Assembly: GCA_030646995.1 (NCBI GenBank) | Contig: JAUSKF010000006.1 | Coordinates: forward strand, 99,680-163,679 | Source of the DNA: a bacterium | GTDB lineage: Bacteria; Patescibacteriota; Minisyncoccia; UBA6257; WO2-44-18 | Reading direction: 5' to 3' | Length of the DNA: 64,000 bases | Shown: piece by piece, positions 1 through 64,000 of the stretch | How the letters are laid out: each line of letters starts with the position of its first letter | Numbering within the stretch: position 1 is the stretch's first letter | Translations under genes and position numbers: made by a program | Notes under the pieces: generated by a model | The model's input: only the letters and a program-made list of their open reading frames with translations | Database searches by the model: none | What the model was told of the DNA's origin: nothing

Positions 1-142
1 CATGTCCTATGCGTCCATGGTTGACCTGCAATATACGAAAGTCGTGGACGGCGACCTGGTGGTGGTATTCTCTTGGTACGACAATGAGTGGGGCTATGTG
101 ACGACTTTAGTCGATCACGTTCAGAAGGCGGCGGCTGTTTAG
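1..142 (+). CDS. gap: Glyceraldehyde-3-phosphate dehydrogenase, C-terminal fragment (gene starts upstream of window)
   Basis: Frame from nt 2 translates ...DLVVVFSWYDNEWGYVTTLVDHVQKAAAV*, matching the conserved GAPDH C-terminal WYDNEWGYS motif; TAG stop at 140-142. Confidence 0.8.
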   Translation, partial: MSYASMVDLQYTKVVDGDLVVVFSWYDNEWGYVTTLVDHVQKAAAV

Positions 143-144
143 AT

Positions 145-582
145 ATGAAAATTTATCTCGGGGGCGACCACGCAGGCCTACAATTAAAAGAAAAAGTTAA
201 AGCAGTTTTGATTGAATGGGGTCACGAAGTAAAAGACTGCGGCCCTTTTGAATATAACAATGACGATGATTATCCGGATTTTGTGAAGCTGGTTGCGGAA
301 GCGGTGGCGAAAGATCCTGATAATAGCCGCGGTATTTTATTTGGCGGCTCCGGTCAGGGAGAGGCGATGATGGCTAACCGTTATAAAAAAGTCCGGGCGA
401 CGGTTTTTTACGGTGGGCCGCAAGATATTGTTGAGCTTTCTCGAGAGCATAACAACGCCAACGTTCTTTCGATTGGTGCTCGCTTTCTTGAAGAAAAAGA
501 AGCTTTGCGTGTGATTAAGATGTGGCTGGAGGCGCCCTTCCCGGCAGAAGAGAGGCATAAACGTAGGATTGATAAGTTTTAG
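145..582 (+). CDS. rpiB: Ribose-5-phosphate isomerase B (RpiB/LacA/LacB family), Glu-base type
   Basis: ATG at 145 (MKIYLGGDHAG...); N-terminal GGDHAG Asp/His motif and a GGSGQGE motif (Glu-base variant as in mycobacterial RpiB); track ORF 88..582 trimmed to the ATG. Confidence 0.85.
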   Translation: MKIYLGGDHAGLQLKEKVKAVLIEWGHEVKDCGPFEYNNDDDYPDFVKLVAEAVAKDPDNSRGILFGGSGQGEAMMANRYKKVRATVFYGGPQDIVELSREHNNANVLSIGARFLEEKEALRVIKMWLEAPFPAEERHKRRIDKF

Positions 583-632
583 ATTTTCTGTTATAGTACC
601 TTTCGGTTCATAAGAAGAAAAAAGGAGGCGGG

Positions 633-1094
633 ATGACTGAGGGTCTGCCGGTCATGAAAAATCCGCAGGGTTCGAGGGCTTGCCCTTGTTCGGGCGTAAT
701 CGTCCGTCATCGTGGCAAGATTTTGATGCTCGACCGTTTGAAGGGAGTCCTTGGTTGGGCGTGTCCCGCCGGTCATCGTGATTCCGAAGAATTTCCTTTG
801 GATTGCGCCAAGCGCGAGCTTTTCGAAGAGACCGATATTGATTTGGCTAAGGCCCGTAATCTGGGATTGGTACTTCATTCTGAGATTAGCAATAATGCCT
901 GCGGTCGGGGAGCCAACTCGCACGTGTGGCACGTTTATTCATTGGAGGTGAACGACGATTATTTCAAATTGAAAGAGCCGACCAAACATAGCGATATGAA
1001 TTGGTTTTCCCCCGAAGAAATTGCGAAGATGAATCTTGAGCCAGTGTGGCGGTTGATTTTAGAAGAGGTTGGAATTTTGAAGAAGGTAGCGTAA
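633..1094 (+). CDS. NUDIX hydrolase
   Basis: NUDIX box G-x5-E-x7-REL-x-EETD (AGHRDSEEFPLDCAKRELFEETDID); strong RBS aaaaggagg 6 nt upstream of ATG. Confidence 0.8.
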   Translation: MTEGLPVMKNPQGSRACPCSGVIVRHRGKILMLDRLKGVLGWACPAGHRDSEEFPLDCAKRELFEETDIDLAKARNLGLVLHSEISNNACGRGANSHVWHVYSLEVNDDYFKLKEPTKHSDMNWFSPEEIAKMNLEPVWRLILEEVGILKKVA

Positions 1095-1207
1095 TATTCC
1101 GTCCGGCGAAAGCCGGATTTTTTATTATGGTAAACCCCCACACCAAACAAGGAGTTATACTTTCCGCTTTCTTGCTCCTTGTTGTGGTGTGGGGGTAAAA
1201 TTATTCA

Positions 1208-1654
1208 ATGATGGTAATCCCCGGAGTAGAAGGCGCCGATGCTGAATCAGTTAAGGCGCAATACGAAAAAGTTAAAGTAGTTTTGATTGAATGGGGCCAT
1301 GAAGTAGAGGACTGCGGTCCTTTTGAATATGACAACGATGATGATTATCCGGATTTCGTGATCCCAGTGGCAAAGGCGGTGGCGAAAGATAAAGAATCCC
1401 GCGGGATAGTATTCGGCGGATCCGGCCAAGGCGAAGCGATGGCGGCCAATCGTCAAAAAGGCATCCGGGCGGCGGTGTTTTATGGCGGTCCGGAGGATAT
1501 TATTTTGCTTTCCCGTATCCACAATAATTCCAACATTTTATCCATCGGCGCCCGTTTTATAGATGAGAAAGAAGCTTTGCGCGTCATTAAAATGTGGCTG
1601 GAAACCGAATTCGGCAAAGAAGAACGCCATCAGCGAAGGATCGAAAAATTTTAG
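1208..1654 (+). CDS. RpiB paralogue with rpe-derived N-terminus (chimeric; lacks N-terminal GxDHxG motif, possibly inactive)
   Basis: Residues 24-148 are ~85-90% identical to rpiB at 145..582, but the first 23 aa (MMVIPGVEGADAESVKAQYEKVK) match the N-terminus of Rpe at 4279; junction at the shared gaaaaagttaaag. Confidence 0.7.
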   Translation: MMVIPGVEGADAESVKAQYEKVKVVLIEWGHEVEDCGPFEYDNDDDYPDFVIPVAKAVAKDKESRGIVFGGSGQGEAMAANRQKGIRAAVFYGGPEDIILLSRIHNNSNILSIGARFIDEKEALRVIKMWLETEFGKEERHQRRIEKF

Positions 1655-1681
1655 CTCTATTTCAAGCTTTTTTATGAGGGC

Positions 1682-1711
1682 TTGACTTTTTAGGTCCTAC
1701 TATGCTATACT
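1682..1711 (+). promoter_or_regulatory. Sigma-70-like promoter upstream of DGR target gene (TTGACT-18-TATACT)
   Basis: ttgact at 1682-1687 and tatact at 1706-1711, about 80 nt upstream of the ATG at 1794. Confidence 0.5.
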
Positions 1712-1793
1712 TTCGACAGTTCCAGTCAAGGCAAGCTCTAGGTCTTGGCACATCGCCGCGATAAGGAGCAAGCCACAGAAAAAGGAGGGTCGT

Positions 1794-2420
1794 ATGTCCC
1801 AAAAGAGAAGTGAGTTTCTCGGGTCATTCGGCACCGCGTTCCAGGTTTTCAAGGCCCTGACGGACGAGGTGCTGGGTATGGGCGGCGGTGATGCTGACCT
1901 GCGTCGGATAGAGACCGACAAGGGTCTGCGTCAGAAGCTCGCCCAGCTGATCGTCGGCGTTCAGGAGAAGGCCGCGAACATCTTCAAGGTGATTGTGGAC
2001 TACTCGCTGTCGCTCGCCGACATGATCAAGCAGGTAAAGTCCGACTGGACAAACTCGGACATCACTGAGAGGCACTTCCCGCGCCCGTCGATCCCACGGG
2101 GCATCTCCAAGAAGGCGGAGGTGGCCTTGGAGCTGATACATTTCAACCGGAGTATCAGCTCTGACGATGCCATCGCCGAGCTCAAAAGGCTTGGCTACCG
2201 CCCCGCCACTATCTGGGAGCTCCTCGTTTTCGGGATGACCTATCCTGAAAAGCAGAGAGAATTCCCGATCGTGGCTCTCGGCTCGGTCTGGCGGCGCTGG
2301 GGTGGCTGCCGGGGCGTTGCCTATCTCTGGAGCTCTGCCGTCGGGCGGTACCTCTTTCTGGGTTGGTTCGAGGGCGGCTGGGTTGACGGCTATCGTTTCC
2401 TGGCCGTCCGCGAGTCTTAA
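1794..2420 (+). CDS. DGR target protein (variable protein with C-terminal CLec-type variable repeat)
   Basis: Strong RBS aaaaaggaggg; C-terminal 45 aa are encoded by the VR, which matches the downstream TR except at TR adenines; stop 7 nt after the VR end. Confidence 0.85.
   Translation: MSQKRSEFLGSFGTAFQVFKALTDEVLGMGGGDADLRRIETDKGLRQKLAQLIVGVQEKAANIFKVIVDYSLSLADMIKQVKSDWTNSDITERHFPRPSIPRGISKKAEVALELIHFNRSISSDDAIAELKRLGYRPATIWELLVFGMTYPEKQREFPIVALGSVWRRWGGCRGVAYLWSSAVGRYLFLGWFEGGWVDGYRFLAVRES
2276..2411 (+). repeat. DGR variable repeat (VR)
   Basis: 136-bp repeat aligned to TR 2697..2832 at offset 421; about 28 mismatches, every one at a TR adenine (A to G/T/C); the flanks gctcggtctggc, gttgcctatctctggagc and ctatcgtttcctggccgtccgc are identical. 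Confidence 0.9.
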
Positions 2421-2433
2421 CCGCCGGAGGCGG
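2421..2433 (+). promoter_or_regulatory. GC hairpin immediately 3' of VR (DGR cruciform/hairpin element)
   Basis: ccgcc-gga-ggcgg stem-loop 9 nt after the VR end and directly after the TAA stop, the position typical for the DGR hairpin. Confidence 0.5.
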
Positions 2434-2456
2434 TCAAAGACCCTTGGACCTATGCT

Positions 2457-2489
2457 CCGCAAGAGAAATCTCTTGCGGGGCTATTTTTA
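2457..2489 (+). terminator. Rho-independent terminator after DGR target gene
   Basis: ccgcaagaga-aat-ctcttgcgg perfect 10-bp stem followed by a T-run (gctattttt). Confidence 0.7.
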
Positions 2490-2696
2490 TAAACAAGAAA
2501 ATATTTTATAATTCAGAAAGACGAAACAGCCCGTGGCTACGGTTGCGGGCGGTCTGTAAGAAAATAAATAGACTCGGTGCCCTGCGCTAGGGAATTACAG
2601 ATTCCAAATGCGATACAATCCCGAGAGTATTCATCCCACACATAACAAGTTATGTGTGGGATTCAAAGGATGGTGGCTCAGGCGGCGCGGGGCACG

Positions 2697-2832
2697 AAAC
2701 GGCTCGGTCTGGCAGCACTGGAATGGCAACCGGAACGTTGCCTATCTCTGGAGCAATGCCGACAAGCGGAACCTCAATCTGAATTGGTTCGAGAACGACT
2801 GGAATGACAACTATCGTTTCCTGGCCGTCCGC
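2697..2832 (+). repeat. DGR template repeat (TR), noncoding template rich in AAC/AAT
   Basis: Counterpart of the VR; contains the adenines that are substituted in the VR; AAC-rich (NGNRN...SNADKRNLNLNWFENDWNDN in the VR frame); preceded by hairpin cccacacataacaagttatgtgtggg at 2635-2660. Confidence 0.9.
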
Positions 2833-2840
2833 TAGAATAT

Positions 2841-3182
2841 TTATTTTTTTAGCTGTTGTTTCCATCCCCCGATAATTTTGCCGATTTCGGCAAGGGGGAT
2901 AGAAATGACAGAGTATTTTTTATTATCCAAGGCTTTTATTTCCCAGGCGATCCGCAGAGACAGCTTGAGCAAGTCCAATTTTTGGCTGACTATTCTGATT
3001 GAATTACTCCGGCTTTCTTTTGAAGAGTAAATACTGAAATAAACAGCATCAACGAAATCCAGGAACTTCTCATCTATTTTGACGCCCAAGCTATAGCGAT
3101 GGAGTTTGGTGAGGTGCGGAAAATATCCGCTCCAAATTTTGTAGGCGTCAATGGATTTTTGTAAAACATCAATATGATCCAA
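2841..3182 (-). CDS. avd: DGR accessory variability determinant (Avd-like four-helix-bundle protein)
   Basis: 113 aa between TR and RT; C-terminal LAEIGKIIGGWKQQ resembles the Bordetella phage Avd C-terminus (AEVGRILGSWI) by recall; transcribed opposite to target, TR and RT; the start codon is uncertain because the first codon read from the displayed sequence is not a canonical start. Confidence 0.6.
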   Translation of the reverse strand: MDHIDVLQKSIDAYKIWSGYFPHLTKLHRYSLGVKIDEKFLDFVDAVYFSIYSSKESRSNSIRIVSQKLDLLKLSLRIAWEIKALDNKKYSVISIPLAEIGKIIGGWKQQLKK

Positions 3183-3191
3183 ATTCCGCCG

Positions 3192-3200
3192 GGGGGGGGG
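3192..3200. repeat. Poly-G (G9) homopolymer tract in the avd/RT divergent region
   Basis: Nine G at 3192-3200; lies between ATG 3174 and the RT frame; G8 would put ATG 3174 in frame with the RT. Confidence 0.9.
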
Positions 3201-3261
3201 CGTTATAGGTAGAACCCAATTCCGTCATAGTTTTGAGGATATTATTTCTGTTGAAAATCTT

Positions 3262-4188
3262 TTGGTTACTTGGCGGGAGTTCTTGAAAGGGAAGAGGGGA
3301 AAGAAAGACGTCCAGGAATTCGAGTTTAACTTGATGGATAATATTCTATCGCTTCACGAGGAGTTAGCAAGTCAGCAATACCGGCACGGTGGCTATTATC
3401 AATTCCGGATCGCCGATCCGAAACCCCGCATAATTCACAAGGCCGAAGTCAGGGATCGCCTAGCTCATCGCGCCATTCATAGATTACTATATCCGTTTTT
3501 TGATAAGACCTTCTTTGCCGACTCCTTTTCCTGCCGTGTCAAAAAAGGCACACACCGCGCGCTTAATCGTTTTCGGGCGATGGCTTATCAAGTCAGCCAA
3601 AACCATACCAAAACCTGCTGGGTGTTAAAATGCGATATCAAAAAGTTCTTTGATAGTATCAATCACGAAATTTTCCTGAAAATACTGAAAAAATATATCC
3701 CCAACCAGAAAATTATTTGGCTTTTGGAAAATGTCATAAATAGTTTCTCAACTAGATCGGGATTCGGCTTGCCTTTAGGCAATCTCACCTCCCAACTTTT
3801 CGCCAATATCTATTTAAATGAATTTGACCAGTTCGTGAAACACAAACTTAAAGTTAAGCATTACGTTAGATATGCGGATGATTTTGTAATTTTGTCAGGG
3901 GATAAACAGCAACTTGAATACCTAATTCCCAGAATCCAGGGCTTTCTCAAAGAAAATATTGGCCTCGTTTTACACCCGGACAAGCTTTTCCTGAAAACCT
4001 TTGCTATGGGGATGGATTTTCTCGGCTGGGTGCACTTTCCGGATCATCGAGTTCTGCGATCGGTTACTAAGCGGAAAATGTTTCGGAGGTTAAAAGAAAA
4101 TAACAACGAGCATTCCAGGCGGTCATATTTGGGGATGTTGAGGCATGGGAATACGGCTCTAATTAGCGGACAGGTCGTAAAGTTTTAA
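3262..4188 (+). CDS. DGR reverse transcriptase
   Basis: Motifs GNLTSQLFANIYLN and YADDFVIL closely resemble the Bordetella phage BPP-1 DGR RT as recalled (IGSLTSQLFANVY, YMDDIV); TTG start per the track; the RT frame is open from 3178 and the N-terminal homology (HSFEDIISVENLL) lies upstream of 3262 with no canonical in-frame start unless the G9 tract contracts. Confidence 0.9.
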   Translation: MVTWREFLKGKRGKKDVQEFEFNLMDNILSLHEELASQQYRHGGYYQFRIADPKPRIIHKAEVRDRLAHRAIHRLLYPFFDKTFFADSFSCRVKKGTHRALNRFRAMAYQVSQNHTKTCWVLKCDIKKFFDSINHEIFLKILKKYIPNQKIIWLLENVINSFSTRSGFGLPLGNLTSQLFANIYLNEFDQFVKHKLKVKHYVRYADDFVILSGDKQQLEYLIPRIQGFLKENIGLVLHPDKLFLKTFAMGMDFLGWVHFPDHRVLRSVTKRKMFRRLKENNNEHSRRSYLGMLRHGNTALISGQVVKF

Positions 4189-4278
4189 AAAAGGCATTCC
4201 TTATCCTGCTTACAAGTATCATACGACCGTACGATACTTGTAAGCAGGGCAGATGGATATATTTGCTAGAATTATCAA

Positions 4279-4932
4279 ATGGTAGTAATTCCCGGTATTG
4301 AGGGCGCGGATGCTGAGTCCGTCAAAGAGCAATATGAAAAAGTTAAAGATCTTAATCCAGAAGGCTGGGTGCATTTGGATATCACTGATGGGAAGTTTTC
4401 TCCGGCAGTGAATTGGGGCTCCCCCGCGGAGCTGTCTTCCCTAGTCGCTAGTCGTAAGTCGCTAAGTACTAAGTTTGAACTGCACTTGATGGTGGAAGAA
4501 GTGGAAAAAGTTCTGGATGGCTGGCTGAAGACCGGTTTAGTGAAGCGCGTCATCGTTCACCTTGAGGCGATGACCGATCCGGTATTTGTGGCGGCAAAAT
4601 GCAAAGAATATGGCGTTGAGCCAATGCTTTCAATCAAGCCGGAGACTGAAGTGGAGGGGTTGTTTGCCCACAAAGATGACTTCCGCTCTTTTCAGGTACT
4701 GGCGGTGGCTCCCGGTTGGGCGGGGCAGAAGTTTGGGGAGGAGGCTTTAAAGAAAATCGCATGGATAAGAGAAAAAATTCCGAATGCTATAATAGAAATA
4801 GACGGCGGAATTAATCCTGAAACCGCCCGTAAATGCTTTGAAGCGGGAGGGAGCGTGCTGGTTTCTACTTCTTATATCCAGAATAGCCCCGACCCCAAAG
4901 AAGCCTATAATTCGTTAGTCGTTAGTCGTTAG
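4279..4932 (+). CDS. rpe: Ribulose-phosphate 3-epimerase
   Basis: VHLDITDGKFSP, HLMV and IEIDGGINPET motifs of the Rpe TIM barrel; contains an internal tagtcg-type repeat insertion (LSSLVASRKSLSTK) and ends inside a heptamer tandem repeat. Confidence 0.85.
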   Translation: MVVIPGIEGADAESVKEQYEKVKDLNPEGWVHLDITDGKFSPAVNWGSPAELSSLVASRKSLSTKFELHLMVEEVEKVLDGWLKTGLVKRVIVHLEAMTDPVFVAAKCKEYGVEPMLSIKPETEVEGLFAHKDDFRSFQVLAVAPGWAGQKFGEEALKKIAWIREKIPNAIIEIDGGINPETARKCFEAGGSVLVSTSYIQNSPDPKEAYNSLVVSR

Positions 4933-4958
4933 TCGTTAGTCGTTAGTCGTTAGTCGTT
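4914..4958 (+). repeat. Heptanucleotide tandem repeat (GTTAGTC)x6 spanning the rpe stop and the rpe-tkt spacer
   Basis: Six perfect 7-bp units at 4914-4955 plus a degenerate unit; related degenerate copies at 4438-4470 (inside rpe) and 35323-35348 (inside pth). Confidence 0.9.
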
Positions 4959-4963
4959 ATCTT

Positions 4964-5827
4964 ATGATTGAACCCTTACACGAAAAAAAACTTAAATTTC
5001 TCGAAGAAAAAGCGAATCAGATCCGCGAGGATTTAATTGAGACACTATTAGTGGCCGGCTCCGGCCATTCCGCGGGACCTTTGGGTATGGCAGATATTTT
5101 TACCGCTCTTTATTTCCATGTGATGAATTATGATCCAAAGAAGCCGGAATGGCCCGAGCGGGATCGATTAGTTTTATCTAACGGGCATATTTGCCCAATC
5201 CGATACGTGACTATGGCGCACGCGGGATTTTTCCCTTTAGAAGAATTAAAAACTTTGCGGAAAATAAATTCCCGATTGCAGGGTCATCCGCACCGAAGCG
5301 CGTTGCCGGGCGTGGAGACAACTTCGGGTCCGTTAGGCTCCGGATTGTCGCAGGCTGTTGGTATGGCTTTAGCGGCGCGTATGGATAAGAAGCGCCATCG
5401 TGTTTATTGCGTAACATCTGATGGCGAGCATGATACCGGCAACACTTGGGAGGCAATATTATTTGCCGGCAAGAATAGGTTGAGTAATCTGACGATGATT
5501 GTGGATAGAAATAACATTCAAATTGACGGCACTACGGAAAATATAATGCCATTGGAACCATTGAGAGATAAATACGAAGCTTTTAACTGGCAGGTTCTGG
5601 AAGTGGATGGCCACAATATCGAGCAGTTTGTGGATGCAGTCAGTGAGGCGAAGGCAATTTATGAGAAGCCAACGGTAATCATTGCCCATACGATTCCCGG
5701 CAAAGGCGTGAGTTTTATGGAGAATGATTATCTGTGGCACGGGAAGCCGCCGAACAAAGAAGAGGCGGCGAAGGCGCTAGCGGAACTAAGAACTCTCGGT
5801 GGAAAAATAAGGTCGGAACATGAATAA
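4964..5827 (+). CDS. Transketolase, N-terminal (thiamine diphosphate-binding) subunit
   Basis: GHSAGPLGMADI, SNGH and TSDGE..GNTWEA motifs; split-type transketolase. Confidence 0.9.
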   Translation: MIEPLHEKKLKFLEEKANQIREDLIETLLVAGSGHSAGPLGMADIFTALYFHVMNYDPKKPEWPERDRLVLSNGHICPIRYVTMAHAGFFPLEELKTLRKINSRLQGHPHRSALPGVETTSGPLGSGLSQAVGMALAARMDKKRHRVYCVTSDGEHDTGNTWEAILFAGKNRLSNLTMIVDRNNIQIDGTTENIMPLEPLRDKYEAFNWQVLEVDGHNIEQFVDAVSEAKAIYEKPTVIIAHTIPGKGVSFMENDYLWHGKPPNKEEAAKALAELRTLGGKIRSEHE

Positions 5828-5851
5828 AAATAAAAATTAAAAAATAAAATT

Positions 5852-6118
5852 ATGGATAATATACAAATGCCGGTTAGCAGTTCAAGTACGTGGCAGCACA
5901 AAATACACACCGTTGCTCAATGGAAAGCCAGAGGTCTTTCTTTGCTTTCCGGCTTGATGTTGATTTTGGCTTGGGTTTCGACTTTTCGGGGCACAGTCTT
6001 TGGATTAATCGCTCCTCATTGGTATTGGAGCGCTTTAATCTTGGGATTGTTGTCATTATGCGTGAAGATAGTTTGGGCGAAAGATTGCGATAATAAATGT
6101 TCCGATTCTAAAAATTAA
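5852..6118 (+). CDS. Hypothetical small membrane protein
   Basis: 88-aa ORF with two hydrophobic helices; no recognisable motif; inserted between the transketolase halves. Confidence 0.35.
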   Translation: MDNIQMPVSSSSTWQHKIHTVAQWKARGLSLLSGLMLILAWVSTFRGTVFGLIAPHWYWSALILGLLSLCVKIVWAKDCDNKCSDSKN

Positions 6119-6119
6119 A

Positions 6120-6365
6120 ATGTTTCGCGTCTACATTCTTAAGTCTACAATCAACAATAGATATTATGTCGGCAGCACAGCTGACCTTTCTCGCAGATTA
6201 GAACAGCATAATCTGGGGACTGTTAAATCTACAAAAGGCTTTGTGCCGTGGACGCTGGCATATCAGGAAGAGCTGCCGACTCTTTCCGACGCGCGCAAAA
6301 GGGAATTACAAATCAAGTCTTGGAAAAAGCGCGCGGCCATAGAAAGGCTATTTAATAATTTTTAG
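6120..6365 (+). CDS. GIY-YIG nuclease domain protein (free-standing, 81 aa)
   Basis: VYILKS...YYVGSTADLSRRLEQHN matches the GIY-YIG motif. Confidence 0.75.
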   Translation: MFRVYILKSTINNRYYVGSTADLSRRLEQHNLGTVKSTKGFVPWTLAYQEELPTLSDARKRELQIKSWKKRAAIERLFNNF

Positions 6366-6419
6366 AATCGTGAATCCTCGATTCCGATAAAATCGGAATC
6401 GGGACTAAACAATAAACAT

Positions 6420-7421
6420 ATGTTGAACTCCGAGGCAAAACTCAATCCTAAAGTTCTCGAGCAAGACGTCGAGATGAAAGCCATCCGCGAAGGATATGGT
6501 GACGGTTTGATTATTGCCGGAGAGAAAGACCCGAATGTGGTGGTTTTGTGTGCCGACCTCACAGAGTCTACTCGTTCGCAGAAATTCGCGGAGAAATGGC
6601 CGGAGCGGTTTGTGCAGATTGGAGTAGCGGAGCAGAATCTGGCGGCGGTGGCCGCCGGGTTGGGGGTCTCGGGAAAGATTCCTTTTATTTCTTCTTACGC
6701 GACTTTTTCTCCCGGAAGAAACTGGGAGCAGATTCGGACCACTATTTGCTACAACGATTCTAACGTGAAGATTGCCGGTCACCACGCTGGTTTGATGACC
6801 GGTCCGGATGGTGCGACTCATCAAGCGACGGAAGACATCGCGATAATGAGATCGTTGCCGAACATGCGGGTTTTTGTGCCCTGCGATTCAATTGAGGCGA
6901 AAAAAGCCACGGTTGCGGCGGCAAAAATTTGGGGCCCGACTTACATTCGGTTCGCTCGCGAGAAATCTCCGACCGTCACCACAGAAGGAACGCCTTTTGT
7001 GCCTGGGAAAGCGGAGGTGTTCTGGCATCCGCCAGCTGGCGGAAAAAAGCCGGAAGTTTTGATTGTGGCCTGCGGAGTTTTAATGAGAAATGCGTTAATG
7101 GCAGCAAAAGAGTTAGAGGCCGAGGGAGTTGGCTCGGTAGTGCTGAACGTGCACACCATTGAACCGATAGACGATAAAAAGATTGCCGAATGGGCCAAGA
7201 AGGCCGGAGCGGTGGTTTCGGTGGAGGAGCATCAGGTTCAGGGAGGACTGGGTGGGGCGGTGGCGGAAGTGCTGGCGAAAGCCGCTCCTGTGCCGATGGA
7301 ATTTATCGGTATGCAGAATACATTCGGCGAATCCGGCGACCCGTGGGCGCTGGTGGAGAAATACGGAATGGGAGTGAAGGATATAAAGAAGGCGGCCAAG
7401 AAAGCTATCAGGAGAAAATAA
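6420..7421 (+). CDS. Transketolase, C-terminal (pyrimidine-binding) subunit
   Basis: GVAEQN, HAGLMTGPDGATHQATEDIA and RFAREKSPT motifs. Confidence 0.9.
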   Translation: MLNSEAKLNPKVLEQDVEMKAIREGYGDGLIIAGEKDPNVVVLCADLTESTRSQKFAEKWPERFVQIGVAEQNLAAVAAGLGVSGKIPFISSYATFSPGRNWEQIRTTICYNDSNVKIAGHHAGLMTGPDGATHQATEDIAIMRSLPNMRVFVPCDSIEAKKATVAAAKIWGPTYIRFAREKSPTVTTEGTPFVPGKAEVFWHPPAGGKKPEVLIVACGVLMRNALMAAKELEAEGVGSVVLNVHTIEPIDDKKIAEWAKKAGAVVSVEEHQVQGGLGGAVAEVLAKAAPVPMEFIGMQNTFGESGDPWALVEKYGMGVKDIKKAAKKAIRRK

Positions 7422-7480
7422 AAAAGTTCCGCTAGGCGGGGCTTTTTTATTTCTCCGCGTTGATATGATAAAATTACTCT

Positions 7481-8500
7481 ATGAAATTAAAATTGAATCA
7501 CGATAGACCAAGCTATGATCTTGTCTGTATCGGCGACTGCACCATTGATGCTTTTATCCGGCTCCAGGAGGCATCAGTTCATTGCGATGTTAATAAAGAG
7601 AACTGCCAGCTTTGCATGCCCTTTGCCACCAAGATCCCCTATGAATCTTTGGAGGTCATCCCCGCTGTCGGGAATTCTTCCAACGTTGCCGTCGGAGCGG
7701 CCCGAATGGGATTTAAAACCGCCATCATCACGGCGGTGGGCGGGGATCGTTACGGCACCGATATCCTTGATGTGTACCGCAAGGAGGGGGTGAGCACGGA
7801 ATTCGTGAAGATCAACAAAACTAAGCCGACCAATTATCACTTCGTTCTTAATTACGGACCCGAGCGGACGATTTTGATAAAGCACAATGACTATGAATAT
7901 TTTGACCCGAGAGTGGTAGATAAAAAGACCAAGTGGATCTATTTTTCCTCAATGGCAGAGAACACGCTCCCTTTTCACGACAAGATTGCTCAATATTTAA
8001 AGAGACATCCGGAAATAAAACTCGGATTCAATCCCGGTACCTTCCAGCTCCGCTATGGCATCAACAGGATGAAGGATATCTATCACCGCACTCATGTGTT
8101 GTTTGTGAATCGTGAAGAAGCCGCTTTCGTTCTTGGCAAGAAAAAGCTGGATGTTGGGCCGCTTTTTGAGGGGCTGCACAAGCTCGGTCCGAAAATTGTG
8201 GTGATCACGGACGGACCGAAAGGCGCCTATGCCTCCGACGGCATCAATCGCTATTATATGCCCATCTATCCCGATCCCAAGCCACCAATTTCCCGAACCG
8301 GAGCGGGCGATGCGTTCTCAACCGGATTTCTCTGCGCGATAATGTATGGCCTGACCGTTTATGACGCTTTACGCTGGGCTCCGATAGAATCTATGAATGT
8401 GGTTCAGCATTTCGGAGCGCAGGCCGGACTTTTCAAGAAAGCTCAACTTTTGAAAGCTTTGAGGGAAGCGCCAAAGAACTATCGACCGAAGCTCATCTAA
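7481..8500 (+). CDS. PfkB-family carbohydrate kinase (ribokinase/fructokinase-like)
   Basis: C-terminal TGAGDAF motif and ribokinase-type fold pattern (VCIGDCTID ... GGDRYG). Confidence 0.75.
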   Translation: MKLKLNHDRPSYDLVCIGDCTIDAFIRLQEASVHCDVNKENCQLCMPFATKIPYESLEVIPAVGNSSNVAVGAARMGFKTAIITAVGGDRYGTDILDVYRKEGVSTEFVKINKTKPTNYHFVLNYGPERTILIKHNDYEYFDPRVVDKKTKWIYFSSMAENTLPFHDKIAQYLKRHPEIKLGFNPGTFQLRYGINRMKDIYHRTHVLFVNREEAAFVLGKKKLDVGPLFEGLHKLGPKIVVITDGPKGAYASDGINRYYMPIYPDPKPPISRTGAGDAFSTGFLCAIMYGLTVYDALRWAPIESMNVVQHFGAQAGLFKKAQLLKALREAPKNYRPKLI

Positions 8501-9369
8501 TGCGAACTCTACGAGAAGTTTTAAGAGACGCGGAACGCCGAGGAGTGGCGGTGGGGCATTTTAATATTTCCGAGATTGGCGCGCTGAAAGCGATCGCGGA
8601 AGTGGCAAAAGAGTTGAAACTTCCGGTGATCGTGGGCACTTCGGAAGGAGAACGGGAATTTTTGGATATCCACGACGCGGTAGCCTTGGTGCGGGATCTG
8701 CGGGAAAAGCACGGTCAGGAAATTTATTTAAACGCAGACCATACGAAGTCTTTAGAAAAAATTAAAGAAGCGGTGAATGCCGGCTACGACGCAGTCTTGT
8801 TTGATGGCGGCGCGCTTCCATTGGAGAAAAATATTGAGATCACAAAAGCGGTAGTTAAATATGTGCGCGAATTTAATAAAGGAATTTTAGTGGAAGGAGA
8901 ATTGGGAAATATCGGCAGTGGCTCGACTATCCGGAAAGAATTGCCGAAAGGCGCCGCTATTAAACCCGAAGACCTTACGCACCCGGAAGACGCAGTGCGG
9001 TTTGTAAAAGAAACAGGAGTAGATCTGTTGGCGCCGGCAGTCGGGAATATTCATGGAATGTTTGCTAACGCTCCCGAGCCGGCTTTGAATATTGATCGAA
9101 TCCGAGAAATTAAAGACGCAACCGGCATCCCGCTGGTTTTGCATGGAGGCTCGGGCAATACTGATGCAGATTTTCTGGCGGCAATTGCGGTTGGTGTGCG
9201 GATTATTCACATCAGCACAGAGTTAAGATTGGCTTGGCGCAAGGGAATGGAGGCGACCTTGAAAGATAAACCAGATGAAGTAGCGCCTTATAAGCTTATG
9301 GAGGGCTCCATTGAAGAAATGAAGAAGGTTTTAACCCAGCGGCTGAAGCTTTTCAATCATATTAAATAG
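8500..9369 (+). CDS. fba: Fructose-bisphosphate aldolase, class II
   Basis: HFNISE, NADHTKS and VLHGGSG motifs of class II FBA; ATG overlaps the upstream stop (TAATG). Confidence 0.9.
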   Translation: MRTLREVLRDAERRGVAVGHFNISEIGALKAIAEVAKELKLPVIVGTSEGEREFLDIHDAVALVRDLREKHGQEIYLNADHTKSLEKIKEAVNAGYDAVLFDGGALPLEKNIEITKAVVKYVREFNKGILVEGELGNIGSGSTIRKELPKGAAIKPEDLTHPEDAVRFVKETGVDLLAPAVGNIHGMFANAPEPALNIDRIREIKDATGIPLVLHGGSGNTDADFLAAIAVGVRIIHISTELRLAWRKGMEATLKDKPDEVAPYKLMEGSIEEMKKVLTQRLKLFNHIK

Positions 9370-9408
9370 ACTTGTAAATTGTTTGAGATTGGGATAATAT
9401 ATATCCCA

Positions 9409-10116
9409 ATGGAATTAGTGGTGCAAAAAAGGGAGAAATTTGGAAAAGCGACCAAGGCTATGCGTAAGGCTGGTTTAGTGCCGGCCGAGCTTTATGGCCG
9501 TGGAATTGCCAACGTGCATTTGTCTATTCCGGCGAAAGAATTGCGAAAAGTTTTAAAGCAATCCGGTGAGAACACTATGGTTGACGTTATGATAGATGGC
9601 GAGAAGCGCCCCGTGATGATTCACGAGTTAGCTCTTGATCCGGTAAGCGATGAAATCACCAACGTTGATCTTTATCAGGTACGTTTGGACGAAAAAATCA
9701 AAGTTCGCGTGCCGGTGGAATTTGTTGGTGAATCCGATGCCGTTAAGAGCAAGAATGGTTTGTTGGTGAAGGCGATGCAAGAAATTGAAGTCGAGTCTTT
9801 GCCGACCGACATCCCTCGTTCGGTTTCCGTGGATATTTCTAAGATTGCCGACATCGGCCAGAGTGTCCACGTAAAAGATTTAGTACTACCGAAAGGTGTT
9901 GAGGTTGTAGCTGATGGTGAATCTGTGGTTGCCACCGTCACCGCTAAGATGACCGAAGAGCAGGAAGCTGCTCTGGCCGCTGAAGTTAAACCGGAAGATG
10001 TGAAAGTTGAGACCGAAGAAAAGAAAGAGGCTCGTGATGCTGAAAAGGCTGCCGCTGAACCCGCCACGGCGGGTAAAGCTCCTGCTGGTGGCGCTCCGAC
10101 TGCTGAAAAGAAATAG
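9409..10116 (+). CDS. rplY: 50S ribosomal protein L25 (general stress protein Ctc form)
   Basis: MELVVQKREKFGKA...LVPAELYGRG... with a Lys/Ala/Glu-rich C-terminal tail; track ORF 9379 trimmed to the internal ATG. Confidence 0.85.
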   Translation: MELVVQKREKFGKATKAMRKAGLVPAELYGRGIANVHLSIPAKELRKVLKQSGENTMVDVMIDGEKRPVMIHELALDPVSDEITNVDLYQVRLDEKIKVRVPVEFVGESDAVKSKNGLLVKAMQEIEVESLPTDIPRSVSVDISKIADIGQSVHVKDLVLPKGVEVVADGESVVATVTAKMTEEQEAALAAEVKPEDVKVETEEKKEARDAEKAAAEPATAGKAPAGGAPTAEKK

Positions 10117-10117
10117 T

Positions 10118-10154
10118 TGGAGTAATCGCGAATAATGCGAATTGGGGAGGTAAT
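10118..10154 (+). repeat. Dispersed intergenic repeat ggagtaatcgcgaataatgcgaattggggaggtaata (copy A)
   Basis: 37 nt identical to 41214-41250; related copy at 31062-31095; sits immediately after a stop codon and contains SD and ATG. Confidence 0.85.
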
Positions 10155-10155
10155 A

Positions 10156-11529
10156 ATGCGAATGGAAACAGAACGACTCCGCAAGAAATTGCGGGGTTTT
10201 TCGTTATATACTATGAATATGCGATTTATAGCTGTTCTCCTATTTATCCCTACTTTTATACTTAATACCGGATACTCGATACTTAATACTATCCCGGTGG
10301 CCTTTGCTCAATCCGCCTCCGAGCGGGAAGCTTTAGAGCGTCAATTGATTGAATTGGAAAACCAGATTGCCCAGCATGAGGCGACTGTGAATGTGTATAA
10401 AAAACAAGGAAAGACTTTGCAGGGCGAGGTGAGTTCCTTGAACTCTAAGATTGCCAAGTTGAATCTGCAGATCAAGGCGATTACGTTGAATCTGTCCAAG
10501 CTGGACAAGGATATAACGGTTAACAAGGGTCAGATAACAGAGGCGGAGGATAAACTGGAAACTAACAAGGGCGCGCTCGCTAATCTGATTAGGCGGTTGA
10601 ATGAAGAAGAAAATCTGGGTTTGATGGAGGTAGTTTTGAGAAATCCAAGACTTTCCGATTTTTTTGGAAATTTAAATAGTATTCTTGTGGTTAAAGACAC
10701 TCTTTCTATAACTGTCGGAAAGGTCGCAAAGTTACGCGAAGATCTTTTGGATAAAAAAGAAGCTTTGGCGAATAAGCGTAGCGACGCGGCCGCCTTAAAG
10801 GCTTATCAGGATTCTCAAAAAGCTTCCATCGCCAAAACTAAGAAAGACAAGGATGCTCTTTTGAAAGAGACGAAAGGCCAAGAATCCAAATATCAGGAGA
10901 TTTTAAAAGAAACTCGGAAAACTGCCGCCCAGATTCGCAGCCGCATCTTTGAATTTTTGGGTGGTGGAGAAATGAGTTTTGATGAAGCGTATCAATTTGC
11001 GAAGTTTGCCGAGCAGGCGACTGGAGTGCGCGCAGCTTTTATTCTGGCGATTTTGGATAGAGAGTCGGCGCTTGGTCAGAACGTGGGAAAGTGCGGATAT
11101 AAAACCGCTATGCACCCCACGCGGGATACGCCACTTTTCTTGGCACTAACTGCCTCATTGAGTATCAACCCTGATACGATTACGGTTTCTTGCGCGAATA
11201 GTGACGGCGCGTATGGTGGAGCGATGGGGCCATCTCAATTCATTCCGTCCACTTGGAATATATATAAAGACCGCATTGCGGAAGTCACCGGTCACAATCC
11301 GGCCTCTCCGTGGAATAACGGCGACGCATTCGTGGGCACCGCTTTGTATATGAAGGACTCTCTGACTGGTTGCAGGGCGATCTATTCCAAACAGTTGGAC
11401 CAAGAGCGTTGCGCGGCGGCTAAATATTATGCGGGAGGTAGATGGAGGAGTCATCTTTGGGGATATGGAGATAGGGTAGTTACTAAAGCCCAGCAGTTCC
11501 AAAGCGATATCGATATCTTAAATTCCTAA
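10156..11529 (+). CDS. Secreted coiled-coil protein with C-terminal lytic transglycosylase (SLT-like) domain
   Basis: Signal-peptide-like N-terminus, about 230 aa of coiled coil, then LAILDRESALGQNVGKC / AMGPSQFIPSTW / YYAGG reminiscent of the SLT family; SD ggggagg 6 nt upstream of ATG 10156; the start overlaps the dispersed repeat element. Confidence 0.6.
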   Translation: MRMETERLRKKLRGFSLYTMNMRFIAVLLFIPTFILNTGYSILNTIPVAFAQSASEREALERQLIELENQIAQHEATVNVYKKQGKTLQGEVSSLNSKIAKLNLQIKAITLNLSKLDKDITVNKGQITEAEDKLETNKGALANLIRRLNEEENLGLMEVVLRNPRLSDFFGNLNSILVVKDTLSITVGKVAKLREDLLDKKEALANKRSDAAALKAYQDSQKASIAKTKKDKDALLKETKGQESKYQEILKETRKTAAQIRSRIFEFLGGGEMSFDEAYQFAKFAEQATGVRAAFILAILDRESALGQNVGKCGYKTAMHPTRDTPLFLALTASLSINPDTITVSCANSDGAYGGAMGPSQFIPSTWNIYKDRIAEVTGHNPASPWNNGDAFVGTALYMKDSLTGCRAIYSKQLDQERCAAAKYYAGGRWRSHLWGYGDRVVTKAQQFQSDIDILNS

Positions 11530-11612
11530 GTCGCTTTGCCCCGCCGTCGGCGTGGGCGCGATATCGACATCCTGAATTCGTAGTGATATAGTTTTTTCGG
11601 TTCTTTGTAGAA

Positions 11613-11804
11613 ATGGAGGCAGTCATGAGTAAGTCGGACGTCAGGAGATTGAGCGGGTTGAAGATTTTTCGGTTCGTGTTTCCGACAATGTCGAATGGTT
11701 TGTATGATTTCAAGATTGAAAGCTTGGATTTTACCGCTAAGAACAAGAAGCAGGCCAAGAAGGACGCTATCGCTTATTTAAAGACCAGGATTTGCGAGCC
11801 CTGA
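11613..11804 (+). CDS. Hypothetical small protein
   Basis: 63-aa ORF with a ggagg RBS before the internal ATG 11625; no recognisable motif. Confidence 0.3.
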   Translation: MEAVMSKSDVRRLSGLKIFRFVFPTMSNGLYDFKIESLDFTAKNKKQAKKDAIAYLKTRICEP

Positions 11805-11930
11805 AACGGCCTAACTCCTGAACAGGCTGTTCAGGTGGCGGAGATTACGGAAGTCGCAGACGATTTTGAGATTACTGTGATTGGGCGTTGGCCGAAGAAG
11901 AATTGGCCTAGAAAGAAAAATAGTTAGAAA

Positions 11931-11955
11931 AAGCCCCGCAATGCGGGGCTTTTTG
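11931..11955. terminator. Bidirectional rho-independent terminator
   Basis: agccccgcaatgcggggct hairpin flanked by A-run and T-run between convergent genes. Confidence 0.8.
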
Positions 11956-11956
11956 T

Positions 11957-12697
11957 TTACTGTTGCGGGCGTTGCGCTTTTTGAATTTTGCTTAAAATTG
12001 CATCAAAATTTCCATTCAGCACCTCTTCTACGTTATGCACCTTGATCCCGAAGCGGTGGTCGGTGATGCGGTCGTCAGGGAAGTTGTAGGTGCGGATTTT
12101 TTCCGAGCGGTCGGCAGTGCCGACTTGGGCGCGGCGGGCGGAGGTTACGTCGCCAAACTCTTTTTCTTTTTGCATCGCGTAAAGCTTGGCGCGGAGCATT
12201 TCCATTGCCATTTCGCGGTTAGATTTCTGGTCGCGTTCTACGCGGCAGGAGATTACGATGCCGCTGGGTTTATGCAAAATGCGGACGGCGCTTTCAATTT
12301 TATTTACGTTTTGTCCGCCCGGGCCGCCTGCTCGGGAAAAGGTAATCTCTAAATCCTCGGATCGGATATTTACTTCTTTTGCCTCAACGACAGGAAGAAT
12401 GGCGACGGTGGCGGTGGAGGTGTGCACGCGGCCGGACTTCTCAGTGTTCGGAACGCGCTGAACCCGATGAGTGCCGGATTCATTTTTGAAAGCTTCATAG
12501 CAACCGACTCCGTCAACTCTGCCGATGAAAGTTTTGTAGCCGCCTAGAGTGCCAGGGGAAGTGTCGGAAATGGAAAAAGCCCAGCCCTGTTTCAGGGAGT
12601 ATTTTTGATACATTCGCACCAAGTCTCCGGCAAAGATGGAGGCCTCATCGCCTCCCGCCCCCGCCCGGACTTCTAAGATGATTTTGTTCATAGCCAA
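11957..12697 (-). CDS. prfA: Peptide chain release factor 1-like protein lacking N-terminal domain 1
   Basis: RAGAGGDEA, RVQRVPNTE (PxT type) and GGQ motifs; 246 aa; alignment by recall to E. coli RF1 starts at about residue 108; only about 110 nt of non-coding DNA lie upstream. Confidence 0.8.
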   Translation of the reverse strand: MAMNKIILEVRAGAGGDEASIFAGDLVRMYQKYSLKQGWAFSISDTSPGTLGGYKTFIGRVDGVGCYEAFKNESGTHRVQRVPNTEKSGRVHTSTATVAILPVVEAKEVNIRSEDLEITFSRAGGPGGQNVNKIESAVRILHKPSGIVISCRVERDQKSNREMAMEMLRAKLYAMQKEKEFGDVTSARRAQVGTADRSEKIRTYNFPDDRITDHRFGIKVHNVEEVLNGNFDAILSKIQKAQRPQQ

Positions 12698-12808
12698 TAG
12701 TGTAAAACAGGTTGATTTTTAAGTAAATATTAGGTACGATGTGGGCACATTAAGCTCTTTGCTTAATCGCCGACCACAGGCTTCGGTGGTGTTCTTTAAA
12801 AGGGGAAA

Positions 12809-13654
12809 ATGACGATGAAGGACTTAATCGTCGGCTTGTTCAAAGCCTCCCTGAACAGGGTTGGCTTTGGGGTAGATGGCTGTTTTGCTCGGAACTGGCG
12901 GGCGCTCCTCTTCGGAGTTCTCGTCTGCGTGTATATCGGCCTGTCGGTGATTGCTTATACCGACCATGGCGGTTCGCAATCCATTACGCCGCTTACCAGC
13001 CGTGAGCGTTCCGGATTGGAGGTTTGGAGAAAGAATAATTGTCAGGTTTGTCACCAGATTTACGGCTTCGGCGGTTTTTTGGGGCCGGACCTGACCAATG
13101 TTGTTGATGACGGACGTAGCGATGATGATTTCGCTAAGATTCTAACCGTCGGCTATAAGAAAATGCCGGCGATGAATCTGTCGGACGAGGATTGTGTGTC
13201 CGTTCTCGCTTTTTTGAGAGCGGTGAATCGCACGGGTCGTTCGCAGCCGAGAGCAAACGTGGCGAGGCGACCGATTAATCCCAAGTTTCATTGGGAGACG
13301 CTGATGGAGATGGCTGAAGATCGGAATCTTTCTGACGAGGTGAAGCAAGGATGTGAGATCGTAACGACTGCGTCTTGCGGATCGTGTCATGTGCCGTTTA
13401 TGCAGGGAGTGCATCGTTCGCCGGATCTTACGGCCGCGGCAGTTGATCGCTCGGTCAAGAATATCGGACCTGTCCTGAAAGACGGTCGCGGTGCAATGCC
13501 TTCCTTTCAGTTCTCGGATAAGGAGATTGCAAAGATCTCCGCCTTCTTGGAGTGGGTGGCCAAAAACCGTTCCGAGTTGGTGAAAAAGAATGACCAAATG
13601 CTTGATCGTGAAGGATTTTCCTGGCGGGATCTACAGTGGTGGGAGTACAAATGA
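12809..13654 (+). CDS. Membrane-anchored diheme c-type cytochrome
   Basis: Two CxxCH motifs (CQVCH, CGSCH); N-terminal TM helix; TGA stop overlaps the ATG of the next gene. Confidence 0.75.
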   Translation: MTMKDLIVGLFKASLNRVGFGVDGCFARNWRALLFGVLVCVYIGLSVIAYTDHGGSQSITPLTSRERSGLEVWRKNNCQVCHQIYGFGGFLGPDLTNVVDDGRSDDDFAKILTVGYKKMPAMNLSDEDCVSVLAFLRAVNRTGRSQPRANVARRPINPKFHWETLMEMAEDRNLSDEVKQGCEIVTTASCGSCHVPFMQGVHRSPDLTAAAVDRSVKNIGPVLKDGRGAMPSFQFSDKEIAKISAFLEWVAKNRSELVKKNDQMLDREGFSWRDLQWWEYK

Positions 13655-15018
13655 ACACCTTCCCACGTGATGGTAGGCCGGTGGCGGTGCTTGTGCTGAT
13701 GGCTATCAGCGCCTGCGCGTTGGCGCTGTTTAGCGGCGTTGCGGCTGGGCTGACTTATACCGATTTGGAATCGGCAATCCGCTCAATCGGGCTGACTCTT
13801 CAGCACATTCGTCCTATCCACGAATCGTTCGCGTTCGCCTGGGTCTTCCTGGGAGGCGTAGCGGTTGTTCATGCCTGGCTAATTTCGACCGGCGGACCTT
13901 TAAATCCGGCGGAGCGGAAACGCTTCGCGGTAATGATCGGTCTTTGGGTCGTAGCCGGAGCGGGAATTCTCGTGACCTTGCTAGCCGGACGATTTACCGG
14001 AAGAGAATATGCCGGATATCATCCGGTATTCTCGGTGATAATCTTCGTCGGCTGGTTGTTGTTCGCCTGGAATTTCTTCGGACGTACCCGATTTTCCCTT
14101 CGCGGACAGCCGGTTTACGTTTGGATGTGGACAGCGGCGATCCCGTTGTTCGCGGTCACTTTCTTGGAAGCCCATGCTTATACCTTTGACTGGGTTTCTC
14201 GGCAGCCGATCCGCGACATCGCTATCCAATGGAAAGCGAATGGCGTGATGGTCGGTAGTTTTAACCTGCTAGCCTACGGTTCAATGATGTGGACCGGAGG
14301 AAAGATGCGCGGGGACGACCGCTATTCGCGTTCAGCGACGGCCTTCCTGCTGTTCTCGGTAGGTATTGTGAACACGTTCACAAACTACGGGCATCATACT
14401 TTTCATCTGCCACAGACTCCGTGGGTGCATTGGGTAAGCTTCCTGATCTCGATGGCGGAAGTGCTGTTGCTGGCGAAGGCCGCTGTCGACCTCTGGGGTT
14501 TGAGGCGTAAGTCAATTCCGCCGGATCTGGCATTGCCGGACCGATTTGCCCGGAGCGTTACGCTCTGGACTACGGCGATGTTGGTGATGGCAATCGGGAT
14601 GTCCGTCCCACCGCTCAATTCATTGATCCACGGCACGACCGTCGTAACGGCTCATGCTATGGGTACGATGATTGGCATTGACTCAATGATCTTGTGGGGC
14701 GCGCTTTCGTGGCTAATCCGTCAATTTGCCGGACAGGTAGACGGCGTGGTTAATAGCCGATGGATGCGCCGCGCCGTGGCAATCCTTGATCTGTCGCTGG
14801 CGGGCTTCCTGACCGTTTTCATAATCCGGGGCATTGCTTCCGGATTGGAACGCCAGCTTGGTCCCTCGGCGCCGGACTGGAGCAGGTTCGTCTCGGTATT
14901 CCCGGTCCTGATGGTTGCCTTCGGGTCAGTGCTGGCGGTGACGGTGATTTGGATGGTCGTCCGTTGGATGATTGTATTGATCGGAGTTTTGCGCTCCGAT
15001 GAGATATCAAGTAAATAG
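13651..15018 (+). CDS. 12-TM His-rich membrane protein, heme-copper oxidase / NorB / NnrS-like (putative)
   Basis: About 12 predicted TM helices; conserved-looking His in helices (GYHPVF, NYGHHTFH, TAHAMG); translationally coupled (ATGA overlap) to the diheme cytochrome c gene; exact family not resolved. Confidence 0.5.
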   Translation: MNTFPRDGRPVAVLVLMAISACALALFSGVAAGLTYTDLESAIRSIGLTLQHIRPIHESFAFAWVFLGGVAVVHAWLISTGGPLNPAERKRFAVMIGLWVVAGAGILVTLLAGRFTGREYAGYHPVFSVIIFVGWLLFAWNFFGRTRFSLRGQPVYVWMWTAAIPLFAVTFLEAHAYTFDWVSRQPIRDIAIQWKANGVMVGSFNLLAYGSMMWTGGKMRGDDRYSRSATAFLLFSVGIVNTFTNYGHHTFHLPQTPWVHWVSFLISMAEVLLLAKAAVDLWGLRRKSIPPDLALPDRFARSVTLWTTAMLVMAIGMSVPPLNSLIHGTTVVTAHAMGTMIGIDSMILWGALSWLIRQFAGQVDGVVNSRWMRRAVAILDLSLAGFLTVFIIRGIASGLERQLGPSAPDWSRFVSVFPVLMVAFGSVLAVTVIWMVVRWMIVLIGVLRSDEISSK

Positions 15019-15021
15019 CAA

Positions 15022-15046
15022 AATCCCCTCGCAAGGAGGGGATTTT
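15022..15046. terminator. Bidirectional terminator between convergent genes
   Basis: aatcccctcgcaaggaggggatt hairpin followed by a T-run. Confidence 0.75.
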
Positions 15047-15310
15047 TTATTTCTTCGTTTTCCCTACTTTCTTCACGCGAGCCTTCTTTACAATCTTCGG
15101 AGCGGCCTCGGCTTTCGCGCGGCGGGCCTTAAACTTCTCAACTTTTCCGGCGGTATCAATCAAGTTTTGTTTACCGGTGTAGAAAGGATGGCAGTTGAAG
15201 CAGATTTCAACGTTAAGCTCCGGCTTGGTGGAGCCGGTGGTGAATTCTTTTCCGCAAACGCACTTAACTTTTGCTTTGTCGAAATATTGTGGGTGAATTT
15301 CTGTTTTCAT
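15047..15310 (-). CDS. rpmE: 50S ribosomal protein L31 with Lys-rich C-terminal extension
   Basis: MKTEIHPQY...CxC...CHPFYTGKQ zinc-ribbon pattern of bL31. Confidence 0.9.
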
Positions 15311-15398
15311 ATCGTTGAAAAGTATATTAAACCATCATTGCTTTTTTTACAAGTTCCGAGTACATTTGGAATCAGTTACTTCAAAAAGGAAACAAGCG

Positions 15399-15986
15399 AT
15401 GCGTTCCCTGATCCCCCCGCTGATGCTGTGTTCCGTTTTCTTTGTCAGCGGTTGCACTACCACGAAGACCGAGACGAAGATGACCGGACTTTTTGATAAC
15501 GATGCCGAAAAAATGATCGCCGCTTATGATCTGGTGGAGAAAGATAAAACGACGTTGGCGCAATTGACCGAAATCGGTTTCAATCCAAAGGCGCCCAACG
15601 TAAGCACTCTGGATGGACCGGAGGCGATGCGGGCGATTTTTGGTGAGCAGGCTTTCGATACAGCCCTGCGAGATCGAAAAAACATCCGTGAGTTGCTGGA
15701 CGAGTTGTCGCACTACAGCATGATTGAGGTCCCATATTTCTATTTGGAAGAGAAAGAAGACCGATTCTATTTCTCCACCCAGGATACCTTTCGAGATGGC
15801 AAGGAGGCGCGGCTTCGCTTCGTGCTTTATGATGGAGTTGTGATTTACGGTGACAAAAAGCACGTGATCATCAAGGGGCACGAGTCCGAGTCCGCTTTTG
15901 CCGAAGGTCTGTTCAAGCTGGTTGAGAAATTTGGCGGAGCGGCCGGCAAGATTAACGACCTGCTGAAGAAGGTGCTTGGAAAGTAG
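15399..15986 (+). CDS. Hypothetical lipoprotein
   Basis: Signal peptide with lipobox FVSGC; internal ATG at 15399 chosen (track ORF 15315). Confidence 0.55.
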   Translation: MRSLIPPLMLCSVFFVSGCTTTKTETKMTGLFDNDAEKMIAAYDLVEKDKTTLAQLTEIGFNPKAPNVSTLDGPEAMRAIFGEQAFDTALRDRKNIRELLDELSHYSMIEVPYFYLEEKEDRFYFSTQDTFRDGKEARLRFVLYDGVVIYGDKKHVIIKGHESESAFAEGLFKLVEKFGGAAGKINDLLKKVLGK

Positions 15987-15993
15987 CAACAAA

Positions 15994-16023
15994 AGCTCCG
16001 GTTCAAACCGGAGCTTTTTAATT
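15994..16023 (+). terminator. Rho-independent terminator
   Basis: aagctccggttcaaaccggagctt hairpin followed by ttttt. Confidence 0.8.
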
Positions 16024-16063
16024 TTCGATTCCTAATATGTAATTTCTAAACAAATCGTGGGGG

Positions 16064-16092
16064 TTGACGCGCATCGGGCCGTTGTATATAAT
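16064..16092 (+). promoter_or_regulatory. Consensus sigma-70 promoter (TTGACG-17-TATAAT), probable rRNA operon promoter
   Basis: Perfect -10 and near-perfect -35 with a 17-nt spacer; followed by a structured GC-clamped leader and the 16S gene about 600 nt downstream. Confidence 0.6.
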
Positions 16093-17559
16093 CTTTTCTA
16101 CGTGGTTAGAGCATCCGCCCCGTTTGATATTTCGAAATTTCGATATATTGATATCGGAACCTCGACCGGGGCGGGTGTTTTATTCAGTAGGCTCGCGGAA
16201 TTATCCGCAAGCGCTTCCGGAAAAACATGGCGACTTTGATAAGTGAATAGTTTCTTAAAAAAACTAGCATCTATTTTTTAAGAAGCGGCATCCTGAAAAG
16301 GAGATAGCTCCCGGTCGCGATGCTAGATATTTTCTTTCTAGCTCGAGGCGCGACGACGAAGGCGTGGTCTGTTCTACGCCAAGGAGGAGCAACAAAGAGA
16401 TAAAAGAAAATATCAGCATCCATTCGGTTGTTGCTAAAATTTCATATCGCTTTGTCATTCCTCCTAGCAATAGAATCTATTGCTGCGTCGTCATTTCTCG
16501 CGAATATAAAATTTTCGCTAACAACGCGACGGTGATTATCTCCTTTTTAGGATGCAAACCAAGAATCATATTTCGACGAGTCATTTCGGCTCGGTCGGAA
16601 ATCTACCAAAAGAGTCAAAAATTTTGTAGTTGTCCCAATTTATTCTTGTTTCGAGCAATGAGATAAAACTTATTGTTTGAAACTTATTAATGAGGATTTG
16701 ATCCTGGTCCAGGATGAACGCTGGCGGCGTGGATAAGGCATGCAAGTCGAACGGAATATTTTTTGAAGAAGTTGAGATTATATCAATGCAACGGATGAAA
16801 ATATTTAGTGGCGAACGGGTTAGTAACACCTTAGTACATACCTCAAAGTCGGGGATAGCCATTCGAAAGAGTGAGTAATACCCGATGGTCTCGCAAGAGT
16901 AAAGTCGCAAGACGCTTTGAGATTGGCTTAGGTCTGATCAGCTAGTTGGTGAGGTAATGGCTCACCAAGGCTATGACCAGTAGGGGGATTGAGAGATTGT
17001 TCCCCAACGAGGAAACTGAGACACGGTTCCTACTCCTACGGGAGGCAGCAGTCGAGAATATTCGACAATGGACGAAAGTCTGATCGAGCGACGCCGCGTG
17101 GAGGATGAAGGTCTTCGGATTGTAAACTCCTTTTCTACAGCAAAAAGTTATTGATTACTGTAGGAATAAGACGCTGCAAACTTCGTGCCAGCAGCCGCGG
17201 TAATACGAAGGCGTCAAGCGTTATCCGGATTTATTGGGTGTAAAGAGTGCGTAGGGGGTTTTGTGCGTCTGTTGTTAAATGTCACCGCTCAACGGTGTCG
17301 CTGCAATGGAAACGGCAGAACTAGAGGGGGCTAGAGGCTAATAGAACACATGGTGTAGGGGTGAAATCCGTTGATATCATGTGGAATACCAAAGGCGAAG
17401 GCATTTAGCTGGGGCCTTCCTGACCCTTAAGCACGAAAGCGTGGGGAGCAAAAAGGATTAGATACCCTTGTAGTCCACGCCCTAAACGATGCAGATTAGC
17501 TATTTCGAGTATCGACCCTCGGAGTGGCGTAGCTAACGCGTTAAATCTGCCACCTGGGA

Positions 17560-17591
<32 letters not shown>

Positions 17592-17715
17592 AGACGGGGA
17601 CTCGCACAAGCGGTGGAACATGAGGTTCAATTCGACGGTAAACGAAAAACCTTACCAGGGTTTGAAATGCACTTGAAGACCAGCAGAAACGTTGGTCGTC
17701 TCTCAAGGACAAGTG

Positions 17716-17747
<32 letters not shown>

Positions 17748-18065
17748 CTTTGAAGTGTTCCCTTAAGTGGGTTAACGAGCGCAACCCCTATCCTGTGTTT
17801 TATATGTCACAGGAGACCGCCGTGTTTAACACGGAGGAAGGCAGGGATGACGTCAAATCCGCATGGCCCTCTGATACCCTGGGCTACACTCGTGTTACAA
17901 TGGCCGGTACAATGGGCTGCCAAACCGCAAGGTGGAGCAAATCCCATCAAAACCGGCCCCAGTTCAGATTGGAGGCTGCAACTCGCCTCCATGAAGCCGG
18001 AATCGCTAGTAATCGTGGGTCAGCTATACCACGGTGAATACGTTCTCGAGTCCTGTACTCACAAG

Positions 18066-18925
18066 AATCGCGCACAGCAGGTTATGAAGCTAAGTCGTTC
18101 AAATCGACTCCTCCGAACGAGATCGGAGCGTAGCTGAAGGATAGTCGCCAATCGCGAGAGAGGCGGCAGAAGGATCCGAAAGCAAAGAGCAGTCCCGTTA
18201 AATCCGCCAGTTGGCGGACAGCCGCCGAGCCATGGTTGGGTGGTGAGCATGGCGAAGGCAAGTGCAAGCTGTAATGGGAATGTTCGGAAAAGTCTTATAA
18301 CTTACCTGTGGAGATCTGATATTGTCCTTGACGCAGCGTCAGGGTATAATGAAATTAACGCAATATCAGAAGTCAGCTGGGTCGTAGTATTCCGACGTAT
18401 AACGTCGGAGGAAGGACCCACTCAATGAAATGCTTACGAAAGATTACATAGTTGGTTTAGTAGATGGCGAAGGGAGCTTTACGGCTTACATTCGCGATCA
18501 AAGCAAGCCAACTAAGGTCAAAAGGAGAGTTAAGGTAGAGCCAAGGTTTTATCTGAAGCTAATCGAGAAAGATAAACCAGTACTAGATGAGTTAAAGAAA
18601 TTCTTTAATTGTGGGAATGTCTATTTTCAAAAAGACAATCGCGCAAATCATCAGCATTGCTATCGCTTCGAAGTAGCCAACAGGAAAGACCTTACTGAAA
18701 TAATTATTCCGTTTTTCAAGGAAAATCAATTGAAGTTCCCTTCCAAAAGAAAGGATTTCAAGATTTTCTGCGATTTAATGAGGAGGATTAATAAAGGCGA
18801 ACACTTAACTTCGGAAGGCTTGAGTAATCTTTATAGGATTAAGCAGCAAATGCATTGAGCTCGCGTAGTGCGGGAAATCCGCTCGCTACGTGGGAACATC
18901 AATTCTTTATTTCAAAGAAAATAAT
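18066..18925 (+). mobile_element. Intron/insertion in 16S rRNA carrying a LAGLIDADG homing endonuclease gene (boundaries approximate)
   Basis: 16S homology breaks after ...cctgtactcacaag at about 18065 and resumes at cgcccgtca at 18926; aatcgc is present at both borders. Confidence 0.75.
18430..18858 (+). CDS. LAGLIDADG homing endonuclease (intron-encoded)
   Basis: IVGLVDGEGSF motif; 142 aa; lies inside the 16S insertion. Confidence 0.85.
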   Translation: MLTKDYIVGLVDGEGSFTAYIRDQSKPTKVKRRVKVEPRFYLKLIEKDKPVLDELKKFFNCGNVYFQKDNRANHQHCYRFEVANRKDLTEIIIPFFKENQLKFPSKRKDFKIFCDLMRRINKGEHLTSEGLSNLYRIKQQMH

Positions 18926-19197
18926 CGCCCGTCAAGTCAAGGAAGCCGGTAATACCCAAACCCCGACGTTCGTCGGAGCAAGGTAGGATCGGTAACAGGG
19001 GCTAAGTCGTAACAAGGCACGCGTAGCGGAAGCTGTGCGTGGATCAATTAAACTAAAATTCTCAAAACCTTCTTTAATAGAAGTGAGAATAAGTTGTCGA
19101 TTTTTAAGCAATTAATTACAGGTTTTTATCGAGGAGCCTTTAAGTCTCGATCACTTTGGGATAACTACAAAATTTTGGACGTTCTTGGTTAACAAAA

Positions 19198-19224
19198 CCC
19201 CGCCACGTCGGCGGGGTTTTGTTG
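19198..19224 (+). terminator. Rho-independent terminator downstream of 16S
   Basis: ccccgcc-acgtc-ggcgggg hairpin followed by ttttgtt. Confidence 0.65.
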
Positions 19225-19406
19225 TCTAGGGCGGCCAAACCCCTTTCTCTTCCTCAACCCGCTTCGTTTGCTCCTGCGGCAAACTCCACTTAACGCTCGC
19301 GCTAATCGGGTTTTTGTTAAAGATATATTATACAAAAACCTCCTAGCCGATTAGGCTCGCTCGGGTTTCGGGGAAGAGAAAGAAGTTTGACCTGCGCACG
19401 ACTTAT

Positions 19407-19435
19407 TTGACGAATTGGAGATATTTTGTTATTAT
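19407..19435 (+). promoter_or_regulatory. Sigma-70-like promoter TTGACG-17-TATTAT
   Basis: About 30 nt upstream of the RBS and GTG start of the NUDIX-like gene; the gttattatctttcc motif is shared with the lipoprotein-array promoters. Confidence 0.55.
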
Positions 19436-19466
19436 CTTTCCAGCAACTTTTCACAAGGAGGTAGTC

Positions 19467-19979
19467 GTGGAACAGACGAAAGTCGGGTCGGTTTCGCCGG
19501 AACTGCTGGATGGGGAATACCTGAACGACGCCGGGACAGACATGCTGTTGGCCTTGCTGACGAAGCTGCGGCCCGGGAGATGGGGGAGGGCCTTCATTCC
19601 CCTGCGAAGCTTGATGGTGACGGTGGCTTGTGAGCTCGTGATTGTGGAAAGACGTCAGGTTCTACTCACTTATCGCGAAGACAAGCACTTCAAGGGCTGG
19701 CACACCCCCGGGACCTACATTGAACCCGGCGAGGATTTGCAGACGACTGCTCAGCGCTGCGCGACTCGCGAACTTGGAGAAAAAGTTCGGGTGCGATTCA
19801 AGGGCATCATTGGAGCCGTGAACCATCCGAAGAGCGCGCGCTTCCACGATCTTAGCGTGTTGGCTCTGTGTGAGATTGTTGAGGGAAGTCCGACGACGGG
19901 CGCGTGGTTTAGCGAATGCCCCAAAGACCTCATTCCGGATCACCTTGAGTATTGGCCGATGATTGAAAAAGTTCTCTAG
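19467..19979 (+). CDS. NUDIX-like hydrolase (hypothetical)
   Basis: GTG start 7 nt after aaggagg; degenerate NUDIX box GWHTPGTYIEPGEDLQTTAQRCATRELGE. Confidence 0.55.
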   Translation: MEQTKVGSVSPELLDGEYLNDAGTDMLLALLTKLRPGRWGRAFIPLRSLMVTVACELVIVERRQVLLTYREDKHFKGWHTPGTYIEPGEDLQTTAQRCATRELGEKVRVRFKGIIGAVNHPKSARFHDLSVLALCEIVEGSPTTGAWFSECPKDLIPDHLEYWPMIEKVL

Positions 19980-19988
19980 AAATTCCAT

Positions 19989-20024
19989 CCCCGCACTATG
20001 CTATAGCATAGTGCGGGGATTTTT
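19989..20024 (+). terminator. Rho-independent terminator
   Basis: ccccgcactatgctatagcatagtgcgggg perfect palindrome followed by a T-run. Confidence 0.85.
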
Positions 20025-20294
20025 GTTTGTTCCCGTATTTAACAGAGCGAATCGGCATTTCTTTGTAAGGAACCACAAGGGGAGGCTAGCCCAAAATAAT
20101 GAGTGCAGGGCAGATTTTTGGTTAAAAAATTGAATGGCCGGAAAATCCCGAAGGGAGGAACGGGAGCCGTTCAATTTATCCCAAAAATCAACCGGAGTGA
20201 ATATATTTTTTCTAGCCGTACCGGGTTCCTGAAAGAAATGCCGATGAGCCTTGTGGATAATCGGGAGTGGCTTTTTAATCGGCGAAATAAGATA

Positions 20295-20912
20295 ATGAGC
20301 TATATGATAAAAACATCTAAAAAAGGTTTCACGCTTATCGAATTACTAATCGTTATTGGTATTTTGGCAATTTTAGCAACGGCCGTTATTTTAATATTGA
20401 ATCCTGTTGAATTATTTAAACAAGCCCGTGATTCCCAGCGTATTTCTGATATGGCTACAATGAAAAGCGCTTTGGCCTTCTACCTTTCCACTGTTTCCGG
20501 AGCCAATTTAGGAGCTGCCGGCACTTGTTATGCTTACGCGCCTGCTGGTGGAGTTGCTTTGCCTGCTGATTGCGGCCTGCGCCACACCGCTTCCGCTGAA
20601 GTCTATGATGCAGATTTGTCGGTAGATGGTACTGGCTGGATGCCGATAGACCTTGGTCAGATTCCCGGAGGAGCGCCACTTTCCGCTTTGCCTCGCGACC
20701 CTCAAGCTTCAGCTGGTAAATTCTATTCTTATGTCGGCAACACTGCCGGTGGAACTTTTGAAATGAACGCAGACATGGAAAGCGGACGTTATTCTTGTGG
20801 AGGAAAAGATGACGTGGAAAGCACTGATGGAGGAGATAAGCCGATTGCCGGTGGCGCTTGCGATGCATCATCAGTTTACGAGGTAGGCAATGATCCTGGA
20901 CTCAATCTTTAA
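20295..20912 (+). CDS. Type IV pilin (prepilin with N-terminal methylation motif)
   Basis: Leader MSYMIKTSKKG followed by FTLIELLIVIGILAI, a class III signal peptide; Cys pairs in the C-terminal part. Confidence 0.85.
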   Translation: MSYMIKTSKKGFTLIELLIVIGILAILATAVILILNPVELFKQARDSQRISDMATMKSALAFYLSTVSGANLGAAGTCYAYAPAGGVALPADCGLRHTASAEVYDADLSVDGTGWMPIDLGQIPGGAPLSALPRDPQASAGKFYSYVGNTAGGTFEMNADMESGRYSCGGKDDVESTDGGDKPIAGGACDASSVYEVGNDPGLNL

Positions 20913-21435
20913 TTTAGTAATCGTTTCACTACTCCTTGGGGCGCAATGGTTAATGCGCCCTTTGGCGTTTTTCAGAATAACGAGGATTATTTTTTGGGTT
21001 TTACTTTTCGGAGCTTTATTTTTGTCTTTCTATTTAACCCATGAGCAATATAAGATTTGGCTCGCGCATCCGCTTTCTCAATTTTTACTTCCACCCCATC
21101 AGAGCGCTAATTATTTTATCTCCTATGCATCGGTGAATTTCTTTTTGCCCATCGTCGCGAACTTATTATTGGCTACTATGGCGATGCTGGCATTGTTTCT
21201 AATTAACAAAAATTCCAAAGGCAGATTTTTTGAATCAGTAGAGTCGTATTTGGCAGGAGTTGCCGTTTTGTTATCCGGAGCGGCCTGGCCGATTTTGCTC
21301 CTTGCGCTAGTCGGCATCGCTTTTTTGGGGTCAGTCATTAATCTTTTGCGTAAGCGTGGTGCGTTTTCCCTAGAATATTTTTGGCTCCCCGCTGCCGCAT
21401 CGGCTATACTTATACTAAAGATAATAAGTTTATAA
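20890..21435 (+). CDS. Hypothetical polytopic membrane protein in the pilus locus
   Basis: 181 aa with about 5 TM helices and no catalytic motif recognised; lies between the pilin gene and pilB. Confidence 0.45.
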   Translation: MILDSIFNLVIVSLLLGAQWLMRPLAFFRITRIIFWVLLFGALFLSFYLTHEQYKIWLAHPLSQFLLPPHQSANYFISYASVNFFLPIVANLLLATMAMLALFLINKNSKGRFFESVESYLAGVAVLLSGAAWPILLLALVGIAFLGSVINLLRKRGAFSLEYFWLPAAASAILILKIISL

Positions 21436-21516
21436 AGTTATAATGTTTATAAAGTAGAGACGCTTCCGTTTTTAACTTTAAAACCTTACAAACTTTACAA
21501 CTTTTAACTATTTAGC

Positions 21517-23232
21517 ATGGTCCAAATCCCCGACGATAAATTAAAAGAGATATTGGTAAAAGACGGCGTAGTAAGCGCCGCTGATTTTGATTCGGTAGCC
21601 AAAGATTCTAAGAGAATGGGGCAATCGGTGGCGCAGATTTTGGTTTCGAGAAATTTCATTAAGCCAGGATACTACAACGGATTGTTGGCTAAATATTTTG
21701 GCGTGGAGCCGGCGAATCTTTCTAGTCAGACAATTGATGAGGCGGCGTTGCGCTTATTAACCGAAGACCTCGCTCGCCAGAAAAAAGCAGTTATTTTTAA
21801 GCGCGACGAAGACGGGGCTTTGAATGTGGCGATGAGTGATCCGACTGACCTCGCTACGATTGAATTTCTCGCAAGCCGACTAGGCGCGCGCATCAAGCCA
21901 TATTTGGCCACCGATGAAGATTTGAAAAAGGGTTTTGCTGTTTATGGCAGAAAATCGGCGGATGACTTCCGGAAGATTATTGAGGAAAATGTGCAGGCAA
22001 CTTTGCGCGCCGAAATAGGTGGAAAGGTGGAGAAAGATGCGGCGCAAGAAGTGCCAGTGGTGGCTATCGTGGATAACTTGGTTTCTTATGCAATCGCCAC
22101 GCGAGCTTCCGATATTCACATAGAAATCTTGGAAGACGCAGTGTTGGTGCGCTATAGGATTGACGGCATTTTGCATGAAATTAGTAAAATTCCGAAAGAA
22201 GTTCATTCATCAATTTTAGCGAGGCTGAAATTGCTGGCTGGTCTACGCCTCGACGAACATTCCAAGCCGCAAGACGGACGCTTCCGCTATCAAGCGGGTG
22301 GGGATTTGATTGATATCCGCGTTTCAGTGATACCGACTTTTTACGGAGAAAAAGTGGAGATGCGCTTGCTTTCATCCACTACCCGCGCGCTTTCTTTTGA
22401 GGAGCTTGGAATGTTGCCGGACACGATTAAAACTATTCAGGAAAATACTTCTAAGACTTACGGCATTGTGTTGGTTACCGGTCCGACCGGTTCTGGAAAA
22501 AGTACCACGATTTATTCAATGTTGAGTGTTTTAAACAAACCAGAAGTGAATATTTCTACCATTGAAGATCCGGTTGAGTACGATATGAAATATATTAACC
22601 AGACGCAGGTGAATGAGGCAGCAGGCATTACTTTTGCGAATGGTTTGCGGGCGCTCCTTCGCCAAGACCCGAATATCATAATGGTGGGTGAGGTGCGCGA
22701 CGGTGAGACGGCGGAAATCGCCGTGCAGGCGGCCTTAACCGGTCACTTGGTGCTTTCAACTTTACACACCAACGATGCCGCTTCCGCTATTCCACGCTTG
22801 TTTGATTTGAAAGTAGAGCCATTTTTGGCGGCGGCGGTTTTAAATGCGATTCTTGCTCAGCGTTTGGTGCGGCAGATTTGCCCTGACTGCATTCAGTCTT
22901 ATCCGGTCACTCCAGAAATTGTGAAGATTATTCAGGGCCAGTTTAAGTCATTGGGTATTGAAGGGGAGTATAAGCCGCCGAGGGCAATGTTTAAGGGAAA
23001 GGGTTGCGCTACTTGTGGGAACATTGGCTACAAGGGGCGAATCGCTATTTTTGAAGCTTTCAGCGTGGATGAATCTTTGCGTAATCAAATCGTGGATTCT
23101 AAATTCACTTTGGACCTATTAAGGAAAGAGCTCCGGAAAAAAGGATATGTGACGATGTTTGAAGATGGGTTGCGGAAAGTTGCCAAGGGTATGACCACGA
23201 TTGAGGAGGTGTTGCGCGTTATTAGAGAATAG
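21517..23232 (+). CDS. pilB: Type IV pilus assembly ATPase PilB (GspE family)
   Basis: Walker A GPTGSGKST, Asp box, Walker B and CxxC...CxxC tetracysteine (CPDC...CATCG). Confidence 0.9.
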   Translation: MVQIPDDKLKEILVKDGVVSAADFDSVAKDSKRMGQSVAQILVSRNFIKPGYYNGLLAKYFGVEPANLSSQTIDEAALRLLTEDLARQKKAVIFKRDEDGALNVAMSDPTDLATIEFLASRLGARIKPYLATDEDLKKGFAVYGRKSADDFRKIIEENVQATLRAEIGGKVEKDAAQEVPVVAIVDNLVSYAIATRASDIHIEILEDAVLVRYRIDGILHEISKIPKEVHSSILARLKLLAGLRLDEHSKPQDGRFRYQAGGDLIDIRVSVIPTFYGEKVEMRLLSSTTRALSFEELGMLPDTIKTIQENTSKTYGIVLVTGPTGSGKSTTIYSMLSVLNKPEVNISTIEDPVEYDMKYINQTQVNEAAGITFANGLRALLRQDPNIIMVGEVRDGETAEIAVQAALTGHLVLSTLHTNDAASAIPRLFDLKVEPFLAAAVLNAILAQRLVRQICPDCIQSYPVTPEIVKIIQGQFKSLGIEGEYKPPRAMFKGKGCATCGNIGYKGRIAIFEAFSVDESLRNQIVDSKFTLDLLRKELRKKGYVTMFEDGLRKVAKGMTTIEEVLRVIRE

Positions 23233-23266
23233 GACGGTCCGGCTCTTTTTCTCGGACACAGAATAA

Positions 23267-23293
23267 CCGGCCTCCTGCGGGCCGGCTTTCTTC
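23267..23293 (+). terminator. Rho-independent terminator after pilB
   Basis: ccggcc-tcctgcg-ggccgg hairpin followed by ctttcttct. Confidence 0.7.
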
Positions 23294-23387
23294 TCCCTCG
23301 GCAGTTGTTCGTTCGTGGACTATATAACGAACGAGCCAAGCCCAACCGCCTCCGGCATGTTCCTTGAAAGAGAGTCGCCTCGCTTTG

Positions 23388-23409
23388 CCACTTTCCCGCG
23401 GGAAAGTGG
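23388..23409. promoter_or_regulatory. Palindrome ccactttcccgcgggaaagtgg (operator-like; family of three)
   Basis: Perfect 22-bp palindrome; related to 28061-28082 and 28567-28594; no T-run follows, so it is not a terminator. Confidence 0.5.
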
Positions 23410-23443
23410 ATTACTGTGGATAAGACCTCAATACCCCCCCCTC

Positions 23444-23451
23444 GTATTTAA
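23444..23451. repeat. Poly-C (C8) tract in the promoter region of the giant surface-protein gene
   Basis: Eight C immediately upstream of a TATAAT at 23464-23469, occupying the spacer/-35 position. Confidence 0.85.
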
Positions 23452-23513
23452 GATATAATTTCTTTAAGGCTATTTATAGCTAAAAACTCCATGAGATTTT
23501 TCCGTTTTCCATC

Positions 23514-23524
23514 GGGGGGGGGGG
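23514..23524. repeat. Poly-G (G11) tract inside the signal-peptide coding region of the giant surface-protein gene
   Basis: Eleven G; ATG 23491 (MRFFRFPSGGG...) is out of frame with the 1496-aa ORF at G11 and in frame at G10. Confidence 0.9.
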
Positions 23525-23557
23525 CGCCTAACTGTTCTTATATTTCTCAGTCTTTTT

Positions 23558-26500
23558 TTGGTTTCTCCAAGTCATTTATTTGCCAGAGAAACTATTGTTG
23601 CGGTTCCGGTAATTAACCCGTCTGTCATTGCGAGCGAGGCAAAGCAATCTAACACCATCATCGCCAGGTCAGTTGAGGTTTATCCCACCGCCAATCTTTT
23701 TGATAGTTTTCTTAGCGTTTTTCAAAATATTAGGGAATCGATACAGAATTTTGCTGTATCACTAATTAACCTAGCCAATCCCAAAGTTCCGGTAAGTACC
23801 ACTCCTCCACCCATACGAATTGTTGCTGTTCCCGTGTCTGCGACGCCCCCGGCTCCATCTGTCATTGCGATCCGCCAGCCGGCGGAGAAGCAATCTAACA
23901 TTGATGTGGTAAAATCCGTCTCCGCCCCCACGCCGCAGATAATATATATCCAACAACCTGCTCCGACCGGTACCGTAGGAGTCTCTTCCCAGTCCCAGTT
24001 AGATTCTTTGACTGCTGACCTGCTCGCCTTCAAAAAATCTCAGCAGGCCACGACCGAAAATCTGCAATACAATATGGGTCTAATGAGCCGCATCAGCTCT
24101 CTCGGCCCAGTCGGCAGCAATCCTCTTACAATTTCCAATCCAACATTCGCCGGATCTATTACGGGCATTGAAGACGGCGATATTCCCGACGACATCACCG
24201 CTTCCAATTACCTTTTGCGCGCCGGAGGTGAGCTCAGCGGCAACCTCACTATCGCGGGTAATCTCACAGTTGCCGGCGCGCAAATTTTGGGGGGAGGTGG
24301 TGGTTCCAATCCTTTTAGCCTTGGCGGCTCCTCCGCGCAGGGGACTTTAATTTTGGGAAATGGCACCACTGCTTCTTCTACGATTTCCGGCGAATACGGC
24401 AGGTTAGGTTTTGGTTCCACTTCTCCTTATGCCCAATTCTCCATTGAGGCCGTCCAGGGCGTAGTCGGTTCTTCCACCCCCGTCTTCGTTATCGGAGACA
24501 CAGGCTCTTCTTCTCTGCTCGTTGTCTCCGGAATCAATGGAGACGTCGGCATTGGCACCAATACTCCCGGAGCCAAATTGGATGTGGGAGGCTTTGCGAA
24601 TATCAAGGGGAATCTGAATATCTCCGCTACCTCCACTGCCGGTTCCTTTGTCGCCACTTCCACTTTGAGTGTCGGAACTTCAACTCCCGGAACGAATACC
24701 CAGCTGACGGTCCAGGGCAACTCCTATTTTACGGACGGATTATCTGTTGGCATCGCCGCCACAACTACCTCTGGATCCATCGCCAGCATTTTGCAATCGG
24801 CTGGAACTTTCTACGGCTCCGGAGTCGGCACTTCCTCATTTGAAGGAGGTATCAATGTGAAAGCCAACGGGGGAATTACTTCGGCTTCGGGATTAATCGT
24901 ATCGGCGGGAAAAGTTGGTATTGGAACGACGAATCCGTCGACGGTTTTAGATGTTCTGACGCCTGGTGGCTACCGATTGCTTTTCACGGACGACGCCAGC
25001 GCTTTCCAGATAACGGGTGTGAACTCGGGTATTACTGATAACGTTCCCTTGAGGATACAGGGTACTGATTTACGTTTTTATACAAATAGTGGTGGAGCGC
25101 AGGAACGACTTCGCATAACAACAGCTGGCAATGTTGGTCTTGCCCGAACCAGCCCAGATACTCTTCTTGATCTCGGGCGGGCGGGCGACGTGACCACTCG
25201 AGATTTAAATATTATTGGCTCTGACTTGAATATCGGCAACGGCATCCTCGCTACCTCCACTCTTTCGGGAGAATATGGAAAACTCGGTCTCGCTTCCACT
25301 ACTCCCTGGGGTCAGTTCTCCATTGAAGTCTCCGGAGTTCCCGGCTCCACCACTCCCGTATTCGTTATCGGCGACTCCGGCACCTCTTCCCCAATCTTCA
25401 TCGCCAACGTCAATGGAAGAATCGGTATCGCCACCAACACCGTGGATCAATATGGAGTTCTGGGTATCGGATTATCTGTGGCAACCTCCACATACATTGA
25501 AGGAGGATTGGGAGTGGGCGTTGCTACTTCTTCTGCCGGCGGTTTGTTCGTCAAAGGATCTGCAGATATTTATGGCGGACTAATTGTACGTGGCGGTAAA
25601 GTGGGCATTGGTACGACAAATCCGGGGTCAATATTAGAACTTAATTCTAATGAGCCAGTATTGCGAATGACAACCGGTGCGCCCGGAGGACAGTGGGATC
25701 TTATTGGCGGCAATGGGGTCGGTGTAGCCGTTGGTGATTTTGTTATTTTCAATGCTGGATACGGCAACACACCGTTTAGGATCATAAACGACGCAGGAAA
25801 CTTGAATAATAATGCGTTTATAATAAAAGGTGGCAATATCGGTATCGCTACTACCGTTCCAGGAACAAAATTGGACGTCCACGGCTTCGCCAATGTCGCC
25901 GGTAATTTAACTGTTTCTGCTACGACTACCACCGGATCCCTGATTGCCACCTCTACTTTAAGCGTAGGCACTTCCACGCCCGACTCCTTAGTTCAGTTCG
26001 CAGTTGGTGGAAATTCATATTTATCCGGCGGTCTTTCCGTCGGTCGCTCCGCGACGACTACCAACGGCGCCTTGATGGCGGGAGCTATTGATGGCACCAC
26101 TTTGAATCTCTCCGGCCGATTGGATTCAATCTTTACCGGCACCTCCACATTTGCGGGAGGGGTTTCTGTCGCCGGATTGGCTTCATCAAATGGATTGAAT
26201 GTAACAGCAGGAGATTCAGTTATCGGTCCGCTAAAAGTTGGGACGGCGGCGATTACGTCGACGGTGAGATTTTTTGGCGCTGACGGATCGACAGCCGCCC
26301 CCACATACGGATTTTCGTCCCGTACCGATGCTGGTATGTATAACGTTGGTAACGGGGAAATTGGGTTGGTCGGACAAGGCTCTCTGGAGGTTCGCATTTC
26401 ATCGGGGTCGGTTCAGATTGGGTCGGGAACCTTTTTGAATTTCGGGGGCACCACCGGATGGAAATATATCGCCGCTGCAAATATTCGGCAGGGAAACTCC

Positions 26501-28048
26501 TCCTCCGCCACCCCCATCGACCAGATATTCACCCTCGGCGAAGCGAGCAGGCCGGGGACGGATACTAACATTAGTGGTGCGACTGGAACGATTCAGAGCG
26601 GTCTAGGCACTGGGATTGGAACTGAATCATCGCTTATTTTTCAGACTCCAACATTGGCCGCTTCGGGTAGCGGAGTACAAACGTATGCAACGAGATTGAC
26701 TGTCGGTTCGGCAACTTCAACCTTCACGGGAGCCTTAACTGTGGGTGGTAGCGTCGGCATCGGCACCACGACCCCACGGGCAATGTTAGGTATCGCGGCG
26801 GGTAGCTCCACTCCCGGCCTTATGATTCAGACCGAGGGCAATACCGGGCAGGGAGCAATAGCAATCGTTGTCGATGCAAATGCTAACTGTAAAGACGGAG
26901 AATCAAACGGGGCCTGCGCTCTGAACGACTTGGCTGAGTTGTATCCAGTGTCCGAACCTCTGGAGAAGGGAGATATCGTGATGTTTGATGGTGGAGCGCC
27001 CGTTCATATAAAGAAAGCGACTAGTCGGAATAGTTTAGCTGGCGCAATCTCTACTTCTCCGGCCATCGTCTTTGAAGGCTCGATGATCAAAACAATGGGT
27101 GGAGTTTACGAGTGGAAAGGGAATACCGCTCCCCTCGCTCTTTCCGGTCGTGTGCCGGTGAAGGTTTCTCTAGAAAATGGCCCAATTCATATTGGCGATC
27201 CGATAACCGTGTCTTCTACTACTCCGGGCGTTGGCGTTAAAACCATCACCTCCGGCAAGATTATCGGTTATGCCCTTGATGATTTGCTAACCGCCACTAC
27301 TGCTCCAAATTCTTTTGATAAAATCCTCGTTTTCGCCAATCTCTCGCATTGGCAAAATCCGGATGAAATCTTAGAACCGTCTTCAACGTTTATTCAGAAA
27401 ATTATTGAGGCAATAACTGACTGGCTAAAGACTGCCGTTGTTACCATTAAAGAATTAGTCGTTGATAAGCTGACGAGCAAAGAAGTTAATACCGATAAAC
27501 TTTGTGTCGGCGCCACCTGCATTACCGAGAATCAACTGCAGGCATTGCTAAACCAAAATTTACCCGTCGCGGCGGGTGTGAACGGCGGAAATAGTCCTCC
27601 TCCCGCGCCATCGCCAACTCCCGCTCCTGAATCGGCCCCCGACACCGATGCGCCGGTGATTACTTTGAACGGATTGAATCCGACCGAGATTGAAATAGGA
27701 GCGGTATATTCGGATATGGGCGCCAATGTTACCGACAACGTAAACAGCAATCTTGGTTATAAGGTCAGCTTGGATGGTGGCCCGGAAACCTACCCCCAAG
27801 AGATGGAATTGGATACTTCCATGGCTGGCGAACATATCCTAATTTTTATTGCGATTGACCAAGCGGGGAATCGCGGAACCGCCTCAAGAGTAGTGAGGGT
27901 TGTGAATCCGAACGCTCCTAGCCCAGAACCGGAACCTAGCCCTTTTCCGGAACCCAGCCCCACCCCCGAACCTTCTCCAGCTCCCGAGCCATCCCCAACT
28001 CCTAGTCCCGCTCCCGAACCCATTCCTGCGCCCGAACCCGAACTTTAG
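23558..28048 (+). CDS. Giant secreted/surface protein (1496 aa) with fibre-like Gly/Thr/Ser repeats, Ig-like domain and Pro-rich C-terminal tail; probably phase-variable
   Basis: TTG start per the track and no in-frame ATG for about 170 codons; repeated KVGIGTTNP..L(D/E) units; region resembling the C-terminal modules of phage tail fibres (family not identified); C-terminal PEPSPTPEP repeats; located inside the type IV pilus locus. Confidence 0.75.
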   Translation: MVSPSHLFARETIVAVPVINPSVIASEAKQSNTIIARSVEVYPTANLFDSFLSVFQNIRESIQNFAVSLINLANPKVPVSTTPPPIRIVAVPVSATPPAPSVIAIRQPAEKQSNIDVVKSVSAPTPQIIYIQQPAPTGTVGVSSQSQLDSLTADLLAFKKSQQATTENLQYNMGLMSRISSLGPVGSNPLTISNPTFAGSITGIEDGDIPDDITASNYLLRAGGELSGNLTIAGNLTVAGAQILGGGGGSNPFSLGGSSAQGTLILGNGTTASSTISGEYGRLGFGSTSPYAQFSIEAVQGVVGSSTPVFVIGDTGSSSLLVVSGINGDVGIGTNTPGAKLDVGGFANIKGNLNISATSTAGSFVATSTLSVGTSTPGTNTQLTVQGNSYFTDGLSVGIAATTTSGSIASILQSAGTFYGSGVGTSSFEGGINVKANGGITSASGLIVSAGKVGIGTTNPSTVLDVLTPGGYRLLFTDDASAFQITGVNSGITDNVPLRIQGTDLRFYTNSGGAQERLRITTAGNVGLARTSPDTLLDLGRAGDVTTRDLNIIGSDLNIGNGILATSTLSGEYGKLGLASTTPWGQFSIEVSGVPGSTTPVFVIGDSGTSSPIFIANVNGRIGIATNTVDQYGVLGIGLSVATSTYIEGGLGVGVATSSAGGLFVKGSADIYGGLIVRGGKVGIGTTNPGSILELNSNEPVLRMTTGAPGGQWDLIGGNGVGVAVGDFVIFNAGYGNTPFRIINDAGNLNNNAFIIKGGNIGIATTVPGTKLDVHGFANVAGNLTVSATTTTGSLIATSTLSVGTSTPDSLVQFAVGGNSYLSGGLSVGRSATTTNGALMAGAIDGTTLNLSGRLDSIFTGTSTFAGGVSVAGLASSNGLNVTAGDSVIGPLKVGTAAITSTVRFFGADGSTAAPTYGFSSRTDAGMYNVGNGEIGLVGQGSLEVRISSGSVQIGSGTFLNFGGTTGWKYIAAANIRQGNSSSATPIDQIFTLGEASRPGTDTNISGATGTIQSGLGTGIGTESSLIFQTPTLAASGSGVQTYATRLTVGSATSTFTGALTVGGSVGIGTTTPRAMLGIAAGSSTPGLMIQTEGNTGQGAIAIVVDANANCKDGESNGACALNDLAELYPVSEPLEKGDIVMFDGGAPVHIKKATSRNSLAGAISTSPAIVFEGSMIKTMGGVYEWKGNTAPLALSGRVPVKVSLENGPIHIGDPITVSSTTPGVGVKTITSGKIIGYALDDLLTATTAPNSFDKILVFANLSHWQNPDEILEPSSTFIQKIIEAITDWLKTAVVTIKELVVDKLTSKEVNTDKLCVGATCITENQLQALLNQNLPVAAGVNGGNSPPPAPSPTPAPESAPDTDAPVITLNGLNPTEIEIGAVYSDMGANVTDNVNSNLGYKVSLDGGPETYPQEMELDTSMAGEHILIFIAIDQAGNRGTASRVVRVVNPNAPSPEPEPSPFPEPSPTPEPSPAPEPSPTPSPAPEPIPAPEPEL

Positions 28049-28060
28049 TTTATATTTACC

Positions 28061-28082
28061 CCACTTTCACGCGTGAAAGTGG
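28061..28082. promoter_or_regulatory. Palindrome ccactttcacgcgtgaaagtgg (copy 2; also a terminator-like hairpin)
   Basis: Perfect palindrome within ccccactttcacgcgtgaaagtgggtgggg followed by ttatttt; lies between the giant gene stop and the end of the trpR-like gene. Confidence 0.6.
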
Positions 28083-28094
28083 GTGGGGTTTATT

Positions 28095-28541
28095 TTAATC
28101 CCTATCCCCCATTACCCCGATTCCTTTTTGCAGGAAAGGTTTAAACACGATTGCTAGCGCAGCCACCGCGTCTAAAAGATTAATATTTTTCTTCTCCGCA
28201 TTGATCGCCAAGGAGGAATACCTTCTTTTCCCCTGCCCAAATCTGGCGCTCTGATAATGCCCAGTTTTACGAAAAGCGACTTTCTTGATCGCGCTAACGG
28301 TGGATGACGATATCCATAAAATCTCCCCGATCTCTTTATAAGACTTGCCCTGACTGACCAAAACCAATACCGCCAATCTTCGCAATAGCATTTTTTTCTC
28401 TTGCGAGCACAATAAACTTTCGAGAAGGTTTTTTGCATTTTGTTTTGATCCCATTTTCAGGATACTATCTAGCAACTCCTCCCACAAAACTTCTTGCCAC
28501 TCCTCCGCTGCCTTGCCCCTTAGATGTTCTGGTTTATTCAT
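28095..28541 (-). CDS. TrpR-like DNA-binding protein (YerC/YecD family)
   Basis: HTH LLRRLAVLVLVSQGKSYKEIGEILWISSSTVSAIKK typical of the TrpR/YerC family; flanked on both sides by the palindrome family. Confidence 0.65.
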   Translation of the reverse strand: MNKPEHLRGKAAEEWQEVLWEELLDSILKMGSKQNAKNLLESLLCSQEKKMLLRRLAVLVLVSQGKSYKEIGEILWISSSTVSAIKKVAFRKTGHYQSARFGQGKRRYSSLAINAEKKNINLLDAVAALAIVFKPFLQKGIGVMGDRD

Positions 28542-28566
28542 TTTTTTTATTAACTGTAATTATACA

Positions 28567-28594
28567 CCCCTACTTTCACGCGTGAAAGTAGGGG
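28567..28594. promoter_or_regulatory. Palindrome cccctactttcacgcgtgaaagtagggg (copy 3), about 26 nt upstream of the trpR-like start
   Basis: Same 18-bp core ACTTTCACGCGTGAAAGT as copy 2; sits in the promoter region of the regulator gene, so an autoregulatory operator is a candidate. Confidence 0.55.
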
Positions 28595-28727
28595 TGATGA
28601 GGACGAAAGGCCTGCCTACCGGTTTACCCGCCTATGGAGGGCAGGCAGGGATTTTATTAATTCAATTAGGCTGATTTGTTACGCGTACCAGACTTATAGA
28701 AATTAAGTGGAATGGTATAATTAAAGG

Positions 28728-29936
28728 ATGAAGTTTTCCTATAAAGCCGCTGATGCGGCCGGAAAGGTAGTAGAAGGCTCTATAGACGCCGAGAATACCG
28801 GGGATGTGTTGGCGTCTTTAGCTGCTAAGGGATTACGGCCTATTTCTGTTAGCGCTGAAAAAACCGTTGAGCGGAAATCTCAAAGTATTTTTGGCCAGTC
28901 AATTAATGTTACCGATAAAATTTTCTTAACCAGATATTTGGCATTGATGTTGCGGGTAGGGACTGATCTTTTTAAAGCTATCAATATTTTGATTGCTAAT
29001 TTTGATAAAGCGATTGTAAAGTCCCTTCTTTTGGAAATTCGCACTAACTTGGAAAAAGGCCAGCCGTTCTATCAGACCTTCGCTGCTTACCCGAAATATT
29101 TTTCTCCGGTATTCGTAAATTTAGTAAAAGCCGGTGAAGCTTCGGGAAATTTGCAAACAGTTTTTGAAGATTTAAGCGTAAATTTAGAAAAAGAGCACGA
29201 GTTGCAGAGTAAAATCCGCTCCGCTCTTATCTATCCGGTTATTTTGTTTGTTCTGTCATTATTCGTGTTGTTGTTCCTCGTGAGTTTCGCTTTGCCTCGT
29301 ATCGCTTCAGTATTTCAAGGAGGAGGGTTCGATCCGCCGTTGTTTTCTAAAATAGTATTCACTGTCGGATTGGCGATTGGCAACAACATTGCGATTATTT
29401 TAGCTGTGCTGGCAGTAGTAATATTTGGCGGCTGGATATTTATCGCCAAGACGTTGGCCGGAAGGCGATTTGTGTCGGCTTTGCTGAACGTGTTGCCGGT
29501 GGTTAAGACGGTGGTTTATAAAATTGCTCTGCAGAGGTTCGCGGCCACCTTGAGTTCTCTGATGGGAGCTGGATTGCCTATCTTGGAATCTTTGAACATT
29601 ACCGCCGATGCGGTGGTGCATCCGGGGATTCAAGATGCCTTGCGTCGAGTCGCTAAAGATGGAGTAACAAAAGGTTTGAGTTTGGGAGAGGCTTTCAGCC
29701 GAGAACCGATCTTCCCGCCGGTGGTAGTGAATTTGGTGGCGATCTCGGAAAAAGCCGGGCATCTCGACCAGGTCTTGAAAACTTTAGCGGATTTTTATGA
29801 TTCCGAGATTAGCGCGGCGGTGAAGAATCTAGTGGCCTTCATCGAGCCGTTATTGTTGGTCTTAATTGGTGGCGTTATCGGTTTAATCGCGCTTTCGATT
29901 CTCGTTCCGATTTATCAGCTCGTTACGCAATTCTAA
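28728..29936 (+). CDS. pilC: Type IV pilus assembly platform protein PilC (GspF family)
   Basis: Two GspF-type domains and three TM segments; 402 aa. Confidence 0.85.
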   Translation: MKFSYKAADAAGKVVEGSIDAENTGDVLASLAAKGLRPISVSAEKTVERKSQSIFGQSINVTDKIFLTRYLALMLRVGTDLFKAINILIANFDKAIVKSLLLEIRTNLEKGQPFYQTFAAYPKYFSPVFVNLVKAGEASGNLQTVFEDLSVNLEKEHELQSKIRSALIYPVILFVLSLFVLLFLVSFALPRIASVFQGGGFDPPLFSKIVFTVGLAIGNNIAIILAVLAVVIFGGWIFIAKTLAGRRFVSALLNVLPVVKTVVYKIALQRFAATLSSLMGAGLPILESLNITADAVVHPGIQDALRRVAKDGVTKGLSLGEAFSREPIFPPVVVNLVAISEKAGHLDQVLKTLADFYDSEISAAVKNLVAFIEPLLLVLIGGVIGLIALSILVPIYQLVTQF

Positions 29937-30388
29937 TGAAAAAAAATCCCGGATTTACACTAATCGAGATCTTAGTGGTTCTCGGCATCAGCATCATTTT
30001 GGCGATGGGCGGGTTGTTCAGCTTATCCAATTTGAGAAAGCATCAATCTTTGCGTTTGGCCTCCGAGGGGATGGTGGCTTTCTTGCGGGATGCCCAGCAG
30101 CGTTCCGTTAGTCAAGACGGCGGCTTGGGTTGGGGAGTCCATTTTGATAATTCCGCTAGCGAGCGAGATTCTTATTGGAGATTTAGCGGGGTGGATCCGT
30201 TAATAGCTTCCGAAAAAGTGGCGATAGCTCCCGGTGTAGAGCTGGAGACGTCGAGTGATAATGTTTTCTTTTCTAAGGTTAGTGGATTGCCCGACTCGGC
30301 TACGGTTGTTAAAGTTAAGTTATCTAATGACCCTGCGACATTCCGCACAATTACCATAAATGCTCAAGGCACAATTGAACAAAAATAA
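29936..30388 (+). CDS. Pseudopilin / minor pilin (prepilin-type N-terminus)
   Basis: MKKNPG-FTLIEILVVLGISII class III signal. Confidence 0.8.
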   Translation: MKKNPGFTLIEILVVLGISIILAMGGLFSLSNLRKHQSLRLASEGMVAFLRDAQQRSVSQDGGLGWGVHFDNSASERDSYWRFSGVDPLIASEKVAIAPGVELETSSDNVFFSKVSGLPDSATVVKVKLSNDPATFRTITINAQGTIEQK

Positions 30389-31061
30389 GACTGAATCAGG
30401 TCAATCTCTAATTGAGATCCTTATCGGGATTGCCATCGGCGCTATTTTGATAGGCGGAGCGGCGGCTACCATCACTTTGACTTTGCGTTCTAACGTACAG
30501 AACAAAAATATTCAAACAGCCTCTTCTTTGAGTCAGGCAATACTTGATAAGGTTACTGTTTACGCTGATGCCGATTGGCACAACATTGATGGGGTGGTTA
30601 ATTGCGGAACCACTGGCGTGGGTATTTTGCCGTCGCCCGCGTCTTATCATCTGGCTTCCGAAGATTACCTTCCAGGCTTGGAATGTAAGGCCGGCGCGAA
30701 GTCCGAGCCCGTGGATGCCGAGGGGATCACTTTCTCAACTTCTTTTAAGATTGAGCCGGCGCATCGCAATCAAGCCACCGATGCCATTGAGCCAGCCTCC
30801 TCTTCGACCTATGAAGATCCTTCTACTAAAAAAATTGTTTCCATTACGACTTGGTTAGAAAATGGTCAGGAAGCCGACGTGACTGTGAATAAATATATTA
30901 CCCGCAGCCGGAATTTGATTTTTAAGCAGACAGACTGGCAAGGAGGGAAGCCACCGCAAGAAACCTTTCCGGACGGCGGCATTACTGTGAATACTAAATT
31001 CTCGGCTTCGGCAGGGGTAAAATTTTCTGAAGCTGGAGTTTTGAAAAAATCAGGATTTTGA
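30360..31061 (+). CDS. Minor pilin-like protein
   Basis: N-terminus ...KTESGQSLIEILIGIAIGAIL resembles a prepilin; overlaps the previous gene by 29 nt. Confidence 0.65.
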   Translation: MLKAQLNKNKTESGQSLIEILIGIAIGAILIGGAAATITLTLRSNVQNKNIQTASSLSQAILDKVTVYADADWHNIDGVVNCGTTGVGILPSPASYHLASEDYLPGLECKAGAKSEPVDAEGITFSTSFKIEPAHRNQATDAIEPASSSTYEDPSTKKIVSITTWLENGQEADVTVNKYITRSRNLIFKQTDWQGGKPPQETFPDGGITVNTKFSASAGVKFSEAGVLKKSGF

Positions 31062-31095
31062 TGGAGTAATCACGAATAATGCTAATCACTACAAA
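31062..31095 (+). repeat. Dispersed intergenic repeat (degenerate copy C) overlapping the start of the next gene
   Basis: ggagtaatcacgaataatgctaatc...aataatattgcgaataa shares ggagtaatc-cgaataatgc and aatattgcgaataa with copies A and B. Confidence 0.6.
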
Positions 31096-32146
31096 TAATA
31101 TTGCGAATAAGAATCTACTCAAAACGACCGGTTTTATTTTGTCGTTCGTCGTTGGTTGTTTGTCGTTGGTCGGCATTGCGTTCGCCGCCGACGTTCCGGG
31201 AGTGGTTAATAATATCGCAACCGCTGATATTGATAGGCATGCTTGGAATGACGTTGTCGGCTGGATAGATTTTGGTTCGGACGCCACCGCCGGTACTGGT
31301 GAAGTTGAGGTTACCGACACCCAGCTGAAGGGTTACGCCAATATTTTGCAGGCCGGATTTTTGGCGCTTGATTGCGCCACTTCTCCCAATGGCGATATTT
31401 GCGCAACCAGCGGGTTTAAAGTTTTAAATGACGGAAGCGGAAATTTATCCGGTTGGGGTTGGAATGACAATATTGGCTGGGTTAGTTTTTCCGGCACGGC
31501 TACCGATGGCTCCCCGTACGGAGTGACGATCAGCGGTTCCTCCGGAGATTTTAGCGGTTGGGCTTGGAACGACGTGGTCGGCTGGATAAGTTTTAATTGT
31601 GTGAATTTAGGGCCGGGTTCCTGTAATACCGCGCCGCCTCCGGATGCTAAATACAAAGTGAACACTTCTTGGAGTTCCGGTCCGGATATTGATCCTCCTA
31701 CTGGTGGTCCGACGGGAATTACTCCCGGAGGCGGCGGGGGAGGCGGTGGTAGCGGCGGCAGTACCTTCGATGAGAATACCTGGTTAATCTCTAGCGTTTT
31801 TGACACTCAAGTCCAGGGCGGGGCGGCCTTAAATACGGTGATGTGGCTTGGCGAAAAACCGGGCGACACGGCGGTTGGAATTCAGATTGCCTCGTCTAAT
31901 TGTCCCAATGGCGCTACTAATTATCCGGCCTGTACGACCGGCGATTGGACTTATGTTGGTCCAGCCGCCCCGGGCATTCCCAAAGGCAATGATAAAAGTG
32001 CCTATGAAGCCGTCGATGGAAAGCAATTCCGTTTGAATCCCGCCGATCACAACAATAAGCGCTACTTCCGCTACAAGGTTTATCTTTTTTGGAGAGCTGG
32101 CGACACTCCGGAAGTTCAGGATGTGATAATTAACTATTCGCCTTAA
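31079..32146 (+). CDS. Secreted repeat protein (3x WNDVVGWIxF motif) in the pilus locus
   Basis: Signal peptide (...VGIAFA-AD); three copies of AWNDVVGWIDF / GWNDNIGWVSF / AWNDVVGWISF; Gly-rich linker. Confidence 0.6.
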   Translation: MLITTNNIANKNLLKTTGFILSFVVGCLSLVGIAFAADVPGVVNNIATADIDRHAWNDVVGWIDFGSDATAGTGEVEVTDTQLKGYANILQAGFLALDCATSPNGDICATSGFKVLNDGSGNLSGWGWNDNIGWVSFSGTATDGSPYGVTISGSSGDFSGWAWNDVVGWISFNCVNLGPGSCNTAPPPDAKYKVNTSWSSGPDIDPPTGGPTGITPGGGGGGGGSGGSTFDENTWLISSVFDTQVQGGAALNTVMWLGEKPGDTAVGIQIASSNCPNGATNYPACTTGDWTYVGPAAPGIPKGNDKSAYEAVDGKQFRLNPADHNNKRYFRYKVYLFWRAGDTPEVQDVIINYSP

Positions 32147-32173
32147 AGCGAATAGCAATATTTAAATATTGAA

Positions 32174-32623
32174 ATGTTTAAACATTTAAATATCGGAACA
32201 TTGGGAAAGCGTCGAGGTGTCTCGACGCTTCCCACAATGCTCCTTTTGGGTGGCATTATTATCGAGATTGCCATCGCTAGTGCTTTCCTAACTTATTATT
32301 TTAACGTCACTAATTTCGCCGCCCGTCTTTCCGCAGAGGCGCTTGCCGCTGCCCGAGCAGGAGCGGACGACGCCCTTATCCAACTGGTTCGAAATCGTAA
32401 TTTCGCTCCAACTCCCAATCCTTATGAAGTCAGCGTTGCCGGAGGACGCACGGCTTTGGTAACTATTTGTGGCGAGGCTTGTTATGGAGTGGCGGGAAAA
32501 ACCCAAGTGGTTTCCATTGCTACTGCCCTGAATAAGAAGAGCAAGGTGGAGGCTATTTTAACCGTTACCACAGATGGAAAGGTCACCGTGGATTCGCTGA
32601 AGGAAGTTCCTCTACAACTATGA
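32174..32623 (+). CDS. Pilus-associated membrane-anchored protein (pilin-like N-terminal hydrophobic segment)
   Basis: RRGVSTLPTMLLLGGIIIEIAIA N-terminal anchor; co-oriented with the pilus genes. Confidence 0.45.
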   Translation: MFKHLNIGTLGKRRGVSTLPTMLLLGGIIIEIAIASAFLTYYFNVTNFAARLSAEALAAARAGADDALIQLVRNRNFAPTPNPYEVSVAGGRTALVTICGEACYGVAGKTQVVSIATALNKKSKVEAILTVTTDGKVTVDSLKEVPLQL

Positions 32624-34125
32624 AATTAATGCGCTATTTAAATCCGGCGCCGATGATAGGTGGACTGGAAGTTTCCGACCTCGCTTTGAGGTTTTTGCGT
32701 TTTGAAGATGACAAACTCAAACAGGCTTCGGTGCAGTTGCCGCCGGGGGTAATCATGGATGGGAAGATTTTAGAGCGGGATAAATTAGTTGCCGCGTTGG
32801 GTGTCTTGCATTCTCAAATTGAAAAACCAAAAAAAATAATTCATTCAGTGGTGGTGATGCCGGCTTCGAACGTTTACACACAGTCTTTTTCTATGCCAAT
32901 GGTGGCGGAAAAGAATGTTCGTGAAACTGCATTATTAAATATGCAGATGGTTTCTCCGATTGATTCTAAATCGGCTTATTCCGATTATCAGGTTATCGGC
33001 GAGACTAAGCCCGGCCAAGTGGAGGCTTTGGGGGCCTTTGTTTCTGCGAAAGAAGTAGACGATATGGTGTCGGCTTTGAAAGAGGCCAATTTTGATGTAA
33101 TTGCAGTGGAATTTATCGGAATGTCGCTGATGCGTTTGGTAAAAAATTATTCCGCCGGAATGAAGCCCGACGCCCCATATCTGATTGCGCACCTTTCGGG
33201 TGATGGGCCGGATATTATGATTGTGAAGAACGGGCATCTTTATTTCAATTATTTTCATTCATGGGCAGCCATTCAGACGGAGATTGGCGGCCGCAAAATG
33301 GAAGCGAAGGATGTGCAGGATTTCTTGGCGACGCATATCCGCCAAGTTTTGAATTTTTATACTAGCCGTTGGGGTGGGGCGATTAAGGATATTGTTTTAG
33401 TGCAAAACCCAATTGCGAAAGAAATAAAAGACACGATTCAGCAGAGTTTCGGAATCGACGCGCATTTATTGACTATCGGAAAATATAATCAGCTTTCCAC
33501 CCTTTGGTATGCGGCTCTAGGCGCGGCATTGAGAGGATTGACGCCCCGCTCGAAAGATAATGACTTAACACTTACCGCGACCGGAGTAGACGTGGGATAC
33601 TATCGGGAGTCAGTGTTGAATTTTCTTAAATCTTGGCGGGGAGTTATCCTGATGGCTCTGGGATTCGTGGCGGTAGTATTTCTAGTGGGAGATTTATTCC
33701 TAATCCAAACTTCCACATCCGTTGCCGAAAGCCTTAAATCAGGAACCTTGGTGCCCCTTGCTGATATTCAGGCTTTGCAGAAGGATGTGCAGAAATTTAA
33801 TACTAATGTTGCCTATGCGTTAAAAGCGCAGGAGTTAGGAGATTTTTGGTCTCCTTTGTTTGATAAAATTTTAGCTAATATCCGCGCGCTTTCCGGGCAA
33901 ACTATCCGTATTGAACGGCTCTACATCGATCAGAGCCTTTCCGGTTTGCTGATTGCCAAAGCCAGCAACGATTCGGCAGTTATTAATTTCAAGAACGCGA
34001 TGGCCAAAGAAACAAACTTCGCCGACGTTGTATTGCCGCTTTCCAACATCAAAGTTAACTCCGACGGCACGGTTTCATTTACGTTGCAGTTCAAAGTTGT
34101 CTCACTTAAGTTCGACAGCCAATAA
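32620..34125 (+). CDS. Type IV pilus assembly protein, fused PilM-PilN(-PilO)-like
   Basis: N-terminal actin-like PilM region, central single TM (GVILMALGFVAVVFLVGDLFLI), C-terminal periplasmic region. Confidence 0.65.
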   Translation: MKLMRYLNPAPMIGGLEVSDLALRFLRFEDDKLKQASVQLPPGVIMDGKILERDKLVAALGVLHSQIEKPKKIIHSVVVMPASNVYTQSFSMPMVAEKNVRETALLNMQMVSPIDSKSAYSDYQVIGETKPGQVEALGAFVSAKEVDDMVSALKEANFDVIAVEFIGMSLMRLVKNYSAGMKPDAPYLIAHLSGDGPDIMIVKNGHLYFNYFHSWAAIQTEIGGRKMEAKDVQDFLATHIRQVLNFYTSRWGGAIKDIVLVQNPIAKEIKDTIQQSFGIDAHLLTIGKYNQLSTLWYAALGAALRGLTPRSKDNDLTLTATGVDVGYYRESVLNFLKSWRGVILMALGFVAVVFLVGDLFLIQTSTSVAESLKSGTLVPLADIQALQKDVQKFNTNVAYALKAQELGDFWSPLFDKILANIRALSGQTIRIERLYIDQSLSGLLIAKASNDSAVINFKNAMAKETNFADVVLPLSNIKVNSDGTVSFTLQFKVVSLKFDSQ

Positions 34126-34165
34126 GGGTATAGCCAGTAGGGTAAATACCTGGCATAATAAGACT

Positions 34166-34375
34166 ATGAGCTATAGATATACCAGCGTAATCAACAAAGA
34201 GGGGAAATTGTTCGTTGCGACCGCTATTGAGCTGGGAGTGGTTAGTCAGGGAAAAAACGTTGAGGATGCTCAAAAGAACTTAAAGGAGGCAGTGGAGCTT
34301 TATTTAGAAGATATGCCGAAATCCAAAAGATATCTTCATAAAGAAGCGCCTTTGGTGACTACCGCGGAAGCGTAA
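34166..34375 (+). CDS. HicB-like antitoxin domain protein (UPF0150), orphan
   Basis: YTSVINKEGKLFVATAIELGVVSQGKNVEDAQKNLKEAVELYLED resembles the UPF0150/HicB fold pattern; no HicA partner found. Confidence 0.55.
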   Translation: MSYRYTSVINKEGKLFVATAIELGVVSQGKNVEDAQKNLKEAVELYLEDMPKSKRYLHKEAPLVTTAEA

Positions 34376-34567
34376 GTATTACTCGATTTTCATTCAAAAA
34401 AATAAACCCACCACACTATCTCATGAGATAGTACCTGCCTTGCCTTATTTTACTTGGCGTGATATTATGTATCCGGTTCGTTGATTAAGCATCCACGAAA
34501 AATCGCTTTGCGATCTCGTGGTAAACCGCGGTCCCGACGGGTTCGGGTAACTTAAGGGGAAAATAAA

Positions 34568-34906
34568 ATGACTGCCACGGCTGATGTGATGTACAGGGGA
34601 ATAGTTTTCAACGAGGTAAAAGCCATCCAAATGTTCGATACGGGAGTCCTTAATTATTACGACGGACCGGAAAGATTTCTCGCTTATTTTTTTAATGAAA
34701 AGTTTTGGATTGTAAAGGAGGTTTATCGGTGTAAATTTCTTGGTATTTTTGGGACATCGCCTATTGAGAGCCGTGCCGTAGATTCTGTGATGAGCTCCGC
34801 ATCTTTGTGTGCGCAGTGGTTTCTGGATAAATTTAGCCGTAGTATCGCTGCTAAGCTCGATTGCAGCCTTCTTTGGGTCAAATGTCTCGCTGAACAAGAA
34901 GGTTAA
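34568..34906 (+). CDS. Hypothetical protein
   Basis: RBS aagggga before the ATG; followed by terminator aaaaaccgccaatccggcggttttt; preferred over the overlapping antisense ORF. Confidence 0.45.
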   Translation: MTATADVMYRGIVFNEVKAIQMFDTGVLNYYDGPERFLAYFFNEKFWIVKEVYRCKFLGIFGTSPIESRAVDSVMSSASLCAQWFLDKFSRSIAAKLDCSLLWVKCLAEQEG

Positions 34907-34960
34907 ACAATTTAAAAACCGCCAATCCGGCGGTTTTTCATTCATAATGAGTTAGTCGAA

Positions 34961-35449
34961 CTATTTCAGCTTTTCAATAACTTCCTCAAAAACTTTTTTC
35001 AGCGTTGCCATATCGGCGGCGCTGATTTTTTTAAGTACAAAGTCGCCGGCTTTTAGGCGTCCGCCAGCTGGCGGAGCTTCATTGGCTGGGCGGATGCCGA
35101 TGCGCAATCTCCAAAAATCGTTGGTTTTTAAATGTTGTTGAATGCTTTCAATTCCGTGATGACCGGCCGAGCCACGGGCGAAGTCTAGCTTATATTTTCC
35201 AATTTCCAGGTCGCTGTCATCTTGCGCGATTAGAATTTCTTCCGGTTTGGCGCCGATTTTTTTTGCCGCCTTCTCCACGTATTTCCCGGAGTTGTTCATG
35301 TATTCCGTGGACTTTGTTATTAGTCGTTGGTCGTTAGTCGTTAAGTAATCTACAAAAAGATGGCCGACATTGTGGTAGGTCTTTTCATATTCTTTGTCGG
35401 GATTGCCGAGTCCTATAACTAATTTGATTTTGCTGGCGTTGAAATCCAT
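34961..35449 (-). CDS. pth: Peptidyl-tRNA hydrolase
   Basis: GLGNPDKEY...HNVGH...GHHG motifs; contains a degenerate tagtcgt repeat at 35323-35348. Confidence 0.9.
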   Translation of the reverse strand: MDFNASKIKLVIGLGNPDKEYEKTYHNVGHLFVDYLTTNDQRLITKSTEYMNNSGKYVEKAAKKIGAKPEEILIAQDDSDLEIGKYKLDFARGSAGHHGIESIQQHLKTNDFWRLRIGIRPANEAPPAGGRLKAGDFVLKKISAADMATLKKVFEEVIEKLK

Positions 35450-35507
35450 AGTGTCCGTATGTTGTCTATTTTATCACAATCCACGATAATTAAAGGCAAT
35501 TATCCCT

Positions 35508-36020
35508 ATGAAGAAGTTCCTTGTATCAATTTGGGAGATAGTCGAAGTGGTCTTCGTTTCCCTTGTAACGGTATTTATTATCCGTACCTTCATTGCCCAA
35601 CCATTTTTGGTGAGTGGCGCCAGCATGGAGCCGAATTTTCAGAACGGCAATTATCTGATTATTGATGAAGTCACTTATCGTTTTCGAGAGCCCGAGCGAG
35701 GGGAGGTGGTAGTTTTCCGTTATCCGAAAGATCCGTCCACCTACTTTATAAAACGAGTTATCGGTTTGCCGGGGGATCGGGTGCTGGTGCGCGGCTCGGA
35801 GGTTTGGGTTTATGATGACGGCAAAGAAATTTTTCATGAAACCGGCACCGTTGGTGGAGTAGACAGAACTTTAGGAGCCGATGAGTATTTTGTTTTGGGC
35901 GATAATAGGTATAATAGTTTTGATTCCCGAAACTGGGGCCCAATCTCCAAGAAGCATATTATTGGGGTCGCCCGCGTCAGAGTTTTCCCAATTACTGAAT
36001 TTGAATTCGTAACTCATTAA
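35508..36020 (+). CDS. lepB: Signal peptidase I
   Basis: SGASMEP (catalytic Ser), KRVIGLPGD (catalytic Lys) and GDNRYNSFDSR boxes. Confidence 0.9.
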   Translation: MKKFLVSIWEIVEVVFVSLVTVFIIRTFIAQPFLVSGASMEPNFQNGNYLIIDEVTYRFREPERGEVVVFRYPKDPSTYFIKRVIGLPGDRVLVRGSEVWVYDDGKEIFHETGTVGGVDRTLGADEYFVLGDNRYNSFDSRNWGPISKKHIIGVARVRVFPITEFEFVTH

Positions 36021-36037
36021 ATTTAAAAAATATTAGA

Positions 36038-37327
36038 ATGCCTAATCCAGCAAAAAAAGTTCGCCCCAATGTCATCACCGGCCCGAAAGGAATGCACGAC
36101 ATTTTGCCGAGTGATCAGCCGTTGTGGGATAAGATTCGTAAAGCAGTCAAAGAAGTTTCCGATTATTATAATTTTTGGAGGATTGATACGCCTCTTTTAG
36201 AGAAGGCGGAGTTATTTAGCCGGCCATTGGGAGAGACTTCTGATGTCGTGGAGAAGCAGATGTTTTCAGTGAATACTAAAGGGGGAGATAATTTGGTATT
36301 GCGTCCGGAGGGCACCGCGCCGATTGCTCGGGCTTATATAGAGCATGGCTTGAGCCATCTTGGCCAACCCCTGAAGCTTTACTATGAAGGTCCGATGTTT
36401 CGCTATGAACAGCCGCAGGCCGGTCGTTTCCGCCAATTTCATCAGGCAGGTTTTGAGATTTTGAGCAATGAAAATGATACGGTTTATGACATTCAGGTAA
36501 TCTTGGCCTGCTACCGAACTTTGGAGGCCTTAAAACTTAAGGAGGTAAGTATCCAGATTAATAGCACCGGCTGCCAGCGTTGCCGCCCGGGATTCCGGAA
36601 GAAATTGATTGAGTATTATAAAAACAAAGAAAAATCTTTGTGCGGCGACTGCAAACGTCGGCTGAAGGTTAACCCGTTGCGTCTTTTGGATTGCAAGAAT
36701 GAGCCTTGCGTGGAGTTGAAGAAAGATTCGCCGAATATTCTCGACGGGCTTTGTTTTGATTGCAAAAGGCACTTCAAAAAATTATTGGAATTTTTAGAAG
36801 AAACCAAATTACCGTATAGCCTGAATCAATATTTAGTACGTGGCTTCGATTATTACAGTAAGACTGTATTTGAAATGTTTGCATCCGGTTTCGATTTTGC
36901 AATCGCGGCAGGCGGACGCTACGATTATTTGATTGATTCTCTGGGTGGCCGGCAATCTCCGGGAGTGGGCGGAGCAATCGGGTTGGATCGGGTGGTGGAG
37001 GTAATCAAAGCGAAAAATATTAATTTACTCGGTAAGTTGAAACCTAAAGTATTCCTGATTCATATGGGCGATATGGCAAAAATTAAGGCTATTGGTTTGG
37101 TTGAGGAATTGCGGGAAGCGGGCGTTGATGTGCATGAATCACTCGGCAAGGAATCCTTAAAAGCGCAATTGAAGGCGGCGGACAAGCTTCATTCCGAATG
37201 GGCGCTGATTTTGGGTCAGCAGGAAGTTTTTGAGCAATCGATAATTATTCGCGATATGAAATCCGGCGCGCAGGAAACTGTGCCGTTGAAAAAAGTGGTA
37301 GAGGTGGTCAAGAAGAAGCTGCGCTAA
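36038..37327 (+). CDS. hisS: Histidyl-tRNA synthetase with Cys-rich (zinc-ribbon-like) insertion domain
   Basis: Class II motifs and HisS-specific GGRYDYL and GGAIGLDR; insertion STGCQRC...CGDCKRR...CKNEPC...CFDCKRH. Confidence 0.9.
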   Translation: MPNPAKKVRPNVITGPKGMHDILPSDQPLWDKIRKAVKEVSDYYNFWRIDTPLLEKAELFSRPLGETSDVVEKQMFSVNTKGGDNLVLRPEGTAPIARAYIEHGLSHLGQPLKLYYEGPMFRYEQPQAGRFRQFHQAGFEILSNENDTVYDIQVILACYRTLEALKLKEVSIQINSTGCQRCRPGFRKKLIEYYKNKEKSLCGDCKRRLKVNPLRLLDCKNEPCVELKKDSPNILDGLCFDCKRHFKKLLEFLEETKLPYSLNQYLVRGFDYYSKTVFEMFASGFDFAIAAGGRYDYLIDSLGGRQSPGVGGAIGLDRVVEVIKAKNINLLGKLKPKVFLIHMGDMAKIKAIGLVEELREAGVDVHESLGKESLKAQLKAADKLHSEWALILGQQEVFEQSIIIRDMKSGAQETVPLKKVVEVVKKKLR

Positions 37328-37689
37328 TGGATTGCGTGTTTTGTAAGATAGTAAAAAAAGAGATTCCGGCGGATTTTCTTTATGAAGATGACCAATTAGT
37401 GGCTTTTAAGGATATTCGCCCGTCCGCGCCCGTGCATAATTTAGTTGTTCCAAAAGAGCACATTGCTTCAATTGCGCATTTAGAAGGTAACCATAAAGAA
37501 ATATTGGCGGCTCTCATATATAGAGCTAAGGACTTGGCAGTTCAGGCGGGTTTAAAGGGCTATAAATTGGTTTTTAACGTAGGACGCGATGGTGGGCAGG
37601 TAATTGATCATCTGCACCTTCATTTACTCGGTGGATGGGGGAGAAAAGAGGATATAGGCGCGATGCCGCATCCCAGTCTAGACAAGTAG
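37327..37689 (+). CDS. HIT family protein (histidine triad)
   Basis: HLHLHLLGG (HxHxHxx) motif. Confidence 0.85.
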   Translation: MDCVFCKIVKKEIPADFLYEDDQLVAFKDIRPSAPVHNLVVPKEHIASIAHLEGNHKEILAALIYRAKDLAVQAGLKGYKLVFNVGRDGGQVIDHLHLHLLGGWGRKEDIGAMPHPSLDK

Positions 37690-37717
37690 GGCTGGATTAA
37701 GTTATTATCTAAAAACT

Positions 37718-37936
37718 ATGGAAGTACGAAGAAAAGAGGGGGAGAATCCGAATTCGCTAATTTTTCGGTTCTTGAAGAGGATGCAACAGACCGGCATTTT
37801 GCGTGAATCAAAAAAGCGCCGCTTTCGCGCCCGACCGATTAATCGCTTAAAGCGGAAGTTGTCTGCTTTGCATCGTGAAGAGAAAAAAGTGGAATACGAA
37901 AAGGCCAAGAAGCTTGGTCAACAGGAATGGCGTTAA
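37718..37936 (+). CDS. rpsU: 30S ribosomal protein S21
   Basis: MEVRRKEGENPNSLIFRFLKR...; typical basic 72-aa bS21. Confidence 0.8.
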   Translation: MEVRRKEGENPNSLIFRFLKRMQQTGILRESKKRRFRARPINRLKRKLSALHREEKKVEYEKAKKLGQQEWR

Positions 37937-38379
37937 AAGAAACTCTTAGCGGAGAAATGAAAACAGCGATGAAGGCCGGCGATCCAGATCGCGTCGGCCT
38001 TTTTCGTATGATAATTTCCGCAATTAACAATAAAGAAATTGAAAGGAAGGGCCAGGGGAAAGAGGGTCCGATGTCCGACGAAGAAATCACCCAGCTTTTG
38101 ATGTCAGAGAGTAAGAAGCGCCGGGAGTCCGCAGAAGTATATACACAAGGCAACCGCGCAGATCTCGCTGATAAGGAAAAGAAAGAAGTAGAAATCATCA
38201 GTCATTTTTTGCCGAAGCAGATGTCTCCGGAGGAAACCGAAAAAGCAGTATTGGAAATTTTGAATAAGTCCGGAGCAAAAGAGATTGGCTTAGCGATGAA
38301 AGAAGTAATGAAAGAATTGCGCGGCAAAGCCGACGGAGCGTTGATTGGTGAAATTGTAAAGAAAAAACTTTCCAGCTAA
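37927..38379 (+). CDS. GatB/YqeY domain protein
   Basis: MALKETLSGEMKTAMKAGDPDRVGLFRMIISAINNKEI... YqeY pattern; follows rpsU as in many bacteria. Confidence 0.8.
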   Translation: MALKETLSGEMKTAMKAGDPDRVGLFRMIISAINNKEIERKGQGKEGPMSDEEITQLLMSESKKRRESAEVYTQGNRADLADKEKKEVEIISHFLPKQMSPEETEKAVLEILNKSGAKEIGLAMKEVMKELRGKADGALIGEIVKKKLSS

Positions 38380-38390
38380 GTGTTGCCGGT

Positions 38391-38768
38391 ATGAAATTAG
38401 TGGTTGTCAGTGGCCATAAGAGCTTCGATAAATTTAAACCGACGATCCGTAGGGTCGCCGGTTTTTTGGCAAAGCAGTTAAAGCAGGAAAAAACTTATTT
38501 GGAAGTTTATTTAGTTGGAAAAGAATTTATGTATAAGAATGTGCTTGCCTTTCCGGCTCCAAAGAATTTCCCACGACCGGACATCAAGTTAAAATCTCTC
38601 GGCGAGGTTTATCTTAACCCGCAATATATCAAAGAAAATGGGGAAGACCTTGTGTTTATGCTTATCCATGGATTTCTGCACCTTTTGGGCTATGACCACA
38701 AAAAAGAAAATGATAGAATAAGTATGGAATCTAAAGAAAAAGAATTGCTAAAATTGTTAGGTAAATAA
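38391..38768 (+). CDS. ybeY: rRNA maturation endoribonuclease YbeY (short form)
   Basis: HGFLHLLGYDH zinc-binding motif. Confidence 0.8.
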   Translation: MKLVVVSGHKSFDKFKPTIRRVAGFLAKQLKQEKTYLEVYLVGKEFMYKNVLAFPAPKNFPRPDIKLKSLGEVYLNPQYIKENGEDLVFMLIHGFLHLLGYDHKKENDRISMESKEKELLKLLGK

Positions 38769-38825
38769 GTCATTAAGGTTATCGGGCTTTTAATGACTTG
38801 GCTTCTTATTAAGCCGATAATCCCA

Positions 38826-40049
38826 ATGACTAATTACATAGTTGGACTGGACGTAGGCACTCATAGTATTAAAGCGGCAATTGCCGAAGTAAAAAAGAAC
38901 GGTAAATTATCTCTGGTTCGGGTGTTAAAGATGCCTTCGGCCGGAATGAAGCGGGGCGTTGTTGATGATCTGCCGGAAGCGACTCGGGCAATCGGCCAAG
39001 TGCTCGCTGAAATAAAGCAGGTTTCAAAGAACGCGATAAAAAATATTTATCTCGGCGTCGGCAGCCCGGATTTCAAAGTTCATCCCGGTCAGGGTATTGT
39101 GGCGGTTTCGCGCGCCGACTCGGAAATTTCTAAATATGATCTTGACAGCGCCGTTGAAGCCTCTCAAGCAATCAAGCTTCCCTTGAACCGGATGATTGTG
39201 CACGCCATCACTAAAGAACACATCGTTGATGAAGTTGCCGATGTCCGTGATCCGCTGGGTATGGTGGGGAATCGCCTGGAGGTGCGAAGTCTGATTATTC
39301 ATGCCTTTTCTCCGGCGATAAAAAACTTAATGAAGTGCGTTGAGAGCGCAGGCGGGGGAATTGCAGCTTTGATTTTTTCTCCATTGGCGGCTAGCCAGGC
39401 GATTCTTACGCGCAATCAAAAAGATCTCGGGGTGGCGGTGATAGATATAGGGTTCGGCAAGACCGGAATGGCGGTCTATGAAGAAAATAAACTTTTGCAC
39501 ACCGTAGTTTTCCCGGTCGGTTCCGGAAATGTTACCAACGATTTAGCTATTGGCCTCAAAACCTCCATCGCTTCCGCGGAGAATATAAAACTTACCCTGG
39601 GTTCAGCTTTGGCCAAAGAAGCGCCGGCGCGGGAGTTGGTAGATCTGAAAAAATTCGATTCGACTGCTAAAGGAAATGTTTCCCGCCGGTATATTTCAGA
39701 GATTATTGAAGCCAGATTGGTTGAGGTATTGGAATTTGCGAATAATGAGTTAAAATACATCAGTAAGTTAGCGAAGCTTCCCGGGGGAGTAATCCTGACC
39801 GGCGGTGGAGCGAAGATTCCGGGTATGGTAGATTTGGCTAAACAGGAGTTGCGGATGAGCGCTCAAATCGGAGTACCGAGTATTGTGGAAATTGATTCCG
39901 CCGATTCCGAGCTGGTGTCTCAGGCCGAAGATCCTGAAATGTCCTGCGCTTTCGGATTGCTGATGTGGGGAGGAGAGAAGCTTGCTCAATCGGAGTCTTA
40001 TGACGGCGTCGGTTTTATAAAAAAGATATTCCGTTCGTTCTTGCCATAA
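38826..40049 (+). CDS. ftsA: Cell division protein FtsA
   Basis: MTNYIVGLDVGTHSIKAA actin-fold N-terminus; internal ATG chosen (track ORF 38793). Confidence 0.85.
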   Translation: MTNYIVGLDVGTHSIKAAIAEVKKNGKLSLVRVLKMPSAGMKRGVVDDLPEATRAIGQVLAEIKQVSKNAIKNIYLGVGSPDFKVHPGQGIVAVSRADSEISKYDLDSAVEASQAIKLPLNRMIVHAITKEHIVDEVADVRDPLGMVGNRLEVRSLIIHAFSPAIKNLMKCVESAGGGIAALIFSPLAASQAILTRNQKDLGVAVIDIGFGKTGMAVYEENKLLHTVVFPVGSGNVTNDLAIGLKTSIASAENIKLTLGSALAKEAPARELVDLKKFDSTAKGNVSRRYISEIIEARLVEVLEFANNELKYISKLAKLPGGVILTGGGAKIPGMVDLAKQELRMSAQIGVPSIVEIDSADSELVSQAEDPEMSCAFGLLMWGGEKLAQSESYDGVGFIKKIFRSFLP

Positions 40050-40050
40050 A

Positions 40051-41211
40051 GTGATGTCTAATAACAGTAAAAAATCTTTGGGAGATTACGCTGCGAAGAT
40101 CAAAGTGATCGGCGTGGGTGGCGGTGGCGGCAACGCTGTTTCTCGTATGCAAGATGATTTTCAGATAAAATCGGTAGATTTTTTGGCAATCAACACTGAT
40201 GCTCAAGATTTAGATTATTGCCGGGCGAAACACAAAATTTATATCGGGAAGAATTTAACTCGGGGGCTGGGCACCGGAATGAATCCGGAGCTTGGTCGGC
40301 AGGCGGCAGAAGAGACGCGTTCGGAAATTGTGGAGGCCCTCAAGGGCGCTGATTTAGTGTTTGTGACGGCCGGTTTGGGGGGCGGCACGGGTTCTGGAGC
40401 TTCTCCGGTAATCGCGGAAATAGCGCGGGAGCAGGGAGCGTTGACTGTTGGGGTAGTCACTAAACCTTTCGCTTTTGAGGGAGCTCAACGGAGCCGGATT
40501 GCTCAAGAGGCCTTATTGAAACTGAAAGAAAAGGTGGACACTTTAATCGTGGTACCCAACGACCGTATTTTTAGTGTTATTAAAAAGGACACTCCGATTA
40601 TGAAGGCGTTCGAGTTTATTGATGATGTTTTGCGTTATAGCGTGCAGGGTATCGCCGAATTGATCGCTATGCCAGGCATCGTCAACGTGGACTTTGCTGA
40701 TGTGAAAGCGATCATGAAAGATGCCGGCTCTGCATTGGTGGGAATCGGTATTTCTTCCGGTCAGGAAAGAGCAATGGCTGCAGTGGATGCAGCAGTTAAT
40801 TCTCCTTTGTTGGAGACTTCGATTGATGGAGCTAAGGGTATTTTATTTGCGGTTTCGGGAGGTAAAGATTTACGTTTGAATGAAATCCACGACATCGCCA
40901 AAGTAATTGGTGAATCAGTAGATCCGGGGGCGAAAATTATTTTCGGTGCTTATCATGATCGCAAACTTCGGAAGGGCGCGATTAAAGTTATTTTGTTGGC
41001 TACGGGTTTTAACGGCCAAGCTTTGAAGAATAGCGAGTCTTCTATCTCGACCTTATTCGGCGGTGATTCTTCCCCGATAATCAAGCCGGTAATGATGGAG
41101 GAAAAGCTCATGCGTATTAATAGCGAGAAGGTGGTGGAGAAGGAATCCAAAGAGAAGAAGAAAGACGAAGATATTTGGGACATCCCGACTTTTTTGCGGA
41201 AGAAGAAATAG
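40051..41211 (+). CDS. ftsZ: Cell division protein FtsZ
   Basis: GVGGGGGNAV and AGLGGGTGSGASPVIA tubulin signature. Confidence 0.95.
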   Translation: MMSNNSKKSLGDYAAKIKVIGVGGGGGNAVSRMQDDFQIKSVDFLAINTDAQDLDYCRAKHKIYIGKNLTRGLGTGMNPELGRQAAEETRSEIVEALKGADLVFVTAGLGGGTGSGASPVIAEIAREQGALTVGVVTKPFAFEGAQRSRIAQEALLKLKEKVDTLIVVPNDRIFSVIKKDTPIMKAFEFIDDVLRYSVQGIAELIAMPGIVNVDFADVKAIMKDAGSALVGIGISSGQERAMAAVDAAVNSPLLETSIDGAKGILFAVSGGKDLRLNEIHDIAKVIGESVDPGAKIIFGAYHDRKLRKGAIKVILLATGFNGQALKNSESSISTLFGGDSSPIIKPVMMEEKLMRINSEKVVEKESKEKKKDEDIWDIPTFLRKKK

Positions 41212-41213
41212 TG

Positions 41214-41250
41214 GAGTAATCGCGAATAATGCGAATTGGGGAGGTAATAT
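41214..41250 (+). repeat. Dispersed intergenic repeat (copy B), 37/37 identical to copy A
   Basis: ggagtaatcgcgaataatgcgaattggggaggtaata directly after the ftsZ stop; only a 24-codon ORF follows, so this looks like a decayed copy. Confidence 0.85.
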
Positions 41251-41454
41251 TGCGAATAATACACCTAAAGTGTAATCAAAAACCCCTGACATTAACCGGG
41301 TGAGTAGATCGAGTAGTGGGTTATCTTATTGGTATCAATGTAAGGTTACACAAAAACTTTACACTAATTTCCAATCTGATCCACATTGCAAACTTCTTGC
41401 TACTCGATTCACTCCCCGGCATGCAGGGGTTTTTGATTTACTTGCAGGAATTAA

Positions 41455-42141
41455 TTAAGAGTGATGTTCTATCTCGCTCTCAAGCTTTCCGAGCCATTTG
41501 GTAGCCATTTCTTTGCCACCAAGACCGAAAGCTAAACCGCCAGCCAAGGACAACATCGCGATCAAACCCGTAATTAGGGTGTTGATTATGCTTACAGCGA
41601 CGCCAAGTTGCACCAAGGAAGTCAAAAGACCAAAAATCACTACAATCCACCAGGTGAGCGCGCCCAATCCTTTCGCTCCATGGAGGTTGGCGCTCATAAC
41701 TGACGCGCGAACCAATCCTTTGAGGAAGTTAGCCAGCATTAAGGCCGCTAACAAGATGAGCATAGCCACCAATACCTGCGGAACATAATTTAATACGTCC
41801 CTTAAAAATGCGGAAAGCGTGAAGAATCCGAGGATATCCGAAGCAGCCAACAAGAAAGCCAAAACGAAGAACCAATAGACTATTTTCCCGACGAAGTGTC
41901 CGGAATCAAGTTTCATGTGTGCCCGTTCCGCGATTCCTTCGACGCCAAGCTTTCTAAGCAAGACATCAAGGCGGACATAGAAGACCAACCTCTCAACTAT
42001 CTTCTCCAATACGGCAGCTACGATAAGACCGACAATAAAGACGATTAAAGCGCCGATTAAAGAAGGTAAGAAGTTGGCAACTGTGATCCAAAGCTCTTGG
42101 ATGGAAGCCCTCAAGACGTTCAGCCAATTTTCAACAATCAT
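41455..42141 (-). CDS. Hypothetical polytopic membrane protein
   Basis: 228 aa with about 6 TM helices; no catalytic motif. Confidence 0.5.
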   Translation of the reverse strand: MIVENWLNVLRASIQELWITVANFLPSLIGALIVFIVGLIVAAVLEKIVERLVFYVRLDVLLRKLGVEGIAERAHMKLDSGHFVGKIVYWFFVLAFLLAASDILGFFTLSAFLRDVLNYVPQVLVAMLILLAALMLANFLKGLVRASVMSANLHGAKGLGALTWWIVVIFGLLTSLVQLGVAVSIINTLITGLIAMLSLAGGLAFGLGGKEMATKWLGKLESEIEHHS

Positions 42142-42627
42142 TTTTGTTAATTAAATAAAACTTAGGCTTACTCGACCTTTTACTATTGAATTATAGCATT
42201 TTGAGCCAAAACCAGCCTTGGCTCTGTGCATAACTGCTCCGGGAAGCTACTTTTCGGAAACGGCGTAAATTGCTTCCAGCGAGCAATTTCGCCTCTCCCT
42301 CGCTACGCCGCTTCGAAGAGACCTAGCCGGCGCAGCTCCGGCATGTTCCTTGAAGTAGCTTCCCTGCGCTTTGTTTGTGAATAAAAACCCCCGCTTCAAA
42401 AATAGCCAAAATTCCTGTTGGTGGTGTTATTTTAGCATTTGCGCGAACCTTTTTTGAACGAAACTCCTGATGCGCCCCGCCACTATTTTTCTGGGGCAAA
42501 GGAGGCGGGGCGACGGACTCGCCCGCGTGGAGGAGGGGTCTGGGGAGGAATCCGCGCGGACTTTGGCTTTCTTTTTTGGTGAAATTCAGACGAGCCTAAC
42601 GCATAGAATTTTAGTATAATAGTTCTT

Positions 42628-42993
42628 ATGGATAAAGATTCCGAAGATATTCTGAAAAAAGCTATCAAGCAGGCAATCGCAAATTCTACAAAAAGGACGA
42701 ATGTTTGGCCACCACCCCAACCATCTTTTTTGACCAACTATTTAGTAAAATCAATAGGTACATTTATAGATCTTTCAATAAAAGAAACGGGTGGGAAAAT
42801 AGTAGTATTTTTCCAATTACAGAATTATAAAAAACCGCCTCAATTGGACACTGAAAAAATATTTAAGCAAGGAGTATTTTGGACAGCATTTTTTGATGTA
42901 GAAAATTACAGAGATACCCCAGCTAATATTAGTAATTTTGAACAGCTTGCGCTCTCAGACCAAGTAATTTTTTTGAAGAAATATTTAAAATAA
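42628..42993 (+). CDS. Hypothetical protein (AT-rich islet)
   Basis: 121 aa; low GC relative to neighbours; no motif recognised. Confidence 0.35.
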   Translation: MDKDSEDILKKAIKQAIANSTKRTNVWPPPQPSFLTNYLVKSIGTFIDLSIKETGGKIVVFFQLQNYKKPPQLDTEKIFKQGVFWTAFFDVENYRDTPANISNFEQLALSDQVIFLKKYLK

Positions 42994-42999
42994 AAATTA

Positions 43000-44154
43000 T
43001 CAAATATTTCTATTTTTAATCACCCGCACGAGAACAGCTCTCTTCTTGTTTATAAAAATGTACTGTAGAGATTTTTTAAGTATCTTGAGATTAACAGCGT
43101 GTATATCTTTTACGCCATACCATTTTACTTTTTCCGAGTGTTTTCTAAAATGAGGAGTAAACAAAAATTTTATACTTCCATATACATCAGGTGCATAATT
43201 ATAAGATGGCAAATAACTTTTTAATATATGCCTTTGTACGAACATGGGAACCTTTAACAAAGTTGTAAGTTTTTCATAACCAACGATTCTACGCTCCATT
43301 CGTTCTTTGTTGGAATCAAATTTTTCTTGAGTTAAATTATTAGGTGCTTCTTTTTGAACATACAAAACATAAAGATGTCCTTTTAAACCAAGATTCACCA
43401 GATAGCGTAATTCTTCGTCTAGCCGTGCATCATGCCCTGAATCAAGCATAATATTGTAGTCCATACTCCTAGCTTCATTTTTTAGATCAAAACCGCACTT
43501 ATCACAATTAAATTTTTCAGATCTTATAGTGTTTCTTTTTTTACATTGCGAACAAACTACCAAAACAGCCGCGGAACCATCGCCATCCATCATTCCTGCT
43601 AAAAAAGCGGCGTTCTGTTCTTCATTCAATTCAGAAAATATTTTCGGCGGTAATCTTTTCTGAAAAATTTTAAAAAATGAAGTGATCTCCGGATTATCGT
43701 CAAAAAATAATCCGTATTCCAAAAGGTGTTCTACAAAATTTTTAGGAATAGGACAAAATATTTTAAAATGAACCTCGCTTTCTCTGGTTCCCTCAAAACG
43801 ATTCTGCAATAAATCAATGTCGATGACTTGTTCAAATGTTTTGTTTCCTTTTACGATAAAGATTTTAAATCCTTCCTCCGAAATGGGAAGTAATTTGTTT
43901 TTACACAAATGTAAAAACATCAATATCAAATCATCCTTATTTCCACATACAATGTAAAGCGATTCATCTTTCAGGTATCCTTTCAGATTGGCGGCAAAAC
44001 TTTTAAAATATTTTCCGTACCCAACGGACATATCAGTAAACAAAGAACCCCACAGTTGAAACTGTATAGGTAGCCAATCTGATGGATTTTTCAACCAATC
44101 ATCAGGTTTTATCTTGTCATATTTAGCAAGTATTTGTTTCTGTTCTTCGCTCAT
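43000..44154 (-). CDS. Hypothetical protein with LAGLIDADG-type motif and CxxC...CxxC zinc ribbon (AT-rich islet)
   Basis: AAFLAGMMDGDGS motif followed by CSQCKK...CDKCG; GC content about 30%; start overlaps the stop of the HTH remnant (ATGA). Confidence 0.5.
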   Translation of the reverse strand: MSEEQKQILAKYDKIKPDDWLKNPSDWLPIQFQLWGSLFTDMSVGYGKYFKSFAANLKGYLKDESLYIVCGNKDDLILMFLHLCKNKLLPISEEGFKIFIVKGNKTFEQVIDIDLLQNRFEGTRESEVHFKIFCPIPKNFVEHLLEYGLFFDDNPEITSFFKIFQKRLPPKIFSELNEEQNAAFLAGMMDGDGSAAVLVVCSQCKKRNTIRSEKFNCDKCGFDLKNEARSMDYNIMLDSGHDARLDEELRYLVNLGLKGHLYVLYVQKEAPNNLTQEKFDSNKERMERRIVGYEKLTTLLKVPMFVQRHILKSYLPSYNYAPDVYGSIKFLFTPHFRKHSEKVKWYGVKDIHAVNLKILKKSLQYIFINKKRAVLVRVIKNRNI

Positions 44155-44157
44155 GAT

Positions 44158-44253
44158 TTTAAAAGTTTATCGACAGAAACGCCAAGTGCTTTTACGAGGC
44201 GTTCAAGCTGATTAAGAGTAATGTTCTTTTCCCCCATTCTCTATAGCACTCAT
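44158..44253 (-). pseudogene. Frameshifted remnant of an XRE-family HTH regulator gene abutting the tRNA-Ala 3' end
   Basis: Frame 0 gives MSAIENGGKEHYS* (HTH helix 3, IENGK-like); the +1 frame gives MGEKNITLNQLERLVKALGVSVDKLLKS* (helices 4-5); together they make a cI/XRE-like HTH split by a frameshift. Confidence 0.55.
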
Positions 44254-44296
44254 ATATCCTCTGTCCATTTTTAAAAATCTGCAAATGGCGCTTTCT

Positions 44297-44370
44297 TGGT
44301 GGACCCGAGGGGAATCGAACCCCTGCCTCGGCAATGCGAATGCCGCGTAATGCCACTTTACTACGGGCCC
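44297..44370 (-). tRNA. tRNA-Ala (anticodon CGC), CCA encoded
   Basis: Manual fold: acceptor GGGCCCG/CGGGTCC with a G3:U70 pair, D-stem GTAA/TTAC, anticodon stem CGGCA/TGCCG with loop TTCGCAT, T-loop TTCGATT; 74 nt. Confidence 0.85.
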
Positions 44371-44378
44371 CTCTCTGG

Positions 44379-45398
44379 CTATCTAGTGTAGTAGAATATC
44401 TCCAAAATTATCAAGGCGAACCAACCGACTTGAAGCACGAAGAAAAGAATTATTTGGATTAATTCCATCAGGTGAGTTCTGGAAATGCTGAAGTTCTCGG
44501 AGACGATTGAATAGATGTCTTCTAGGGAATCCAGCTTCTCTTTTACCACCCTTCTCCATTCCTCGAGTTTATATTTCTTTGAAGCGAGGCCATATAAACG
44601 GGCAGAGTACCAATCCCCAATCAGTTTGATGTCCCGATCGATGGTTTCAAATTCGGCGATAGCTTTTGAGCGCGCTTGGATCACTTCTTGAAAGGCGCTT
44701 TCTATATCCTTTCTTTTAAACGAGATGATTTTAGTATCGGGATTTTGAGTGAATTTGTTGATGCGAGCCAATTTATTGTCTAAGTCATAATCTAGGGCGC
44801 GGTAGCGGAGCAGTTGCAAATTTGCTGTCTGTAATAGGTCCACGATGTCATCTATTTCTCCCTTGGTATCGAACACGAAGGATCCGTCCCAGTCCACGAT
44901 TACCATATCGTTCTGGCTGTATTTAATTTGGGAGGCGAGGGTGTAGGCGATTTCGTTTTCATCCAACGGCTCTCTTTCGGACTTCAAAAATGCGGCAATT
45001 TGCTCGCTTTTGTTCAGGAATTGCTCCGGATCACCGTCATATCCGGACACCAATGCAATTGAATATTCTTCACTCAATCCAATGTTGCCGCCTTTTTTCT
45101 GGGAGATTTTTTGGCAGGCATTAATCAATTCTTCGCGTAGCTTGAAAGCTTTTTCCGAGAAAACATCATCGACTTCGATTGAAGCCTCAACGACGAAATT
45201 TTCCGGAGGATAAGAACGCACAAAAAACTTTACTTCCTTTCCTCCAACCATGGCTTTTTCCTCTGACATGGCGAATTGGTGGGGGATGGCGGATTCGTAG
45301 TATTGAGGGGCGCTCTGGAGTGGTTTTTGTTCCAGAACTGCACCTTTTTTGAGGCGGGGGGACTCGGAGATTACAAATGAGATAATCTTATGCATCAA
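44379..45398 (-). CDS. Hypothetical protein with C-terminal TM anchor
   Basis: 339 aa; single C-terminal hydrophobic helix; no motif recognised. Confidence 0.45.
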   Translation of the reverse strand: MMHKIISFVISESPRLKKGAVLEQKPLQSAPQYYESAIPHQFAMSEEKAMVGGKEVKFFVRSYPPENFVVEASIEVDDVFSEKAFKLREELINACQKISQKKGGNIGLSEEYSIALVSGYDGDPEQFLNKSEQIAAFLKSEREPLDENEIAYTLASQIKYSQNDMVIVDWDGSFVFDTKGEIDDIVDLLQTANLQLLRYRALDYDLDNKLARINKFTQNPDTKIISFKRKDIESAFQEVIQARSKAIAEFETIDRDIKLIGDWYSARLYGLASKKYKLEEWRRVVKEKLDSLEDIYSIVSENFSISRTHLMELIQIILFFVLQVGWFALIILEIFYYTR

Positions 45399-45591
45399 GG
45401 TGTTCTAAGGGGTCTATCTTCCTAGTATGCCACAGATTGGCCAAAAAATCCTGAAATTTACATAGCATAGCCAAAAGAACTCGGATGGGTTATATATGTT
45501 AGTATTAGATACGGGCATTTGAGCCTATTTGAGCCTATTTCAATACTGAAGAGGGTCAAAGGGTAACCCAAGCGCCCCCTATTCGTTATAT

Positions 45592-46134
45592 ATGCTAGAG
45601 GGAGAAATCAATTTAATAAAAGCGGCCAAAGACGGCGATCATGCCAGTTTTGGTAAGCTCTACGACCACTACATAACCCCTATTTACCGGTTTGTGATGG
45701 TTAAGACTAACCATAAGCCTGATGCCGAAGATTTGACCCACGAGGTCTTCCTTAGCGCTTGGCAGAACCTGAAAAACTATAAGTTTCAGGGCTTTCCGTT
45801 CTCCAGCTGGTTGTACCAGATTGCCAGGAATAAGGTAATCGACCACTACCGCACCAAGAAGATGCACTATGGCATTGATGATGTGGATGAAAATATTTTC
45901 GAGGTGGTGGGAGCCTTAGAAAGTGGTTTGGATCGGTCTATCGCGCTTGAGTCGGTAAAAGAAGCAGTTGCTTCTTTGAGTCCCGATCAGCAAGACGTGA
46001 TCGTGATGAAATTTATTGAAGATTTATCCAACGAAGAAATCGCCGCCGCTTTAAAGAAAAGCGATGGCGCCGTCCGGTTACTTCAGCATCGAGCTGTAAA
46101 TAATCTGAAAGCAAAGCTATGGAAGACCAATTAA
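45592..46134 (+). CDS. RNA polymerase sigma factor, ECF subfamily
   Basis: Sigma-70 region 2 (DLTHEVFLSAWQ...YQIARNKVIDHYR) and region 4 (LSNEEIAAALKKSDGAVRLLQHRAVNNLK); a GTAACC-N16-CGTT ECF-like promoter lies immediately upstream. Confidence 0.85.
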   Translation: MLEGEINLIKAAKDGDHASFGKLYDHYITPIYRFVMVKTNHKPDAEDLTHEVFLSAWQNLKNYKFQGFPFSSWLYQIARNKVIDHYRTKKMHYGIDDVDENIFEVVGALESGLDRSIALESVKEAVASLSPDQQDVIVMKFIEDLSNEEIAAALKKSDGAVRLLQHRAVNNLKAKLWKTN

Positions 46135-46511
46135 TCAAAATTTTAAAATCGCTTAAATCTATTACCCCAGATGAAGGGTTTATTTCCCGTTCTAAAAATC
46201 TGGTCACCGCCGCTTCCCAGCATAGCGCCGGCTGGTTTATTTTCCGGGGCAGTGTTTTGCAAAGTATTAAAATGGGCGCTGCCTTAACTTTGGCGAGCGG
46301 CTTGCTCTTTATCGTTTTGGGAGGCATCTCTTTCTTCAATATCCGCAATCTTTCTCCAGTAATGCTTTCTAGCGTCAATAAAGAAAATATCGAAGCAGAA
46401 GCGGAAAATCTGGATTTTCAAATTCAGCTCGGGCAGGTGAAATATGATGTCGATTCGGAAAAAGCTATTGGAGCGCAGATAGATGCAGTATTAAAGAATC
46501 TAAGTCTATGA
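46119..46511 (+). CDS. Putative membrane-anchored anti-sigma factor
   Basis: Overlaps the 3' end of the sigma gene; single TM helix (ALTLASGLLFIVLGGISFF); typical ECF operon position. Confidence 0.5.
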   Translation: MEDQLIKILKSLKSITPDEGFISRSKNLVTAASQHSAGWFIFRGSVLQSIKMGAALTLASGLLFIVLGGISFFNIRNLSPVMLSSVNKENIEAEAENLDFQIQLGQVKYDVDSEKAIGAQIDAVLKNLSL

Positions 46512-47278
46512 TTTTTGATAATAGTAAGTTAAGGATGGCCCGCCTAGACTCGGCGAGGCTGGCGACCATTATGGTCGCCGTGAGTTTTCTTGGGGGCGTT
46601 AGCCCGGTTTTGGCTACGGGAATTATTCCGACTGCCTCTGCTCAGTCTGAAGCCGTCAAAACTGCCCTAGAGACTTTGGATAATCAAGAAGTTGAGCTTT
46701 CCCCACGGGATCAATTAAGGGGAGTTTTGGGTGTACTAATGGCTCAAATAGATGATTTAAAGGCGGGCTTATTGTCGATTAAGGGCTTGAACGAAGCGCA
46801 GTTGGAAAAAAGAGGAGAGCATCTGGATTTTCTTAAAGATGCCGCCGGCTTTATTCTGGCTTTGCAGATTGACGCTGAATCGGCTGATGTAAAATTTGTT
46901 GCCGAAGAATTGCAGGAATGGCGGGAGGAAGTCTTTAATCCCGGTGTTAAAAATATAGTGGATTTTTCTTTGGTGTTCCAAGTTCAGACGGTTCTGCGGA
47001 TTGCCGAGGCTCGCTATATGAAGATTCATTCTGATGTGGGTCGTTTGGAAGATTTGAAGATTTTAAAAAACAATCGCGCTCGTTCTCTATTGAGCGAATC
47101 CAGGCTTTTGTTGACTAGCGCCGCTAATCTACGTAGCCAGGCGAGCGAGCTGTTGCTTAGCGGAGAAGAGGAGGACGGGCAGATTCGCCAGCTCTTAAAT
47201 GGCTCCATCACTAGAATCAGGTTGGCTTATAAGAAATTCTTAGAAATAAGCCAGCTAGTGAAAGATTCTTTGAAATAA
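46508..47278 (+). CDS. Hypothetical secreted helical protein (ECF operon)
   Basis: Signal-peptide-like N-terminus; overlaps the previous gene by 4 nt; terminator follows. Confidence 0.45.
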   Translation: MIFDNSKLRMARLDSARLATIMVAVSFLGGVSPVLATGIIPTASAQSEAVKTALETLDNQEVELSPRDQLRGVLGVLMAQIDDLKAGLLSIKGLNEAQLEKRGEHLDFLKDAAGFILALQIDAESADVKFVAEELQEWREEVFNPGVKNIVDFSLVFQVQTVLRIAEARYMKIHSDVGRLEDLKILKNNRARSLLSESRLLLTSAANLRSQASELLLSGEEEDGQIRQLLNGSITRIRLAYKKFLEISQLVKDSLK

Positions 47279-47281
47279 AAA

Positions 47282-47310
47282 CTGCCCCCTCACGAGGCAG
47301 TTTTTATTTT
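47282..47310 (+). terminator. Rho-independent terminator
   Basis: ctgccccctcacgaggcag hairpin followed by tttttatttt. Confidence 0.75.
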
Positions 47311-47498
47311 TACTACAACTTATTTAAACGATAGTTTTGGTCTGGGGCGATTGGTTTGAGGAACATCTCGGAGGTATGCGAGCTTGGTTCGGTCGTTTTC
47401 CATTTAAACCGACCGAGCGCATACCGAGAGAGAAGCGCTGCTTGCCGTTGGAGCAAGCGGACGCTGTGTCCGAAAACTAATTGCCCCAGTTATCAAAA

Positions 47499-47774
47499 CT
47501 ATCTGACCGCGTCCTTCAATCCCTGTCCTGCTTTGAACTTTGGCTTGGTCATCGCCGGAATCTGAAGCTTCTCTCCAGTTTTCGGGTTGACGCCCATCCG
47601 AGCTTTCGCTTTGACGACTCTGAAAGTGCCAAATCCGGTTACGCCGACTTCTTCTCCGCGGCTCAAGGTTTTAGTGATGGTATCAAATACTGCGTTCACC
47701 GCTTCCTGCGCAGCTTTTTTCGTTTCCAATCCGGCTGCTTTCATTACGGCCTCTATTAATCCTTCTCTTTTCAT
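47499..47774 (-). CDS. hup: DNA-binding protein HU
   Basis: GFGTFRVVKAKARMGVNPKTGEKLQIPAMTKPKFKAG arm motif. Confidence 0.9.
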   Translation of the reverse strand: MKREGLIEAVMKAAGLETKKAAQEAVNAVFDTITKTLSRGEEVGVTGFGTFRVVKAKARMGVNPKTGEKLQIPAMTKPKFKAGQGLKDAVR

Positions 47775-48035
47775 AATATTTTTTTATTTTTGAACGACCT
47801 TGCTTCCTTGGATTCATTATACAGAATGGCCGTTGAAAAACCAAAGACCCCACTTGCGCGGGGTCTTTAGCCACAAATTGATCCGGGTACTTCTCGATCC
47901 GGCTTGCGCTGGACTGAGCAATACTCACAATCACTCTGTTTTCTATTATAATCTATTTGACACCAGGAGTCAAGTTCTGTATTATGTGGATAAGTCGTAT
48001 GCAGTCAATTTATATTAACGAAATTTCAATTAAAC

Positions 48036-49526
48036 ATGGAACAAACACTCCTGTTCGGGGGCGCTTTACTGTTGGTGGGCACAGCTTTGGGGTATCTCGT
48101 TCGTCAATTACTCTCCGCCAAACACGCTAGCTCCGTCGAGCAAAAATCTAAGCAGATAATTCTTGAGGCGCAAGAAAAAGCCGTCGGTCTTTTGGACGAA
48201 GCAAAAAAAGAAGAGCGTGAGAGAAAAATTCAGGTAGATAAATTGGAAGAGCGAGCACGTCACAAAGAGGAGACATTGGATCAACAATCCAAGGATTTGG
48301 TTAATCAGGAAATTCAGCTAAAGGCAGAATTGGGCAAGGTAGAGCAATCCAAAAAAGACATCGCGGAGGTACAAAACAAAGCCGTTGCGCAATTGGAAAA
48401 GATCGCCGGTTTGTCGGCCGCCGAAGCCAAAACTCGCTTATTGGCCGAAGTTGAAGACCAGCATCGTCATGAATTAGTGAGAAAGTTGCAGGAATTGGAA
48501 AAAGATAAGCGAGAGCAGATTGAAAAGAAGAGTTTGGAGATTATCACCGGAGCAATGCAGAGATATGCCCGCTCTCACGTGGCTGATTTGACCACTACCG
48601 TTTTCACTATTCCTAATGAAGAGATGAAAGGTAAAATCATCGGCCGTGAAGGAAGAAATATCCGCACCTTAGAGCGTTTAACGGGCGCGGAATTGATTAT
48701 GGATGAATCGCCGGAGAATATTATTATTTCTTCGTTCGACCCATTGCGTCGCGAAACCGCCAGAATGGCTTTGGAGAAGTTGATTAAAGACGGCCGTATT
48801 CAGCCGGCGAAAATCGAAGAGAAGGTTGAGGAGGCGAAGAATGAATTGGAGAAGCGGATGCAGGAGATTGGGGAGCAGGCTGCTTTGGAGCTTGGCATTA
48901 TCGATTTTCCGAAAGAGATTTTGCAATTGATTGGCCGCCTACATTTCCGCACCAGTTACGGGCAGAATGTTTTGGTTCATTCCGTTGAAATGGCGCACAT
49001 CTCCGGCATTATGGCCGCTGAATTGGGAGCCAATGTGGAAATCGCTAAGCGTGGCGCTTTACTCCACGACATCGGCAAGGCTATCAGCCATGAAGTTGAA
49101 GGCACGCACGTTAATTTGGGCCGCAAGATTTTGCAGAAATATAATATTGACCCGAAAGTTATTTTGGCGATGGAGGCTCATCACGAGGAATATCCGTTTG
49201 CCACCACTGAAGCCTTTATCGTGGCTTGCGCTGATATTTTGTCGGCTGCTCGCCCAGGTGCCCGCCGCGATACGGTAGAAAATTACTTGAAGCGCTTGGA
49301 GAACTTGGAAAAGATCGCCACTAGCTTTGCGGGTGTGAAGCAGGCCTATGCCTTGTCTGCTGGCCGTGAAATCCGCATTTTCGTAGTGCCGGAAAAGATT
49401 GATGATTTCGGCGCTTACCAGCTGGCCAAAGATGTGGCTACGAAAGTGCAGGCAGAGTTGAAGTATCCGGGTGAGATTAAGGTGAATGTGATTCGGGAAA
49501 CCCGCGCGGTTGAATTTGCGAAGTAA
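48036..49526 (+). CDS. rny: Ribonuclease Y
   Basis: N-terminal TM, coiled coil, KH domain (IIGREGRNIRTLE) and HD domain (HSVEMAH...LLHDIGK). Confidence 0.9.
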   Translation: MEQTLLFGGALLLVGTALGYLVRQLLSAKHASSVEQKSKQIILEAQEKAVGLLDEAKKEERERKIQVDKLEERARHKEETLDQQSKDLVNQEIQLKAELGKVEQSKKDIAEVQNKAVAQLEKIAGLSAAEAKTRLLAEVEDQHRHELVRKLQELEKDKREQIEKKSLEIITGAMQRYARSHVADLTTTVFTIPNEEMKGKIIGREGRNIRTLERLTGAELIMDESPENIIISSFDPLRRETARMALEKLIKDGRIQPAKIEEKVEEAKNELEKRMQEIGEQAALELGIIDFPKEILQLIGRLHFRTSYGQNVLVHSVEMAHISGIMAAELGANVEIAKRGALLHDIGKAISHEVEGTHVNLGRKILQKYNIDPKVILAMEAHHEEYPFATTEAFIVACADILSAARPGARRDTVENYLKRLENLEKIATSFAGVKQAYALSAGREIRIFVVPEKIDDFGAYQLAKDVATKVQAELKYPGEIKVNVIRETRAVEFAK

Positions 49527-49831
49527 GGGTTCACCAGCTGCTTTTCTCGCAACCCGCTCTGGTTAGATAAAGCCAATTCACTCCGGTTGATTTTTTAGAT
49601 AAATCGAACAGCTCCCGTTCCTCCCTTCGGGATTTTCCGGCCATTCGATTTATTCGCTAAAAAATCCGCCCTTCGTTCATTGTTTTATGGCTAACCTGCG
49701 CTTATGGTTGCTACGAAAAGAGCTGGCTCTCTTTGTTCTTAAGGTAGGCGAGTTCTCGCCTTGGGGATTTTTCATTTTACAAAAGATCAAAAATTGATTA
49801 TTATCTTTTGGTTCATTGAAGGAGTGGCGCT

Positions 49832-50080
49832 ATGGGTTCGTTTAAGGATTTGCCTGAATTGCGCGCAGAAAAAGCAGTTCTCCGCGCTCTGAAAAGCGGG
49901 CGGCCACAAAAATTCCAGCCGTTACTTATGGGGCTTTATCGCAAATTTGCTCCAGTCTATTACCCCAAACTCGCACCTACAATCGTTGACGCTCTCTGGC
50001 GGTTACAGACTATGGGGCGCATCAAGTTTACCCCCGGCAGGAAATACCAGCTCGTGAAGTTCAGAAAGCAGCCGCGCTAA
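49832..50080 (+). CDS. Hypothetical small basic protein
   Basis: 82 aa; preceded by the shared ttattatcttttggttcattgaaggag promoter-leader motif; terminator follows. Confidence 0.4.
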   Translation: MGSFKDLPELRAEKAVLRALKSGRPQKFQPLLMGLYRKFAPVYYPKLAPTIVDALWRLQTMGRIKFTPGRKYQLVKFRKQPR

Positions 50081-50202
50081 GCGCGGTTTTTTATTGACAA
50101 GGCAGGAAAAATTAGTTATTATCTTTCCGGTTCGTTGAAAGGCTAAATCAATCCATCGTGGATTGATCGCCCGATCAACGAGGTTGATCTAGGGAGGTAG
50201 CC

Positions 50203-50568
50203 GTGAAGAAGGTTGCTCTGCTGGCTCTCGTCGCCGTGCTGTCCGTGGGGTGCGCCGCTTCGCGTTTATATAGCCAGTGGGGTATGGAAAGAAAGGGCAT
50301 CGGCTATGTTCAAGAAGTACGAAAAGAAAAGGAAAATGGCGTCATTGTTTACTCGGTGGTTATTCATTATAAGGGCAGGCCTAGTGAGCCGTTCCGCACT
50401 TATGAACCCGCGTTTTCCTCTCTAACTTTGGGCGATGAGGTGCGCCTGGAGCTTAGTCATTATGTGACTATAGGCAGTGAGGTGGTCACCGCGGAATACC
50501 TGGCATCTAATTACAAGCTGGACAAAAAGTTTCTACGGCGCACTTCTTTTTGCATCACTTTTAAGTAA
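50203..50568 (+). CDS. Small lipoprotein (paralogous array member 1)
   Basis: GTG start 7 nt after agggagg; lipobox LSVGC. Confidence 0.6.
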   Translation: MKKVALLALVAVLSVGCAASRLYSQWGMERKGIGYVQEVRKEKENGVIVYSVVIHYKGRPSEPFRTYEPAFSSLTLGDEVRLELSHYVTIGSEVVTAEYLASNYKLDKKFLRRTSFCITFK

Positions 50569-50668
50569 GCATCTCGCAAGTTGACGAAGCGGGGGAATTC
50601 GACTATTATCTGTCTTGGTTCGCCCCTTACATAAATTATGTGAGGGATTCATTAAAAAGGAGGTAGCC

Positions 50669-51094
50669 GTGAAGAAGTTTGCTCTGTTGTCTCTCGTTGC
50701 CGTGCTGGCGTTCGGGCTCGCGGGGTGCGCTACTTCTCAAGAGGGCTGGAGTAAGGGTCTTAAGGATGACCGCCATGCGACCGTTTGCGGCAAGGAACTT
50801 GCTCTAGTTTCGTCGCCGGATGACCCTAACGGGACCCGATCGGAGTACCGCATCCAGCTTACTTGGCATGAGGTAGAGCGCGGGGCACATCCGGTGCTTT
50901 GGGCGATTGTCAGCGAAAAGACCTACGAGGTGACTAATATTTCTGATAAGGTTGTCCTTGCGTCCTGCGATTTCGGTCAATCAAACGGTCACGTGACTGT
51001 GAAGTTTATGTGGATGGATGAACGGACGTGCGAGATCAATGAGGCGAAGTATGAATATGATCTTCCGTGGGATTGGCCCGGCCGGAAAAAGTGA
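50669..51094 (+). CDS. Small lipoprotein (array member 2)
   Basis: GTG start after aggaggtagcc (identical RBS context to member 1); lipobox LAGC. Confidence 0.6.
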   Translation: MKKFALLSLVAVLAFGLAGCATSQEGWSKGLKDDRHATVCGKELALVSSPDDPNGTRSEYRIQLTWHEVERGAHPVLWAIVSEKTYEVTNISDKVVLASCDFGQSNGHVTVKFMWMDERTCEINEAKYEYDLPWDWPGRKK

Positions 51095-51450
51095 ACTATA
51101 CAGCCCTCGCTCCGCGGGGGCTTTTTATTTGACTTGATACGAAAGATGAATTATTGTTCCTTTGGCTTCTTTGAAGGAGTAGCCTCCTTCCTTCCTGTAA
51201 TCCCTCGCTGCGTTGGCGAGTTAAAACTCCAGGATACAAGGAGGGAGGAGGCAGTCGTAGACTCTACGGCAACGACGAATGACGACGTTGCCTGGAGTTT
51301 TAACCCCAACCCGGTCGGGATGCTGAAATTTTAGCTCACAGCATTGTTGCTCGGCTTGGAGATAGATTTCTATTCTCCAAGCCTCGCGTCTCGCTGTGAA
51401 CAAAAATTTCTAGCATCGCGGCTGAGGTTTACAAGAAGGAAGGAGGCCGT

Positions 51451-51864
51451 ATGCATAAGATTGCTCAGCTGATGTTGGTTGCAGCGCTGGCGTTCGGGCT
51501 TGCGGGGTGCGCCGGCAGTTTCAGGAAGCCGTGGAACTTTCCTGATCCCGATAAGGCAACCATTGTCGATGTTTGGAGCAGTGATGAGACTGGCGAAGAT
51601 CAGAGTGGCGAATCTTATGTTGTGGTGTTTGAGCAAAGGGAGCGATTTGTGGAATTGAGCGTAGATAAGGCCACCTTTGATTCTGTTCACGAGGGCGACA
51701 CGGTGGAGATCGAACTGATCTCCATTACCTCCACCGAAGATAATAGGTACATCCTTGAAGTTGAATATCTCTGGCATGTGGGTGGTCAGAAATATCCGGT
51801 TATTTTCCGATGGGACGCCAAAGATCGTCCCGTCCGCCCTAAAACGGACCCGTCCCGCACATAG
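51451..51864 (+). CDS. Small lipoprotein (array member 3)
   Basis: Lipobox LAGC; RBS aggaggc; terminator cccgcacataggttatgtgtggg at 51853-51877. Confidence 0.6.
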   Translation: MHKIAQLMLVAALAFGLAGCAGSFRKPWNFPDPDKATIVDVWSSDETGEDQSGESYVVVFEQRERFVELSVDKATFDSVHEGDTVEIELISITSTEDNRYILEVEYLWHVGGQKYPVIFRWDAKDRPVRPKTDPSRT

Positions 51865-51941
51865 GTTATGTGTGGGATTTTTTATTGGACAAAGCCATAG
51901 TATTTCGCTAATATCTATTCAGTTTTTAAGAGGAGGCAGAC

Positions 51942-52355
51942 ATGAAGAGTCCGATGCTGTTATCGATTATTCTGTTCGCCGGTTGTCGTATGCAGACAAC
52001 GCATGAGGATCCGACACAGACGATGCGCGAAGAGCCGATTGATCCGGCCAATCCGCCACCGAAGATTTCGGTGACGGTTAAGCTGGTGGAGTATCCGACT
52101 AAGGATGTTTCAGTGAAGCTGACTAAGGTGGTGTTTGTGTGGCGCGGAGCCGCCAGCAATCCCATCTATATTTTCGGAGATCAGCGGGAGAGCGTACGCG
52201 TCGGTCAGGTGATTGAAAACTGCATTATCTGGGATCTTTACTATAGAGGAGACAGATCTGACTATATTTATCAGCTGGATTATAGGCCATTCGACTTTCC
52301 CCGCCTGCTGTATTTTTCGAAGAACTTGATAGTCCCCGGAGATCCCAAAAAATGA
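51942..52355 (+). CDS. Small lipoprotein (array member 4)
   Basis: Lipobox FAGC; shares the KVVFVWRG...P(I/V)Y(I/L)(F/H)GDQ core with member 5. Confidence 0.6.
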   Translation: MKSPMLLSIILFAGCRMQTTHEDPTQTMREEPIDPANPPPKISVTVKLVEYPTKDVSVKLTKVVFVWRGAASNPIYIFGDQRESVRVGQVIENCIIWDLYYRGDRSDYIYQLDYRPFDFPRLLYFSKNLIVPGDPKK

Positions 52356-52466
52356 AGTCACCCCGCATTGCCCGGTGCCAAATATATTTGGCACCGGGTT
52401 GCGGGGATTTTTTTGACTAGAAAGTAAAAATCATTTACCATCTAGTTGACTCATTAGGAGGCTATT

Positions 52467-52844
52467 GTGAAGAGATTCGCGATTGTAGCGCTGGTGGTCG
52501 CACTATTTTTAGGGCTCATCGGATGCGCGGAGAAGCTCGTCTATGATCCGGAAAATGACCCGGATCCGATGCCGCAACGCATTTCCGTCTCGGTTGAATC
52601 GGTTAAATTGATGAGCTCGGGAGAGTTTGTTCACACCAAAGTTGTGTTTGTGTGGCGCGGGATTTCCAGCGCTCCCGTCTATTTGCATGGAGACCAAACG
52701 AATGTTGTTTCCATAGGTATGGAGTTTAGCGATATAGAATTGGCTGATTGGGCGAATGGCAATCCGGATTATCGGTTGCGCTATAAACCGACTAACCGTA
52801 GTTATATGTTGCGTTTTTCTAAAGATACGAAAGAACAAGAATGA
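52467..52844 (+). CDS. Small lipoprotein (array member 5, paralogue of member 4)
   Basis: Lipobox LIGC; terminator cccgtacataagttatgtgcggg at 52883-52907. Confidence 0.6.
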   Translation: MKRFAIVALVVALFLGLIGCAEKLVYDPENDPDPMPQRISVSVESVKLMSSGEFVHTKVVFVWRGISSAPVYLHGDQTNVVSIGMEFSDIELADWANGNPDYRLRYKPTNRSYMLRFSKDTKEQE

Positions 52845-52949
52845 GTCGCGATAATAGCAATATCCGCCTTCGGGCGGACGCGTCCCGTACATAAGTTATG
52901 TGCGGGATTTTTTATATAAAAAAACCGGGCGGTAAAGCCCGATTTTCGT

Positions 52950-53390
52950 TCCGCTCCCTAATGAGCTGTATGTGGTGACCTCCAATACAATTTGTGTCCG
53001 GCGGTCTTTGAAAACTATAATCTCTGGCGCGGCATCCAAATTTTTGTTTCAGAGCGATGCTTTGAGGCCGCAGGTGTAGACTCTACTCCCAGGGCGAAAA
53101 GCGCAGCTATGAGATAAAAATTTTGATGCCCCGTTGGGTTGCGCCAATAATGCAATTCTGCTTTGTTGCGCGATTTTGCAATAGAGTCTATTGCTATCAA
53201 TCGCGCGCCGCGCATAATCGCATTATCAATAAGCCGCCTTGTGGACTGCATGTGGTGACCTCCAATACAATTTGTGTTGAGTGAGTGCGCGTCCATGCAG
53301 TCCACGAGAAGGCCTATAAAGAAAAGTGGCGCAACGCGCCGAGAGCTATAGTTTTCAAAGACCGCTGGTGCCGTCCATACAGCTCATCAG
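52950..53390. mobile_element. MITE-like element with about 45-bp terminal inverted repeats (element 1)
   Basis: Left end gagctgtatgtggtgacctccaatacaatttgtgtccggcggtctttgaaaactataatctctggcgcgg; right end (53330-53385) carries the reverse complement of the left end, cgcgccgagagctatagttttcaaagaccgctgg...catacagctc; internal direct copy of tggtgacctccaatacaatttgtgt at 53253. Confidence 0.5.
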
Positions 53391-53455
53391 AGAGCCGACT
53401 AAATCATTATATAGCGGTTTGGCTGAATGGCAAAAATCGTTTAGATTGAAGCTAG

Positions 53456-54388
53456 ATGCAATTCCAGGAAAACGTCAGCTTAAAAGAATACAGCAACTAC
53501 AAGATAGGCGGGCCGGCCCGTTATTTTTTTGCGCCCAAAACAGTTGATGAATTAACCGAGGCGGTGAAAAAAGCCAGGGTGGAAAAGTTGAAGATATTTA
53601 TTCTCGGTGGCGGCACCAACTTAATAATCAATGACGCCGGGTTTGAGGGCCTAGTAATAAAGCCGGAGATTGGGGGACTACGGCGCGAAGGGAATTTAAT
53701 TTTGGCCGGAGCGGGAGTGTTGATGGCCGACCTGCTGAATTTCGCGATAGAAAATTCTCTTTCTGGTTTTGAGTGGGCGGGAGGCCTTCCCGGCACGGTC
53801 GGCGGAGCGGTGCGGGGCAATGCCGGAGCCTTCGGCGGGGAGACGAAAGATAATATTAAAGAAGTGGTCAGTTTGGATATCCGTGATGCTGAGCCGAATC
53901 TGACGAAAAGAAATCGGGAGGCCTGTCAATTTGGTTATCGGAATAGCGTTTTCAAAATCAACGACGGCCATGAGATTGTTTTGGAGGCGGAATTTGAATT
54001 GACGCCCGGAGATTCGGCAGAAATAAAAAAACTGATTGATGAAAAAATAAAATACCGCCAAGACCGTCAGCCTTTGGAATATCCTAATATCGGGAGTATT
54101 TTTAAAAACGTAGACGTGCATAAGGCTTCGGCGGAGGTAGTGGAGGCCTGCAAGGCGGTGATCAAAACCGATCCTTTCCCCGTAATTCCGACGGCCCATT
54201 TGATCAACGAGGCCGGATTAAAGAATCAGCAGATTGGTCAGGCGATGGTTTCTCCAAAGCATCCGAATTTTATTATTAATTTAGGCGGGGCGACCGCTGA
54301 GGACGTGAAGGCGTTGATAAAAGTTGTGAAGTCTACTGTGAAGGAAAAGTTTGGCGTTGATTTAGAGGAGGAAGTAATTTATGTTTAA
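53456..54388 (+). CDS. murB: UDP-N-acetylenolpyruvoylglucosamine reductase
   Basis: FAD-binding N-terminus NYKIGGPARYF...ILGGGTNL and MurB C-terminal domain. Confidence 0.85.
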   Translation: MQFQENVSLKEYSNYKIGGPARYFFAPKTVDELTEAVKKARVEKLKIFILGGGTNLIINDAGFEGLVIKPEIGGLRREGNLILAGAGVLMADLLNFAIENSLSGFEWAGGLPGTVGGAVRGNAGAFGGETKDNIKEVVSLDIRDAEPNLTKRNREACQFGYRNSVFKINDGHEIVLEAEFELTPGDSAEIKKLIDEKIKYRQDRQPLEYPNIGSIFKNVDVHKASAEVVEACKAVIKTDPFPVIPTAHLINEAGLKNQQIGQAMVSPKHPNFIINLGGATAEDVKALIKVVKSTVKEKFGVDLEEEVIYV

Positions 54389-54391
54389 GCT

Positions 54392-54754
54392 ATGAAATTA
54401 AACCTTAAATTCACCGGATTGGATTCGACTTTAGCTATCAAGACTTATATTGAGGATGCCATGGTGACTTTGGGAAAGTTCTTAAGCAGAACTGATGGAG
54501 ATTCGGTGTTAGCGGATGTGGAGCTAGCCCGCAATACTAACCATCATCAAAAAGGAGACGTGTATCACGCCGAGTGTAATTTAGTAGTAGATGGCAAGAC
54601 ATTGCGAGTCGCTTGTGAGGGCTCTGATCCGAGAGTTTGCATTGATGATGTGGTGGATAGAATGAAATCGGAAATCAAAAAGATGGGCGCGCTTGGGCGG
54701 CCACAAGATTCCGGAAGTCAGGAAAAATTAAGAAAATTGCGAGGTAAAGATTAG
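54392..54754 (+). CDS. hpf: Ribosome hibernation promoting factor (RaiA/HPF family)
   Basis: MKLNLKFTGLDSTLAIKTYIEDAMVTLGKF... matches the HPF/RaiA (S30AE) family pattern. Confidence 0.8.
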   Translation: MKLNLKFTGLDSTLAIKTYIEDAMVTLGKFLSRTDGDSVLADVELARNTNHHQKGDVYHAECNLVVDGKTLRVACEGSDPRVCIDDVVDRMKSEIKKMGALGRPQDSGSQEKLRKLRGKD

Positions 54755-54782
54755 CCAAACAAAGGCTAAAAGAATAAAAGCC

Positions 54783-55062
54783 CCAGCCCCCACTTTGCTA
54801 TAAGGCTCTAGCAGCGTTGTGAGGTATAAATTCTTTATTTCGAGGAGACGAATTTTGAGGCATAGACTCTATGCCCATGATTCGACGACATAGAAATAAA
54901 GAATTTTAACCACAACCCTCTGGGATGCGGGATTTTATTATTTATTACTTCGTTTCTCGGACTGGAAGTAGAGTCTACATCTGCGCCCTCAAAGCCTCGT
55001 ACTAAATAAAAAATCTCCGCATCGCTGCGGAGTTTTATAGCAAAGTGGGGGCTTCGCGCGGG
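54783..55062. mobile_element. MITE-like element with 18-bp terminal inverted repeats (element 2)
   Basis: gcccccactttgctataa at the left end and ttatagcaaagtgggggc at the right end; nested palindromes (aattctttatttc...gaaataaagaatt; gcatagactctatgc); shares the motif ctttgagg-cgcag-tgtagactctac with element 1 in inverted orientation. Confidence 0.5.
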
Positions 55063-55070
55063 TTTTTCTT

Positions 55071-55316
55071 TTATTCTCTGTCGTCAGCTTTCACTTTATT
55101 CACCTCCTTAAGTTCCAAGAGCTTACCAACCAAATCGTGATGATTTTTCAGTCGACGTCCGTCGGGCTGGCTGGTATCAGAAACTGTAATATAGTTCTTG
55201 AGAAATTCAGGATCGCGAGCCTTTTGTCCGAAAATTCTTTCGAGCTGGTCCCAGATGCGATTGATCAGCTCAACCGTCGGCTTACCGAGCTTTGGGGTTT
55301 CCATGGTTGCATTCAT
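55071..55316 (-). CDS. Hypothetical small protein
   Basis: 81 aa; strong RBS aggaggtggg 5 nt before the ATG. Confidence 0.45.
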   Translation of the reverse strand: MNATMETPKLGKPTVELINRIWDQLERIFGQKARDPEFLKNYITVSDTSQPDGRRLKNHHDLVGKLLELKEVNKVKADDRE

Positions 55317-55481
55317 CTCCCACCTCCTAGGGTTACCTTCGAATCACTAATATCACGTTGCTCTTTTTTGTTCCTATTGTCAACTGCTCGGCCTCATTGC
55401 TTTGGGAAAACGGGATGAGAAATAAAAACGCCCCACCGATTAGACGTGGCGGAATAAGCCAAAAAGCGCTATAATAAGCCA

Positions 55482-57851
55482 ATGTTTCAGTGGATAAATA
55501 AGCTGTTCAAATCCGATAAAGCGCTTCGTTTGAAGGTGGCGGAGGTTAACGCTTTGGAGGCGGAAATAAAAGAATTTTCCAGCGAGCGATTGCTTGAGGA
55601 GAGTAATTCTTTGAAGCGCTTGATCCAGCAGAAGGAAAGCCTGCCCGCCTCTGGCGGGATGACTTTAGACGAGGCCCTGCCTCGGGCTTTTGCGTTGGTG
55701 CGGGAAACCGCCAAGCGGACTTTGAATCAGCGGCATTTTGATGTGCAGTTGATGGGCGGAATGGTTTTACATCAGGGAAAGATTGCCGAGATGCGCACGG
55801 GCGAAGGTAAAACTCTTTCGGCTACCGCTCCGGTTTATTTAAACGCTCTTTCCGGAAAAGGAGTGCATGTGATTACCGTCAATGAATATCTGGCGAAGCG
55901 TGACGCAGTCTGGATGGGTCAGATTTATCACGCGCTCGGTCTGAAAATCGCCTGCCTGATTCATGAAGGAGCGAAAATGTATGACCCGGAATTCCGCGGC
56001 AAGAACCAAGAATCGGCTTTGCTGGATAAAGAGCGCGATACTACCGGAAGTTTTTTGGTGCAGGAAGATTATTTGCGTCCTGTGAGCCGCCGGGAGGCTT
56101 ATCTCGCAGACATCACCTACGGAACCAATCATGAATTCGGTTTTGATTATCTGCGTGATAATTTGGTTTATTCCACTGATCAGCAGGTACAGCGAGAGAG
56201 AAATTACGCAATCATCGACGAAGTCGATAGCGTTTTAATTGATGAAGCCCGCACGCCTTTAATTATTTCCGCCCCCGATACTGCTTCCAGCGATTACTAC
56301 AAAACCTTTGCCCGCTTAGTGCAGGGATTAGAAGATGGCGTGGATTACATTAAAGATGAAAAAATCCGCACGATTGAAATTACTGATGAAGGAATTAACA
56401 AAGTAGAGAAAGCGGCGAATGTGCAGAATATTTATTCTCCGGAAAATTTGCGGCTTACACATTATCTCAATGAAAGTTTGAAGGCGAGGGCTTTATTCAA
56501 GCGGGATAAGGATTATGTGGTGAAGGACGGCGAAATTATTCTAGTGGATCAATTCACTGGCCGGTTGATGCTGGGTCGCCGCTATTCCGGCGGATTACAT
56601 CAGGCGATAGAAGCGAAAGAAGGCGTGCAAGTTCAGCAGGAGTCCCGGACTTACGCTTCCATTTCTATCCAAAATTATTTCCGTTTGTATAAAAAACTCG
56701 CCGGCATGACCGGTACGGCGCAGACCTCTGCGGAAGAATTCGATAAGGTTTATAAACTTGAGGCAAACAGCATTCAGCCGAACCGGCCGATGGTGCGCAA
56801 AGATGATCCGGATTTGATTTACAAAACAGCCGCCGGAAAATATTTGGCGATTGCCGCTGACGTAAAAGAGCGGCAGAAAAAAGGCCAGCCGGTGTTGATT
56901 GGCACGGTTTCGATTGTGAAAAATGAGGAGCTTTCCAAGGCTTTGCGGGATGCCGGAATTCAGCATGAAATGTTGAACGCAAAAAACCATGAGCGGGAAG
57001 GCGCCATTATCGCGCAGGCTGGAAGGGCCGGAGCGGTAACAGTGGCCACGAATATGGCCGGCCGCGGTGTGGATATTATCTTAGGTGGAAATCCTCCGGA
57101 TATTACCGAATCGCAAAAAGTAAAAGACGCGGGAGGTTTGCACGTAATCGGCACCGAGCGGCACGAGTCCCGTCGTATTGATAATCAGTTGCGTGGTCGT
57201 TCGGGCCGCCAAGGAGATCCGGGTTCTTCGCAATTCTTTTTGTCGCTGGAAGACGATTTGATGAGAATTTTCGGCGGAGAAAGAATTCGCTCAATGATGG
57301 AGTGGTTGAAAGTGCCGGAAGACATGCCAATCAGCGCGAAGTTGGTGACTCGTTCGGTTTCGCAGGCTCAATCAAAAGTGGAGGGTTTCAATTTTGACGC
57401 CCGCAAACATTTATTGGATTACGACGACGTAATGAATAAGCAGCGTTTGGCGATTTATAAAAAGAGGCAGGATTTATTGTTGGAGAAAAGCCACCCGCAA
57501 ATTTTGGGAATGTTCGATATGCTCTGGATGAGTCATTTGGAGAATATGGAAGCGCTTGCTGAATCTGTGCGCCTACGCGCTTATGGCCAGCACGATCCGC
57601 TTGTTGAATACCGCCGTGAAGGTCATCTATTGTTCCAGCAGTTGCTGGCGGAATTTGATCAGTGGATGGTGGAGAACGCGGAAAAGTTGAAAGAGCATGC
57701 CGGCCACGACCATTCGCAAATTCCTCAGCCAAATATTCCAAAAGCGGATTCTACTTCCGGCAGCGAAGTTGGCAGAAATGATCCGTGTCCATGCGGATCA
57801 AAGAAGGAAGATGGATCGCCGAAAAAGTATAAACACTGTCACGGTAAATAA
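55482..57851 (+). CDS. secA: Preprotein translocase ATPase SecA (short, 789 aa, with C-terminal zinc-binding tail)
   Basis: DEAD-like motor motifs (MRTGEGKT, DEVDSVLIDEARTPLIIS); C-terminal CPCGSKK...HCHGK. Confidence 0.9.
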   Translation: MFQWINKLFKSDKALRLKVAEVNALEAEIKEFSSERLLEESNSLKRLIQQKESLPASGGMTLDEALPRAFALVRETAKRTLNQRHFDVQLMGGMVLHQGKIAEMRTGEGKTLSATAPVYLNALSGKGVHVITVNEYLAKRDAVWMGQIYHALGLKIACLIHEGAKMYDPEFRGKNQESALLDKERDTTGSFLVQEDYLRPVSRREAYLADITYGTNHEFGFDYLRDNLVYSTDQQVQRERNYAIIDEVDSVLIDEARTPLIISAPDTASSDYYKTFARLVQGLEDGVDYIKDEKIRTIEITDEGINKVEKAANVQNIYSPENLRLTHYLNESLKARALFKRDKDYVVKDGEIILVDQFTGRLMLGRRYSGGLHQAIEAKEGVQVQQESRTYASISIQNYFRLYKKLAGMTGTAQTSAEEFDKVYKLEANSIQPNRPMVRKDDPDLIYKTAAGKYLAIAADVKERQKKGQPVLIGTVSIVKNEELSKALRDAGIQHEMLNAKNHEREGAIIAQAGRAGAVTVATNMAGRGVDIILGGNPPDITESQKVKDAGGLHVIGTERHESRRIDNQLRGRSGRQGDPGSSQFFLSLEDDLMRIFGGERIRSMMEWLKVPEDMPISAKLVTRSVSQAQSKVEGFNFDARKHLLDYDDVMNKQRLAIYKKRQDLLLEKSHPQILGMFDMLWMSHLENMEALAESVRLRAYGQHDPLVEYRREGHLLFQQLLAEFDQWMVENAEKLKEHAGHDHSQIPQPNIPKADSTSGSEVGRNDPCPCGSKKEDGSPKKYKHCHGK

Positions 57852-57852
57852 A

Positions 57853-57876
57853 AACCGCCCGAATGGGGCGGTTTGC
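57853..57876. terminator. Bidirectional terminator
   Basis: accgcccgaatggggcggt hairpin flanked by A-run and T-run between convergent genes. Confidence 0.75.
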
Positions 57877-57878
57877 GT

Positions 57879-58100
57879 TTAGTCTTTGACGTACTCACGA
57901 TGCCATCCGCATTTGGTGCAGGTGGCAGAAACTTCAGTTTCCATTCTGTCGAAACGAGGTCCGGATTCTTCGTGGGTAATCAACTGTTCGATTCTTTCCC
58001 CTTCGGTGAGGCGGCGATATATCGCCAATTTTGTTTCTTTCGTATTCCACGAATGCTTGCACAGTAGCGACCGGAACCACCGAATAATCCAGCGCATCAT
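57879..58100 (-). CDS. Hypothetical small zinc-ribbon-like protein
   Basis: 73 aa; CKH...CTKCGWH; strong RBS aaggagg 4 nt before the ATG. Confidence 0.45.
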   Translation of the reverse strand: MMRWIIRWFRSLLCKHSWNTKETKLAIYRRLTEGERIEQLITHEESGPRFDRMETEVSATCTKCGWHREYVKD

Positions 58101-58156
58101 CGCCTCCTTGGTTTGTGTTCTGCGGAGATAATATCACCTTTGCTATACTAAAACAA

Positions 58157-58759
58157 ATGCCTGAACTCGGACTCTGGTACTACACTTTAAGCGCTATTCC
58201 GCAGACCTTAGCGGCGATGATTGCTCTGGTCTCTACTTTTGTTGTTTATAAATTAAGCCGCGTGAGCGACCGCGTGGAAAAAGAGCGGGGATTAGTGAAG
58301 TCCTTTTTGTTTCATTTACATCCGGAAAAGGAAATTCATCACATTGAGGGAATGCGAGGAGATGAATTATTGGAGGCGTTACAAGAGGGAATCGCTAAGC
58401 TTGATCCTGAAGAAAAAGACCTCGGCTTTGAAGAATTTAAGAAGCTGGAAGCGTTGCTGAAGGAGTTTATCGAGGCGTGGCATCGAAGAACGGGGACTTC
58501 CGGGCAAACGATTTATAACTTTTTACAGCAAAAAGAAAATATCTTCCGCAATCTGGTGCACACCCGCAAAACGGCAATTAATTTGTTGATTACCTGTCTA
58601 TTCCTTACTGCCGTTCCTACCTGCGTCTCCTTGTTGGCATTACCGAACGTAGATTATTTCGCCGCCAATATGCTGCCGATTGCTTTTGCCCTTTCGGGAC
58701 TCGCTTCTATTAGTATTATTTTTACTACTTACAGTGTTTGGAAGATAGCGAAACTTTAA
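58157..58759 (+). CDS. Hypothetical membrane protein
   Basis: Internal ATG chosen (MPELGLWYY...); N-terminal and C-terminal TM helices. Confidence 0.4.
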   Translation: MPELGLWYYTLSAIPQTLAAMIALVSTFVVYKLSRVSDRVEKERGLVKSFLFHLHPEKEIHHIEGMRGDELLEALQEGIAKLDPEEKDLGFEEFKKLEALLKEFIEAWHRRTGTSGQTIYNFLQQKENIFRNLVHTRKTAINLLITCLFLTAVPTCVSLLALPNVDYFAANMLPIAFALSGLASISIIFTTYSVWKIAKL

Positions 58760-58873
58760 ATTGCTTCGCCTAAAGGTTAATGTAATCCCTCGCTACGGCT
58801 GGGGATTGCTGTTGCAAACAAAATTTTTTGCTTCTTTGAATTGAAAATTTTGAGCAACAGGTAAAAAACCGCC

Positions 58874-59038
58874 CTATGTGGGCGGTTGGGTTGCAGGCTG
58901 AATGCACGGGCCGTTGGGGTGGCAGGCTTCGCAGAGGCATCTTTCACAGATTATGCAGGGCATTTGCGTACCCCAGCACCAATCAATTTCCCGATATTTC
59001 TTGCGCTGTTCGTCGGTGATCTTGTTCTTTGGTTCCAC
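58874..59038 (-). CDS. Small cysteine-rich protein (54 aa; below the ORF-track length cutoff)
   Basis: GTG start 7 nt after aggagg; VEPKNKITDEQRKKYREIDWCWGTQMPCIICERCLCEACHPNGPCIQPATQPPT with 7 Cys including a ferredoxin-like C-x2-C-x2-C-x4-C-x-P spacing; stop codon sits inside a terminator hairpin. Confidence 0.45.
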   Translation of the reverse strand: MEPKNKITDEQRKKYREIDWCWGTQMPCIICERCLCEACHPNGPCIQPATQPPT

Positions 59039-59083
59039 AAAAAATCCTCCTAAAAGTTCTAACGAAAGCTTACTATAAAATTC

Positions 59084-59605
59084 TTATTTAGCGATAGGGC
59101 TGGCAGAAGACTTGAGAGTGCGGGTGACTTCGTTTTGCGGGTTGGTGTTGGAGTTGGAAACGGTCATTTCGATCTCGATCGTATGGATCGGTACCAGAGA
59201 GGGGATGTCTTCGGCGGAGGGATTAGTGACCGTATACTTAGTGAATTTCAGATTACCTACTTTAACTTTTCCAGTGGTGATTGGTGTGCCGTTCACTAGA
59301 ATTTCCGTGCCAACTCGCTCAATTTTTTGCGATCCGGAGGCGGTGACGAGCGTCAGTAAGGAGGTCGGCGTAAAAGAGGGCGGCACGCCGACGATCGGTT
59401 CGGAGGAAAGATTGGATTCTCGGATCAGGCTTTGGATGCGGTTCATCGCGAAATTCATCTGCTCGGAAACTTCCACTAAGCCGCTTTGCTGTCCCTCAAC
59501 CCGCAAAATAATCACCAAAATTCCGGTGAACATTCCGGCGACCATCGCGAAGATGGCTACGTACAATAGCAACTCTATTAATGTAAAACCGCCCGCCTTT
59601 CTCAT
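59084..59605 (-). CDS. Prepilin-type protein (type IV pilin-like)
   Basis: MRKAGG-FTLIELLLYVAIFAMVAG class III signal. Confidence 0.75.
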   Translation of the reverse strand: MRKAGGFTLIELLLYVAIFAMVAGMFTGILVIILRVEGQQSGLVEVSEQMNFAMNRIQSLIRESNLSSEPIVGVPPSFTPTSLLTLVTASGSQKIERVGTEILVNGTPITTGKVKVGNLKFTKYTVTNPSAEDIPSLVPIHTIEIEMTVSNSNTNPQNEVTRTLKSSASPIAK

Positions 59606-59631
59606 TGTATTTTTATAATAACATAGGCGAA

Positions 59632-60219
59632 TTAAACGGCGGTCGGATCGAAGAACATTATTGCCGCGGTCTTGGCGAGGATTTTTGCGTCCATCGCGAG
59701 CGATTTGTTTTTTAGATAATGCGCGTCGAGTTCTAATTCTTTTAAAAACGGCAGGCCGGAGGCGCCGCTTACTTGAGATAGTCCCGTGAGCCCGGCTTTG
59801 GCGAGCATCAGGTGTTTGTACTCATTGGGGTAGTGCACCACTTCTTCCGGTTCGTGTGGTCTTGGGCCAACCAACGCCATATCGCCCTTCAGTACATTGA
59901 TTAGCTGGGGGATTTCATCAATGCGGAATTTGCGGAGCAGGCGGCCGACTTTAGTTACGCGCGGGTCTTTGGTCATTTTGAAGAACGGGCCGTCGGTTCG
60001 TTCATTGAGCACCTTCAACACCCTTTTCATTTCGTGCGCCCCTTCATACATAGAACGGAACTTGAATACCCGGATTTTTTTACCGTTGCTGACCCGGTTC
60101 AAGCGGATGACGGCCGGTCCTTTTGATTCAACTCTAATCGCGGCCGAGATGATCGGGTAAAGCGGCGCAGTTATCAACAATCCCAGCGCCGAGCCGAGTA
60201 GGTCTATTAGCCGGTTCAT
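59632..60219 (-). CDS. Sugar transferase (polyprenyl-phosphate hexose-1-phosphate transferase family)
   Basis: Conserved C-terminal domain ...LVGPRPHEPEEVVHY... of the bacterial sugar transferase family. Confidence 0.75.
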   Translation of the reverse strand: MNRLIDLLGSALGLLITAPLYPIISAAIRVESKGPAVIRLNRVSNGKKIRVFKFRSMYEGAHEMKRVLKVLNERTDGPFFKMTKDPRVTKVGRLLRKFRIDEIPQLINVLKGDMALVGPRPHEPEEVVHYPNEYKHLMLAKAGLTGLSQVSGASGLPFLKELELDAHYLKNKSLAMDAKILAKTAAIMFFDPTAV

Positions 60220-60239
60220 ATTATAATTTTAGCATTCTC

Positions 60240-61331
60240 ATGAAAGTTGCGCTCGTGCACGATTATCTAAATCAGTACGGCGGGGGAGAGCGGGTGTTGG
60301 AGTGCTTAATGGAAATGTTCCCGGAAGCTCCGGTGTACACCCTGCTTCACGACGTGGAAAAAACCGGTGGCCGCTTTGAAAGCCGCGTGGTTAAGACCAG
60401 TTTTTTGGATTTTAAATTTGCCCGCCGCAATCACCGCTGGTTTATTCCGTTTATGCCGTTGGCGGCCCGCTCGCTGAATTTGGGAGATAAATATGACCTG
60501 ATAATTTCCGATACCGCAGGCTTCGCGAAAGGAATCCGCTATAATCGCCTCACCACCAAGCATATTTCCTATATTCACACTCCGCTCCGCTACGCATGGG
60601 AGCAGGAGGAATACCTCGGTAACTTAATGACTAACTCCCAATTACTAATTTCTAAGCCAATCCTTAATTATCTGAAGAATTGGGATTATAAATATGGAAA
60701 GCGGCCGGATGTGTTATTGGCGAATTCTAAATTCATCGGGAAAAAAGTGAAGGAGTATTATGGCCGCCCCGCGAAAGTAGTTTATCCGCCGGTAGATATG
60801 GATGTTTTTTATTATGACGAAGGCGAAAAACCGAAAATTCGGAACCCGTATTATCTCGCTATCGGCAGGGTGTTGCACTACAAGCGTTTTGATTTGGTGG
60901 TGGAGGCGTTTAAGAAATTGGGATTACCGCTGAAAATAGCCGGTGGCGGGCCGGAGCTGGAGAATATAAAAAAACTGGCGGCGGGCGTGGGCAATATTGA
61001 ATTCCTAAGTTTTTTGAACGACGAAAATGATTTGCGGAAACTTTACGCGGGAGCAAAAGCGTTGATCTTCCCGCAGGTGGAAGACTTTGGTTTGGTGGCG
61101 GCAGAGGCGCAGGCTTGCGGCACGCCGGTGATTGCTTATGCCGAAGGGGGAGCGTTAGAGATAGTGGAGAATGGAAAGACCGGAATTCTTTTTCCCCAGC
61201 AAAGCGTGGAGAGTTTGGTTGGGGCGGTGGAGTTGTTTGAGAGGAAACGTTTTAGCCGAAAAGCCATTGCTACCTCTGCGCAACGTTTCTCAAAAGAGCA
61301 TTTTAGGAGGGAGATTGTGAGTCTGATTTAG
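60240..61331 (+). CDS. Glycosyltransferase family 4
   Basis: GT4 E-x7-E motif (EDFGLVAAEAQACGTPVIAYAEGGALEIV). Confidence 0.8.
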   Translation: MKVALVHDYLNQYGGGERVLECLMEMFPEAPVYTLLHDVEKTGGRFESRVVKTSFLDFKFARRNHRWFIPFMPLAARSLNLGDKYDLIISDTAGFAKGIRYNRLTTKHISYIHTPLRYAWEQEEYLGNLMTNSQLLISKPILNYLKNWDYKYGKRPDVLLANSKFIGKKVKEYYGRPAKVVYPPVDMDVFYYDEGEKPKIRNPYYLAIGRVLHYKRFDLVVEAFKKLGLPLKIAGGGPELENIKKLAAGVGNIEFLSFLNDENDLRKLYAGAKALIFPQVEDFGLVAAEAQACGTPVIAYAEGGALEIVENGKTGILFPQQSVESLVGAVELFERKRFSRKAIATSAQRFSKEHFRREIVSLI

Positions 61332-61477
61332 ACTGATTTTTGCCCGGAAATAGGCCTGCCTGACCGGTAGGCAGGCTCAAAATAGTTCTATTGACATTTT
61401 CCTAATAGTATGCTAAACTGTACTTAGTCAGGAGTAGTTAAACCAATTGAAAAATCAAAATAGAGGAGGATGGTCGG

Positions 61478-61738
61478 ATGATTACACCCGAACGGATCCA
61501 TGCAAGAGAAAGGGAAACGCGCCGGATGTCCATTGCCCCCAATCCGGGATGTATCGGATGGGGCGAGCTTCGGTCTTGGCCCGACGTTTCTCCGGAGGTC
61601 AGGTACCACGTCGGTATCTGCGCTTTTTGCAAGAACCTCGTCTCCCCCATGGTGGAGGAGATCCAGGCGAAGAAGCGGCCGAGTCTGCTTGGCAGGCTTG
61701 CCGGGTTTTTCCGGAAGATCTTCAGCTCCAATAACTAG
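61478..61738 (+). CDS. Small zf-HC2-type protein (putative anti-sigma-factor-like zinc finger), paralogue 1
   Basis: H-x3-C-x2-C (YHVGICAFC); RBS gaggagg; GC-rich compared with flanks. Confidence 0.45.
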   Translation: MITPERIHARERETRRMSIAPNPGCIGWGELRSWPDVSPEVRYHVGICAFCKNLVSPMVEEIQAKKRPSLLGRLAGFFRKIFSSNN

Positions 61739-61750
61739 GAGGAGAATGCG

Positions 61751-62182
61751 ATGGAAGAAATGAGTCACAAGAATTACAAAACAGTTCCGATGTTGGCCGT
61801 GTACGATCCATTAAGAACGACAGACCATCGTCTGGAGGCGGCGCCTAAGATCGACGTGACGACCTGCCTTTCTCAATCCGAAATTCGGGACTGGGAAGAG
61901 GTGGGTGCCGGCGTCAAGTTGGACGCAGAAAGATCGTGGCACATTCAGATCTGTCCGATCTGCCGCGAGGTGGTTCTTTGTCTGGACAAGCTCGGTGTAC
62001 CGCCCGACGTGATGGCGGATGCTTACTGTCGGGAGAAGACGAGGCAGATCCCGCAGCAGCTGGAGGCGCTTATTGTGCGGCCGGAAATTCCGGAGTTACC
62101 GGTGGTCATGAAGAAGAGGCCTCGGCAGCCGGCGAAAACCGGCCTCTGGGACTCGATAACGAAGTTTTTCAGGAGGTCCTAA
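61751..62182 (+). CDS. Small zf-HC2-type protein, paralogue 2
   Basis: H-x3-C-x2-C (WHIQICPICRE); RBS aggagga; terminator aggaggtcctaacggacctcctttttt follows. Confidence 0.45.
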   Translation: MEEMSHKNYKTVPMLAVYDPLRTTDHRLEAAPKIDVTTCLSQSEIRDWEEVGAGVKLDAERSWHIQICPICREVVLCLDKLGVPPDVMADAYCREKTRQIPQQLEALIVRPEIPELPVVMKKRPRQPAKTGLWDSITKFFRRS

Positions 62183-62238
62183 CGGACCTCCTTTTTTATT
62201 GACTTTTTTCACCAATTTTATATATACTTCTACCTATC

Positions 62239-63024
62239 ATGTCCGAGTTAGATAATAACAGTACGGCTTTAGCGGGAGAGGATTCAGTTCCGCAGGAGCA
62301 AACGATGGACCAGACCTTAATGGAAGAAATGGTTAAGGCGGGTGTTTTGTATGGAAGAAAGAAATCCAAAACTCATCCTCGGATGAGGCCTTTTATTTTC
62401 GGAACCCGCAATGGCATTGAGATTTTGGAATTGGCTAAGACTATGGAATCAATTGATAAGGCCGGAGATTTTTTGAAAGAAACCGCCAAGAAAGACGGAT
62501 TGGTTTTAGTGGTTGGCACTAAACCCGCCTCTCAAGATTTGATGCAGGAATTTGCTAAGAAATTTTCCTATCCTTATGTAGTGAAGCGCTGGTTGGGAGG
62601 CACGTTAACTAATTTCAAAACAATTCTTACCCGCATTCAGTACTATATGAATTTGAAGGTTAATAAAGCGACCGGCAAATTGGAGAAATATACCAAAAAG
62701 GAGCGGGTGGAATTTGATAAGCAGATTGAAAAAATGGAGGGCTTCTTTTTGGGATTAGAGAGATTGTCCCGCCAGCCGGATGCCGTGATAGTGGTGAACG
62801 TGAACGATCACATGACCGCCGTGCGTGAGGCCAAGCGTATGAATATTCCGGTGGTGGCAATTTTGAGCACCGACACTAGCCCGGAGATAGTGGAGTACCC
62901 GATTCCGGCCAACGATAATTCCCGCAACAGCATTGCTTGGATTTTGGCTAAGTTGGAGGCGAAGGTGCAGGAAGGCTTGAAGGAGCGCCCGGCCGCCGTA
63001 GGCACAGTGACTCCCGCTAAGTAG
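62239..63024 (+). CDS. rpsB: 30S ribosomal protein S2
   Basis: MVKAGVLYGRKKSKTHPRMRPFIFGTRNGIEILEL matches the conserved bS2 N-terminal region; true start may be an internal Met. Confidence 0.9.
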   Translation: MSELDNNSTALAGEDSVPQEQTMDQTLMEEMVKAGVLYGRKKSKTHPRMRPFIFGTRNGIEILELAKTMESIDKAGDFLKETAKKDGLVLVVGTKPASQDLMQEFAKKFSYPYVVKRWLGGTLTNFKTILTRIQYYMNLKVNKATGKLEKYTKKERVEFDKQIEKMEGFFLGLERLSRQPDAVIVVNVNDHMTAVREAKRMNIPVVAILSTDTSPEIVEYPIPANDNSRNSIAWILAKLEAKVQEGLKERPAAVGTVTPAK

Positions 63025-63125
63025 TTTTCGGTCTGTTTGTTGTTTGGTATAGTTAGTAAGCTTGGAGGATTTAAGTTTGATATTTAAACGTTTAAATATT
63101 TAAATAATAAAAATATTCTACAACT

Positions 63126-63569
63126 ATGGCAGCTGCTGACGTACAAAAATTAAGAGAATCTACCGGAGCAGGAATGATGGACTGCAAGCGGGCTTTGGAT
63201 GATGCCGGTGGTGATTTTGATAAAGCCGCTTTGCTTATCAACGAGCGTGGTTTGACTAAAGCCATGAAGAAAGCCGATAGGGCTACGGGCGCCGCTTTAT
63301 TGGAAAGCTATATTCACAACGGCCGAGTTGGTGTGCTTTTAGAATTACGTTGTGAGACAGACTTCGTGGTGCGCTCCGAGCCTTTTAAGGAGTTGGCGCA
63401 TAATTTGGTGATGCATATTGCCGCGATGAATCCGGAAAATGTGGAAGCTTTGTTGCAGCAGCCTTATGTAAAAGACCCGAATCTTATTATTGATTCTTTG
63501 GTTAAGGGCGCGATTGCTAAGATTGGTGAGAATATTCAAGTTTCCAAATTTTGCCGGTACGAAATCTAA
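63126..63569 (+). CDS. tsf: Elongation factor Ts (short form)
   Basis: VQKLRESTGAGMMDCKRAL matches the EF-Ts N-terminal UBA-like signature; 147 aa. Confidence 0.85.
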   Translation: MAAADVQKLRESTGAGMMDCKRALDDAGGDFDKAALLINERGLTKAMKKADRATGAALLESYIHNGRVGVLLELRCETDFVVRSEPFKELAHNLVMHIAAMNPENVEALLQQPYVKDPNLIIDSLVKGAIAKIGENIQVSKFCRYEI

Positions 63570-63895
63570 TGTGGATTCGCTCCGTTCTTCAAATAATAGT
63601 TTTCTCCAGTTTGGGCTTGGTGATTTATATGATTGCTAGAGCGATTCCGAGAGTTCCTGAAGAAGTCTCCACGCATAGGCGTTCCAGTTGGGTAGACCGA
63701 TTGATGTCGAAGATTCCGATGTCGGCAATTGACGACCGGCTCAATTCTTTTATTGCTAAATTTTTGCGGAAATTTCGCGTGATAATGATGAAAATTGATA
63801 ATTTCATCAATGACCGATTGGGTAAGTTGAGTAAAAAAACGAAAGAACCGACAGAGGAAAGCCCTAGCCAGGATCAAAATAAGACCGTTTTGTAG
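63569..63895 (+). CDS. Hypothetical membrane protein
   Basis: ATG overlaps the tsf stop (TAATG); N-terminal TM helix. Confidence 0.35.
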   Translation: MWIRSVLQIIVFSSLGLVIYMIARAIPRVPEEVSTHRRSSWVDRLMSKIPMSAIDDRLNSFIAKFLRKFRVIMMKIDNFINDRLGKLSKKTKEPTEESPSQDQNKTVL

Positions 63896-63902
63896 TCATC
63901 AA

Positions 63903-63927
63903 AAAATCCCCTAAATGGGGGATTTTT
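63903..63927 (+). terminator. Rho-independent terminator
   Basis: aatcccctaaatgggggatt hairpin followed by ttttt. Confidence 0.8.
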
Positions 63928-63932
63928 TGATT

Positions 63933-64000
63933 GAGCCGGTGAGGTGAATCGAACACCTGTTTTCGCTTTACAAAAGCGTTGCTCTGCCATTGAGCTACAC
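63933..64000 (-). tRNA. tRNA-Thr (anticodon UGU), 5' end beyond window edge
   Basis: Reverse complement reads ..GTG-TA-GCTC-AATGGCA-GAGC-A-ACGCT-TTTGTAA-AGCGA-AAAC-AGGTG-TTCGATT-CACCT-CACCGGC-T; CCA not encoded. Confidence 0.6.

What the first reader, a model, noticed from the sequence alone, without database searches (positions are those of the whole stretch)
1682..4188. Complete diversity-generating retroelement (target with VR, TR, Avd, RT) inserted in a pentose-phosphate gene cluster
Read directly from the sequence, the VR (2276-2411) and TR (2697-2832) are 136 bp long and identical except at about 28 positions. Every one of those positions is an adenine in the TR. Flanking blocks of 11 to 22 bp are perfectly conserved. 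The TR is rich in AAC/AAT codons when read in the VR frame, and a GC hairpin (ccgccggaggcgg) follows the VR. The downstream ORF carries the DGR-type RT signature (SQLFANIY and YADDF blocks, similar to the BPP-1 bRT as recalled). A 113-aa Avd-like ORF lies between the TR and the RT. The element sits between carbohydrate-metabolism genes (rpiB and rpe). Its target is a small (208 aa) cytoplasmic-looking protein with no signal peptide.
Basis: partly seen in the sequence, partly recalled or inferred. Interest (0 to 1): 0.8.

Follow-up and report, generated by a model that had tools for sequence, protein, structure and literature searches.

The report
Diversity-generating retroelement in a Patescibacteria genome
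This is a genuine diversity-generating retroelement, a reverse-transcriptase cassette that rewrites the tip of one small lectin-fold protein at template adenines; it belongs to a class already known to be common in Patescibacteria, so the element itself is ordinary, though its relatives share an undescribed G-repeat and RNA domain.

Summary
VR (2276/2279-2411) and TR (2697/2700-2832) are collinear. All 102 non-adenine TR positions are identical, and all 28 differences fall on TR adenines. The RT's best solved relative is the Bordetella phage DGR RT (E 9e-45). The 113-aa ORF passes Pfam bAvd, but it lies on the minus strand. The 208-aa target has no sequence-family hit, yet its model gives C-type-lectin-fold matches. 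The order target-TR-(avd)-RT is the published "B3" architecture, and about 94 related Patescibacteria loci share the divergent avd/RT arrangement. This is therefore a new member of a known kind.

There are caveats. As assembled, the RT has no ATG/GTG/TTG upstream of its conserved N-terminus. No population data could be found, so current activity is unproven.

Two family-wide features surfaced that I found no description of. First, a G7-G14 tract (G10 at 3191-3200), or a GT/GA repeat, sits in the overlapping 5' ends of avd and RT in about 85% of relatives. In the window, G9 or G12 would restore ATG-initiated ORFs for both genes. Second, a covariation-supported RNA domain of about 120 nt lies 5' of the TR, and a helix joins its 5' edge to the sequence just 3' of the TR.

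The parts
1682..1711 (+). Promoter-like site upstream of the target gene (TTGACT, 18-nt spacer, TG-TATACT)
   Evidence: Best sigma-70-type match in 1600-4300: 10 of 12, with an extended -10 TG. This is a consensus match only.
1794..2420 (+). Target gene, 208 aa: an N-terminal three-helix region (about residues 2-60) followed by a C-type-lectin-fold domain (about 63-208) whose last ~45 residues are the VR
2279..2411 (+).
   Evidence: 133-bp core with 25 differences from the TR, or 28 if 2276-2278 are included. All are at TR adenines.
2390..2411 (+). IMH-like invariant GC-rich 3' block of the VR (CTATCGTTTCCTGGCCGTCCGC). VR and TR diverge from 2412/2833 onward (G versus T).
   Evidence: Read from the alignment. 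Function inferred by analogy with the Bordetella phage IMH/IMH* (PMC5758913).
2421..2433 (+). Short GC hairpin after the VR (CCGCC-GGA-GGCGG)
   Evidence: Sequence and fold. Relatives instead carry a long segmented hairpin with CTTGG motifs at this place.
2454..2488 (+). Terminator-like hairpin plus T-run that ends the target transcript
   Evidence: 12-bp stem with 8 GC pairs and a TATTTTT tail.
2557..2570 (+). P0 5' strand (A-rich, TAAGAAAATAAATA) of the TR RNA; pairs with 2838-2851
   Evidence: Inverted repeat I11. MFE fold of 2554-2905. Covariation across 67 loci: 87.6% paired versus 76% in shuffles and 46-57% when slid; 64 double-change cells versus 19. Cognate versus non-cognate duplex energies, permutation p<=0.0005.
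2572..2577 (+). Near-invariant junction motif ACUUGG (ACUCGG in the window) between P0 and P1
   Evidence: Nearly invariant columns of alignment A2. A priming role is speculation.
2577..2695 (+). Structured RNA domain 5' of the TR. P1 is 2577-2588/2684-2695, P2 is 2591-2605, P3 is 2618-2626/2663-2671. A window-specific extra 14-bp hairpin (2633-2662) is inserted in the P3 loop.
   Evidence: nhmmer finds the element in 86 loci, upstream of the TR on the RT strand in 85 of them. RNAalifold gives 22 pairs, 20 with compensatory changes. 96.7% of cells are paired versus 77% shuffled and 32-52% slid; 389 double-change cells versus 106. No Rfam 15 family matches.
2700..2832 (+).
   Evidence: Adenines are confined to codon positions 1 and 2 of the VR frame.
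2838..2851 (+). P0 3' strand (U-rich, TATTTATTTTTTTA) immediately after the TR
2864..2900 (+). Two-part hairpin on the TR strand inside antisense avd. It may substitute for the GC hairpin plus U-run that most relatives have right after the TR and that the window lacks.
   Evidence: MFE fold. Comparison of TR 3' flanks. Function inferred by analogy with the 'Avd-binding stem-loop'.
2841..3182 (-). avd accessory gene, 113 aa from TTG 3182. It would start at ATG 3228 if the G tract were G9 or G12.
   Evidence: PF22296 bAvd 2e-10, 41.5 bits against a cutoff of 40. NF033474 DivGenRetAVD 1.6e-14, below its cutoff. phrog_3206 'Avd protein of DGR' 4.4e-10. Frame simulation.
3191..3200 (.). G10 homopolymer in the overlapping 5' regions of the divergent avd and RT genes
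   Evidence: The same position carries G7-G14 in 76 of 94 related loci, and (GT)n, (GA)n or C8 in six more. It is one of only three G/C runs of 7 or more in the 64-kb window.
3178..4188 (+). Reverse transcriptase reading frame (336 codons open). The first canonical start in frame is TTG 3262, which would remove the conserved FEDIISVENLL N-terminus. ATG 3174 is in frame only with G9 or G12.
   Evidence: Translation. PF00078 6.9e-25. PDB 8ub7_A E 9.3e-45, aligned from query residue 15. phrog_1423 1e-104. Relatives start at MKIQL.H.FEDII upstream of the point matching 3262. Simulation.

Best explanation
The region 1682-4188 is a chromosomal diversity-generating retroelement of the Patescibacteria (CPR) type, with the cassette order target-TR-(avd)-RT.

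Proposed mechanism:
1. A non-coding RNA is transcribed from the + strand. It spans a 5' structured domain (2557-2695), the TR (2700-2832) and a short U-rich 3' flank (2838-2851) that pairs back to the 5' edge, so the TR is held as a closed loop.
2. The RT (frame 3178-4188), together with Avd (2841-3182, minus strand), copies the TR into cDNA and misincorporates opposite adenines.
3. The cDNA replaces the VR (2279-2411). This recodes up to about 21 codons in the ligand-binding face of the C-lectin-fold domain of the 208-aa target. That target has no signal peptide and is probably cytoplasmic.

What is shown: the adenine-only VR/TR differences, the family identities of RT and Avd, the predicted fold of the target, the conserved RNA structure, and the recurrence of the whole arrangement in about 94 loci.

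What is inferred: the reverse-transcription and homing steps (by homology with the Bordetella phage DGR), the limits of the RNA, and the target's location.

The VR has clearly been rewritten in the past. Whether the element is active now is open, because the assembled G10 tract leaves the RT without a canonical start ahead of its conserved N-terminus.
For: - VR/TR: 28 of 28 differences are at TR adenines and 102 of 102 non-A positions are identical. TR adenines occur only at codon positions 1 and 2.
- RT: the best solved relative is the Bordetella phage DGR RT (8ub7_A, E 9e-45). The next hits, retron-type and group II intron RTs, are at 1e-20. The motif LPLGNLTSQLFANIY aligns with IPIGSLTSQLFANVY. 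phrog_1423 scores 1e-104.
- Avd: above the Pfam bAvd gathering score and matches PHROG 'Avd protein of DGR'.
- Recurrence: about 30 related loci have VR/TR pairs with A-dominated mismatches and the same gene order. 94 loci have divergent Avd(-)/RT(+).
- Architecture: TR-(avd)-RT is catalogued as B3 (PMC5758913). CPR targets lacking TM or signal peptides are reported (PMC8144416).
- RNA: the flanking structure is supported by covariation, and the window's own sequence folds into it.
Against: - No ATG, GTG or TTG lies in the RT frame between the upstream stop (3175-3177) and TTG 3262. In most relatives the start is an ATG about 8 codons before FEDII, where the window has GGT.
- The window lacks two elements most relatives have: the GC hairpin plus U-run right after the TR, and the long segmented hairpin after the VR.
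- Avd is below NCBIfam's equivalog cutoff (54 versus 80 bits).
- There is no sequence-level match of the target to any lectin or FGE family.
- No population or strain variants of this VR could be retrieved, so ongoing diversification is not demonstrated.
Confidence: 0.88

Rival explanations
1. It is a fossil DGR. The cassette diversified the VR in the past but is now inactive, because the RT has lost its start codon and the RNA and target-site hairpins have been deleted. On this view the VR is frozen.
For: - The RT lacks a canonical start ahead of its conserved N-terminus.
- The post-TR hairpin and the segmented post-VR hairpin found in most relatives are missing.
- Many target homologs in other genomes stand without an adjacent RT.
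- L052, L061 and L065 carry only RT fragments next to a target homolog, so decay does occur in this family.
Against: - The RT frame is open for 336 codons and Avd is intact.
- The RNA helices P0-P3 are all preserved in the window.
- L009 and L023 also lack the post-TR hairpin yet show 17-23 A-specific VR/TR differences.
- About 21 of 76 relatives likewise lack an RT ATG after the tract, which suggests non-canonical or tract-dependent initiation rather than death.
- One G fewer restores ATG starts for both genes.
Confidence: 0.2
2. The G tract has nothing to do with translation frames. It is a non-coding feature of the avd/RT divergent promoter or 5' UTRs (a spacer, a protein site, or a G-rich structure). 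Avd starts at a TTG/GTG just after it, and the RT at its own start.
For: - 41 of 76 tract loci, including the window (TTG 3182), have an in-frame TTG/GTG between the tract and Avd helix 1.
- Most relatives have an RT ATG downstream of the tract.
- The fraction with the upstream ATG in frame (20 of 76) is about the 1/3 expected if frame were irrelevant.
- L019 and L147 have G-rich but non-repetitive sequence at this place.
Against: - 34 of 76 loci have no ATG/GTG/TTG between the tract and the conserved helix-1 motif, and 26 of these also have the upstream ATG out of frame.
- Loci without any repeat have the upstream ATG in frame in 9 of 9 cases (Fisher p=2e-5).
- Different repeat types (G)n, (GT)n, (GA)n and C8 occupy the same site. 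That argues for length instability rather than a specific sequence.
Confidence: 0.4
3. It is not a DGR. The downstream repeat is a decayed duplicate of the target's 3' end, and the RT belongs to a group II intron, a retron or a defence RT that happens to lie nearby.
For: - NCBIfam's best-scoring model for the RT is group_II_RT_mat (147 bits). This is far below its cutoff of 300, and no DGR RT model appeared among the ten hits.
- A group II intron domain hit exists elsewhere in the window, at 18350.
Against: - Ordinary divergence cannot put 28 of 28 differences on adenines of one copy.
- The RT is 24 orders of magnitude closer to the DGR RT than to group II or retron RTs in PDB.
- Avd is present.
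- No intron RNA domains or retron msr/msd were found by Rfam in 1650-4300.
- The arrangement is conserved in about 94 loci.
Confidence: 0.01

Closest known systems
Bordetella phage BPP-1 DGR (mtd-avd-TR-brt)
   Same: - Adenine-specific VR/TR differences.
- An RT with the LGxxxSQ motif (E 9e-45 to bRT).
- The Avd accessory protein.
- A VR at the C-terminus of a C-lectin-fold target.
- A GC-rich invariant block at the VR/TR 3' end followed by a hairpin.
- A duplex between sequences upstream and downstream of the TR, analogous to the 'cPRT Stop' duplex (bioRxiv 10.1101/2023.10.23.563531).
   Different: - avd is on the opposite strand, between TR and RT.
- The large structured RNA lies 5' of the TR, not 3' as the BPP-1 spacer 'Sp' does.
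- The downstream strand of the enclosing duplex starts only about 5 nt after the TR. That leaves no room for a BPP-1-like fold-back primer strand between them.
- The target is a small, apparently cytoplasmic cellular protein, not a phage tail fibre.
- There is a homopolymer tract at the avd/RT junction.
CPR/Patescibacteria DGRs (Paul et al. 2017; 'CPR set' and architecture B3 TR-(avd)-RT of Wu et al. 2018, PMC5758913; DGR clade 2 of Roux et al. 2021, PMC8144416)
   Same: - The host group, judged from the names of homologous loci.
- The gene order and the antisense avd.
- A target without TM segment, signal peptide or known domain.
- A VR type that sequence methods cannot assign to a lectin family.
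   Different: Nothing tested differs. RT-tree placement in clade 2 was not computed here. The G-tract and the 5' RNA domain are not mentioned in the papers I could read. Paul et al. 2017 was not available.
Retron ncRNA (a2-branching G-msr-msd-a1)
   Same: Topology only. A terminal helix pairs the 5' edge with the sequence just 3' of the template. It is followed on the 5' side by a conserved G-containing junction and a structured domain, and then by the template. The comparison with retrons rests on my own knowledge.
   Different: - The RT is not of the retron clade.
- No msr/msd Rfam hit.
- Priming from the junction is untested.
- The product is used for homing into a VR, not kept as msDNA.
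Simple-sequence-repeat contingency loci (for example Neisseria, Haemophilus and Campylobacter phase-variable genes)
   Same: - A homopolymer or dinucleotide repeat sits near the 5' end of a coding region.
- Repeat length differs among relatives (G7-G14).
- About two thirds of assembled alleles are out of frame.
- A second G11/C8 pair lies upstream of a 1496-aa ORF in the same window.
   Different: - No within-population length variation has been observed here.
- The controlled gene would be a mutagenesis factor rather than a surface antigen.
- The tract lies in two overlapping divergent genes at once.

Membership tests
Diversity-generating retroelement (DGR) | A TR/VR repeat pair whose differences fall (almost) only on adenines of the TR | tested here: met
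   28 of 28 differences are at TR adenines and there are 0 differences at the 102 non-A positions.
Diversity-generating retroelement (DGR) | An RT of the DGR clade (motif 4 [I/L/V]GxxxSQ; closest to bRT rather than to group II or retron RTs) | tested here: met
   8ub7_A E 9.3e-45 against 1.4e-20 or worse for retron-type and group II RTs. LPLGNLTSQLFANIY is present. No explicit phylogeny was built.
Diversity-generating retroelement (DGR) | The VR lies at the 3' end of a protein-coding target, in a C-type-lectin (or Ig) fold that tolerates variation | tested here: met
Diversity-generating retroelement (DGR) | The accessory variability determinant (Avd) or another accessory gene | tested here: met
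   PF22296 bAvd 41.5 bits against a cutoff of 40. phrog_3206 4.4e-10. The NCBIfam equivalog is below its cutoff, 54 versus 80 bits.
Diversity-generating retroelement (DGR) | IMH at the VR 3' end, distinct from IMH* at the TR 3' end, with a downstream inverted repeat | tested here: inconclusive
   A GC-rich invariant 22-bp block is followed by divergence from 2412/2833, and by the hairpin at 2421-2433. Function cannot be tested in silico.
Diversity-generating retroelement (DGR) | An intact, translatable RT gene | tested here: inconclusive
   The frame is open for 336 codons, but there is no ATG/GTG/TTG before TTG 3262. ATG 3174 is in frame only with G9 or G12.
Diversity-generating retroelement (DGR) | Ongoing VR hypervariation in the population at TR-adenine positions | not testable with these tools
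   There is no read access. The exact-pattern scan of metagenome contigs for VR variants found 0, and the exact target protein is on record nowhere else.
CPR DGRs, architecture B3 TR-(avd)-RT (Wu et al. 2018) | Order TR, then avd on the reverse strand, then RT, with the target upstream | tested here: met
   Coordinates. The same order is seen in about 35 genome loci, and the divergent avd/RT pair in 94 loci in all. Definition from PMC5758913.
CPR DGRs, clade 2 (Roux et al. 2021) | The RT branches within the Patescibacteria-restricted clade | not tested
   Indirect only. Most loci holding homologs are labelled Patescibacteria/CPR lineages, and the target lacks TM, signal or known domains as reported for that clade.
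SSR-mediated phase-variable gene | The repeat lies within the coding region or promoter, and its length varies within populations, switching expression | tested here: inconclusive
   Position and between-species length variation are shown. A near-identical strain pair, L083/L084, differs by a 2-nt indel at the tract. Within-population variation is not testable here.

The most novel reading that the evidence does not exclude
The conserved G7-G14 tract (or a GT/GA repeat) is embedded in the antisense-overlapping 5' ends of avd and RT. The most novel reading is that it is a slipped-strand (or slippage/frameshift-dependent) ON/OFF switch for mutagenic retrohoming. In the window, G10 is OFF and G9 or G12 is ON for both genes at once. 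Only a subpopulation would then hypermutate its target, while the rest keep an adapted VR. A second unexcluded reading concerns the RNA. This DGR family appears to use a permuted DGR RNA in which the protein-binding or priming domain lies 5' of the TR and is brought to the TR 3' end by helix P0. That topology resembles a retron.
Probability: 0.35. Interest if true: 0.72.

Novelty: new member of a known kind. Interest (0 to 1): 0.42.

Why it matters
As a DGR, the locus adds one more example to a class already known to be abundant in Patescibacteria. Its value lies mostly in annotation: four 'hypothetical' features become a target, TR RNA, Avd and RT.

The comparative work it prompted may matter more. 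How DGRs limit their own activity, so that a useful variant is not overwritten, is unresolved. A repeat tract gating Avd, and in some loci the RT, would be a simple and testable answer. The covariation-supported RNA domain 5' of the TR gives a defined RNA for biochemical work on DGRs whose avd is antisense. The Bordetella phage model, with its spacer RNA 3' of the TR, cannot apply unchanged to those. The large family of about 200-aa lectin-fold targets without signal peptides also bears on the open question of whether CPR DGRs diversify intracellular binding proteins.

Tried and rejected
- Second VRs: I searched both strands of the window for further VRs, using full-length and 45-nt sub-windows that ignore A positions. 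None was found.
- Target sequence family: Pfam, NCBIfam, PHROGs and PDB sequence searches gave nothing. Only the fold search was informative.
- Avd against PDB by sequence: no meaningful hit.
- Same strain elsewhere: the exact protein is not on record. The closest homolog's contigs end just after the target gene. An exact-pattern scan of metagenome contigs, with N at every TR adenine, gave 0 hits. Population variation of this VR therefore could not be assessed.
- Sequencing artefact for the G10 run: rejected, because the tract recurs at the same site in 76 independent assemblies.
- 'Avd has no start in 65 of 76 loci': corrected after checking further downstream. 41 of 76 have a TTG/GTG before helix 1, 34 have none, and 26 have neither that nor an in-frame upstream ATG.
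- G-quadruplex reading of the tract: considered unlikely as a general explanation, because (GT)n, (GA)n and C8 occupy the same site in some relatives.
- Rfam at gathering and E<=1 thresholds: no family covers the TR-flanking RNA.
- Literature: searches for homopolymer or phase variation with DGR, and for covariation with template repeat, found no description of either feature. Paul et al. 2017 could not be read, so prior mention there cannot be excluded.
- Recent-insertion reading: weakened. The flanking 82-bp repeats are only 79% identical, and related DGRs also neighbour rpiB or tkt genes.


Full report
**1. The observation**

At an offset of 421 bp, window 2276-2411 aligns without gaps to 2697-2832. 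The two copies differ at 28 positions. At every one the downstream copy has A (17 A>G, 9 A>T, 2 A>C). All 102 non-adenine positions are identical.

The tool-independent repeat call is 2279-2414 / 2700-2835. The three 5'-most differences (AAA versus TCT at 2697-2699 / 2276-2278) lie at the edge of homology, so the secure core is 133 bp with 25 differences.

28 of the 34 TR adenines are changed. In the reading frame of the upstream ORF the TR adenines sit only at codon positions 1 and 2 (12 and 19; none at position 3), and the TR has five AAC and five AAT codons. The last 22 bp (2390-2411) are GC-rich and invariant. The copies diverge from 2412/2833, and CCGCC-GGA-GGCGG follows at 2421-2433. No other copy of the repeat, with A positions ignored, exists in the 64 kb.

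**2. The proteins**

*RT.* The RT frame is open from 3178 to 4188. Its best solved relative is 8ub7_A, the Bordetella phage DGR RT, at E 9.3e-45. Retron-type and group II intron RTs follow at 1e-20 or worse. The alignment starts at residue 15 of the open frame and includes LPLGNLTSQLFANIY aligned with IPIGSLTSQLFANVY. PHROG 1423 scores 1e-104 and Pfam RVT_1 6.9e-25. NCBIfam returned no DGR-RT family; the top hit, group_II_RT_mat, is far below its cutoff.

*Avd.* The 113-aa ORF is on the minus strand (2841-3182). It passes Pfam bAvd (41.5 bits against 40), matches PHROG 'Avd protein of DGR', and is below the NCBIfam equivalog cutoff.

*Target.* The target (1794-2420, 208 aa) hits nothing by sequence. 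It has 322 homologs of about 200 aa; the few that carry a source name are from uncultured bacteria, mostly Patescibacteria. These share a conserved core (...RPATLxELLAFGAxYPExQREFPIVALGSVW...RFLAVRK) and a C-terminus that varies exactly where the TR has adenines.

The protein has an N-terminal three-helix segment and no hydrophobic stretch; the highest 19-residue Kyte-Doolittle mean is 1.17. A strong promoter-like site (1682-1711) precedes the gene, and a terminator-like hairpin (2454-2488) follows it.

**3. Relatives and what is already known**

A scan of one genome per species with the target alignment returned 80 loci, most of them labelled as Patescibacteria (CPR) lineages. About 35 of these have the same order: target(+), TR(+), avd(-), RT(+). 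About 30 have VR/TR pairs whose differences are (almost) all at TR adenines, mostly A>G. A metagenome scan with the RT found more than 579 relatives. In total, 94 loci have the divergent Avd/RT pair.

- Wu et al. 2018 list this order as architecture B3, 'TR-(avd)-RT', and treat 126 CPR DGRs as a separate set with mostly unclassifiable VRs (PMC5758913).
- Roux et al. 2021 describe a Patescibacteria-restricted DGR clade. Its targets typically lack transmembrane, signal or known domains, and the authors leave open whether these are truly non-membrane proteins (PMC8144416).

This is a new member of a known kind.

**4. Departures of the window's copy from its relatives**

- *RT start.* Most relatives start the RT at ATG in the sequence M-K-I-Q-L-x-H-x-F-E-D-I-I. 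The window has G-R-T-Q-F-R-H-S-F-E-D-I-I with no ATG/GTG/TTG until TTG 3262, which would delete the conserved N-terminus. About 21 of 76 relatives also lack an ATG there.
- *Post-TR hairpin.* Most relatives have a GC hairpin plus U-run 10-15 nt after the TR, and it covaries (for example L083 versus L084). The window, L009 and L023 lack it. The window has a different two-part hairpin 30 nt further on (2864-2900).
- *Post-VR hairpin.* After the VR, relatives have a long segmented hairpin built of 5-6-bp helices separated by TT/TT loops with repeated CTTGG. The window has only the short GC hairpin and one GACCCTTGGACC.

These differences keep a 'fossil' reading alive (confidence 0.2). Against it, L009 and L023 still show 17-23 A-specific differences, and all RNA helices are intact in the window.

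**5. The G tract (outside the original finding)**

G10 at 3191-3200 lies between the divergent avd and RT starts. The same site carries G7-G14 (mode G10) in 76 of 94 related loci. It carries (GT)n in four more, (GA)n in one and C8 in one. It is one of only three G/C runs of 7 or more in the window. In 1.15 Mb of related loci, 88 of 90 runs of 8 or more are G on the RT strand.

In loci with no repeat, the avd ORF starts at an ATG that is the antisense of the RT's conserved His-7 codon, and it is in frame in 9 of 9 cases. In repeat-bearing loci the corresponding ATG is in frame in 20 of 76. It needs the loss of one nucleotide in 38, and another shift in 17 (Fisher p=2e-5 and chi-square p=0.006).

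A first count overstated the absence of alternative starts. Counting as far as the conserved Y-x-x-W of Avd helix 1:
- 41 of 76 loci have an in-frame TTG/GTG after the tract (the window has TTG 3182).
- 34 have none.
- 26 have neither that nor an in-frame upstream ATG.

In the window, G9 or G12 makes both the RT (ATG 3174: MIQIPPGGGVIGRTQFRHSFEDII...) and avd (minus-strand ATG 3228: MTELGSTYNAPPRRNLDHIDVLQK...) full-length ATG-initiated ORFs. G8, G10 and G11 truncate both.

The near-identical strains L083 and L084 (97.8% identity) differ by a 2-nt indel at the tract.

This fits a repeat-length (or slippage/frameshift) switch on Avd, and in some loci on the RT. A purely non-coding role is not excluded (confidence 0.4). 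I found no paper describing the tract, but Paul et al. 2017 was unavailable.

**6. The TR RNA (outside the original finding)**

The roughly 120 nt upstream of the TR are conserved in 86 loci, in 85 of them on the RT strand.

*Core domain.* On 75 sequences RNAalifold predicts 22 pairs, 20 of them with compensatory changes. 96.7% of cells are paired, against 77% in shuffles and 32-52% with slid partners. There are 389 double-change cells against 106. In the window:
- P1 is 2577-2588 / 2684-2695.
- P2 is 2591-2605.
- P3 is 2618-2626 / 2663-2671.
- An extra perfect 14-bp hairpin (2633-2662) is inserted in the P3 loop.

*Enclosing helix.* An A-rich strand just 5' of a near-invariant ACUUGG (window 2557-2570, with ACUCGG at 2572-2577) pairs with the U-rich stretch that begins about 5 nt after the TR (2838-2851). 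On a composite alignment of 67 loci this helix (P0) is 87.6% paired, against 76% shuffled and 46-57% slid, with 64 double changes against 19. Cognate 5'/3' partners bind better than non-cognate ones (p<=0.0005). The window's own 352-nt RNA folds into P0, P1, P2 and the hairpins (z = -4.8). No Rfam 15 family matches.

*Comparison with BPP-1.* Handa et al. (bioRxiv 10.1101/2023.10.23.563531) showed that in the Bordetella phage RNA an upstream:downstream duplex ('cPRT Stop') and an Avd-binding stem-loop flank the TR. They predicted such elements in 207 DGRs, using 40 nt upstream and 100 nt downstream of the TR. P0 and the post-TR hairpin are the likely counterparts here. But the 5' strand of P0 is about 125 nt upstream of the TR, and a three-helix domain lies between them. 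In BPP-1 the large structured RNA (Sp), including the priming A56, is 3' of the TR (PMC6182149). The arrangement here is permuted. In outline it resembles a retron ncRNA: terminal helix, conserved G-containing junction, structured domain, then template. That comparison and any priming role of the junction are inference only.

**7. Genomic context**

Two rpiB-like genes precede the element (88-582 and 1208-1654). The second has lost the N-terminal MKIYLGGDHAG and instead begins with the first ~23 codons of rpe. The 82 bp at 1196-1277 and 4267-4348 are direct repeats at 79% identity, and they bracket rpiB' plus the DGR.

Related DGRs also lie next to rpiB (L063), after rpiB-rpe-tktN-tktC (L052) or between tktN and tktC (L152). 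The neighbourhood may therefore be old rather than a fresh insertion.

The two RT relatives closest to the window (80-81% identity, L083/L084) carry a different TR and a different target C-terminus, so targets are exchanged between RT/avd modules.

**8. Verdict**

This is a real and complete-looking DGR of the known CPR/B3 type (confidence about 0.88). Its current activity is undetermined. Interest in the element itself is low to moderate. The family-wide repeat tract and the 5' RNA domain are the parts worth following up.

Noticed in passing
window 3191-3200; related loci L007-L160 at the avd/RT junction: A G7-G14 homopolymer sits in the overlapping 5' ends of divergent avd and RT in 76 of 94 related DGR loci. 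(GT)n, (GA)n or C8 occupy the same site in six more. Many assembled alleles leave avd out of frame with its upstream ATG. In the window, G9 or G12 would restore ATG starts for both avd and RT. This may be a phase-variation or frameshift switch of the DGR.
   Followed up: yes
window 2557-2695 and 2838-2851; alignments A2 and A3: An RNA domain of about 120 nt lies 5' of the TR. It has three covarying helices, a near-invariant ACUUGG junction, and a helix (P0) joining its 5' edge to the U-rich sequence just after the TR. It is found in 86 loci and is absent from Rfam 15. The window has an extra 14-bp hairpin (2633-2662) inserted in one loop.
   Followed up: yes
related loci, 0-80 nt after the VR (e.g. 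L012 6622-6680, L030 3723-3780, L019 6205-6260): Downstream of the VR stop codon most relatives have a long segmented hairpin: 5-6-bp GC-rich helices separated by TT/TT internal loops, with repeated CTTGG. This is the same pentamer as the junction motif of the TR RNA. The window keeps only GACCCTTGGACC (2439-2450) and a short GC hairpin. It may be the target-recognition structure of this family.
   Followed up: partly
window 1196-1654 and 4267-4348: The second rpiB-like gene (1208-1654) is a hybrid. Its first ~23 codons, and 12 nt upstream of them, copy the start of rpe (82-bp direct repeat, 79% identity). It lacks the N-terminal GGDHAG segment of the first rpiB. The two repeats bracket rpiB' plus the whole DGR.
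   Followed up: partly
window 23434-23441 (C8) and 23514-23524 (G11): The only other long G/C runs in the window lie 80 nt apart in the intergenic region. They are downstream of a GspE/PilB-like ATPase ORF (21517-23232; named from its sequence, no family search was run) and upstream of a 1496-aa repeat-rich ORF (23558-28048). This may be a second repeat-controlled gene.
   Followed up: no
window 4912-4960 and 4438-4458: A tandem heptanucleotide repeat (GTCGTTA, about 7 copies) forms the 3' end of rpe and its stop region. A degenerate copy (TAGTCGCTAGTCGTAAGTCGCTAAG) lies inside rpe, where it encodes an insert.
   Followed up: no
window 4205-4248: A 21-bp near-perfect inverted repeat (CCTGCTTACAAGTATCATACG / CGTACGATACTTGTAAGCAGG) lies 17 nt after the RT stop and just before the rpe-start repeat. 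It has no T-run. It may be a terminator or an element boundary.
   Followed up: no
L083 1-800 and L084 1900-3000: The RTs closest to the window's (80-81% identity, Hainich groundwater contigs) share its avd/RT junction sequence (CGTTATAGGTAGAA). They carry a different TR and a different target C-terminus, so targets are swapped between RT/avd modules. The two strains differ by a 2-nt indel at the G tract and by compensatory changes in the post-TR hairpin.
   Followed up: partly
L052 2654-6776, L063 3796-5073, L152 425-4934: Related DGRs or target genes also sit beside pentose-phosphate genes: after rpiB-rpe-tktN-tktC, after rpiB, and between tktN and tktC. L052, L061 and L065 have only RT fragments next to the target homolog.
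   Followed up: partly
loci L003-L082: About half of the genomic loci that encode a homolog of the target have no RT or Avd within 6 kb, and some genomes have tandem paralogs (L023, L036, L043, L066). These may be remote targets, relics, or non-diversified family members.
   Followed up: no
window 16686-18114 and 18350-18417: A bacterial 16S rRNA gene is followed about 240 nt later by a weak hit to group II intron domains D1-D4 (35.4 bits, at the threshold).
   Followed up: no

What the first reader, a model, noticed from the sequence alone, without database searches (positions are those of the whole stretch)
2276..2832. Adenine-only mismatch pattern between TR and VR is direct evidence of past mutagenic homing
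About 28 of 28 TR/VR differences fall on TR adenines (A to G, T or C), while several TR adenines are unchanged. Chance divergence cannot produce this pattern. It implies that the RT, Avd and TR were functional at least recently. Variable codons map to the last 45 residues of the target, with the motifs WxxW, YLWS and GWFE. The VR stops 7 nt before the target stop codon.
Basis: seen in the sequence. Interest (0 to 1): 0.6.

Follow-up and report, generated by a model that had tools for sequence, protein, structure and literature searches.

The report
Typical CPR diversity-generating retroelement, confirmed

Summary
VR (2279-2411, the 3' end of ORF 1794-2420) and TR (2700-2832) align without gaps. 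They differ at 25 positions, and every one is a TR adenine (17 A>G, 7 A>T, 1 A>C). Six TR adenines are unchanged, and none of the 102 non-A positions differs (hypergeometric p ~1e-21). All other parts of a DGR are present: an Avd gene on the opposite strand (2841-3182), a reverse transcriptase (3178-4188) closest to Bordetella phage bRT with the LGxxxSQ and YADD motifs, a GC-rich shared 3' end, and a hairpin after VR. The gene order target-TR-(avd)-RT is the published "B3" architecture, typical of Candidate Phyla Radiation bacteria. Twenty-eight related loci have the same layout and the same A-only pattern. The target is a 208-aa protein with no Pfam match and a predicted C-type-lectin-like fold. 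It is therefore a new member of a known kind. One caveat: as assembled, the RT lacks a canonical start codon at the conserved position. In passing I found a conserved 7-14 nt poly-G tract between avd and RT. It sits inside a conserved antisense leader ORF and may act as a frame switch.

The parts
1682..1711 (+). Promoter-like site upstream of the target gene (TTGACT-18-TATACT with TG)
   Evidence: Consensus scan only. It is not evidence of function.
1794..2420 (+). DGR target gene, 208 aa. It has an N-terminal three-helix region and a C-terminal domain predicted to be C-type-lectin-like.
   Evidence: The ORF has a strong RBS. It has 322 homologs, mostly from Patescibacteria MAGs, and no Pfam, NCBIfam or PHROG match. 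The AF2 model has pLDDT 88.9. Nearly all of the top ~50 Foldseek PDB hits are C-type lectin-like domains (E 0.012-0.3, probability up to 0.99).
2279..2411 (+). Variable repeat (VR), codons 162-206 of the target
   Evidence: 133 nt, with 25 differences from TR, all at TR adenines.
2390..2420 (+). Candidate IMH: a 22-nt block identical to the TR end (GC-rich core CCTGGCCGTCCGC, 2399-2411), followed by VR-specific GAGTCTTAA
   Evidence: The TR counterpart (IMH*-like) at 2811-2841 diverges from position 2833 on. Function is inferred by analogy with the Bordetella phage DGR (PMC5758913).
2406..2449 (+). Three-tier hairpin or cruciform just after VR; the inner GC stem ACCGCC/GGCGGT is at 2420-2434
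   Evidence: DNA fold: -11.6 kcal/mol, z = -2.2. Relatives also carry long imperfect palindromes after VR.
2454..2491 (+). Intrinsic-terminator-like hairpin (12 bp) plus T-run at the end of the target transcript
2482..2699 (+). Non-coding leader upstream of TR, with a 13-bp hairpin at 2633-2661. It is presumed to be the 5' part of the TR RNA.
   Evidence: The RNA fold of 2560-2960 has z = -4.8. The role is inferred from the bRT-Avd RNP model (bioRxiv 10.1101/2023.10.23.563531).
2700..2832 (+). Template repeat (TR): 31 adenines, 10 AAY codons, and a theoretical repertoire of ~10^18 proteins
2855..2907 (+). Predicted long stem-loop 23 nt after TR, capped by a tetraloop and overlapping the 3' end of avd in antisense. 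It is a candidate Avd-binding stem-loop.
   Evidence: The GC stem-loop plus T-run that 25 of 28 relatives carry directly after TR is absent here.
2841..3182 (-). avd (accessory variability determinant), 113 aa from TTG 3182. It would be 128 aa from the ATG at 3228 if the tract were 9 nt.
   Evidence: Pfam bAvd 41.5 bits (cut-off 40). NCBIfam DivGenRetAVD E = 1.6e-14, which is below that model's cut-off. PHROG 'Avd protein of DGR'. G9 model.
3191..3200 (+). G10 homopolymer between the 5' ends of avd and RT
   Evidence: It is conserved in 25 of 31 and 54 of 70 related cassettes.
3169..3228 (-). Leader ORF on the avd strand (MTELGSTYNAPPPAEFGSY*). It starts opposite the RT His7 codon, runs through the C-tract, and is one base out of register with avd.
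3178..4188 (+). DGR reverse transcriptase, 336 codons stop-to-stop. The conserved N-terminus starts near 3208. The first canonical start in frame is TTG 3262, which lies inside the conserved region.
   Evidence: Pfam RVT_1 E = 6e-25. The best PDB hit is 8ub7_A, E = 9e-45; I assign 8ub7 to bRT of the Bordetella phage DGR from my own knowledge of the entry, because the depositors' name is only 'Reverse transcriptase'. The LGNLTSQ and YADD motifs and the bRT R74 equivalent are present. Start-codon problem.
4205..4248 (+). 21-bp near-perfect palindrome after the RT stop codon, probably a terminator that closes the cassette
   Evidence: (I1).

Best explanation
This is a chromosomal diversity-generating retroelement of the Candidate Phyla Radiation type, with gene order target-VR, TR, avd on the opposite strand, RT. 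The steps below are inferred from the Bordetella phage model, not shown here. An RNA containing TR is reverse-transcribed by the RT-Avd complex, which copies C, G and U faithfully but misincorporates opposite A. The mutagenised cDNA then replaces VR, with the shared GC-rich 3' block and the VR-specific hairpin defining the 3' end and the direction of transfer. The result recodes up to 20 codons (10 of them AAY) in the C-terminal, lectin-like ligand-binding face of a 208-aa soluble protein, giving a theoretical repertoire of about 10^18 variants. What the sequence shows directly is that at least one such event happened and that little time has passed since, because no non-A position differs. 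Whether the element is active now is open. The RT reading frame is intact but, as assembled, has no canonical start codon at the conserved N-terminus.
For: All 25 mismatches fall on TR adenines and none of 102 non-A sites differs (p ~1e-21), and all changes are at codon positions 1 or 2. VR lies at the 3' end of an ORF, while the A-rich copy is non-coding and sits next to avd and RT. Avd is recognised by Pfam above its cut-off and by PHROGs. The RT is closest to bRT (8ub7_A, E = 9e-45) and keeps the DGR signature [I/V/L]GxxxSQ, YADD and the R74 equivalent (PMC7826257). The TR-(avd)-RT order is the B3 architecture, reported for 90% of CPR DGRs (PMC5758913). Twenty-eight related loci have avd on the opposite strand and TR/VR pairs in which 497 of 509 differences are at TR adenines. 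TR adenines sit in the family-variable columns, and the invariant scaffold residues (L178, R185, W196, R201) are encoded without adenine. The target is predicted to have a C-type-lectin-like fold. A hairpin follows VR.
Against: No alternative VR alleles could be found. The exact protein forms a one-member cluster and the next homolog is 62% identical. A TR/VR pattern scan of metagenomes found nothing. Variation within a population is therefore not shown. The RT has no ATG, GTG or TTG at the conserved start: the closest relatives L083 and L084 use TTG where this genome has CAA at 3217-3219. The GC stem-loop that most relatives carry right after TR is missing. The contig assembled straight through VR, which suggests one dominant allele in the sampled population. 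The lectin-fold evidence is moderate, since no Foldseek hit has E <= 0.001.
Confidence: 0.93

Rival explanations
1. This is a DGR relic. Retrohoming happened in the past, but the element is now inactive because the RT start codon and the TR-proximal stem-loop have been lost. On this reading the VR is a frozen allele.
For: There is no canonical start for the RT before TTG 3262, which lies inside the conserved N-terminal motif. Three changes cluster in and just before the codon that the closest relatives use as TTG: ATT TTG in L083/L084 against ACC CAA here. The stem-loop plus T-run after TR is absent, unlike in 25 of 28 relatives. The contig assembled through VR.
Against: The RT is open for 336 codons with all catalytic motifs, and Avd is intact. 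None of 102 non-A TR/VR positions differs. Two relatives that also lack the stem-loop (L009, L023) still show A-only patterns (22 of 22 and 17 of 17). A one-base change in the adjacent G10 tract would restore an in-frame ATG.
Confidence: 0.25
2. The two copies are an ordinary duplicated segment that diverged by normal mutation and selection, and the adenine pattern is coincidental.
For: None beyond the existence of a direct repeat.
Against: The probability that all 25 differences fall on the 31 adenines by chance is ~1e-21. The direction is consistent, with the A-rich copy non-coding and the A-poor copy coding. The cassette includes Avd and a DGR-type RT, and 28 related loci repeat the pattern.
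Confidence: 0.001
3. The VR shown is an assembly consensus or chimera of several co-existing VR alleles, not the sequence of any single cell.
For: The source is a metagenome-assembled genome. Contigs of relatives often break at this locus; for example, L001 and L002 end about 100 nt after the target gene.
Against: The contig is continuous across the locus (169 kb), and the VR keeps an open frame with no stop codon. Even a chimera of alleles would still show A-only differences, so the DGR conclusion would stand.
Confidence: 0.05

Closest known systems
CPR-type DGRs with 'B3' architecture TR-(avd)-RT (Wu et al. 2018, NAR 46:11, PMC5758913), corresponding to the Patescibacteria-restricted DGR clade 2 of Roux et al. 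2021 (PMC8144416)
   Same: The gene order and strands are the same (avd inverted between TR and RT). The element is chromosomal and sits in a Patescibacteria-like genome. It has a single adjacent small target with no recognisable domain or transmembrane segment, AAY-rich TR codons, and an A-only TR/VR spectrum. Twenty-eight loci with this layout and the same target family were recovered here.
   Different: Nothing fundamental differs. This copy lacks the GC stem-loop found right after TR in most relatives, and it lacks a canonical RT start codon. Assignment to Roux clade 2 is inferred from host and architecture; no tree was built.
Bordetella phage BPP-1 DGR (mtd-avd-TR-brt), the experimental prototype
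   Same: The RT is homologous to bRT (E = 9e-45) with the same signature motifs. An Avd homolog is present. VR lies at the 3' end of the target, followed by a GC-rich shared end block and a hairpin. The target has a C-type-lectin-like variable domain. Mutagenesis is adenine-specific.
   Different: Here avd is on the opposite strand and downstream of TR, so the upstream 'avd' RNA segment of the phage RNP has no direct counterpart. The element is cellular, not phage-borne. The substitution spectrum is G-biased (17 G, 7 T, 1 C here; 319:105:73 in relatives). In vitro, bRT-Avd misincorporates dA most, then dC, then dG (PMC7826257), which I convert to sense-strand A>T, then A>G, then A>C. Selection on the VR could also explain the difference. 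The target is a 208-aa protein without a phage-tail context.
C-type-lectin-fold DGR variable proteins (Mtd, TvpA, and the archaeal and Thermus variable proteins)
   Same: The variable residues are concentrated in the last ~45 residues of a predicted CLec-like domain, and conserved aromatic and Arg scaffold positions are interleaved with variable ones.
   Different: No sequence-level match was found to any solved structure or to Pfam. The fold assignment rests on an AF2 model and moderate Foldseek scores against animal C-type lectins.

Membership tests
Diversity-generating retroelement (DGR) | A TR/VR repeat pair whose differences fall (almost) only on TR adenines | tested here: met
   25 of 25 differences at TR adenines, 0 of 102 at non-A sites, p ~1e-21.
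Diversity-generating retroelement (DGR) | A reverse transcriptase of the DGR clade with the [I/V/L]GxxxSQ motif in place of QGxxxSP, and YxDD | tested here: met
   LGNLTSQ and YADD are present. The best solved relative is 8ub7_A, taken to be bRT, at E = 9e-45, far ahead of retron-type and group II intron RTs at ~1e-20. The motif definition comes from PMC7826257. No RT phylogeny was built.
Diversity-generating retroelement (DGR) | VR located at the 3' end of a protein-coding target, with adenines at codon positions 1 and 2 (AAY-rich) | tested here: met
   VR covers codons 162-206 of 208. All 25 changes are at positions 1 or 2, and the TR has 10 AAY codons.
Diversity-generating retroelement (DGR) | An accessory protein Avd (four-helix bundle) encoded in the cassette | tested here: met
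   Pfam PF22296 bAvd scores 41.5 bits against a cut-off of 40. PHROG 3206 'Avd protein of DGR' has E = 4e-10. NCBIfam DivGenRetAVD scores 54 bits, below its strict 80-bit cut-off.
Diversity-generating retroelement (DGR) | An IMH/IMH* pair at the 3' ends of VR and TR, and an inverted repeat after VR only | tested here: inconclusive
   A 22-nt identical GC-rich block is followed by divergent sequence. A GC hairpin lies at 2420-2434, within a longer hairpin at 2406-2449, after VR and not after TR. The fold z-score is only -2.2, and function cannot be tested in silico. The repeat is reported in only 34% of DGRs (PMC5758913), so it is not strictly defining.
Diversity-generating retroelement (DGR) | Ongoing diversification: several VR alleles for one TR within or between populations | tested here: inconclusive
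   No near-identical target was found among 5.8 billion proteins (one-member cluster, next homolog 62% identical). A TR/VR pattern scan of metagenome contigs gave 0 hits. The closest RT relatives (80% identical; L083, L084) carry a different target and TR. Reads are not available.
CPR 'B3' DGR architecture (Wu et al. 2018) | Core order TR-(avd)-RT with avd on the reverse strand | tested here: met
   TR 2700-2832 (+), avd 2841-3182 (-), RT 3178-4188 (+). The same order holds in 28 of 28 related loci that have an avd hit.
C-type-lectin-fold DGR variable proteins | The variable residues are displayed on a CLec fold | tested here: inconclusive

The most novel reading that the evidence does not exclude
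The G10 tract at 3191-3200 may be a conserved functional element of this whole CPR DGR clade rather than a spacer. It may act as a homopolymeric frame switch shared by the antisense-overlapping 5' ends of avd and, in some loci including this one, the RT. On the avd strand, an ATG opposite the RT His7 codon opens an ORF that is kept free of stop codons up to the C-tract in 59 of 59 loci (0 antisense stops against 27.5 expected). Yet only 15 of 59 loci are in register with the Avd body across the tract, and roughly half of the out-of-register loci have no other canonical Avd start. Slippage at the tract, either at the DNA level (phase variation) or during transcription, would then decide whether Avd is made. 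In this window the same one-base change (G10 to G9) would also restore an ATG for the RT. That would make targeted hypermutation itself an on/off contingency trait.
Probability: 0.3. Interest if true: 0.65.

Novelty: new member of a known kind. Interest (0 to 1): 0.3.

Why it matters
For the finding itself, the value lies in annotation. It identifies a hypothetical 208-aa protein (family of at least 322 members, no Pfam match) as a DGR-diversified, probably lectin-like binding protein in a Patescibacteria-like genome, and it places the locus in the known CPR B3 class. It adds no new principle. The side observation could matter more. If the conserved poly-G/C tract gates Avd and RT production, it would be a regulatory layer on DGR mutagenesis that I did not find described in the searched literature. 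It would also explain why many CPR avd genes appear to lack start codons.

Tried and rejected
- Exact-protein look-ups of the target, Avd and P0001 found no contigs on record.
- The closest target homolog (P0002, 62% identical) sits on contigs that end about 100 nt after the gene, so no cassette could be compared.
- A scan of metagenome contigs with the TR pattern, with A replaced by N, gave 0 hits.
- The closest RT relatives (80% identical; L083, L084) carry a different target and TR.
- The Rfam gathering-threshold search found no known RNA family in the cassette.
- Profile searches of the target family against PDB sequences and Pfam gave only noise.
- I first suspected that avd on the minus strand was unusual. 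It is the published B3 architecture.
- I suspected that the G10 tract was a sequencing artefact. It is conserved across many independent assemblies.
- I considered that 'PPP in frame with Avd' was meaningful. It is trivial, because a homopolymer reads the same in every frame.
- I considered that the simultaneous rescue of RT and Avd by G9 was a double coincidence. It is a single event, because both upstream ATGs are codon-aligned antisense copies of His codons.
- My first RT query (from 3204) was out of frame. RT coordinates from those calls are offset by one base and were redone with the correct frame. The Avd and target results were not affected.
- The register across the tract shows no significant departure from uniform (about 21, 33 and 18 loci by my hand count; chi-square p ~0.07 by hand). 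The data therefore do not favour an 'always in frame' design.

Full report
**1. The observation**

A direct repeat of about 136 nt with a start-to-start spacing of 421 nt is present at 2279-2414 and 2700-2835. In the ungapped alignment, VR 2279-2411 and TR 2700-2832 differ at 25 positions.
- At every one of the 25 positions the downstream copy has A (17 A>G, 7 A>T, 1 A>C).
- That copy has 31 adenines, and 6 of them are unchanged.
- None of the 102 non-A positions differs.
- If 25 mismatches were placed at random among the 133 positions, the chance that all fall on the 31 adenines is 1.0e-21.

It therefore includes TR AAA (2697-2699) against VR TCT. These three bases sit just outside the first identical block (2279-2292) and there is no homology beyond them, so they cannot be scored either way. 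The strict count is 25 of 25.

All 25 changes are at codon positions 1 or 2, in residues 167-199 of the 208-residue product of ORF 1794-2420. The VR as a whole spans residues 162-206. The motifs WRRW, YLWS and GWFE are present. The last shared base is 2411 and the stop codon is at 2418-2420. The first non-A difference (G2412 against T2833) lies immediately 3' of the shared block. No other VR-like copy exists in the 64-kb window on either strand.

**2. The surrounding cassette**

- **Avd.** The ORF at 2841-3182 on the minus strand is an Avd homolog. Pfam bAvd scores 41.5 bits against a gathering score of 40. PHROG 'Avd protein of DGR' matches. NCBIfam DivGenRetAVD has E = 1.6e-14 but is below its strict cut-off.
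- **RT.** The frame 3178-4188 on the plus strand encodes a reverse transcriptase (RVT_1, E = 6e-25). Its best solved relative is 8ub7_A, a 328-aa 'Reverse transcriptase', at E = 9e-45. From my own knowledge I take this entry to be bRT from the Bordetella phage DGR cryo-EM series. Retron-type and group II intron RTs follow at about 1e-20. The alignment shows the DGR signature LGNLTSQ ([I/V/L]GxxxSQ), YADD, and the equivalent of bRT Arg74. That residue and Ile181 are reported to promote adenine mutagenesis (PMC7826257).
- **VR 3' end.** The VR ends in a 22-nt block identical to the TR end, with a GC-rich core (CCTGGCCGTCCGC). It is followed only in the VR copy by a nested hairpin at 2406-2449, whose inner stem ACCGCC/GGCGGT is at 2420-2434. 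An intrinsic-terminator-like hairpin follows at 2454-2481.
- **TR codons.** The TR contains 10 AAY codons and 20 codons that can vary, a theoretical repertoire of about 10^18 proteins. Only the single AAG codon can mutate to a stop codon.

**3. Architecture and relatives**

I first thought the inverted avd was odd. It is the published 'B3' architecture TR-(avd)-RT, which Wu et al. report for 90% of their CPR set and hardly anywhere else (PMC5758913). Roux et al. describe a cellular DGR clade restricted to Patescibacteria whose targets lack recognisable domains (PMC8144416).

The target has 322 homologs at E <= 0.001, mostly from Patescibacteria MAGs. None has a Pfam domain. The exact sequence is recorded once, as a hypothetical protein of an unclassified 'bacterium' MAG on a 169-kb contig.

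A scan of one genome per species with the family alignment returned 80 loci, nearly all from Patescibacteria.
- In the 28 loci with an avd hit, avd is always on the strand opposite to the target, downstream of a TR copy.
- In 28 measurable TR/VR pairs, 497 of 869 TR adenines are changed, against 12 of 2506 non-A positions.
- The substitutions are G-biased (319 G, 105 T, 73 C), like the window (17:7:1).
- In vitro, bRT-Avd misincorporates dA, then dC, then dG opposite template A, which I convert to sense-strand A>T, then A>G, then A>C. Selection on the VR could contribute to the difference, so I treat it as descriptive only.
- The window's 81% of adenines changed is at the high end of the relatives' range (23-80%).

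**4. The target protein**

The family alignment shows a conserved scaffold, QREFPIVALGSVW..G.R.VA.L.....R.L.L.W....W....RFLAVRK. The variable columns coincide with the TR adenine codons. The invariant residues L178, R185, W196 and R201 are encoded without adenine.

An AF2 model built on 40 sequences has mean pLDDT 88.9. It shows an N-terminal three-helix region and an alpha/beta domain from about residue 63. Nearly all of the top ~50 Foldseek PDB hits are C-type lectin-like domains, but with moderate scores (E 0.012-0.3, probability up to 0.99, target-normalised TM ~0.5). Profile searches against PDB sequences and Pfam give nothing. I see no signal peptide or hydrophobic segment by eye. This agrees with what Roux et al. 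report for CPR targets. The biological ligand is unknown.

**5. How recent, and is the element active?**

Zero differences at 102 non-A sites means little independent evolution since the last homing event. This supports 'functional at least recently'.

Direct evidence of ongoing variation could not be obtained.
- No near-identical target exists in the protein collection.
- A TR/VR pattern scan of metagenome contigs found nothing.
- The closest RT relatives (L083 and L084, 80% identical, from Hainich groundwater 0.1-um fractions) carry a different target and TR.

Two features argue for caution.
- **RT start codon.** The RT frame has no ATG, GTG or TTG at the conserved N-terminus. Relatives begin MKIQLxHxFEDIIS, and L083 and L084 begin at a TTG. 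The window reads GRTQFRHSFEDIIS, with CAA (3217-3219) at the TTG position. The first canonical start is TTG 3262, inside the conserved motif.
- **Stem-loop after TR.** The GC stem-loop plus T-run that follows TR in 25 of 28 relatives is absent here. Two relatives that also lack it still show A-only patterns. The window has a different predicted long stem-loop at 2855-2907.

The RT is otherwise open for 336 codons with all motifs, so any inactivation would be recent.

**6. Side observation: a conserved homopolymer and an antisense leader ORF**

*The tract.* Between the 5' ends of avd and RT lies G10 (3191-3200). A G tract of 7-14 nt (mode 9-10), always G on the RT-sense strand, occupies the same place in 25 of 31 cassettes from the target-based set. 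It is also present in 54 of 70 cassettes from an independent RT-based metagenome set. Other G or C runs of 7 nt or more are rare in the same sequences: 10 in 860 kb and 6 in 412 kb.

*The leader ORF.* On the avd strand, the antisense of the conserved RT His7 codon (CAT, window 3226-3228) is an ATG.
- The frame it opens is free of stop codons up to the C-tract in 59 of 59 loci that have His at that position. Each of the other two minus-strand frames is stop-free in 7 of 59.
- In the RT register between the tract and His7 there are 0 TTA/CTA/TCA codons among 628. At the RT-body rate, 27.5 would be expected. Shuffles predict 26.8 open loci and 59 are observed.
- TTA and CTA make up 30% of Leu codons in the RT body but 0 of 61 in this segment.

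This is the signature of a maintained coding frame.

*Register across the tract.* The register between this leader and the Avd body is in frame in only 15 of the 59 loci. Those give a 127-143 aa Avd beginning M[SN][QE][LF]NFH...PPP...LPIIQK, apart from one that ends after 100 aa. The register is off by one in 28 loci and off by two in 16. In these the leader ends after 15-57 codons. About half of all loci have no ATG, GTG or TTG for Avd after the tract, whatever the register.

*In the window.* The register is off by one. The leader is MTELGSTYNAPPPAEFGSY* (3169-3228, minus strand). Avd has a TTG at 3182. A tract of 9 G would put both the leader ATG in frame with Avd (128 aa) and ATG 3174 in frame with the RT (337 aa). 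This is one coincidence, not two, because both ATGs are codon-aligned antisense copies of His codons.

*Other evidence.* L083 and L084 are 97.8% identical over 2.5 kb, and one of their three indels is at the tract.

*Possible readings.* The tract could mediate DNA-level phase variation or transcriptional slippage. Alternatively, the ORF could encode a poly-proline-stalling leader peptide that is translationally coupled to avd. The data do not discriminate between these. Three full-text searches found no description of the feature (and the DGR reviews). The key CPR DGR paper (Paul et al. 2017) is not in the held library.

**7. Verdict**

The locus is a standard CPR B3-type DGR with a new but ordinary family member as its target. 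Interest for the finding as stated is low to moderate. The homopolymer and leader-ORF feature is the part worth following up.

Noticed in passing
window 3191-3200 (G10), with minus-strand leader ORF 3169-3228; also about 80 related cassettes (e.g. L007 7387-7396, L017 6606-6619, L114, L136): A conserved 7-14 nt poly-G tract lies between the avd and RT 5' ends. On the avd strand an ATG opposite RT His7 opens an ORF kept stop-free up to the tract in 59 of 59 loci (0 antisense stops against 27.5 expected). It is in register with the Avd body in only 15 of 59. The tract may be a frame switch or the ORF a poly-proline leader peptide.
   Followed up: partly
window 3205-3262: The RT lacks a canonical start at the conserved N-terminus: CAA 3217-3219 where the closest relatives have TTG. 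ATG 3174 would be in frame only with a 9-G tract. L045 is in the same state.
   Followed up: partly
window 145-582, 1196-1654 and 4267-4348: The DGR sits at a rearrangement junction inside a pentose-phosphate gene cluster. ORF 1208-1654 is a chimera: its first ~24 codons plus 12 upstream bases copy the start of rpe (4279-, 79% nt identity), and the rest copies rpiB (145-582, 74-86% identity). It lacks the RpiB N-terminal strand.
   Followed up: no
window 4912-4960 (and a degenerate copy at 4438-4458): A tandem heptanucleotide repeat (TCGTTAG) of about seven copies lies at the 3' end of rpe, just before the transketolase gene. A related degenerate stretch lies inside rpe.
   Followed up: no
window 23434-23441 (C8) and 23514-23524 (G11): Two more long homopolymer tracts lie in the intergenic region between a PilB/GspE-like ATPase gene (21517-23232) and a 1496-aa repetitive surface-protein gene (23558-28048). 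This is a classic setting for phase variation.
   Followed up: no
window 16686-18114 and 18350-18417: A bacterial 16S rRNA gene covers the whole Rfam model in only 1429 nt. About 235 nt downstream there is a group-II-intron D1-D4 match exactly at the gathering score (35.4 against 35).
   Followed up: no
related loci, directly after TR (e.g. L021 6907-6960, L016, L030): A GC stem-loop followed by GTTTTGTTTT lies directly after TR in 25 of 28 relatives, preceded by a conserved CGCAAATCTCTTTATT. It looks like a terminator or the Avd-binding stem-loop of the bRT-Avd RNP model. It is missing in the window, L009 and L023.
   Followed up: partly
28 related TR/VR pairs: The substitution spectrum at TR adenines in this lineage is G-biased (64% A>G, 21% A>T, 15% A>C). 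This differs from the dA > dC > dG misincorporation order reported for bRT-Avd in vitro. Either RT bias or selection could explain it.
   Followed up: partly
L043 6001-7026, L066 6001-7428, L036 5433-6927, L023 2475-4052: Some relatives carry two or three tandem paralogs of the target gene. Many loci (about 50 of 80) have the target without a nearby TR, avd or RT, which suggests remote or orphan targets.
   Followed up: no

What the first reader, a model, noticed from the sequence alone, without database searches (positions are those of the whole stretch)
3174..3264. G9 homopolymer tract gates the DGR reverse-transcriptase reading frame (candidate phase-variation switch)
The RT frame is open from 3178 and encodes the conserved RT N-terminal region (HSFEDIISVENLL), but it has no canonical start codon before TTG 3262. 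The only ATG (3174-3176) is in another frame and terminates at 3210 (MIPNSAGGGRYR*). Removing one G from the G9 tract (3192-3200) fuses ATG 3174 in frame with the RT (MIPNSAGGGVIGRTQFRHSFEDIISVENLL...). The tract also lies in the leader of the divergent avd gene. Slipped-strand mispairing at such tracts is a classical ON/OFF mechanism. Applied to a DGR, it would make hypermutation itself phase-variable. Alternatively this is a homopolymer assembly error.
Basis: partly seen in the sequence, partly recalled or inferred. Interest (0 to 1): 0.75.

Follow-up and report, generated by a model that had tools for sequence, protein, structure and literature searches.

The report
Slippery G-tract gating a bacterial hypermutation cassette
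A run of ten G's lies where the two enzyme genes of a targeted-hypermutation cassette (a DGR) overlap head to head. The same kind of unstable repeat is conserved at that spot in about 90% of 84 related cassettes, so it most likely makes the mutator itself switchable, which I found nowhere described.

Summary
The tract is real, but it is G10 at 3191-3200, not G9. An independent Logan assembly also gives G10. It lies between the divergent avd (-) and RT (+) genes of a DGR with a clean A-only TR/VR pattern.

The RT frame has no canonical start before TTG 3262, and removing one G fuses ATG 3174 to the RT. TTG 3262 is not a conserved start.

The context changes the picture:
- A G7-G14 tract (mode G10) occupies this site in 72 of 81 distinct related Patescibacteria DGR loci. 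Five others carry dinucleotide repeats there.
- Only 3 other G/C tracts of 8 or more occur in 420 kb of flanks.
- Tract length differs between near-identical assemblies: G9 versus G10 in one lineage, and G9, G10 and GGTG8 in another.
- In most loci the RT ATG lies downstream of the tract. There the tract instead sits in an avd N-terminal extension that starts at a minus-strand ATG, the complement of the RT's conserved His codon.
- The window's subclade lost the RT ATG through a 12-nt deletion, so the tract gates both genes. G9 would put both in frame.

The best reading is a slippage-dependent switch. DNA-level phase variation is favoured, and recoding during expression is the main rival. All evidence is in silico. 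No G9 allele of this lineage was seen.

The parts
3191..3200 (.). G10 / C10 homopolymer: the slippery tract shared by the 5' ends of RT (+) and avd (-)
   Evidence: Searches give G10. The Logan assembly L001 has the same G10. A homologous tract is found in 72 of 81 distinct related loci.
3174..3212 (+). Short ORF from the only ATG (MIQIPPGGGRYR*). It is the would-be RT start and comes into the RT frame with G9 or G12. The ATG is the complement of the avd His codon.
3178..4188 (+). DGR reverse-transcriptase reading frame (RVT_1, YADD box). It is open from 3178 and has no canonical start before TTG 3262.
   Evidence: dN/dS against subclade relatives is 0.05-0.11.
2841..3182 (-). avd (bAvd four-helix bundle) as callable from TTG 3182, which lies 8 nt after the C tract
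   Evidence: The NCBI annotation is P0125. This TTG is not conserved in the closest relative, L109.
3169..3228 (-). Minus-strand ORF from ATG(-) 3228-3226, the complement of the RT His codon: MTELGSTYNAPPPAEFGSY*. With C9 it would read on into avd (…NAPPPRRNLDHIDVLQKS…).
   Evidence: This frame is stop-free up to the tract in 66 of 73 loci. It is the in-frame avd start in L074, L008 and L103.
2700..2835 (+). Template repeat (TR)
2279..2414 (+). Variable repeat (VR) at the 3' end of the target gene. It has 28 mismatches to the TR, all at TR adenines.
1794..2420 (+). DGR target gene (208 aa, no Pfam match)
3343..3370 (-). Weak sigma-70-like promoter match (TTGCTA-16-TAGAAT) inside the RT 5' region. 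It is positioned to drive an avd mRNA that includes ATG(-) 3228.
   Evidence: It is a consensus match only: 3 sites were found against 1.8 expected.

Best explanation
**What it is.** The G10/C10 tract is a hypermutable simple-sequence repeat. It is embedded in the overlapping, antisense 5' coding ends of the two DGR machinery genes.

**How it is arranged.**
- On the minus strand, avd translation starts at ATG(-) 3228, the complement of the RT's conserved His codon. It must read through the C tract (Pro-Pro-Pro) to reach the Avd four-helix bundle.
- On the plus strand, the window's subclade has deleted the usual RT ATG. The RT must therefore start at ATG 3174, the complement of an avd His codon, and read through the G tract (Gly-Gly-Gly).
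- Each start codon is the complement of an in-frame codon of the other gene. One condition, the tract length modulo 3, therefore sets both frames at once.

**How it works.** At G10 both genes are out of frame. At G9 or G12 both are in frame. Slipped-strand mispairing during replication would create a minority of G9 cells that make Avd and RT and diversify the target gene. The bulk population stays OFF.

**Shown versus inferred.**
- Shown: the anatomy, the conservation, the convergent repeat types, the length polymorphism in related lineages, and purifying selection on the RT.
- Inferred: that ATG 3174 and ATG(-) 3228 are the real starts here, that switching is at the DNA level, and that it is reversible.
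For: **The window**
- The DGR is bona fide and was recently active: RVT_1 and bAvd matches, and 28 TR/VR mismatches, all at TR adenines.
- The tract is G10 in two assemblies.

**Conservation**
- A tract is present in 72 of 81 distinct related loci: G7 x1, G8 x10, G9 x18, G10 x27, G11 x13, G13 x1, G14 x2.
- Only 3 other G/C tracts of 8 or more occur in 420 kb of flanking DNA.
- The tract persists although synonymous sites are saturated (dS > 1.5).

**Convergent repeat types at the same site**
- (GA)n in L006 and L043, (GT)9 in L020, (CT)n in L026, and (AC)n in avd of L010.
- These repeats are either in frame or one repeat unit away from it.

**Length polymorphism on near-identical backgrounds**
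- P0019 lineage: 10 assemblies with an identical RT protein. Seven read G10 and three read G9, and G9 occurs on both downstream haplotypes.
- L002 lineage: G10, versus GGTG8 in a 99.9% identical contig, versus G9 on 5 contigs of a 94.7% identical strain.

**avd really starts beyond the tract**
- Loci without a repeat (L074, L008) have avd in frame from ATG(-).
- The closed genome CP066687.1 annotates a 135-aa Avd that reads through PPP, with TTA rather than TTG after the tract.
- About 20 of 74 loci have no canonical avd start after the tract.
- The ATG(-) frame is stop-free up to the tract in 66 of 73 loci. In the RT leader part it is open in 40 of 45 loci, against 27.7 +/- 3.2 in shuffles.
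- The spacing from tract to RT ATG equals 1 mod 3 in 35 of 45 loci.

**RT of the subclade**
- The canonical ATG was removed by a 12-nt deletion (L066 versus L084).
- The RTs are nevertheless under strong purifying selection, with dN/dS 0.05-0.11.
- TTG 3262 is not conserved.
- L002 and L003 have the upstream ATG in frame at G10.
- In L109, the closest relative, neither gene has any canonical in-frame start.
Against: - No polymorphism was seen in the window's own lineage. There are only two assemblies, probably of the same reads, and both give G10. No G9-type full-length RT at about 100% identity exists in the 5.8-billion-protein collection.
- The L103 lineage shows no variation across 6 fetched contigs; a further 7 contigs were reported as similar and not fetched.
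- The in-frame state is rarer than chance across the family: 11 ON, 36 'needs -1' and 25 'needs +1' of 72.
- Six subclade lineages share the same 'needs -1' state. A freely flipping switch would scramble this.
- TTG is enriched at the Leu codon just after the tract, 29 of 55 against an 18% background. Avd may therefore also start internally, at TTG 3182 in the window, which would weaken the gate on avd.
- Several polymorphic contigs have low coverage (1-12x), and homopolymers are error-prone.
- Related loci are not phylogenetically independent, so the counts overstate the number of events.
Confidence: 0.45

Rival explanations
1. **Programmed recoding during expression.** G10 is the stable, selected genotype. 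A fixed low fraction of product is made because the ribosome slips +1 on GGG-G (RT mRNA) and on CCC-C (avd mRNA), or because RNA polymerase stutters on the run. This keeps Avd and RT scarce rather than switching them ON and OFF.
For: - All six out-of-frame subclade lineages need exactly -1 nt: WIN, L109, L005, L084 and L088 at G10, and L087 at G11. This holds despite dS > 1.5 between them.
- In every one, the ATG frame hits a stop 1-4 codons after the tract.
- Family-wide, the in-frame state is depleted (11 of 72) and 'needs -1' is the commonest (36 of 72). Within the dominant flank configuration, G10 (19 loci) far exceeds G11 (2 loci).
- The phase in which the avd leader frame enters the tract is conserved, at 1 mod 3 in 54 of 72 loci. 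A DNA switch would not require this.
- CCC-C is a well-known +1-prone site (established knowledge on tRNA-Pro, m1G37 and EF-P).
- A hairpin starts right after the C tract on the avd strand, with z = -2.4.
Against: - 25 of 72 loci need +1 nt instead, so no single shift direction fits the family.
- Dinucleotide repeats at the same site are not known ribosomal or RNA-polymerase slip sites.
- DNA-level length differences between near-identical genomes do exist.
- Transcriptional slippage is documented mainly for A/T runs (my own knowledge).
- No conserved shift-site context exists beyond the run itself.
Confidence: 0.25
2. **Purely cis-regulatory tract.** The run is a promoter-spacer or leader element, and the ORFs that enter it are short upstream ORFs. 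In this reading Avd starts at TTG 3182. The RT starts at a non-canonical codon after the tract (ATA 3205), or by reinitiation after the uORF stop at 3210-3212. Tract length then tunes transcription or coupling, not the reading frame.
For: - In at least 45 relatives the RT ATG is downstream of the tract.
- TAnnnT follows the tract directly in 21 of 73 loci, with the ATG 7 nt further on. A CTGGCA-like hexamer lies 17-19 nt upstream. This matches a porA/opc-type promoter spacer with a leaderless RT mRNA.
- TTG is enriched 3-fold at the avd Leu codon after the tract.
- Depletion of the in-frame state is what one expects if the leader ORF must stay separate from avd.
- An in-frame ATT or ATC lies 4 codons before the His in all other subclade members.
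Against: - No plus-strand promoter match lies at the tract in the window.
- The window has ACC where relatives have ATT or ATC, and ATA 3205 is AAA or AAG in four relatives.
- About 20 of 74 avd genes have no canonical start after the tract.
- L109 has TCT in place of TTG 3182.
- Loci without a repeat, and a closed genome, show avd reading in frame from ATG(-).
- Synonymous GGT/GGA and AGA/AGG changes just after the tract suggest that the RT frame is already being translated there.
Confidence: 0.2
3. **Decaying cassette.** The window's RT lost its start and is now a pseudogene in an inactive DGR. The tract is an inherited relic.
For: - There is no canonical start.
- The window is the only subclade member that also lacks the ATT/ATC codon.
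- No ON allele was found in public data.
Against: - The RT ORF is intact, with a YADD box, and dN/dS against relatives is 0.05-0.11.
- All 28 TR/VR differences are at adenines, with no decay-type mismatches in 133 nt.
- The same start-less configuration is kept in diverged lineages whose ORFs are conserved.
Confidence: 0.06
4. **Homopolymer miscount.** The true sequence is G9 and both genes are simply in frame.
For: - Both G tracts of 10 or more in the window (3191 and 23514) are exactly one G too long for their upstream ATG.
- Homopolymers are error-prone.
Against: - The independent Logan assembly gives G10.
- Three assemblies of L084 all give G10.
- Four other diverged lineages, from different studies, show the same offset at G10 (L109, L005, L084, L088), and L087 shows it at G11.
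- Family-wide, the offsets go in both directions.
Confidence: 0.04

Closest known systems
Intragenic poly-G/poly-C contingency loci (Neisseria lgt, hmbR and pgtA; Campylobacter jejuni phasome; PMC2192423, PMC3786947, PMC6321876)
   Same: A G/C homopolymer of 8-13 nt lies a few codons into an ORF. A change of +/-1 nt shifts the frame. Tract length differs between closely related strains.
   Different: - Here one tract is read on both strands by two overlapping divergent genes, so it would switch them together.
- The genes encode a mutagenesis machine, not a surface structure.
- The hosts are uncultured Patescibacteria.
- Reversible switching has not been demonstrated.
Promoter-located repeats (N. 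meningitidis porA poly-G, PMC3639595; Treponema pallidum tpr poly-G, PMC7864442; H. influenzae hifA/hifB TA repeats between divergent promoters, from my own knowledge)
   Same: The repeat lies between divergent genes. In a subgroup of relatives the tract fills a putative 17-19 nt spacer between a -35-like and a -10-like hexamer.
   Different: No promoter match flanks the tract in the window. ORFs on both strands run into the tract, and spacer lengths vary in multiples of three, which points to a coding role.
DGR cassette architecture B3, TR-(avd)-RT (Wu et al. 2018, PMC5758913)
   Same: The gene order and inverted avd are the same. The cassette belongs to the CPR-type DGR RT clade, has a single target gene, and shows A-to-N mutagenesis.
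   Different: That survey, and the other DGR papers I could search, do not mention a homopolymer or repeat at the avd/RT junction, overlapping avd and RT starts, or missing start codons.
Programmed +1 frameshifting (prfB type) and slippage-rescued genes (Thermus dnaX A9, endosymbiont poly-A tracts; from my own knowledge)
   Same: The genotype is kept out of frame, a stop codon follows closely in the zero frame, and a G-rich run lies upstream.
   Different: No defined shift codon or context is conserved. Family-wide, both shift directions are needed. The run is G/C rather than A/T.

Membership tests
Diversity-generating retroelement (DGR), architecture TR-(avd)-RT | Reverse transcriptase of the DGR clade with an intact catalytic motif | tested here: met
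   RVT_1 match at 7.6e-25. A YADD box is present in the ORF. The closest homologs are Patescibacteria DGR-type RTs.
Diversity-generating retroelement (DGR), architecture TR-(avd)-RT | A TR/VR pair that differs only at TR adenines, with the VR at the 3' end of a target gene | tested here: met
   TR 2700-2835 and VR 2279-2414 differ at 28 positions, all at TR adenines.
Diversity-generating retroelement (DGR), architecture TR-(avd)-RT | An avd accessory gene on the reverse strand between TR and RT | tested here: met
   bAvd match at 2e-10 for 2841-3182(-). This is the B3 architecture defined in PMC5758913.
Diversity-generating retroelement (DGR), architecture TR-(avd)-RT | IMH element and hairpin downstream of the VR | tested here: inconclusive
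   A GC-rich hairpin at 2454-2481 follows the target gene. IMH versus IMH* was not analysed.
SSR-mediated phase-variable (contingency) locus | A repeat tract of about 7 nt or more inside a 5' coding region or promoter, where a length change alters the frame or expression | tested here: met
   G10 lies 17 nt after ATG 3174 and 28 nt after ATG(-) 3228. Removing one G restores both frames.
SSR-mediated phase-variable (contingency) locus | Tract length polymorphism among otherwise near-identical genomes | tested here: inconclusive
   - Met in two related lineages: G9 versus G10 in 10 assemblies, and G10, GGTG8 and G9 in another.
- Not seen in the L103 lineage: the 6 fetched contigs are all G10, and 7 similar contigs were not fetched.
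- Not assessable for the window's own lineage, which has two assemblies, both G10.
SSR-mediated phase-variable (contingency) locus | Mixed tract lengths within one population, and reversible ON/OFF switching | not testable with these tools
SSR-mediated phase-variable (contingency) locus | Both ON and OFF states found among relatives | tested here: met
   The register across the tract is ON in 11, 'needs -1' in 36 and 'needs +1' in 25 of 72 loci. In the subclade, 2 lineages are ON and 6 need -1.
Programmed ribosomal frameshift site | The same shift direction and a conserved shift context in orthologs | tested here: inconclusive
   The subclade is uniform: all need a -1 nt change, which is a +1 ribosomal shift, and a stop follows 1-4 codons after the tract. 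Family-wide, both directions occur.
Programmed ribosomal frameshift site | A stimulatory element (SD-like sequence or downstream structure) | tested here: inconclusive
   On the minus strand a hairpin directly follows the tract, with z = -2.4. On the plus strand there is none, with z = -0.96. Conservation of the hairpin was not tested.
Promoter-spacer repeat (porA/opc type) | The tract lies between -35 and -10 hexamers with a total spacer of about 17 nt | tested here: not met
   No plus-strand promoter match lies at the tract in the window. In 21 of 73 relatives TAnnnT follows the tract directly, so this feature may hold for a subgroup only.
Known RNA family | A match to an Rfam covariance model | tested here: not met
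   No meaningful hit in 1500-4500, on either strand, at E <= 1.

The most novel reading that the evidence does not exclude
A single homopolymer, read as Gly-Gly-Gly on one strand and Pro-Pro-Pro on the other, lies in the antisense-overlapping 5' ends of avd and RT. It acts as a bidirectional frame switch that turns the whole DGR mutagenesis machinery ON in a minority of cells. This would be a stochastic switch layered on top of a targeted hypermutator. The device would be ancestral to, and conserved across, Patescibacteria DGRs of the TR-(avd)-RT type. It would have been re-invented with dinucleotide repeats in some lineages.
Probability: 0.4. Interest if true: 0.85.

Novelty: new variant of a known kind. 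Interest (0 to 1): 0.72.

Why it matters
How DGR mutagenesis is controlled is largely unknown (my assessment). Unrestrained hypermutation of a functional gene is costly.

A heritable, reversible, stochastic switch on Avd, and in this subclade also on the RT, would have several consequences:
- It would let a small fraction of cells gamble on new target-protein variants while the rest keep a working allele.
- It would explain why many Patescibacteria DGR genes are annotated as truncated or start-less. Here NCBI calls the RT at 284 aa and Logan at 301 aa.
- It would warn annotators that these are not pseudogenes.
- It would give an easily testable handle, because tract-length counts in existing metagenomic reads could be compared with VR diversity.
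- It would extend contingency-locus biology from pathogens to ultra-small groundwater bacteria.

A second out-of-frame G11 tract lies in front of a 1496-aa surface-protein gene in the same window. This hints at a wider set of such switches.

Tried and rejected
- **TTG 3262 as the RT start: rejected.** It is TTA in L003 and L088, and the upstream codons show synonymous-type variation.
- **ATT/ATC four codons before the His as a conserved near-cognate start: rejected for the window.** The window has ACC there, and the equivalent residue varies in relatives with a downstream RT ATG.
- **ATA 3205 as the start: not conserved.** It is AAA or AAG in L003, L084, L087 and L088.
- **G tract as the Shine-Dalgarno sequence of the RT: rejected.** It lies 13-22 nt from the ATG in relatives that have a downstream RT ATG.
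- **Protein-level need for a GGG or PPP motif: unlikely.** The run is a pure homopolymer although synonymous sites are saturated, and dinucleotide repeats replace it in some loci.
- **Known RNA family: none**.
- **Promoter at the tract in the window: none on the plus strand**.
- **Metagenome scan with a subclade-specific DNA pattern:** only two extra loci, L089 and L090.
- **Looking for a G9 (ON) allele of the window's lineage among homologs: none found**.
- **A block of about 25 differences downstream of the RT in the P0019 lineage:** I tested whether it was a VR. No TR partner lies within the fetched 2.4 kb, so I make no claim.
- **Literature:** five full-text searches found no paper linking DGRs with homopolymers, repeats or phase variation.
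- **Look-ups of P0002 and P0005 in the contig index:** nothing found.
- **Not done:** the surface-protein G11 tract was not followed into orthologs, to save the last large protein search.
Full report
**1. What is in the window**

Positions 1794-4188 hold a diversity-generating retroelement (DGR). Its parts are:
- a 208-aa target gene (1794-2420, +) whose 3' end is the variable repeat (VR 2279-2414);
- the template repeat (TR 2700-2835);
- an inverted avd gene (2841-3182, -, Pfam bAvd 2e-10);
- a reverse-transcriptase frame (3178-4188, +, RVT_1 7.6e-25, YADD box).

TR and VR differ at 28 positions, all at TR adenines, and there are no other mismatches in 133 nt. The cassette has therefore been active recently. 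The gene order TR-(avd)-RT is architecture B3 of Wu et al. 2018 (PMC5758913).

**2. Checking the observation**

The homopolymer is G10 at 3191-3200, not G9 at 3192-3200. The rest of the description holds:
- The RT frame opens at 3178, after TGA 3175-3177.
- It has no ATG, GTG or TTG before TTG 3262.
- ATG 3174 is in another frame, reads MIQIPPGGGRYR and stops at 3210-3212.
- Deleting one G, or adding two, fuses it to the RT as MIQIPPGGGVIGRTQFRHSFEDIIS.

An independent Logan assembly of run SRR13727527 (L001) also has G10. Public gene callers could not place the start either. NCBI calls a 284-aa RT and Logan a 301-aa RT.

**3. The tract is a family-wide feature**

I fetched 80 related RT loci from species-representative genomes. 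All are Patescibacteria/CPR, at 55-86% amino-acid identity over the anchor segment used for the comparison. I added further loci from metagenome and contig look-ups.

- A G run of 7 or more lies within 100 nt upstream of the conserved RHxFEDIIS N-terminus in 72 of 81 distinct loci.
- The lengths are G7 x1, G8 x10, G9 x18, G10 x27, G11 x13, G13 x1 and G14 x2.
- In 420 kb of flanking DNA of the same loci there are only three other G/C runs of 8 or more.
- Of the nine loci without a G run, five carry a dinucleotide repeat at the same place: (GA)n in L006 and L043, (GT)9 in L020, (CT)n in L026, and (AC)n inside avd in L010. L023 has a degenerate GGTGGGGGG. Only L074 and L008 have nothing.

Different repeat chemistries at one site argue that repetitiveness, meaning mutability or slipperiness, is what is selected. 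A specific binding sequence would not show this pattern.

**4. Which gene does the tract touch?**

In at least 45 loci the RT has a canonical ATG (MKIQLxH…) 13-22 nt downstream of the tract. The RT frame cannot be gated there. The opposite strand explains the tract:

- The RT's conserved His codon (CAT) reads ATG on the minus strand.
- The frame set by that ATG is free of stops all the way to the C tract in 66 of 73 loci. The other two frames are open in 14 and 8.
- In the part that is only RT leader, it is open in 40 of 45 loci, against 27.7 +/- 3.2 in shuffles with a maximum of 38 in 1000.
- The leader length equals 1 mod 3 in 35 of 45 loci (13, 16, 19, 22 nt and so on). Indels there come in threes, as in coding sequence.
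- In the two loci with no repeat (L074, L008), avd reads in frame from this ATG.
- In the closed genome CP066687.1, avd is annotated as 135 aa running through Pro-Pro-Pro. The Leu codon after the tract is TTA there, which is not a start.
- About 20 of 74 avd genes have no ATG, GTG or TTG between the tract and the conserved LPVLQK motif.

I conclude that the ancestral avd start is this minus-strand ATG, and that the repeat sits about 13 codons into avd.

One caveat applies. TTG is three-fold enriched at the Leu codon just after the tract, 29 of 55 against 18% of other Leu codons. An internal start, TTG 3182 in the window, may also be used. The closest relative of the window's avd (L109, 87% amino-acid identity) has TCT there instead.

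**5. The window's subclade**

The subclade comprises the window, L109, L005, L084 (= L085 = L086), L088, L087, L002 (with L089 and L090) and L003. All share a leader that is 12 nt shorter. Compare:
- L066: cgttaaatgaagaatTTTTATGAAAATtaaattgggccat
- L084: cgttaagggaagaat------------taaattccgtcat

The deletion removed the RT's ATG and put the former leader into the RT frame. These RTs are nevertheless under strong purifying selection, with dN/dS 0.05-0.11 and dS > 1.5. They must therefore be expressed.

- TTG 3262 is not conserved (TTA in L003 and L088), and codons upstream of it change synonymously.
- ATT or ATC four codons before the His occurs in all members except the window, which has ACC. 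ATA 3205 is AAA or AAG in four members.
- The only start common to the group is an ATG 14-23 nt upstream of the tract. It is the complement of an avd His codon.
- That ATG is in frame in L002 and L003 (MQQRQNRRGGGVIGR…).
- It is one nucleotide out in the window, L109, L005, L084 and L088 (all G10) and in L087 (G11).

Each upstream ATG is the complement of an in-frame codon of the other gene. The RT-in-frame and avd-in-frame conditions are therefore the same condition. In the window G9 would restore both, giving avd as MTELGSTYNAPPP|RRNLDHIDVLQKS. In L002 both are in frame at G10.

**6. Is the tract unstable in nature?**

Yes in two lineages, and no in a third.

- *P0019 lineage.* Ten independent JGI/ENA assemblies carry the identical RT protein. 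Seven have G10 and three have G9. The tract is one of about five variable sites in 1.6 kb, and G9 occurs on both downstream haplotypes. In that lineage only G9 puts the minus-strand ATG in frame with avd.
- *L002 lineage.* L002 has G10. L090 is identical apart from two SNPs and carries a T inserted into the tract (GGTG8). The 94.7%-identical H51 strain has G9 on five contigs.
- *L103 lineage.* The closed genome and five fetched Logan contigs are all G10 and 100% identical; seven further contigs were reported as similar and not fetched.

For the window's own lineage only G10 is on record. No full-length ON-type RT at about 100% identity exists in the protein collection. Several of the variable contigs have 1-12x coverage, so some differences could be errors.

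**7. The state across the family**

The register of the minus-strand ATG relative to avd is:
- in frame in 11 of 72 loci;
- one nucleotide too long in 36;
- one nucleotide too short in 25.

In-frame is rarer than the one-third expected by chance (chi-square about 13, my calculation, not corrected for phylogeny). Within the commonest flank configuration the lengths are G8 x7, G9 (in frame) x4, G10 x19 and G11 x2. Genomes therefore sit mostly one step away from the in-frame length.

Two readings fit this:
- a switch kept OFF in the bulk population;
- a genotype that relies on slippage during expression to make a small amount of product.

**8. Mechanism: what I commit to**

The most likely reading (0.45) is a DNA-level contingency switch. 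Slipped-strand mispairing changes the run length and brings avd, and in this subclade also the RT, into frame in a minority of cells. This would make DGR mutagenesis itself phase-variable.

The supporting evidence is the DNA length polymorphism, the convergent repeat types, the position in the 5' coding region, and the presence of ON and OFF states among relatives.

The rivals are:
- *Recoding during expression (0.25).* It is favoured by the uniform 'needs -1' state of six diverged subclade lineages, by the stop that follows closely in the zero frame, and by the conserved phase of entry into the tract. CCC-C and GGG-G are +1-prone sites. It is disfavoured by the 25 loci that need the opposite shift and by the dinucleotide repeats.
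- *A purely regulatory tract with internal or non-canonical starts (0.20).* It is supported by TAnnnT directly after the tract in 21 of 73 loci, with an ATG 7 nt on and a CTGGCA-like hexamer 17-19 nt upstream. The TTG enrichment also supports it. In the window no such promoter is found and no conserved alternative start exists.
- *A pseudogene (0.06) or a homopolymer miscount (0.04).* Both are unlikely for the reasons in sections 2 and 5.

**9. Comparison with what is known**

The element works like classical poly-G/C contingency loci of Neisseria and Campylobacter (PMC2192423, PMC3786947, PMC6321876). A subgroup may also resemble promoter-spacer repeats such as porA (PMC3639595).

What I did not find in the literature:
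- a repeat at the avd/RT junction of DGRs;
- antisense-overlapping avd and RT starts;
- any link between DGRs and phase variation.

Five full-text searches and a reading of the main DGR survey found none. The library lacks most subscription-journal papers, so this is absence of evidence only.

**10. Verdict**

A slippage-dependent gate is plausible and is now backed by comparative data. It acts primarily on avd across the family and on the RT only in this subclade. DNA-level switching is not yet separated from expression-level slippage. I rate it a new variant of a known kind, with interest 0.72.

Noticed in passing
window 23491-23560 (G11 at 23514-23524; C8 at 23434-23441): A second long G tract. 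ATG 23491 (MRFFRFPSGGG…) is one G out of frame with the 1496-aa surface-protein-like ORF at 23558-28048. With G10 or G13 it would read MRFFRFPSGGGRLTVLIFLSLFLVSPSHLFA…, which looks like a signal peptide. As at the DGR tract, there is 'one G too many'. This could be a classical phase-variable surface gene, or a shared technical bias. A C8 run lies 73 nt upstream.
   Followed up: partly
window 1196-1277 and 4267-4348; also 190-530 versus 1265-1602: An 82-nt direct repeat (79% identical) covers the 5' end of the rpe gene. It brackets a 3.07-kb segment that holds a chimeric rpe'-rpiB copy and the whole DGR. rpiB itself is duplicated (88-582 and 1208-1654, 74-86% identical). The cassette appears to have arrived, or been duplicated, with its flanks.
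   Followed up: partly
L006, L020, L026, L043, L010 (avd/RT junction): Dinucleotide repeats, (GA)n, (GT)9, (CT)n and (AC)n, replace the G tract at the same junction. In L043 and L010 they are read in frame within avd, as SLSLSLS and HTHTHT. In L006 and L026 they are one repeat unit away from being in frame.
   Followed up: partly
L031 and L036 (two contigs of one Kaiserbacteria MAG, MFLL01000027 and MFLL01000032): Two paralogous DGRs in one genome have the same flanks. One has G9, with the upstream ATG in the RT frame. The other has G10 and is out of frame.
   Followed up: no
L093-L102, about 50-120 nt downstream of the RT stop: In the P0019 lineage two sharply different haplotypes, with about 25 differences in 70 nt, sit in an otherwise nearly invariant 1.7 kb. 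No TR partner was found within the fetched 2.4 kb. It could be a VR or a recombination boundary.
   Followed up: partly
window 2633-2662 and 4205-4248: Two perfect or near-perfect hairpins. One has 14-nt arms just upstream of the TR, which may lie in the 5' part of the TR RNA. The other has 21-nt arms right after the RT stop and is probably a terminator. The only Rfam hits are spurious miRNA matches to the second hairpin.
   Followed up: no
L109 / protein P0126: The ENA gene call for this close relative reads through an in-frame stop codon, giving W where table 11 gives a stop. The deposited call therefore probably used another genetic code. The contig has 1x coverage.
   Followed up: no
window 3100-3190 (-): A stem-loop begins immediately after the C tract on the avd strand and encloses TTG 3182. 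Its energy is -21.7 kcal/mol with z = -2.4. Conservation in relatives was not tested.
   Followed up: no
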